From an uncultured archaeon (GTDB taxonomy: Archaea > Asgardarchaeota > Jordiarchaeia > Jordiarchaeales > Jordiarchaeaceae), in contig CAZECW010000149.1 in NCBI GenBank assembly GCA_964510585.1, positions 1 through 23,668 of the forward strand: a DNA stretch of 23,668 nt, given 5' to 3'. Positions 1-23,668 of the stretch are shown piece after piece. The notes under the pieces were generated by a model. That model was not told the DNA's origin. It ran no database searches and saw nothing but the letters and a program-made list of their open reading frames with translations. Position numbers and translations under genes: made by a program. How positions within the stretch are numbered: position 1 is the first letter of the stretch; every line of letters begins with the position of its first letter.

Positions 1-140
1 GCCCCCATGAGGGTGCCAACATAGACGCCGTTCCCCTGAGGGAAGGGCGTGTTAACTGGGTGATGGCACACCCATTGCTTCGAAGGCTCCCGATGAGCCA
101 GAAGCAAGAATCTCCCGACTTTAGTCGCGGAGAGTGTCAA
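1..140 (+). mobile_element. Right end of an IS200/IS605-family (TnpB-associated) element; the rest lies outside the window
   Basis: Sequence 106-140 (AAGAATCTCCCGACTTTAGTCGCGGAGAGTGTCAA) has the IS200/IS605 right-end layout: GAAT guide (108-111), an imperfect hairpin TCTCC-CGAC/TTTA/GTCG-C-GGAGA (111-133) and terminal TCAA (137-140). It closely resembles the ISDra2 right end (GAGAATCACGCGACTTTAGTCGTGTGAGGTTCAA, from memory); GAAT/TCAA is the IS608-type guide/cleavage pair. Confidence 0.9.
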
Positions 141-160
141 ATATTTAGTCTACATTTACT
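1..160 (+). ncRNA. Putative TnpB omega-RNA (reRNA): 3' part of the scaffold plus about 20 nt of flank-derived guide
   Basis: Consecutive hairpins: ACGCC(25-29)/GGCGT(46-50) enclosing TTCCC/GGGAA; TGGGTG(57-62)/CACCCA(69-74); TTGCTTC(75-81)/GAAGCAA(101-107) enclosing GGCTC/GAGCC; then the right-end hairpin. By established TnpB biology the guide would be the flank from 141 (ATATTTAGTCTACATTTACT). The 5' boundary is not visible. Confidence 0.7.
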
Positions 161-262
161 CGGATCTTTTACGTATTCGCAAGGGGCCTCCATTCCTTGG
201 CGGAAGACAAGACCCGTAACCTTGCACTTTTTCTCAGAAGGATCGTATTCGGGGCACACCAA
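137..262 (-). CDS. Unannotated 41-aa four-cysteine protein (putative metal-binding microprotein), MVCPEYDPSEKKCKVTGLVFRQGMEAPCEYVKDPSKCRLNI
   Basis: Manual translation. TTG start at 262 with GGAGG 8 nt upstream (271-275); spacing C-x9-C-x14-C-x8-C; internal pseudo-repeat CPEYDPSEKKC / CEYVKDPSKC; TGA stop at 137-139. Too short for the supplied ORF track. Confidence 0.6.
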   Translation of the reverse strand: MVCPEYDPSEKKCKVTGLVFRQGMEAPCEYVKDPSKCRLNI

Positions 263-481
263 ATCGCATTCCTCCTATTAATTATATTAAATTTAAGTGC
301 AAATAAATATTTTCATACAAATTTTTCTTAAACATAAAAATTATATAATATAAAAGTAATTATAAATTATATATATGGGAATTCTTAAATTAAAATCACC
401 AGCCAACAATATGACAATCAAAAAACCTGGAAAAACCGAAAATAACAAGCACAGAGATTTAATTTATGTGTCTAATAAGCG

Positions 482-1045
482 TTGAGGCGAATCATCTTGA
501 GTGACAATAAGGGTGTAGATGAATTCAAAACCATATTGAAATTCGCGGCATCAGAAGAAAAAATAAGCCAGACCTATAATGTTCCTCCAAATATGTTAAT
601 TCCCCTCCTCCTATCCATAAAGTATGGGGGAGACTGGAGCATTAAAGACGAAGAGAATTTTTCGGTTGCAGTTAAGGATCGAGAAACGGTGTATAATAGC
701 GAAACCAAAGAGGGTATAAGTTACGAAACCATTTATCTTTTAGTCAATCCCAGAATCGTTGAAAAAGAGGGCAGAGTCCACAGAATAGAAAAATGTGGAT
801 TAAGCGCTGAACGCAAACTAGTGCAAAGATCCTATAATGTGAAAGCTGTTTTTGATAAGGGACTAATAGCGAAAATCGATCCCGAAAAGAAAATTATCAA
901 AATTGAAAAATTGAATGAAGAGAAAATAGAATTTAAGGGCAGCATGGCTTTCAGCCTGGAACATGAAATTGAACATATAAGTTCAGAAGCAGAAGTTACG
1001 GGAAAACCAATTTGGGATTTCAACTACATTTTTGAAGAAGGGTAG
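482..1045 (+). CDS. Peptide deformylase-fold metalloprotein of unknown substrate
   Basis: LLVNPRIVEKEG...IEKCG...VQR and AFSLEHEIEHI follow the order of deformylase motifs (NPxI, EGCLS, HExDH). The GxGLAAxQ motif is absent. The TTG start is uncertain (no clear RBS). Confidence 0.7.
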   Translation: MRRIILSDNKGVDEFKTILKFAASEEKISQTYNVPPNMLIPLLLSIKYGGDWSIKDEENFSVAVKDRETVYNSETKEGISYETIYLLVNPRIVEKEGRVHRIEKCGLSAERKLVQRSYNVKAVFDKGLIAKIDPEKKIIKIEKLNEEKIEFKGSMAFSLEHEIEHISSEAEVTGKPIWDFNYIFEEG

Positions 1046-1213
1046 GAAATTTTAAGGTGACAAGGTATCCTACACAAACCTTTTAGATGTGGTGTTAGTT
1101 TCCATAAAGTTTTTGGAGCAAAAGTGGAAAATTTTTCCTCTATAGGTCTATGGAAGTAGAAGTTCAGAGGGTGGGAAGCTTTTATGGTGGGCTGTTGATT
1201 GGTTATCTACCAT

Positions 1214-2107
1214 TTAAGTTGAGGGTTCTATGTTTAATCCGTTCTTTGTAATCCAGAAGGGGTGGAAGCCTCGGCTGTGGTCTGTGGCAAACATTTTCAG
1301 TATCTCTAACTCTTTTTTCCTGTGAGTTCCGTCAATTCCGTACCTCATGATTATGACGTTTTGTGCCACGTAGCTTTCTAAAACATACTCCGTTTGATTG
1401 TAATTCTCGGCGATTAGAATGCTGGTGCATCTCCTTGAACGCAGAAAATTGTTTAACAGGTAGATTTCTCTTCTTCTGGTGTAGATATCTTCGAAGCGGG
1501 AGAGGAATATGGATATGGGGTCTATGACTACCCTCTCTGCACCCACCTGCATTATGGCTTCCTCAACGGCCTTCTCGAAGTTCATAGTTAGTGTTTCAAA
1601 GTCTGCCCTTTCACGAATCATAGTGTCTGGAGAAAAGGGGCTCATAATAATTATTTTATTCGTATCCAAGTCCATTCCCAAGGCGGAAGCAAATGTGAGC
1701 AAATCTTCGGGGGAATCCTGGAGAGCTATGAGGGCCCCTGGCTCATTATATTTCTTATAACCGTAGTAAAGAAATTGAAGCCCAAAAACCGTTTTTCCTG
1801 CTCCCGGGGGCCCCATAAGTAGAGTGGTGGTGGCTTTGGGTAGCCCACCCTCGCACAATTCATCAAAACCAGGTATACCACTTTTGACGCGCTCCAGTTT
1901 TCTAGGTTGAGCAGCCGCAGAGACTAAAGGTTTAACGCCCAGCATCACAGTATATTGCCTAATTATACCCAGTTCTTCTAGCCTTTTCATCCTGTTTTTC
2001 ACAGTCATCCGCGAAATTCCAAGCTCATCGGCAATCTTGGAAGCGGGAGTCCTCGAATCCTTCTTAAGAATTTCTAAGAGCTTGGAATCTATATCATCGA
2101 TGGACAT
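1214..2107 (-). CDS. Lrp/AsnC-type winged HTH fused to a single KaiC/RAD55-like P-loop domain
   Basis: Residues 1-57 (IDDIDSKLLEILKKDSRTPASKIADELGISRMTVKNRMKRLEELGII) are a typical Lrp HTH. Then SGIPGFDELCEGGLP, Walker A GPPGAGKT, Walker B VVIDPIS and a C-terminal ELEILKM...H...PFWITKNGL KaiC signature. Confidence 0.9.
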   Translation of the reverse strand: MSIDDIDSKLLEILKKDSRTPASKIADELGISRMTVKNRMKRLEELGIIRQYTVMLGVKPLVSAAAQPRKLERVKSGIPGFDELCEGGLPKATTTLLMGPPGAGKTVFGLQFLYYGYKKYNEPGALIALQDSPEDLLTFASALGMDLDTNKIIIMSPFSPDTMIRERADFETLTMNFEKAVEEAIMQVGAERVVIDPISIFLSRFEDIYTRRREIYLLNNFLRSRRCTSILIAENYNQTEYVLESYVAQNVIIMRYGIDGTHRKKELEILKMFATDHSRGFHPFWITKNGLNIEPST

Positions 2108-2523
2108 ATAATTAACCCCACTTAGTACTCGGGATTTACAATAATTCTCAAATTATAAAACTTTTGGTTACTGTTTTGGGACAACACACACTTTTGCTAG
2201 TTTATGTTTTCTTTTAATCGATGGTGTAAGGGTGCATTCTAAAGCCTTTTTTTCCAGAATTATTAGGAGAGTTGAGTTAAATCATTCTCGTACATCCAGA
2301 TGGAGATAAAGTATCCTTAAAACATGTATTTTTTTGCTAATAGCTTGATTTTTCTTCTATGAGTGTTTTTTATAGCCTTTTTTTGTTTTTTCCAAAAATG
2401 TTTCCTGTAATACCTCTTTTTTAGAGTGAAGGTGTGGGCTTGATTTTGCATAAAAAGGGTTAAGATTGTTGGTTAAAAAAAGAGGGAGAGACGTTTTTAG
2501 GTAGGCGCTGCTTTGCATTTGTG

Positions 2524-2946
2524 TTATTTGGAGAAGATTTTGATTATTTCTTCTACTGCTGAGTCTATTATTACTTCGTACCTGCGGTCTTTGTGTAGGA
2601 GAACGTTTGCGGCGTCTCTTAGTCTGCTGGTTTGTTTAGCTGGGGGCATTATCACTGCTAGTATAAGTTTGCTTGTTGGGAGGTATATTCCTCGGAAAAC
2701 TAGAACTCCGCCATTTGTTTCAATTATTACATTTTCTACGTCTCCCAGTCCAATCTGTTCCTTGACTTTCTCTGCGGTGCTGTGGGAGAGCCCAGCCATT
2801 GCTGCTATGACGTTTTTATCTAGTTCTTTGGTGGCTTCAGCTAGGACTAATCCATCTTCTCCAGCTATTATACTTCCGTGGAATCCGCCTTTTGAGTTCA
2901 GGTTCTCGAGGATTTTGGTTAGGGCAGATAGTCTACTTTCCGTCAA
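2524..2946 (-). CDS. Roadblock/LC7 (MglB-like) domain protein
   Basis: Helix then GSIIAGEDGLVLA, IAAMAGLS helix, VENVIIETNGGVLVF and LILAVI strands: the roadblock pattern. TTG start. Confidence 0.88.
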   Translation of the reverse strand: MTESRLSALTKILENLNSKGGFHGSIIAGEDGLVLAEATKELDKNVIAAMAGLSHSTAEKVKEQIGLGDVENVIIETNGGVLVFRGIYLPTSKLILAVIMPPAKQTSRLRDAANVLLHKDRRYEVIIDSAVEEIIKIFSK

Positions 2947-3152
2947 TTTTGTGCAACGCTCACTTGTATTTCTATGTTATATTAGTAGAGGATGTAATTA
3001 TTAAGTTAACTAGTTTCTCCAGTGGCGTTCCCAAGATTTTGAACCAGTTTATGGAGTTTTAAATATATTTTTCTCAATTTTAATAAGATTTTTTTTGAGT
3101 TATACCTAGTGTTTATATACTATTTTGTTTCTCCACTCCTAAGGGTGATAAC

Positions 3153-3701
3153 TTGAGTTCTGAGGAAAAAATTGTGGGTTTCTTAAAGTTAAGAGGCTAC
3201 GAAGTGAAGGAAATAGAGGAGAAAAAAGAGGGCAACTATAGGATTATTAGGGCGGTTAAGAATGGTGAAGAAAACGTTTTCATAATTAGAAGTTACGATT
3301 CTCAAAAGGTTATTGGGACCGCCCTAGTGCGCAGTTTAAAGGAGGTTATGGATGAGAAGGGGGCTTCCAAAGGATTTTTGGTGGGAGGAAAAAGAAGTAC
3401 ACCCAAGGCTAGAGAAATCGCATTAGAATCCAACATAGAACTAATAGTGGATTACCCCATATTAAACATCTTTGACCATTACCTTGTTCCCAAACACGAA
3501 ATAGCCCAACCAGAAGAATATGAAAGAATTCTTAAAAAATACAACATCAAGAAGGAAGATCTTCCCAAAATAAAAGTTTCTGACCCTGCCATAAAAGCAA
3601 TTGGAGGAAATGTGGGAGACGTAGTCAAAATAACTCGGGACAGCAAAACTGCAGGGAAAACAGTTATCTTCCGCTACGTTATCGAAGACACCGCCCAATA
3701 A
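3153..3701 (+). CDS. rpo5: RNA polymerase subunit Rpo5 (RpoH) with an N-terminal RPB5-jaw/restriction-endonuclease-like domain
   Basis: C-terminal ~80 aa (NIFDHYLVPKHEI...LPKIKVSDPAIKAIGGNVGDVVKITRDSKTAGKTVIFRYVI) is the Rpo5/RPB5 assembly domain. An extra ~100-aa N-terminal alpha/beta domain precedes it. TTG start with GGGTGA RBS. Confidence 0.92.
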   Translation: MSSEEKIVGFLKLRGYEVKEIEEKKEGNYRIIRAVKNGEENVFIIRSYDSQKVIGTALVRSLKEVMDEKGASKGFLVGGKRSTPKAREIALESNIELIVDYPILNIFDHYLVPKHEIAQPEEYERILKKYNIKKEDLPKIKVSDPAIKAIGGNVGDVVKITRDSKTAGKTVIFRYVIEDTAQ

Positions 3702-3779
3702 TTTTGGCGGGCAGTAAAAATATAGACAAAAAGCGTGTGTGTAGGAGAATTAAATCCATCCCAGAGGCACATTTGTCCT

Positions 3780-4454
3780 TTAAAGCCATAGGCGCGCATT
3801 TTTTACTGAGAGTTTTATTTGTTCATTTGCGTTTTTGGTAGCGATGTCTAAATGTCCGCAGAGTAGGTATTGAACATCCAGCTTACTCAGCATGATTAGA
3901 GATTGAGTGAGCTTTTTTGCGTCCCCCGTTGGGAAGTCCACCCTGCCGAAGCTTCCCTGTGTAAACACTGTGTCCCCTGAGAAGAGAACCTTTTGGTCCT
4001 GGTCATATAGGCATATACTGCCAATAGTGTGCCCCGGGGTATTAATCACTCTCAGACTCAAGCTTCCAGCTTTGATTATATCTCCCTCTCTTAGTTTTTG
4101 GTGAACTTTAGTGGGTGTAAATTCCAAACCGAATTCTCTCGCCAGGAGTAGGCCATTTCCACCTTTCTCTATGCTATCTGCTTCCAGGTGGAAAACCAAC
4201 ACTTTGGGGGAGTATTCCCTCACGAAGTTTATGAGTCCACCACTATGGTCAAAATGAACGTGGGTCAAGATAACGCGGGTAATATTTTCAGGTTTCAGTC
4301 CCTCTTGGGAAATCCTCTTAATTAAGCGATCGAAGAAAAATCCGGTGCCACAGTCGATGACTGTCAACTCATCAGACATATTATCTTTTACTAAAAAAAC
4401 GTTGCAGTCAAAGTTTATACCGGGAAAATAGAAAATTTCCTCTGTAACCTTCAA
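3780..4454 (-). CDS. Metallo-beta-lactamase-fold hydrolase (glyoxalase II-like)
   Basis: IDCG, THVHFDHSGG (HxHxDH), TPGHTIGS, LFSGDT and CGH metal-ligand motifs. Confidence 0.92.
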   Translation of the reverse strand: MKVTEEIFYFPGINFDCNVFLVKDNMSDELTVIDCGTGFFFDRLIKRISQEGLKPENITRVILTHVHFDHSGGLINFVREYSPKVLVFHLEADSIEKGGNGLLLAREFGLEFTPTKVHQKLREGDIIKAGSLSLRVINTPGHTIGSICLYDQDQKVLFSGDTVFTQGSFGRVDFPTGDAKKLTQSLIMLSKLDVQYLLCGHLDIATKNANEQIKLSVKNARLWL

Positions 4455-4639
4455 TTCAGGACATCTCCGCCATTAAAAGGATGACAACTTTTTTATTCTT
4501 TACGATGCCCACAAGAGAAAGAAATTTTAGCTCAACCTACTAAATGTGAACACAACATAGACGGACATGTGCAACAGTTTTTCGGAAATAGTTTGGATAT
4601 TTTAATATTTCCTTTTTTCCTATGGAAGCGGAGTTGTAA

Positions 4640-7222
4640 ATGTTGGAAGCGATTCCTAGAAGCTACATATTGATATTTGTTCAGGTTAGAAAAGGCTCCA
4701 GCGTAGAGGTTTTGCTTTTGGGTGGCAACCCTAAATTAAAAAGAATCAAGCCAGAACTCCGCTTATTGGTTGAGTTTCATTATCCTAAGGAAAATCTTTT
4801 GAGACCCAATCGTGTGAGAATCACCTCTAACAGTAGAGAGTTCTTTATTCAGCCCAAAGAGTTTGTATCCCTGCTGCGTAGTGCTAGAAGAATCATTATC
4901 ACTTCGGATTTTCCGGAAGAGTTAAAGACCCAAGTTATAGCTATGTTTAGGGATTTCGGAATTAAGAAGGTAGAGATTTTAGAAGTTTGTAAGTACTGTC
5001 TAGTTGACGGTTTCATAACAGTTCGAAGTAAAGATAACACCTTTTACGCCAATGGAAACGCCATGTGTCGAACCTGTGTGAGGGCAGAGTTGGACAGGGA
5101 GCTGGGGTTTAGGGGCACCCATATTTCTGAAGAAATGAAAAAGCAGCTTTGGAACATTCTGGACCGAAAAAAAGATTTGGAGAGCATCATAACCATCCTT
5201 TCTCCCAAATTTGATCCCTCAAAGAATGCAGATTTGACACTGTTTGACACCATCGAGGCGGGAGAAAAAACTAAAACCATGAATTTAGACGAGCTACCCA
5301 TACCCCTAAAATTGGTGCAGGTTCTACTGGATAGCGGCGTCGTTCAACTTATGCCGGTTCAAATTGCTGCTATAGAGGCGGGACTGTTTGAGGGCGAGAA
5401 TTTGCTGGTGCTAAGCTCTACTACCAGTGGGAAAACTCTTATAGGTGAGCTAGCGGCTCTGCCTAAAATATTTGAAGGTAAAAAAATGCTCTATTTGGCT
5501 CCTCTAGTGGCTCTAGCCAACCAGAAGTATTTGGAATTCAAAAGAAAGTATGAGAAGCTGGGCGTTAAAACCGCCATTCGGGTGGGAATGAGTAAAATAG
5601 ACGTGGGAGAAGAGGAGCTAGTAGTCGTGGACGAAGATGTTGCAAACGCCGACATAGTTTCAGCAACCTACGAAGCCTTGGATTATCTACTGCGTTCACA
5701 ACGTCACCACGAATTGGGAGACGTAAAAACAATAATTGTGGACGAAATTCAAATGTTAGCCGACGAAGAAAGAGGACCGGAGCTCGACGGAATAATTATA
5801 AGGCTCAGAAAACTGTATCCAGAAAGCCAAATGATTTGTCTCTCAGCAACTATTAGTAACCCTGAGGAATTGGCAAAGAGTCTAAATCTAAAATTAGTAG
5901 TATCAAACAATCGCCCAGTACCTCTAGAGAGACACCTTCTACTTGCTGCGAATTCAAATGAGAAAATCAGATTTCTTGAAAAACTAATCAAGGGAGAATA
6001 CAAACAAATAAGTAGGTTTGGTTACAGGGGCCAAACCATAGTTTTCACCTATTCTCGAAGAAGAGCCCACAGACTAGCTCAAATACTGCGAGACAGAGGA
6101 ATCACTGCTGAGGCTTACCATGCAGGCCTAACCTACCCCCAAAGAAAAAGGATAGAAACAGGCTTTTCGGTGGGAATCATAGCCGCTGTTGTGGCAACTG
6201 CGGCATTGGGTGCGGGGGTTGATTTTCCTGCTAGCCAAGTGATTTTCGAATCGCTGACGCAAGGGAAGGAATGGTTAACAGTGGCGGACTTTGAGCAGAT
6301 GGCTGGCAGAGCGGGCAGATATGGAAAGCATGAGAGGGGGAAAGTGGTTGTTATGGTGGAGCCGGGATTAAGGTATAATGCGGCTCAGGAAGAAACAGAA
6401 GATGAGGTGGCTATAAATCTGCTGAGGGGCAGCATAGAGGCGGTTTATCCCAGTTATACGTTGGAGCAGTGTGCAGAGCAACTATTAGCGAGCATATCTG
6501 TGAGTGAAAAAACTACTTTTAGTGATTTGGAGGAGATTTACGAGAAGTTGATTGGCAGAACAGTGGAGCTGGATAGGGTAATCGAATACCTTGAAAAGAA
6601 TGGTATGATTTTCAGGGACGATAAAACTTTGATAGTTACCCCTTTGGGAAGGGCTGCTAGTGTTTCTTTTCTGTCGCCTTCGGAAGCTGTCTTTGTTAAA
6701 GAAAATATTGATAGGGATCCTTTAGAACTTGCCATAAAGTTGGAGCCCTTCGAATCAGTATATCTATCATCAAGGCTACAGGCAGAGTTAAACAGAGCCT
6801 ATGGCACAAATTTTCCAACCAGATTCTTTTCCGGCGCAGTTTTAGATGTTATGGATGCTTCCAGAACTAGGAAATCCAAAAAATTGGAAAAATGGGTTCT
6901 GGACATCTTTGCCAAATGGATCCTAGAATTCTTCAACTGCAACTGCAAGGAGAACCCCTTCTGTGAATGTGGCCAAGTGGCTTTGAGTAAAAAGATTGTA
7001 GAGTTAAGGTACCAGGGACTGAAGTTATCAGGCATATCTCAAACGTTAAATGAAGAATTTGAACTCTACGCATATCCGGGAGATATTTTTCAGTGGCTAA
7101 ATGGGCTAATTCACAATTTGGCAGCAGTGGGCAAAATCGCAGAAACACTAAAAAAAGATACGCTTATCCCAAGAATCCAAGAAATCATAAAAAAGGTAGA
7201 AAAACCACTCTCCAGCAAATAA
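4640..7222 (+). CDS. Archaea-specific superfamily II DEAD/DEAH helicase (MJ1401/DUF5814-type)
   Basis: Q motif LMPVQ, Walker A STTSGKT, DEIQ, SAT, AYHAGL, TAALGAGVDFP, QMAGRAGR; Cys clusters CKYC/CRTC and C-terminal CNCKENPFCECG. Confidence 0.92.
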   Translation: MLEAIPRSYILIFVQVRKGSSVEVLLLGGNPKLKRIKPELRLLVEFHYPKENLLRPNRVRITSNSREFFIQPKEFVSLLRSARRIIITSDFPEELKTQVIAMFRDFGIKKVEILEVCKYCLVDGFITVRSKDNTFYANGNAMCRTCVRAELDRELGFRGTHISEEMKKQLWNILDRKKDLESIITILSPKFDPSKNADLTLFDTIEAGEKTKTMNLDELPIPLKLVQVLLDSGVVQLMPVQIAAIEAGLFEGENLLVLSSTTSGKTLIGELAALPKIFEGKKMLYLAPLVALANQKYLEFKRKYEKLGVKTAIRVGMSKIDVGEEELVVVDEDVANADIVSATYEALDYLLRSQRHHELGDVKTIIVDEIQMLADEERGPELDGIIIRLRKLYPESQMICLSATISNPEELAKSLNLKLVVSNNRPVPLERHLLLAANSNEKIRFLEKLIKGEYKQISRFGYRGQTIVFTYSRRRAHRLAQILRDRGITAEAYHAGLTYPQRKRIETGFSVGIIAAVVATAALGAGVDFPASQVIFESLTQGKEWLTVADFEQMAGRAGRYGKHERGKVVVMVEPGLRYNAAQEETEDEVAINLLRGSIEAVYPSYTLEQCAEQLLASISVSEKTTFSDLEEIYEKLIGRTVELDRVIEYLEKNGMIFRDDKTLIVTPLGRAASVSFLSPSEAVFVKENIDRDPLELAIKLEPFESVYLSSRLQAELNRAYGTNFPTRFFSGAVLDVMDASRTRKSKKLEKWVLDIFAKWILEFFNCNCKENPFCECGQVALSKKIVELRYQGLKLSGISQTLNEEFELYAYPGDIFQWLNGLIHNLAAVGKIAETLKKDTLIPRIQEIIKKVEKPLSSK

Positions 7223-7266
7223 AGGGGCCTAAAAAATCAGGTGAGCGTCCAAAGAGGTGGATTAAA

Positions 7267-8139
7267 TTGGCCTTAGATGCTAACACAATAAAGAGGAATA
7301 ATATCCTTAGGCATGACTTGGAAAGCAAATATTATGATGACATTTTTGAGATAAAGACTTCCTATAAGTATGGTAGTGTGATTAACTCAGAATTAGCTTT
7401 TGCGGGAATAGACGCCGCCAAAAAAATATTGGTTTTGGACGCCGCTTGCGGCACTGGCAAAATTGCACTTAACCTCAAGGCTTATGGATCAAGAGCTAGA
7501 GTGGTAGGTTGTGACATCAGTTCAGGTATACTGGGGAGGGCTAAGGAGAAGGCGGAGAAAAAGGGATTCTCCAGCGAAACCGCCTGGCTTCGTTGCGACT
7601 GTGAGAGTCTTCCCTTAAAAAGTGAATCTTTTGATTTGGTGATTTGTTCGTCCTCTTTGCACCATTTCCCGAACTACTTATTATTTTTGAGGGAGAGTAG
7701 AAGAATTCTGAAAAAGAAGGGGTATTTGGCTATTTTGGAGGAACCTAATCGTCTAGGAATAATGTTAGTCGGAATTTTCGGTGTAGTATTGACCCAGTTG
7801 GGAGAGATTTTTAATCGGAGATCCGGCTCAAGCCTAGACCCAAGAACCAGTGAAAGCCTGATAAGGATGCAACAAAACCCCAAGGCACTAAAGACTGATC
7901 CCTACATGTTTACTATAAATGAGTTAATTAGAAGCGGTTACTTAGCGGGATTTAGAAAAGTTTTTACCAAGGCCGAAACCTTCTTCTCATACTTCATATT
8001 CTTCTTTGCGAAGGGATTCCTACCAAAGAAATACTTTGAACGAATATTTGACCGTGCCTATAAAGTTGACAGAAGGCTCTTTCACTGCTTTATACCCAAC
8101 AATTTCAGAGCTACAGCGAATTTGTACTGCCAAAAGTAG
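7267..8139 (+). CDS. Class I SAM-dependent methyltransferase (UbiE/Methyltransf_11-like)
   Basis: VLDAACGTG motif I, GCDIS, CDCESLPLKSESFDLV, SSLHHF, LKKKG. Start moved from 7093 to the in-frame TTG at 7267 (GAGGTG RBS at 7254-7259), which removes the overlap with the helicase. Confidence 0.88.
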   Translation: MALDANTIKRNNILRHDLESKYYDDIFEIKTSYKYGSVINSELAFAGIDAAKKILVLDAACGTGKIALNLKAYGSRARVVGCDISSGILGRAKEKAEKKGFSSETAWLRCDCESLPLKSESFDLVICSSSLHHFPNYLLFLRESRRILKKKGYLAILEEPNRLGIMLVGIFGVVLTQLGEIFNRRSGSSLDPRTSESLIRMQQNPKALKTDPYMFTINELIRSGYLAGFRKVFTKAETFFSYFIFFFAKGFLPKKYFERIFDRAYKVDRRLFHCFIPNNFRATANLYCQK

Positions 8140-8244
8140 CATGCACTTATTATGGATTGAAAAAAGGGGCATTATTCTAAAAATTTGTATTAGCGTCCCC
8201 TGCGACTGTGGTGGTTTTAAGAGAATAAAATTAGGGATTGGGGT

Positions 8245-9048
8245 TTATTCTTCTATGCTTGCCCCACAATTTGGGCAGAAAACTGCAAACTGTGGAACTT
8301 CAACACCGCAATGTGGGCAGAATCGAGCCTTCTTCGGTGGTCCCAGCTTTATTTCTACCTTGGGTTTTTCTTCCCCTGTGATAACCATTTTTTCCTCTTT
8401 GGGAGCCTTCCTTTTTATCCCTTTGCTCGTACTAAGTTCCTTTATCCAATTGAACATATTAAGCAGAATTTTAGCGTTGTCAAATCGTCTCATGAAGGCC
8501 TTAGTGAACAACATTATACTGCTTACAAAAACCATCGTGCCTTTTCCGAACTCCCTAACTGCAATTACTGGAAATGAACGTACACCCAGCTGGACTCTGG
8601 CGATTTGTGTCCATTCAGGAATCAGGTTTGCCCTAAACCATGGAGCATGAATCTTAAATATTCCTGAAGTAATGGGGTGCAGAGTAAAGTCGGTAACAAA
8701 TTTGGAATTCATTCCTAACCAGTCAATCCCGAGTTCACGGGCAAAAACTGTCTTGTAGATCCTGTCAGATCGGGAGGGAGTTACCAACAGTATTCCTCCC
8801 TCTTGGACATAGTCCATAACCGCTCGGGTTTCCTCAACCCTCCAATCGTACTCTTTTCGAAATTTTCGAGGACCTATGATGGCTAAGGCGTCATATGTTT
8901 CTAGTAGTTTGGAGGTTAGCGGCGTAGAGGAGTTTACATAGAGGTCTAAACCCCAGTTCACAATACTGTTCTTTATGTCGTTGTAGATTCTGGCTTTGGT
9001 TTCCTCATTATGGTACTCGTCTAAAAGCATGTTTACGTTACTCGACAA
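8245..9048 (-). CDS. GldG/IFT52 (GIFT)/DUF4350-like class I glutamine-amidotransferase-fold domain with a C-terminal zinc ribbon
   Basis: LLDEYH...LTSKLLETYDALAIIGP...EETRAVMDYVQEGGILLV...HPITSGI...FGKGTMVFVSS...DNAKILLNMFNW pattern, followed by a Lys-rich linker and CPHCG-x9-CPNCG. Confidence 0.7.
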   Translation of the reverse strand: MSSNVNMLLDEYHNEETKARIYNDIKNSIVNWGLDLYVNSSTPLTSKLLETYDALAIIGPRKFRKEYDWRVEETRAVMDYVQEGGILLVTPSRSDRIYKTVFARELGIDWLGMNSKFVTDFTLHPITSGIFKIHAPWFRANLIPEWTQIARVQLGVRSFPVIAVREFGKGTMVFVSSIMLFTKAFMRRFDNAKILLNMFNWIKELSTSKGIKRKAPKEEKMVITGEEKPKVEIKLGPPKKARFCPHCGVEVPQFAVFCPNCGASIEE

Positions 9049-9155
9049 ATAATTAACCTCCCTTTATAATATGCTGTTTTGTGAGTCTAATTTTTAAATG
9101 TATTTCTATGGATATAAATATAGCTTTAATGGCAAATTGGTTAATAAGCCTGTCT

Positions 9156-10124
9156 TCAATAAACACGCTTCATCTTAGAGTATAGTTTTGTCCTAAGATT
9201 TGTTAGCTCCTCTGCGGTTTTTCTTATGTTTCCCATAGGAATTTTAGGTTCCAGTCGCGCTACGAACCTTTTCCAGCGTTTGGGGATAGAGGTTAAACCG
9301 CTTTTCGCTCCACAAAGACCTCCTGCAATGCAACCTAGAGTGTCAGTATCGCCTCCAGAATTTGCAGTTACTAGTAGGGCTTTTCTGATGTCGCCCTTAA
9401 AAACTGAAAAAATTGCAAAGGCTGTAGGCACGGATTCCCATGAGAGCGGCCCGACACCTATTTCCCTATAAAGAGTCCTCAGTACTTCCCAGGGGTCTGT
9501 TTGGTTTCTCACAAGTTCCTCTGCCATTTTTATGCGGAACGCCACACTTTTACCAGACTTGACTCCGAAATTTTCGCCCAGCTCAGCTCCTTCAAAGGCG
9601 GCATCAACTATCTGCTCTACACTGAATCCTTCCACCGCCGCGGAAGTCGCACAAGATACAGCCACAGCCGCTGAAATTGCTGAACTACCCCCATGAGTTA
9701 CCATTGAGGAGGTAACGGTTTTCTCCAAAATCACTTCAGGTTCATAAGGAGTGCATAAACCAATAGGAAAAGCACGCATGGCAGCTCCATTGGTATTGCC
9801 TGTGGTAGAAACAGTTTTAGGATCATTTTGTAGACGCATTATCGAGGCTTTTGTAGATGAACCTAAACGTGGACAATCGGCACTTTTTAAAATTGCTTTT
9901 ACAATACTGTCGTGGGTAACGTCTGCCTGGTTTTCTATAAGAGCTTCGGCTATAAGAAAGTTCAGAACGGTGTCATCAGTTATTTCCAAACTCAAAGGGT
10001 CTTTTATAATCCCGAACTTTGACCTTATCTGGTAGGGGGTCATGCCCTCTGTTGCTGCACCCAAACAATCCCCTATGGTAAGCCCCACCAGACAACCATG
10101 TATGCGGTTAAGCATTTCAGACAT
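9156..10124 (-). CDS. ADP-ribosylglycohydrolase (ARH/DraG family)
   Basis: GDCLGA, TDDT, TNGAAMRAFPIG, THG, GGDTDTLGCIAGGLCGA motifs. Start set at ATG 10124 (GGAGG 6 nt upstream). Confidence 0.92.
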   Translation of the reverse strand: MSEMLNRIHGCLVGLTIGDCLGAATEGMTPYQIRSKFGIIKDPLSLEITDDTVLNFLIAEALIENQADVTHDSIVKAILKSADCPRLGSSTKASIMRLQNDPKTVSTTGNTNGAAMRAFPIGLCTPYEPEVILEKTVTSSMVTHGGSSAISAAVAVSCATSAAVEGFSVEQIVDAAFEGAELGENFGVKSGKSVAFRIKMAEELVRNQTDPWEVLRTLYREIGVGPLSWESVPTAFAIFSVFKGDIRKALLVTANSGGDTDTLGCIAGGLCGAKSGLTSIPKRWKRFVARLEPKIPMGNIRKTAEELTNLRTKLYSKMKRVY

Positions 10125-10400
10125 GTGATTCCTCCGAAGCCGAATGATTTTCTGCATAAAATAGTTATATCACAGTATCCAAATGTTGCGTAGAGCGTTT
10201 TAAAATGCTTTTTGGTAATATTCCGACACTTGGTTTGTACAAGAAAAATTTATTTTCTGCTAAAGACCTTTATTATTATGCTTTAAACTAGTATAAAGCT
10301 TTATATTTTTAGTTCTCTACGATGGGGGTCTAAATTATCTCCCGTTCAACCGAAAGCCCTTTGATGAAGCTTCAAGCCAACTGGTCTTTAAGGAGGTCAA

Positions 10401-10895
10401 TTGATGAAGATAGACGAGAAAAAGAAGGTTTCAGGAGCTTTTTGGGTTGATTTGAAAAATTGGATGTGGAAAATTGAAGTGGATCAGCAGAAAATGAGGG
10501 AATACGCGGAAAAGAGCGACCCTCTACTTTTACGAGCGGATATAGCTGCTCTCACTGAAATTTATAACATTTCTCAAATTAACCCTGCATATGCCAGCCA
10601 TGCCGGGGTGGCTCTAATCCAAGATGACCTAGCCGCTCTTCCCCACCGCCTTATTAAGGATAAATCAATAAAAATACTTGCCGCCTACCCCATAATGTTT
10701 AGAGGAAACTTTGAGTTTGTATACGACAAAATTAGAGATCCCATAAGTCAGAAGGAGCGGATTTATGTAAGTGTTAACATTTCTAAAAACGAGGTAGAAA
10801 CAGAAGTGGGAAGAGCATACGCAATGTTAGACGAGAATGAAAAAATCATAGGCCTAGCCAAGGAAGAAGATTCCTTCATAGTAAAAATTATCTAA
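10401..10895 (+). CDS. Hypothetical protein (164 aa)
   Basis: Strong RBS AAGGAGGT before TTG/ATG and globular composition; no family recognised. Confidence 0.75.
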   Translation: MMKIDEKKKVSGAFWVDLKNWMWKIEVDQQKMREYAEKSDPLLLRADIAALTEIYNISQINPAYASHAGVALIQDDLAALPHRLIKDKSIKILAAYPIMFRGNFEFVYDKIRDPISQKERIYVSVNISKNEVETEVGRAYAMLDENEKIIGLAKEEDSFIVKII

Positions 10896-11246
10896 TACTG
10901 CCATAAAGTATAATTGTTTTTTACTTAAAAAGTTGGTTTCCACCGGTTCTATTTGCTTAAAGCGGTTGAAGTTTCTATTTGTCTACATCAATTTTTAAGA
11001 AAAAAAGGTTTCAACATTGTAGAAGGCGGGCATACTCCCACATCTAAAGCCTCGAAAATTCTGAGCATATGGTGGGTAAATACCCCTACACTCTATTAGC
11101 CTTTGCACTCCTTTTTCTGGGTCGATGTTTAATTTTCTGTATTTTAAATGTTTAGACCCTTCACAGTTAATTCTATTTGAGAAGGCTAGTTTTTGATTCA
11201 TTTTTTGTGAATACTGCTAATCGGGTATTCGATGAGAGTGAAGGTG

Positions 11247-11981
11247 TTATTCTGCTTTTTTTATTGATTCCTTTAAACGCTGAAGTACTGCTTTAATATC
11301 TTCTTCTGTTCTTCTTTCAGGGTAAGCATCCCCGGAAATGGTTTGAATGGCTCTTCTCGTTTCAACTTCGGCGGTCTCTATTTTTTTAGGTTGATAAACT
11401 ACGTTTTGTGAGAGTTGAGCGGATTTTCTATCAATACGTGTTCTTAACTCATCGAAAAAGTTTTCAGCTATGGGAGCCTCCCTTGAGAGGGGTATGTTAT
11501 CTGGAGGGGTTGCAGGTTGCACTCTTGTTAAGGTCGCAGCTTCAGACACTTCGGTTCCCAGGCCATAACTTTCAGCTTTGGGGATTGTGGTGGCTGTTTT
11601 GGGAACCTCCGGAGAGAGTGTTGCAGCCGGTGCTGGAGGGGGCTCCGGCTGCTTTTTAACCATTATTGGTTCAGCTCTGGTGGCGTCTTCAACAAGTTGT
11701 AATGGAACACGTATTCCCCCTGCAGGAGCACCACTCCTCACCCCGCCCTTTTCCAAGTTGGTGATTCGGGTATCAAGATTTACAATCTGTTTTTCGATTT
11801 TGACCATTCTTTCCTCAAATGAGGATAGGTAGGTCGCTAAGATACTTGAAAGTCTATCTATTCCCAGTTTAACCTCTTTTAGCACGTCCGAGTCTTTGCC
11901 GGATTTGGAATTTTTCGATGCTTGCCTAATTATTGGGGGATCTAGACTTCCTTCCTTTTTATCTTTACTAAACATTGGCAT
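11247..11981 (-). CDS. Hypothetical coiled-coil plus proline-rich protein
   Basis: Heptads at residues ~55-77 (F55, M59, I62, I66, L69, I73, L76), a P/A/T/E-rich linker (QPEPPPAPAA), and amphipathic helices NFFDELRTRIDRK and DIKAVLQRLKESIKK. AGGTGG RBS. Confidence 0.8.
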   Translation of the reverse strand: MPMFSKDKKEGSLDPPIIRQASKNSKSGKDSDVLKEVKLGIDRLSSILATYLSSFEERMVKIEKQIVNLDTRITNLEKGGVRSGAPAGGIRVPLQLVEDATRAEPIMVKKQPEPPPAPAATLSPEVPKTATTIPKAESYGLGTEVSEAATLTRVQPATPPDNIPLSREAPIAENFFDELRTRIDRKSAQLSQNVVYQPKKIETAEVETRRAIQTISGDAYPERRTEEDIKAVLQRLKESIKKAE

Positions 11982-12512
11982 TGGTCGCCACCTTATAATT
12001 AATTAGTGCGAGGGAATTGATTAAATTTATGATTTTGGCAGTTTTTTGAAATATTTATTGTTTTTTGAGGATATTTTAGGGGTTCAATATATAGAATAAT
12101 TTGAAGTTTTTATTTTTTAGGGGAATGTTTTGGCGCCCATTTTCGAAGATTGAACACCCAAAATGATGAAATCAAAGAGGTACGCAGCTTATTACCAGCA
12201 TCCCTATACTATTATACCTAGGTGGATGAACTCCTGTCTATGGTAAAATATTCATATTTCTTTATGTAAATTGATAAAATCTCTAACTCGACGATGTTAA
12301 ATGGATTTGGTTTCCCTATCTGGTGCTATTGAAGTGGTGAAAAATTCTTTTTTCTCTGCATAAAAAAGGGAAAATCAAGGAGAAACAAGTTGCAATAAAA
12401 CAAATTTAACATCGTCAAGCTAAAAGAAGTTAAATTTTAACAATCTTGATTAAGAGGTAACGTAATAAGTTTAAGCATGTTCTAAAACGTTCACGTAATT
12501 GGAGGCTTATGC

Positions 12513-13253
12513 ATGGATCTCTCAGTTTCTGAGAAGGAGAGGTACGATAGGCAAATGCGAATTTCTGGATGGGGGGAAGAGGGCCAGAGAAAGTTGAAGC
12601 AGTCTAAAGTTGTAGTTATGGGTATAGGTGGTTTGGGTTGTCCAGCGTCCATCTACTTAGCAGCTGCTGGTGTTGGTAATCTGGTTTTGGTAGACAAGGA
12701 GAGCTCTGAGCTTAGTAATTTGAACAGGCAAATTTTACATTGGCAAAAGGATCTTGGTAGACCTAAGGTTATCTCAGCAAAGGAGAAGATAGAAGAACTC
12801 AACTCTGAAATTAAAGTAGAAGCAATAAAAACAGAGATTAACGAAAAAAATATTGAGGAACTCGTCTCGGGGGCTACAGTGATTCTTGACGCTATGGACA
12901 ATTTCAAAGTTCGTTTTCTAATCAACAGAGTATGCGTTGAAAAAGCAATTCCATTTGTTCACGCTGGAATCTACGGATTTCAGGGTCAAATGACTACAAT
13001 AGTTCCTGGAAAGGGCCCCTGTTTGAGGTGCATATTTCCACAAAGCCCACCCGAGGCAGAGCGTTTTCCCGTGGCGGGGGTAACACCAGGCGTGTTGGGA
13101 GTTCTGCAAGCCATGGAAGTAATAAAGTTGATTGTAGGTCTAGGTGAACTATTGATAGGCAAAATACTATTCTTTGACGGTGAAGATATGACATTCATCA
13201 CCTGTGAAGTTCCAAGAAATCCTGACTGTGCAATTTGTAAAAAATTGGTTTAA
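12513..13253 (+). CDS. HesA/MoeB/ThiF-family E1-like adenylyltransferase
   Basis: RYDRQ, GIGGLG, SNLNRQ, GRPKV, DAMDNFKVR and two Zn-binding pairs CLRC/CAIC. GGAGG RBS. Confidence 0.93.
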   Translation: MDLSVSEKERYDRQMRISGWGEEGQRKLKQSKVVVMGIGGLGCPASIYLAAAGVGNLVLVDKESSELSNLNRQILHWQKDLGRPKVISAKEKIEELNSEIKVEAIKTEINEKNIEELVSGATVILDAMDNFKVRFLINRVCVEKAIPFVHAGIYGFQGQMTTIVPGKGPCLRCIFPQSPPEAERFPVAGVTPGVLGVLQAMEVIKLIVGLGELLIGKILFFDGEDMTFITCEVPRNPDCAICKKLV

Positions 13254-13364
13254 CAAAAACCTAAAGTTTTAATCATAAAATGAAGCCACAAAGCATTACT
13301 TCCTAGAAGTCGTTCTAAAAAGGGGAGGGTTTTCTTAATTTGAATTTAATCCTAAGCACAGTAG

Positions 13365-14498
13365 CTAATAGTATATTCTTGCCCTCTTGAGTAGAGCTTG
13401 GGTCACTATACTCATCCATGTTTTGGGTTGACTTTTCAACCACACCATTTCTGCTTGGGCCGCCAGCTTAGCCTTGTCCTTTACCTTTTCATAGACAAAC
13501 TGCCTCTTTGTCAGAAGACCTTTGGTAACCATATCCTCAATGATTTCTTTCCCCCTTCCAGTTCGGATAAAGACAGTTGACCAACCAGTAGGAGCACCCA
13601 GAGTGGCCACAGATAAATCTGAGTGTTCTGCAGAAAAATCCTTACAGCCTATACACTCCTTTGCCATAGCAGCTTTAAACTCATTAAGACTTAAAGGGTG
13701 CCTTCTTCCATCCCTAGTCACAATGTACATTCCTAAATTGTTAATGGGAGTTTCTTCCTTGAACACTGCATTGTCAAAATCTACAGCAACGATTTCTTCA
13801 ATGTCAATACCCTTCTCAACAGCTTGCTTGGTGAAAAGGTCACGACTAAAAATGTTTCCGCAGGGTATGCCAATCAAGTAAGCTATCTGCTCTCGAAACT
13901 CCTTATACCTCTCGGCAAGTCTTCGCGCTCCCTCTATGTGGCAAGGCAAACCAACTAGGGCTACTCGATCAAAGTTAGCAACAGCGCTTATGAGCACCGC
14001 GTTTGTTGGGCAGTGAAAAGGCTTCGTTCCCGAAGCATAGAGAACCTCATTCTTATTTGTAGCGATAGCTGGCGAGGGTCTCCAAGGCTCATCCTGTCTG
14101 CGTCCAGCCACCACCGCACAGCTTACGAGACCCTCCTGCAAAAGGTAGATTAAAATGCTGGAAACCACCCCACTCTTGGGCTTAGCTATATCCCCAAGAC
14201 TACGGTGAATTGGCTGATACTGGAAGTATGAGTACTGCTTTACATCATTCATTAGGGACTGCACATGGACAACCTCACTGAAAGCCCCGAAAATCTCACT
14301 TGAATCCACCTCAACCGGGTGCAGCCCAATACATATATCTGTACAAACCTTACAATCCATAGGGCACTTACCAACGCAAACTATTCTTTTACCCCACTCG
14401 TCCACCGCAAGCAAATCGTGAGGGCAAGCGGACACACAAGTCCCGCACATAACACATTTTCCAGCACTTATCACTTGGCGCTCCAAATCCTTATACAA
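13365..14498 (-). CDS. Coenzyme F420 hydrogenase/dehydrogenase beta subunit family protein (FrhB/FdhB/FpoF-like) with N-terminal ferredoxin
   Basis: CVMCGTCVSACP and CPMDCKVCTDIC ferredoxin motifs; GVVSSILIYLL, VGLPCH, IGIPCG, CIGCKDFSAEHSDLSV and GWSTVFIRTGRG FrhB-family motifs. Confidence 0.88.
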   Translation of the reverse strand: MYKDLERQVISAGKCVMCGTCVSACPHDLLAVDEWGKRIVCVGKCPMDCKVCTDICIGLHPVEVDSSEIFGAFSEVVHVQSLMNDVKQYSYFQYQPIHRSLGDIAKPKSGVVSSILIYLLQEGLVSCAVVAGRRQDEPWRPSPAIATNKNEVLYASGTKPFHCPTNAVLISAVANFDRVALVGLPCHIEGARRLAERYKEFREQIAYLIGIPCGNIFSRDLFTKQAVEKGIDIEEIVAVDFDNAVFKEETPINNLGMYIVTRDGRRHPLSLNEFKAAMAKECIGCKDFSAEHSDLSVATLGAPTGWSTVFIRTGRGKEIIEDMVTKGLLTKRQFVYEKVKDKAKLAAQAEMVWLKSQPKTWMSIVTQALLKRARIYY

Positions 14499-14700
14499 CT
14501 GTGACCCCTTCAGACAGTTGTTTAAAAATTATGTAAAATGTGGACTTTTCCGGCTTTTGCCAGATTGTTGTAGATCTTGTTAAAGTTTCCATATCTCTCA
14601 TAGAATATAACTCTAACTGTTATTGTGACAAGCTTCCCTGGTAAAGTTTTAGTATAAATTTTTATATGCTTATAAATTAAGGATATTTGGGATTGATTAT

Positions 14701-15336
14701 ATGGAAATAGGGGAGTTATTGGAAGCAGTGAAGGAGTCTCCGACAATTTCACCAAGTTTCGATAGCGTTGACGTGCTGATGGTACTGTTACTTTTCTCAC
14801 AGAAGAAATATCCCATTGGGAGATACGCCCTTAGAAAACAGCTAAAGCTGGGACCGGGTGTTATAAGAACCCTGCTTCGCCGCCTAACACAATTAAATTT
14901 AATCAAACCAGTGGGGAGGAAGGGGCATACACTTACCGCTGAGGGAGAAAAAACGATTGAAGAACTGCGAAAAGTAATGGCTGAAGAAAAGAAATTTCCG
15001 GAAAGTGAGCTATCTATAGGGGGAGAAAGTAACTATGGCATTAGACTGAGGAACACTGCGGACAAAATCTCCGATGGGTTAGGACAACGCGATAAGGCTG
15101 TACAAGTGGGCGCCGGAGGTGCAACAACAATTATCTGTAAAGGCGGGAAACTACTTATTCCTAAGATAGGAGAGTTAAAGGTCAAAGAGGAAAAAATGAT
15201 TCGGGAAGCATTCGAAGTACAAGAGGGAGATACCATAATTATCACTTCGGCGGATAATGATTTAACTGCTTGGAAGGGAGCCTTAGCAGTAGCCCTAAAT
15301 CTAATACACCCACCAAAGCAAGAAACCTTACCATAA
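14701..15336 (+). CDS. Winged-HTH protein with DUF4443-like C-terminal domain
   Basis: IGRYALRKQLKLGPGVIRTLLRRL...LI...GHTLTAEG (CggR-like wHTH), then GLGQRDKAVQVGAGGATTI, typical of this archaeal family. Confidence 0.75.
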   Translation: MEIGELLEAVKESPTISPSFDSVDVLMVLLLFSQKKYPIGRYALRKQLKLGPGVIRTLLRRLTQLNLIKPVGRKGHTLTAEGEKTIEELRKVMAEEKKFPESELSIGGESNYGIRLRNTADKISDGLGQRDKAVQVGAGGATTIICKGGKLLIPKIGELKVKEEKMIREAFEVQEGDTIIITSADNDLTAWKGALAVALNLIHPPKQETLP

Positions 15337-15484
15337 CACTCCATTTTAATTTGCCACAAAAATTTGAAATAGAATTTCTGAGGGGCGGAGGAACAAACGA
15401 TTTATACGTCATAGATAGTTCAAAAAAGATTCTCAGAGGGTAGCATTCTTGGTTTGTACTGAAAGTTTTAGTAAAATTGTTTTT

Positions 15485-15925
15485 TTAGATGTAGAGTCCC
15501 CGGTGATCCTCGTTTTTTCTTTTTGCCCACTGGGTTTCCCACTTTTTCACGAAGCTTGTGGTTCCTTCTATTAGCTCCTGTATTTCCTCGATTTCTCCCT
15601 GGGATAAGGCCTCCCTCAGACTTTCCCAAACCTCTTTCTCTTCTTTCTCCTTAACCTTTTTGTTTACCTCCTCCCTTATTATCACAGCGGCCTTATGACC
15701 AGTGAGCATGTTCAAATATTTGTTTATCAGATTGTTCAGGTTCTCATCTAGGTTTAAAACATGGAGAGTTTCAAGAAGGGACAACATAGCAATGTCGAAG
15801 TCGTCAATTTCAATTTCAGTGTCCAAATCTTCTAGTTCCTGAATTATCTCATCATAACTTGTGTGGAAAATCCAGAAAATATTCCTGATTTCATTCAGAA
15901 GCAGTTCCGAAGTCATCATCATCAC
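15485..15925 (-). CDS. Hypothetical alpha-helical acidic protein
   Basis: 146-aa ORF with helical, highly charged composition. The real start may be the ATG at 15916, 5 nt after GGTGA. Confidence 0.7.
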   Translation of the reverse strand: MMMMTSELLLNEIRNIFWIFHTSYDEIIQELEDLDTEIEIDDFDIAMLSLLETLHVLNLDENLNNLINKYLNMLTGHKAAVIIREEVNKKVKEKEEKEVWESLREALSQGEIEEIQELIEGTTSFVKKWETQWAKRKNEDHRGLYI

Positions 15926-16240
15926 CCAAAAAGTATCTAACTTCCAACATTAACATGAATGCTTAAAAATCAATCGCTTAAACAATAAAACATAATTAAA
16001 ATTTAAAAGAGATATTTATAAAAAATATAACAATTAGTTTAAAAAATAGTTTAAAAAATAACTTCACCATATAAACTAAAAATTTCCCCAAAAAAGGGTT
16101 GACACAACGCAACAAGTATTTTTCTAGCACCAGACACATGTATTCTCGTTTACATAAGCTTCACATAAAGAGGAATTAAGCAGATTCCAAATCCAAAACC
16201 TTCCAGAAGAGTTTGGACAACCCAACAACAGAATCAAACA

Positions 16241-16470
16241 CCAAACATACATATCTGTTTACCACGTGTGCCAAAAAGCTCTGCACTGTTATCCCTATGG
16301 CACCTGTTGTGCGCTGTACATTTTTCGTCTCAAACACCCTTCTTCTTGGACGTATTTTTCAGCTTGCTTCACTGGTGGAACAACTGCGAGCAGGCCCCCA
16401 TTAGGGGGTTTAAGGACACTTTCCAAACATGCACACAATAGGTAGCTCCTAGTTAATTGTGCCAAAAGCT
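16241..16470. repeat. Degenerate two-copy motif pair in an intergenic region
   Basis: CCAAACATRCAYA at 16241-16253 and 16423-16435, each followed by TGTGCCAAAA(A)GCT at 16267-16280 and 16458-16470. A CCCCC-ATTA-GGGGG hairpin lies at 16395-16408. Confidence 0.45.
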
Positions 16471-16562
16471 TTAGCGAAAAATTTAATTAGAGTAAATACT
16501 CATTTTTCTAAAGAAAATCATCTAAAAAGTTAAAGCAATACTTATTATTGGAGGTAGCATAA

Positions 16563-16766
16563 TTGTCAGAATCCGAAAGCAAACAGGGCGGGGGACTCAT
16601 AAAAATAATTTCCAATCACCGCCAGACAGTTGCGGAACTCCTCCAAGAAATGGGGCTAGAACAGGAATTCTTCGCCGTCCTCATAGATGGGAAAAGAGCA
16701 AACCTAAACGAGGAAGTCGAAAAAGGCACAAAAATAATAGTGTTACCCAAAATCAAGGGAGGATAA
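16563..16766 (+). CDS. Ubiquitin-like sulfur carrier/modifier (SAMP/ThiS/MoaD family)
   Basis: TVAELLQEMGL...FAVLIDGK...IIVLPKIKGG with C-terminal diglycine. GGAGGT RBS before TTG. Confidence 0.9.
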   Translation: MSESESKQGGGLIKIISNHRQTVAELLQEMGLEQEFFAVLIDGKRANLNEEVEKGTKIIVLPKIKGG

Positions 16767-16885
16767 TCCAAAACCCACCAAAAACATAATTCAGCTAACA
16801 AATACAATCTTACAATAGTGTCGCGAACAAAAATAGGGGTAAAGAAACCCCAAAAGTAAGTAAATATTATTGAACTATGTTTTTA

Positions 16886-18424
16886 TTAGCCTTCAACCAC
16901 TTGTTCCACAGCAACTTCTTTTATGCCCTTTTGTTTACGCCACTCCTCGATGGGAATGCTGAACTGTTTTTCGACTCGTTCCCTGTGAATACTGTTGTAG
17001 GTGCAGAAGGGAATTATCCGTCCATCAGGAGTGCCATAATGAATTACACACCTGTTAACTCTCTCAAGATCAAAGTTGTACGGATCCTGGAAGTGCATCA
17101 TACCCACCAGAATAATTGACCTCATAAAGTCGCCCAGAGCATGGTACTCTCCTGAACTCATAACCCTACGCATCAAGTTAAATAGTGTTCCCTTCTTCTT
17201 AAAGAAACGCAAAGCACTAGTCACAGCCCTCACTCTGCCTTTCGCTCTAGCGAGGCTACCGCCCTCAAAGTCCTTTGCCACCTTCTCCAAGGACCCAAAA
17301 AACCTCTCCACATCCACATAGTGAGTAATTGGATAATACTCTCCGTCTTCTTCGACTCGGATAATTGTGGCCATGCCGCAATGGACATTGTTTCCGAATT
17401 CTACTATACTCCTTCCTGTGTAGGCGCCTAGGGCTCGGGATAGTGGGGCGGGTGTGCTGCAGGGGTAGAAGTCTTGGTATTTTATTTTTCCTTCGGTTTG
17501 TTCTTCGCATTTTTTCATAACGTCAGGAATTGTTATTCTCATGTCCATTCTTTTGGATTCGTCGATTCTTCCAGTTATGCTTACTGGTTGGAATATTATT
17601 CCTCGAATTACGTCGACGTTTTTTACTGCAAAATTTATGATGTCTCCTATTTGGTTATCGTTAACTCCTCGAACCACTGTGGGTACGAGAACAATTGAGG
17701 TTAGACCTGCCTTGCGGCAGTTTTCTATGGCTTTCATCTTTTTGGGGAGGAGGTTTACTCCTCGTGCAACCTTATAGGGTTCAGGTGTTAAACCATCAAA
17801 TTGCATGTAGGGAGTGCTTAATCCTGCGTCTTTAAGTTCTTGGCAGTAATCTACGCTTTCAGATAGCCTTATGGCGTTGGTGGCTATTTCTACGTGTTGG
17901 AAGCCTACCTCTTTTGCGATGCGGATAATTTCAGGTAGATCTTCTCTTACGGTGGGTTCTCCACCTGCGAACTGTACTGCGGGGGCGGGTATTGGTTGGT
18001 TGCTTCTGAAATTTTCCAGCATAAAGCGTATCTGTTCTAGGGAGGGTTCGTACACGTAGCCGGTTACTGCAGCGTTTGCAAAACATATTGGGCATCGTAG
18101 GTTGCACCTGTTGGTGACGTCTATGAGGGCTAGGGCGGTGTGCGAGCGGTGTTTGTTGCATATGCCACAGTCAAAGGGGCAACCGAGTTTTTCTCTTGTC
18201 CTAGGATTTTCTAGAGGTATGGAGTCCAGCCACCATCTCTCCACTTTCTGGAAGAGTTCTGCGTCGCCCCAGTATATGTCGGTTATTTTGCCGTGTTCGG
18301 GACATGTTTTTTCCATTAGCACTTTTCCCTGTTCTTCATATAGTGTGGCATCTATGACTTTTTGGCATTCGGGGCAAATGCTTTTAGTTTTTATTGGAAA
18401 GGTTCTTGTTTCATGTTCGAACAA
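16886..18424 (-). CDS. tes: Tetraether lipid synthase Tes (GDGT-MAS, MJ0619 family radical SAM enzyme)
   Basis: N-terminal CPEC...CPEH metal site, CPFDCGIC auxiliary cluster, radical SAM CNLRCPIC, QFAGGEPT, and C-terminal MHFQDPYNFDLERVNRCVIHY...IIPFCTYN signature. Confidence 0.9.
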   Translation of the reverse strand: MFEHETRTFPIKTKSICPECQKVIDATLYEEQGKVLMEKTCPEHGKITDIYWGDAELFQKVERWWLDSIPLENPRTREKLGCPFDCGICNKHRSHTALALIDVTNRCNLRCPICFANAAVTGYVYEPSLEQIRFMLENFRSNQPIPAPAVQFAGGEPTVREDLPEIIRIAKEVGFQHVEIATNAIRLSESVDYCQELKDAGLSTPYMQFDGLTPEPYKVARGVNLLPKKMKAIENCRKAGLTSIVLVPTVVRGVNDNQIGDIINFAVKNVDVIRGIIFQPVSITGRIDESKRMDMRITIPDVMKKCEEQTEGKIKYQDFYPCSTPAPLSRALGAYTGRSIVEFGNNVHCGMATIIRVEEDGEYYPITHYVDVERFFGSLEKVAKDFEGGSLARAKGRVRAVTSALRFFKKKGTLFNLMRRVMSSGEYHALGDFMRSIILVGMMHFQDPYNFDLERVNRCVIHYGTPDGRIIPFCTYNSIHRERVEKQFSIPIEEWRKQKGIKEVAVEQVVEG

Positions 18425-18492
18425 GATAAATCACCTGTAAAGTCCAGTTAATTCAAATTGCAACATAACGGATATTTAATGGTTTTGCGAAT

Positions 18493-18507
18493 TTTCCGAA
18501 TCGGAAA
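18493..18507. promoter_or_regulatory. 15-bp palindrome (candidate operator) upstream of tes
   Basis: TTTCCGA-A-TCGGAAA: perfect 7-bp arms, just upstream of a TTAAATA TATA-like box (18473-18479, minus strand) in the divergent tes/RHH intergenic region. Confidence 0.45.
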
Positions 18508-18636
18508 CATAAAATTTTTTCTGGACACAGTTTTTTGAAAATTATAATAAAATGTTTCAAAAATTTTCTTCTAAAAAAATTTTTAACGTCCCTTAACCAT
18601 TAGAATAAGTTAACTCTCACTATGGAGAACTAGACC

Positions 18637-18819
18637 ATGAAGAAACCGTCTATGAAGTTGATTAGCATAAAGTTGCCGAACGCTTACATAGAGGGCCTAA
18701 CGGACTTGGTAGAATTAGGCATCTATCCCAGTAGAAGCGAAGCCATTAGGGTTGCTATTAGAGACATGCTCAAGAAGGAACTTTGGAGTAGACAAGAGGG
18801 GACCAAAAAGAAACTATAA
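18637..18819 (+). CDS. Ribbon-helix-helix transcription regulator (CdrS/aCcr1-like, CopG/Arc/MetJ class)
   Basis: MKLISIKLP-x-YIEGLTDLVELGIYPSRSEAIRVAIRDML matches the conserved archaeal RHH pattern (YP-x-RSEAIR). GGAGA RBS. Confidence 0.88.
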   Translation: MKKPSMKLISIKLPNAYIEGLTDLVELGIYPSRSEAIRVAIRDMLKKELWSRQEGTKKKL

Positions 18820-19167
18820 GAGAGGGTGTCATCTTATCTAAATCATTTTTATTTACATTACAAAGTATCGTCAGCCAGAAGCATCCAAAACAATTTCTAA
18901 AAATTAAACTTCCCTCCTGTCAAACACAGATAAGCAGTGCCTCCCTAGGGTGATGTAGTTTCGTTCGATTTCACCTCTGGAAGGAGTTTTTATATGGCTT
19001 CTTTTCCGATTTAAAACCTCAAAATTAGGGTTAGAATCGGACGAATCTATATCACCCCTCCCTAGACAGGTTAAGTATTTATGGTAAATTAAAAAAAAGG
19101 AGTATTGTTGAGTTTCTCTTGTAATCGTCATTCATTTCCAAAATAGAGAGAGGGGCAACAAGCTTGT

Positions 19168-19365
19168 TTATTGTGAGGCTCCCTTACTTGCCTTTTCTGC
19201 AATGTGAGATTCGAGTTTAGATGCTGCCTCTTTCATTGCGGCTTCTCTGCCAGCTTTTCCCTCTGCCAAGGATTTCTGTAGTTCTTTTTTCTTCTCGGCC
19301 TGAAGTTTCTCCATAAGTTCCTTATCTTTTTTAACCTGCTCAGGGGATGGAGGTTCCTCGCTCAT
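19168..19365 (-). CDS. Small hydrophilic helical hypothetical protein (65 aa)
   Basis: GGAGG RBS 7 nt before ATG; K/E/A-rich with no aromatic residues or Cys. Confidence 0.65.
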   Translation of the reverse strand: MSEEPPSPEQVKKDKELMEKLQAEKKKELQKSLAEGKAGREAAMKEAASKLESHIAEKASKGASQ

Positions 19366-19543
19366 TGGCTTTCCTCCACATCGTCATTAGTATAATATCC
19401 GAATTTAGAGTTTAATAATATTATCATTTTCATAACTCTTTAATCAAAAAAATAAAGGCAACGTAAAAATATTAAAAGTTGTGGGCTTAAATTAAACGCC
19501 TCATGTACAATAAGTGGAAAAGAAACAGAAAATTTTGAATTTT

Positions 19544-20623
19544 TCACCTTTCTCTTTTCCCTTGAATGAACTCCTCAACCCACTGCCTTGCCGTAGTATC
19601 TGGAACCTGCGTGGGGGGATGTTTAAACGCGTAAGATGAGATACTTATAAGAGGCCCAGAAATTTTTCTGTCGAGAGCCAATTTAACCGCTCTAATAACA
19701 TCAATAACCATACCCGCACTATTAGGTGAATCCTCAACAGATAGTTTAACATCAAGGCTCACTGGCATATCACCAAACTTTTTACCCCGAATCCTAATGT
19801 AACATATTTTCTGGTCACCCAAGAACGGTACATAGTCTGAGGGCCCTATTCTCACCGGAATACTGTAGGGAGTAAGGCTTGTAACCGCTTCCGTCTTGCT
19901 TATCCTCTTGCTTTTTAACCTCTCCTCCACAGTCATATTCTCAAAGTCGGTGTTTCCACCAATGTTTAATTGGTAGGTTTCGTCTATTTTGACCCCCCTG
20001 TCCAGCAAAAGTTTAACCAGTGTTCTGTGAAGGATGGTGGCTCCAATCTGGCTCTTAATGTCGTCGCCAGCCACAGGTAACCCTGCTTCCTCAAACTTAC
20101 TAGCCCACACTGGATCTGAAGCAATAAACTCAGGGATACAGTTGGCGAAAGCACACCCCGCATCCAGGCATGCTTGAGCATAGTATCTGGAGGCCTCGTA
20201 GCTTCCCACAGGCAAGAAATTTATGAGAATGTCTGCTTTGGCCTCTCGGAGAACGGCGGCCACATCCACGGGTTTCATCTCTTTAGGGTCATAACAGAAA
20301 AACGATTTTACCATGTGTGGCGCTACCCCGTCCATTATTGGTCCCGGAAGAACTTTAACACCCAGTTCGGGTACTTCAGCATATTTTCTAACACAATTGG
20401 GTTTTGCAAAAATAGCTTCACTTATGTCTTTCCCAATTTTCAGCTTATTCACCTCAAATGCTGCGACGAATTCGATGTCTCTAGGGTAGTATCCTCCAAA
20501 ATTCACATGCATTAAGCCAGGAACAGTTTCCTCCTTCGTAGCGTTGTAGTAGTAATAGACACCTTGAATTATTGAACTGGCACAGTTACCGAGCCCCGCA
20601 ATGGCCACTCTAATTTTACCCAC
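19544..20623 (-). CDS. ino1: myo-Inositol-1-phosphate synthase
   Basis: IAGLGNCASSIIQG Rossmann motif, GDDIKSQIGAT, QLNIGGNTDF, SKRISKT, EDSPNSAG and FKHPP. GTG start with AAGGAGGT RBS. Confidence 0.96.
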   Translation of the reverse strand: MGKIRVAIAGLGNCASSIIQGVYYYYNATKEETVPGLMHVNFGGYYPRDIEFVAAFEVNKLKIGKDISEAIFAKPNCVRKYAEVPELGVKVLPGPIMDGVAPHMVKSFFCYDPKEMKPVDVAAVLREAKADILINFLPVGSYEASRYYAQACLDAGCAFANCIPEFIASDPVWASKFEEAGLPVAGDDIKSQIGATILHRTLVKLLLDRGVKIDETYQLNIGGNTDFENMTVEERLKSKRISKTEAVTSLTPYSIPVRIGPSDYVPFLGDQKICYIRIRGKKFGDMPVSLDVKLSVEDSPNSAGMVIDVIRAVKLALDRKISGPLISISSYAFKHPPTQVPDTTARQWVEEFIQGKRER

Positions 20624-21012
20624 TTCTTTGACCTCCTTAAGTCACAAGATACGATAATAATTTATCACAATCACTCAGCAATTGCTAGTTTTTAGATATA
20701 ATACTCAAAACATCATTTAACCCTTATAAATTTGCTCCAACTGACAGTTAAACCTCAAAAAAATTTCCGCACCATCATCGAATTAAAAGAATGGTGAGCT
20801 GAAGCTTTTTAGACAAAATGCCAAAAATTGTCTTAACGGCACACCTATATGGGCTTTGCTTCTTAAGAGTGTGAAAATATTTTTGTAGCGAATAAAGGTA
20901 TACAACCCTAAAAAATTCGTACTCGATTTCGAATGCACATATAAACCATTAAAAAGAAAAAGAAGAATGTTTTATCCTCAAACGAGTGCCTGTGGGAGAT
21001 GATTAGTGGTAC

Positions 21013-22995
21013 TTAAATCTTGCGAGCTATTTCCGCTGCCTCGTGAACCGCTTCAAACGCTTTTCGGGGCTGTACACAGTCACCAATAGCATACACCTCG
21101 GGGGCTAAGCCCTCCAACTGATCTATGAGTTCGCTATTAGGAACCGTGCCAACTGCTAAAACCACGGTATCCGCTTCAAGAACATCTCCATTCTCTAGAA
21201 TAACTCCTCTATCATCAATTTTAGCTACCTTAGAGTTTGTCAACATTTTCACACCGCGCATCGATAGGGTTTTCAGAATCGTCCAGCGGCATGTTCTACC
21301 AATATCCGCACCCATCTTGTCCATCATTTCCACAATAGTGACATCACGGGTTTTCCTCACCATATCGTAAGCGGTCTGCAGATCCAAAACACCAAAATTA
21401 ACCAAGAAAATCATCTGCTCAGGAGTAATGGAGCCACGATCAGTTAGGTAAAGCGCAGTCTCACAGCCCACACCGCCGCCACCCACCACTACCGCTTTCT
21501 TGCCCACAGCCACCTTACCCGCGAGCACATCCCAAGACTTAACAACATTTGGGCCGTCAACACCAGGAATATTGGGAATCAGCGGGCGTCCACCGGTGGC
21601 GACGATAATCACGTCAGGCTTCAGTTTCTTTACCACTTCTGGGGTGACCTCTTTACCCAGAACCACGTTAATACCGAGTAGGCTCATTTGGTAGGACAGG
21701 TAGTCTACAAGATTCTTGAATTCCCGCCTGTCTTGGGGCGCCGCTGCCAGGTTTAATTGGCCGCCCAGTGAATTGGTCTTTTCATATAGTGTTACTTCGT
21801 GTCCTCTAAGCTTTGCCACTCTAGCAGCCTCCATACCTGCAGGTCCGCCGCCAATAATGAGAACCTTTTTGCGTTTGGCGGCTGGCTTGATCTGGTATTC
21901 TGCTTCGCGGCTTGCTGCAGCGTTGGCCAGGCACTCCACAGGTTTTAACAAGAACACGTGGTCAAAGCAGCCTTGGTTGCAGCCTAAGCACTGGCGAATC
22001 TCTTTGAAACGTCCTTCCTTAGCTTTTCTGGCCCACTCTGGGTCGCAGATTAAAGCTCGACCGATACCCACTAAGTCTGCCTTGTTGTCGAGGAGAATCT
22101 GCTCAGCCAGCAGGGGATCTGTGATCCGATTGCACGCCATAACTGGAACATCAACAACTTCTTTTACGTTCTCAGCAAGCCAAACGTAGGTACCGCGGGG
22201 AACATTCATAGTAATCTGTGGGACTGTGGACTCGTGCCATCCTCCTGTAACATTGAACATGTCAACTCCCGCTTCTGCAAATATTGGAGCATATACCCTT
22301 ACTTCTTTGTAGGTGTTTCCACCGGGCATCATGTCATCTCCTGAAATTCTCATAATTAGGGGGTAATCGTCGCCGACTCTGTCTTTTATAGCTTGTATAC
22401 ACTCCACGCCGAACCTCGTCCTAGCTTTTAGGTCTCCACCATACTCATCGTCCCGTTTATTGGTGAGTGGTGAGAGGAACTGCGGAATTAGGTAACCTGC
22501 TGAGGCTATTAGCTCCACAGCGTCGAAACCCGCTTTCTTGGCTCTCAGCGCAGCTTCTCCATAATTCTTCTCTGTCTGAATTATTTCCTCCTTTGTCATT
22601 GCTCTTGGAGTTTCACCCGTAAACTTGGATTGAACCGCTGAGGCGCTCACTGGCGTCTGTCCAATAATCATTGAGAAGGCGTATCTACCTGAATGGTAAA
22701 GCTGGGCGCCGCATTTGGCACCGCCCTCATGTATGGCTTTAGCCAATTTTGAGAGTCCCGGAATTGCTTCATCGCTGTCTATTCTGAGCATAGTATCCAT
22801 TCCTTTGCCCAACAATTCGGTCCAGCATCCGCCTACCAAAATGAGTCCAACTTCATTTTTGGCTCGTTCAGCATAAAAGTCGATTATTCGCTGGGTCACA
22901 TAACCCTGATCCGCGTATCCAAGATGCATTGCCGGCATAACTATGCGGTTTTTGAGTTCCATACTGCCTATTTGGATTGGTTCAAAAAGTTTCAT
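21013..22995 (-). CDS. NADH:flavin oxidoreductase, 2,4-dienoyl-CoA reductase (FadH)-like
   Basis: OYE TIM barrel (LKNRIVMPAMH, QLYHSGR, AGYLIPQFLSP, RDDEYGG, WHESTVPQI), [4Fe-4S] motif CLGCNQGC...C, FAD site IIGGGPAG, and second nucleotide site VVGGGGVGCE. Confidence 0.9.
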   Translation of the reverse strand: MKLFEPIQIGSMELKNRIVMPAMHLGYADQGYVTQRIIDFYAERAKNEVGLILVGGCWTELLGKGMDTMLRIDSDEAIPGLSKLAKAIHEGGAKCGAQLYHSGRYAFSMIIGQTPVSASAVQSKFTGETPRAMTKEEIIQTEKNYGEAALRAKKAGFDAVELIASAGYLIPQFLSPLTNKRDDEYGGDLKARTRFGVECIQAIKDRVGDDYPLIMRISGDDMMPGGNTYKEVRVYAPIFAEAGVDMFNVTGGWHESTVPQITMNVPRGTYVWLAENVKEVVDVPVMACNRITDPLLAEQILLDNKADLVGIGRALICDPEWARKAKEGRFKEIRQCLGCNQGCFDHVFLLKPVECLANAAASREAEYQIKPAAKRKKVLIIGGGPAGMEAARVAKLRGHEVTLYEKTNSLGGQLNLAAAPQDRREFKNLVDYLSYQMSLLGINVVLGKEVTPEVVKKLKPDVIIVATGGRPLIPNIPGVDGPNVVKSWDVLAGKVAVGKKAVVVGGGGVGCETALYLTDRGSITPEQMIFLVNFGVLDLQTAYDMVRKTRDVTIVEMMDKMGADIGRTCRWTILKTLSMRGVKMLTNSKVAKIDDRGVILENGDVLEADTVVLAVGTVPNSELIDQLEGLAPEVYAIGDCVQPRKAFEAVHEAAEIARKI

Positions 22996-23516
22996 TTCTA
23001 TTCACCTTTCTTGTGGGGGGAGAGGAGAATAATTTTGTGTTTGGAGACTTTATTTTCATTTATTTATTTTTCTTTCCCTCTTTTTATAAGTGGTTTCTAG
23101 TCCTTGGAGGGTGCGGGTAAGAATCTGAGGCCACATGTCTAATGGTTTTCGGCGATGTTTTCAATGAGTTTTAGTGTATTTGGTTGGAATCCGATTCAGG
23201 ATAGATACCATTTTTATCATTTTGATTGGTTTGAGATTCGTTGGTGAGGAGGAGGCTATTTTGGGGGAGAGGAGGAGTTGGCGCTTAAATGTGAAATCCA
23301 AAAAGTTGAAATAGATAAAGTTGAGAATTATGTTAAAAATTATAAAAGATTATGTATTATGTAATAAAAAAGACGGGCGTAAAAAGTCTTTGGTGCACAA
23401 TGATGTTAGGGGGGGCTCTTCCAACCCTAACGGAGCATTATCCGAAACTATTGCAACACGCTTCCCAGATCTCACCGCATTCCCCTAACCTTCCCAGTAA
23501 CACCAAGTGTTTCTAA

Positions 23517-23668
23517 GGGGACTGTCGAGGCGCGGTTTCTCCTCTGCTTTCAACTCCCGTTTTTTAGGGTGTTACAATCACCTCCTTGACTGCTTGCAGG
23601 GTGCTGGTCTCAGGGGGCGGTTTCCGGTACGCTCGCACGAGGCGCTGGTAGACTGTTTTCCAAGAGCC
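23517..23668 (-). mobile_element. Possible terminus of an insertion sequence (IS5/IS1182-like) truncated by the window edge
   Basis: GC rises relative to the preceding AT-rich spacer. GGGGACTGTCGA begins right after CTAA (23513-23516, a YTAR-type target). An open frame enters from the edge and stops 47 nt before this point. Confidence 0.35.
23564..23668 (-). CDS. C-terminal fragment of a gene running off the window (possibly a transposase)
   Basis: Open frame from the edge: GSWKTVYQRLVRAYRKPPPETSTLQAVKEVIVTP, TAA at 23564-23566. Too short to assign. Confidence 0.4.
   Translation of the reverse strand, partial: GSWKTVYQRLVRAYRKPPPETSTLQAVKEVIVTP

Follow-up and report, generated by a model that had tools for sequence, protein, structure and literature searches.

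The gene analyzed here encodes a subunit of the Rpo5/Rpb5 family of RNA polymerase subunits in a form that is not described for archaea. The best explanation of the data as a whole, and a highly probable one, is that the protein is the sole Rpo5 (RpoH) of its organism and that it carries an N-terminal domain with a restriction endonuclease (REase) fold, which is catalytically dead and shares ancestry with the jaw domain of eukaryotic Rpb5. The sequence examined was the 23,668-nt contig CAZECW010000149.1 of assembly GCA_964510585.1 (Jordiarchaeia, Asgardarchaeota), which in its full length is referred to below as the window.

The Rpb5_C/RpoH domain is the universal assembly domain of archaea and eukaryotes, and it docks on the largest polymerase subunit. 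Reviews state that the N-terminal module of Rpb5 occurs in eukaryotes only and describe archaeal RpoH as a bare C-terminal domain (PMC1802627, PMC3906176, PMC6690254); a census of PD-(D/E)xK proteins likewise confines this module to eukaryotes (PMC3424549). The original prediction, made from the DNA alone, had allowed for earlier reports of the long form from Asgard archaea or Bathyarchaeia. The form does occur widely in genomes of these groups (see below), but no published account of it came to light: a full-text search of the literature, with subscription-only papers and supplements lying outside its reach, returned no description of a two-domain archaeal Rpo5, and the accessible part of a 2026 survey of archaeal small RNA polymerase subunits does not mention a long Rpo5.

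The locus comprises the following features, all on the forward (+) strand and numbered according to the window:

3112..3119, + strand: candidate archaeal TATA box, TTTATATA, approximately 34–41 nt upstream of the start codon; read from the sequence, with a putative promoter function.
3143..3149, + strand: Shine–Dalgarno-like GGGTGAT, 3 nt 5′ of the TTG start; read from the sequence.
3153..3701, + strand: rpo5/rpoH coding sequence, an uninterrupted ORF with a TTG start, 182 aa, and a TAA stop; assigned by Pfam and NCBIfam.
3153..3458, + strand: N-terminal domain (residues 1–102), an inactivated PD-(D/E)xK (Mrr-like) fold according to Pfam, AlphaFold2, profile comparison, and the tree.
3453..3482, + strand: interdomain hinge (residues 101–110), the sole stretch with a pLDDT below 50 in the full-length model.
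3465..3680, + strand: Rpb5_C/RpoH assembly domain (residues 105–176); Pfam RNA_pol_Rpb5_C, E 6e-29, 100.1 bits versus a cut-off of 23.5.

The architecture that had been proposed, a two-domain Rpo5 of 182 aa with an N-terminal domain of about 100 aa, was thus borne out, with a folded domain at residues 1–102 and Rpb5_C at residues 105–176. The TTG start is supported by the Shine–Dalgarno-like motif 3 nt upstream, and in five congeneric genomes the orthologue uses the same start position, with either TTG or GTG. Because Rpb5_C has a single locus in this 3.78-Mb genome, which is 96% complete, the encoded protein is the organism's Rpo5. The five congeneric genomes gave one match apiece, that is, a single orthologue and no extra paralogue, and the whole protein scored 110.1 bits with the NCBIfam RpoH equivalog model (NF007129; cut-off, 83). 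The rpoB gene is not adjacent to rpo5 and lies on another contig. Close homologues, with 81–99% identity, carry the NCBI names Candidatus Jordarchaeum/Jordarchaeaceae or Freyarchaeota. DNA of the window recurs in the metagenomes of 15 studies, among which hot springs predominate. In an RNA-seq library from a sediment sample, a 337-nt contig approximately 96% identical to the window covers positions 3250–3586 and spans the domain junction; coming from one RNA library and from a relative of about 96% identity, this contig provides weak evidence for expression of a two-domain transcript.

The C-terminal domain, which begins with ILNIFDHYLVPKH, shares 50–55% sequence identity with structurally solved archaeal H subunits; the identity of the protein to eukaryotic Rpb5 overall amounts to 22–29%. 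Five residues (H109, P113, D144, R162, and R174) are invariant in our alignment (A1) and, with the numbering shifted by 38 throughout the PDB alignment, correspond to H147, P151, D182, R200, and R212 of yeast Rpb5, residues that make contact with Rpb1 and have a critical role in vivo (PMC1802627). In the full-length model, the hinge had a pLDDT of 41 and the pTM was 0.52, which means that the model does not predict how the two domains are oriented to each other, and its interdomain geometry was set aside as unusable.

The N-terminal domain (residues 1–102) was modeled by AlphaFold2 with a mean pLDDT of 91.2. Its secondary structure elements are arranged in the order α-β-β-β-α-β-α-β, which corresponds to the PD-(D/E)xK core, as the original prediction would have it, and Rpb5 is found among its structural neighbors. 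Conserved landmarks are R14 (in an RGY motif), G55, T83, A86, and E96. In an hhalign alignment to an active Mrr family, the catalytic D, E, Q, and K are replaced by R30, I44, S47, and D49, respectively, and the equivalent columns are hydrophobic or variable throughout 36 aligned archaeal N-domains, which agrees with the earlier reading of these positions as noncatalytic. Since the metal-binding and catalytic residues are replaced, the domain should be unable to cut DNA and, judged from these residues, is catalytically inactive and no nuclease. The domain is under strong purifying selection and is as constrained as the C-terminal domain, with dN/dS values of 0.013–0.081 (N-domain) and 0.015–0.137 (C-domain) among six congeneric genomes. 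The arginine of the RGY motif (R14) is kept in 35 of the 36 archaeal N-domains; in yeast Rpb5, inversion of the charge at the arginine of the DRGY motif (R26E) is lethal (PMC1802627).

Pfam labels residues 7–99 of the protein as Mrr_cat (E 1.4e-8, 35.3 bits versus a cut-off of 21), with a weaker match of the N-domain to NA-iREase1 (E 3.7e-7), whereas RNA_pol_Rpb5_N gave no match to the protein even at E ≤ 10. Thus, of the two Pfam models on which the original prediction could be checked, the nuclease model scored and the Rpb5 model did not. Pfam Rpb5_N did not exceed its cut-off in any of 371 Asgard genomes, which may help to explain the lack of a published report. We do not take this negative result as counting against homology, since the model seems to represent the module incompletely: with a length of 89 positions, it aligned to residues 8–94 of the 133-residue N-domain of one eukaryotic member, and this span omits most of the region that is best conserved between archaea and eukaryotes. 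The label Mrr_cat, in turn, is compatible with homology to Rpb5-N, as Mrr_cat matches about half of the eukaryotic Rpb5 N-domains (21/44). When taken alone, the N-domain of the Jordiarchaeia protein scored higher with Mrr_cat (36.7 bits) than with the eukaryotic N-domain profile (24.6 bits), and NA-iREase1 matched 33 of 50 short-form N-domains. Bit scores from HMM searches were rejected as a discriminator: Mrr-like ORFs of Thermoproteota reach 27–46 bits on the archaeal profile, which is the range of eukaryotic Rpb5-N (median 33), and the eukaryotic profile gives 29.6 bits to a genuine Mrr-like nuclease (L135). Further Mrr_cat genes were sought in the organism's own genome as control nucleases, and none was found above the threshold.

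A search of the PDB with an archaeal-only N-domain profile (36 sequences) matched eukaryotic RPB5 exclusively, with E-values of 2.3e-9 for fly, 1.2e-8 for human, 1.4e-6 for Arabidopsis, 2.9e-5 for Schizosaccharomyces pombe, and 8.9e-5 for Saccharomyces cerevisiae, and all five RPB5 proteins were aligned at the right place. The match to Rpb5 went from E 0.017 with a 12-sequence profile to 2e-9 with 36 sequences; a search of the PDB with the single N-domain sequence gave no significant match. The best nuclease in the profile search had an E-value of 5.3, a figure for which the PDB is only a partial control because a true Mrr_cat domain, searched against it with phmmer, matched nothing. The missing nucleases still count, since the PDB contains the neighboring structures 1y88, 4f0p, 4oc8, and 7e8r, none of which was matched.

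Profile–profile alignment of the archaeal and eukaryotic N-domains with hhalign yielded a probability of 98.6% and an E-value of 7e-16 over 99 columns, with helix 1 and the RGY motif included. The archaeal N-domains aligned to an Mrr family with a probability of 86.8% (E 4e-6), and the eukaryotic N-domains with one of 3.5% (E 0.012), which in terms of sequence places the archaeal domain between the nucleases and the eukaryotic module. The original prediction had described the protein as an intermediate, and this reading fits, given that the archaeal profile, unlike the eukaryotic one, still detects an Mrr family and that the archaeal domain is a minimal REase core of 100 aa. The motif pairs that had been proposed by eye were reproduced as well, namely VIGTALVR…GFLV plus STPKA with KVGIKTIK…ALIV plus MTPSAK (HMM and HH alignments) and LKLRGYEV with ML.DRGY.V (hhalign).

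In the reverse direction, an HMM built from 42 eukaryotic N modules was run against all 24,931 six-frame ORFs of the genome and matched the rpo5 ORF alone (E 2e-4). Full-length profile alignments to solved structures of eukaryotic Rpb5 were colinear from approximately residue 20–30 through the C terminus, and a Foldseek search with the full-length model had eukaryotic Rpb5 chains as its top matches (up to 199 columns, E ∼1e-12). Structural comparison of the N-domain only (VIA-align) gave Z-scores of 9.7 for AF1548, 9.2 for MspJI, and 7.8 for the Rpb5 protein NRPB5A, with Rpb5 having the highest sequence identity (19%). We dropped the structural ranking as a guide to the nearest kin because nucleases stand above Rpb5 in it, and it shows the fold only. 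Overall, we regard homology of the archaeal N-domain to the jaw module of eukaryotic Rpb5 as very likely.

In a maximum likelihood tree (LG+C20+F+G4, 79 sequences, 114 columns, bootstrap not fully converged), archaeal Rpo5-N and eukaryotic Rpb5-N formed one clade (UFBoot 98/SH-aLRT 91), with all 20 outgroup sequences, a thin sample of 11 nucleases and nine standalone relatives, outside it. The same split was recovered with a second alignment and search (SH-aLRT 87). The original prediction would have failed had the domain grouped with active Mrr nucleases and shown no similarity to Rpb5-N; what we found is the above clade and the strong hhalign match. Eukaryotic N-domains were monophyletic on a long stem (100/98), whereas the archaeal sequences were deep and diverse. 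The 114 columns gave no resolved branching order for eukaryotes among the archaeal groups. The N-domains from Jordiarchaeia came nearest to a Bathyarchaeia group, with weak support. One archaeal N-domain (P0055) branches apart from the main archaeal group and was not assigned to an Asgard family, its best match being only 36–44% identical.

Archaea and eukaryotes could each have joined a different Mrr-like domain to RpoH/Rpb5_C, in which case the likeness of the two N-domains would reflect no more than a shared clan. Such a convergent fusion would sit well with the Pfam label of the archaeal domain, which is Mrr_cat or NA-iREase1 and not Rpb5_N, with the Mrr_cat matches of eukaryotic Rpb5-N, which make all three clan relatives, with the nucleases coming first among the structural neighbors, and with the Thermoproteota Mrr-like ORFs that score like eukaryotic Rpb5-N. 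We nevertheless consider it improbable. The two domains come in the same order in archaea and eukaryotes, and the alignment runs colinearly across both of them; the clade of archaeal and eukaryotic N-domains leaves out every sampled nuclease and standalone relative; the hhalign match between them is ten orders of magnitude better than that between the archaeal domain and Mrr; and the catalytic residues are lost in both, with the arginine of the RGY motif being common to both.

The two-domain form is widespread in Asgard archaea and Bathyarchaeia and is not specific to Jordiarchaeia. Using the archaeal N-domain profile (E ≤ 1e-6), it was found in 215 of the 400 Asgard species genomes searched, and almost every match lay in an ORF of approximately 180–230 aa that also bears Rpb5_C. 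Most of the 33 Asgard families have the long form; the profile had no match in families f4–f6, f18, f21, f23, and f27, and the form is scarce in f19 (1/14 genomes) and f20 (2/135). Pooled over three families, two of them probably Lokiarchaeia, the form is present in just 3 of 153 genomes. Outside Asgard archaea, 42 of 301 sampled Thermoproteota genomes carry the long form, and many Bathyarchaeia metagenome-assembled genomes encode a version with 37–46% identity over residues 4–178. Several variants were observed: one large family has tandem duplicate genes, four proteins (P0061, P0064, P0068, and P0073) have two or three tandem N-like repeats, and some have charged tails at the C terminus. Some Bathyarchaeia gene calls of 72–81 aa in databases, which is the length of the C-domain, cluster with 182-aa forms.

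As to the origin of the module, we think it likely that the Rpb5 jaw is an archaeal invention, in which a dead Mrr-like nuclease became fused to RpoH before the divergence of the Asgard lineages. Bathyarchaeia would have the fusion by descent or by transfer, eukaryotes would have inherited and elaborated it, and Lokiarchaeia-like and Odin-like lineages would have lost the N-domain secondarily. The eukaryotic jaw would descend from an archaeal two-domain Rpo5 through an insertion of approximately 30–40 residues after the first helix. Transfer in the opposite direction, with archaea taking the two-domain gene from a eukaryote or a giant virus, seems to us very improbable. Nucleocytoviricota also carry Rpb5, and the neighbors of the N-domain found with a language model are Nucleocytoviricota and eukaryotic Rpb5_N clusters, at scores (0.77–0.83) that are below the reliable range; the patchy archaeal distribution would also suit an acquired gene. 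Against this, the archaeal N-domain is more nuclease-like and less derived than the eukaryotic one, as shown by the Mrr probabilities given above, and it is without the eukaryotic insertion. In addition, the eukaryotic sequences form a single long-stemmed clade whereas the archaeal ones are deep and diverse, the C-domain is closer to archaeal H subunits than the protein overall is to eukaryotic Rpb5, and the long form occurs across most of the 33 Asgard families as well as in Bathyarchaeia.

By analogy with Pol II, the N-domain is somewhat more likely than otherwise to occupy the jaw position of the RNA polymerase. The C-domain of Rpo5 would dock on helices of Rpo1, as it does in the archaeal and eukaryotic enzymes, and the docked C-domain would bring the N-domain to the position of its counterpart in Pol II, at the lower jaw of the cleft. 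In this place, the N-domain may serve as a noncatalytic structural element that contacts the downstream DNA or lines its path, and it may also offer a surface for the binding of factors. An unlikely though not negligible alternative is a role of the N-domain in regulation or interaction (the partner being a factor, a chromatin protein, or nucleic acid), with the domain either tethered to Rpo5 or at work away from the polymerase. Such a module would be in keeping with the flexible hinge and the unpredicted orientation of the domains, with the two or three tandem N-like repeats of related forms, which are hard to fit to a single jaw site, and with yeast genetics, which has questioned the importance of the proposed proline contacts between Rpb5 and DNA (PMC1802627). 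It is opposed by the mildly basic character of the N-domain (pI 8.8) and by the fact that the genome has no other Rpo5, which means that the N-domain is necessarily brought to the polymerase.

If true, a conserved two-domain Rpo5 would trace one more element of the eukaryotic polymerase back to archaea, and Asgard archaea and Bathyarchaeia would gain an informational "eukaryotic signature." The archaeal N-domain would represent a minimal jaw in a less derived state, with a role that is testable by reconstitution or structure determination. Standard annotation hides the domain, both through its Pfam label, Mrr_cat, and through gene calls in some Bathyarchaeia that have the length of the C-domain only.

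Among known proteins, eukaryotic Rpb5/RPABC1 (PF03871 plus PF01191; PDB 1dzf, 7eu0_E, and 9mu7_E) has the same two-domain order with a short hinge, an N-domain that is likewise a catalytically dead PD-(D/E)xK fold, and the same five Rpb1-binding residues in its C-domain. The motifs that both proteins have in common are RGY where helix 1 ends, h-G-h following strand 3, T-P-x-A preceding helix 3, and, in the last strand, I-E-x-F/I. They differ in the size of the N-domain, which is about 100 aa in the Jordiarchaeia protein and about 140 aa in eukaryotic Rpb5; in the HH alignment, additional eukaryotic columns separate the RGY motif from strand 2, i.e., an insertion after helix 1 that is absent in the archaeal N-domain. 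The Jordiarchaeia N-domain is also closer to Mrr-type nucleases, in both sequence and structure, and does not match Pfam Rpb5_N. Eukaryotic Rpb5 is a subunit shared by Pol I, II, and III, whereas the Jordiarchaeia protein, which has an archaeal-type C-domain, belongs to only one polymerase.

Canonical archaeal Rpo5/RpoH (∼80 aa; PDB 4qiw_H, 8cro_H, 7ok0_H, and 1hmj) resembles the Jordiarchaeia protein in its C-terminal 75 residues and in being encoded by a single-copy gene, but it does not have the additional folded N-terminal domain of 100 residues. Type IV nucleases with an Mrr_cat domain (PF04471; AF1548, 1y88; MspJI, 4f0p; AspBHI, 4oc8; NucS, 2vld) have the same fold and topology as the N-domain and are its best structural neighbors (Z-scores of 9.2–9.7). 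In contrast to these enzymes, the Jordiarchaeia N-domain has its catalytic D…(E/Q)xK replaced, is fused to an RNA polymerase subunit and not to a DNA-recognition domain, and lies apart from the nucleases sampled for the tree. The NACHT-associated inactive restriction endonuclease domain, NA-iREase1 (PF22722), is likewise an inactivated Mrr-like domain, and differs in its context, which is that of NACHT NTPases.

Relatives of the jaw domain, the N-terminal domain of two-domain Rpo5 (Rpo5-N), were found both as free-standing proteins and as a second copy within a genome. Standalone proteins of approximately 115 residues carrying a DWKRTVGVN motif form a conserved family in Asgard and Thermoproteota genomes (loci L115, L117, and L139–L145), scoring 32 to 46 bits against the archaeal Rpo5-N profile and retaining a D...DxK-like pattern. 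In the maximum-likelihood tree, this family forms a separate clade (support 100/100) outside the clade uniting archaeal Rpo5-N and eukaryotic Rpb5-N, and it may represent the nearest free-living kin of the jaw domain. Some Bathyarchaeia encode an additional open reading frame (ORF) of 191 to 192 residues, whose N-domain falls within the Rpo5-N clade:

Bathyarchaeial regions with a second ORF carrying an Rpo5-N-like domain
G400, contig C1, 634500–635900: L146
G542, contig C13, 48500–49700: L148

The H-x-LVP-x-H motif of Rpb5_C is absent from the C-terminal half of both ORFs, which are diverged paralogues.

Multiplication was also seen for the complete gene and for the N-domain itself. The large Asgard family f31 (genera g77–g79 and g83) carries paired, tandem, full-length two-domain rpoH genes spaced by approximately 100 to 170 bp, that is, a duplicated RNA polymerase subunit:

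Examples of tandem two-domain rpoH pairs
G370, contig C31: 10606–11127 and 11295–11816
G353, contig C32: 8013–8543 and 8657–9181

In P0061 (436 residues), P0064 (481 residues), P0068, and P0073, all labeled “RpoH/Rpb5 C-terminal domain-containing protein” by NCBI, two to three tandem N-like dead-nuclease repeats precede Rpb5_C. P0099 (211 residues) and P0154 (218 residues), which belong to one archaeal lineage of two-domain Rpo5, have an insertion of approximately 30 residues within Rpb5_C, N-terminal to the last strand.

Most members of the P0040 cluster (bathyarchaeial RpoH, 90% identity) are 182 residues long, and several deposited gene calls in this cluster comprise 72 to 81 residues, which is the length of the C-domain. 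Such calls would conceal the N-domain in databases. In family f28, a single in-frame TAG lies within the two-domain rpoH of all three genomes, including Candidatus Borrarchaeum weybense (G307; L062):

Two-domain rpoH genes with an in-frame TAG (L013–L015)
G308, contig C12, 49232–49753
G307, contig C4, 787428–787949
G306, contig C216, 1294–1815

This is consistent with the stop-codon recoding that the title of PMC9723677 reports from some Asgard lineages.

The rpoH–rpoB–rpoA operon, usual in archaea, is dispersed in the genome from which the window derives, where rpoB lies on a different contig:

G000, contig C209, 8407–11757: rpoB

No rpoH precedes this gene and no rpoA1 follows it, the next gene being Lrp-like and on the opposite strand. 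In one bathyarchaeial chromosome, the long rpoH likewise lacks an rpoB-sized ORF directly after it.

Three short two-domain proteins, P0088 (179 residues), P0117 (175 residues), and P0120 (183 residues), carry the clearly eukaryote-type motifs FVFFP and ARYFG. Most of the N-terminal insertion seen in eukaryotic Rpb5 is missing from them. Their source may be a protist, a giant virus, or an archaeon, and they could be a link between archaeal Rpo5 and eukaryotic Rpb5.
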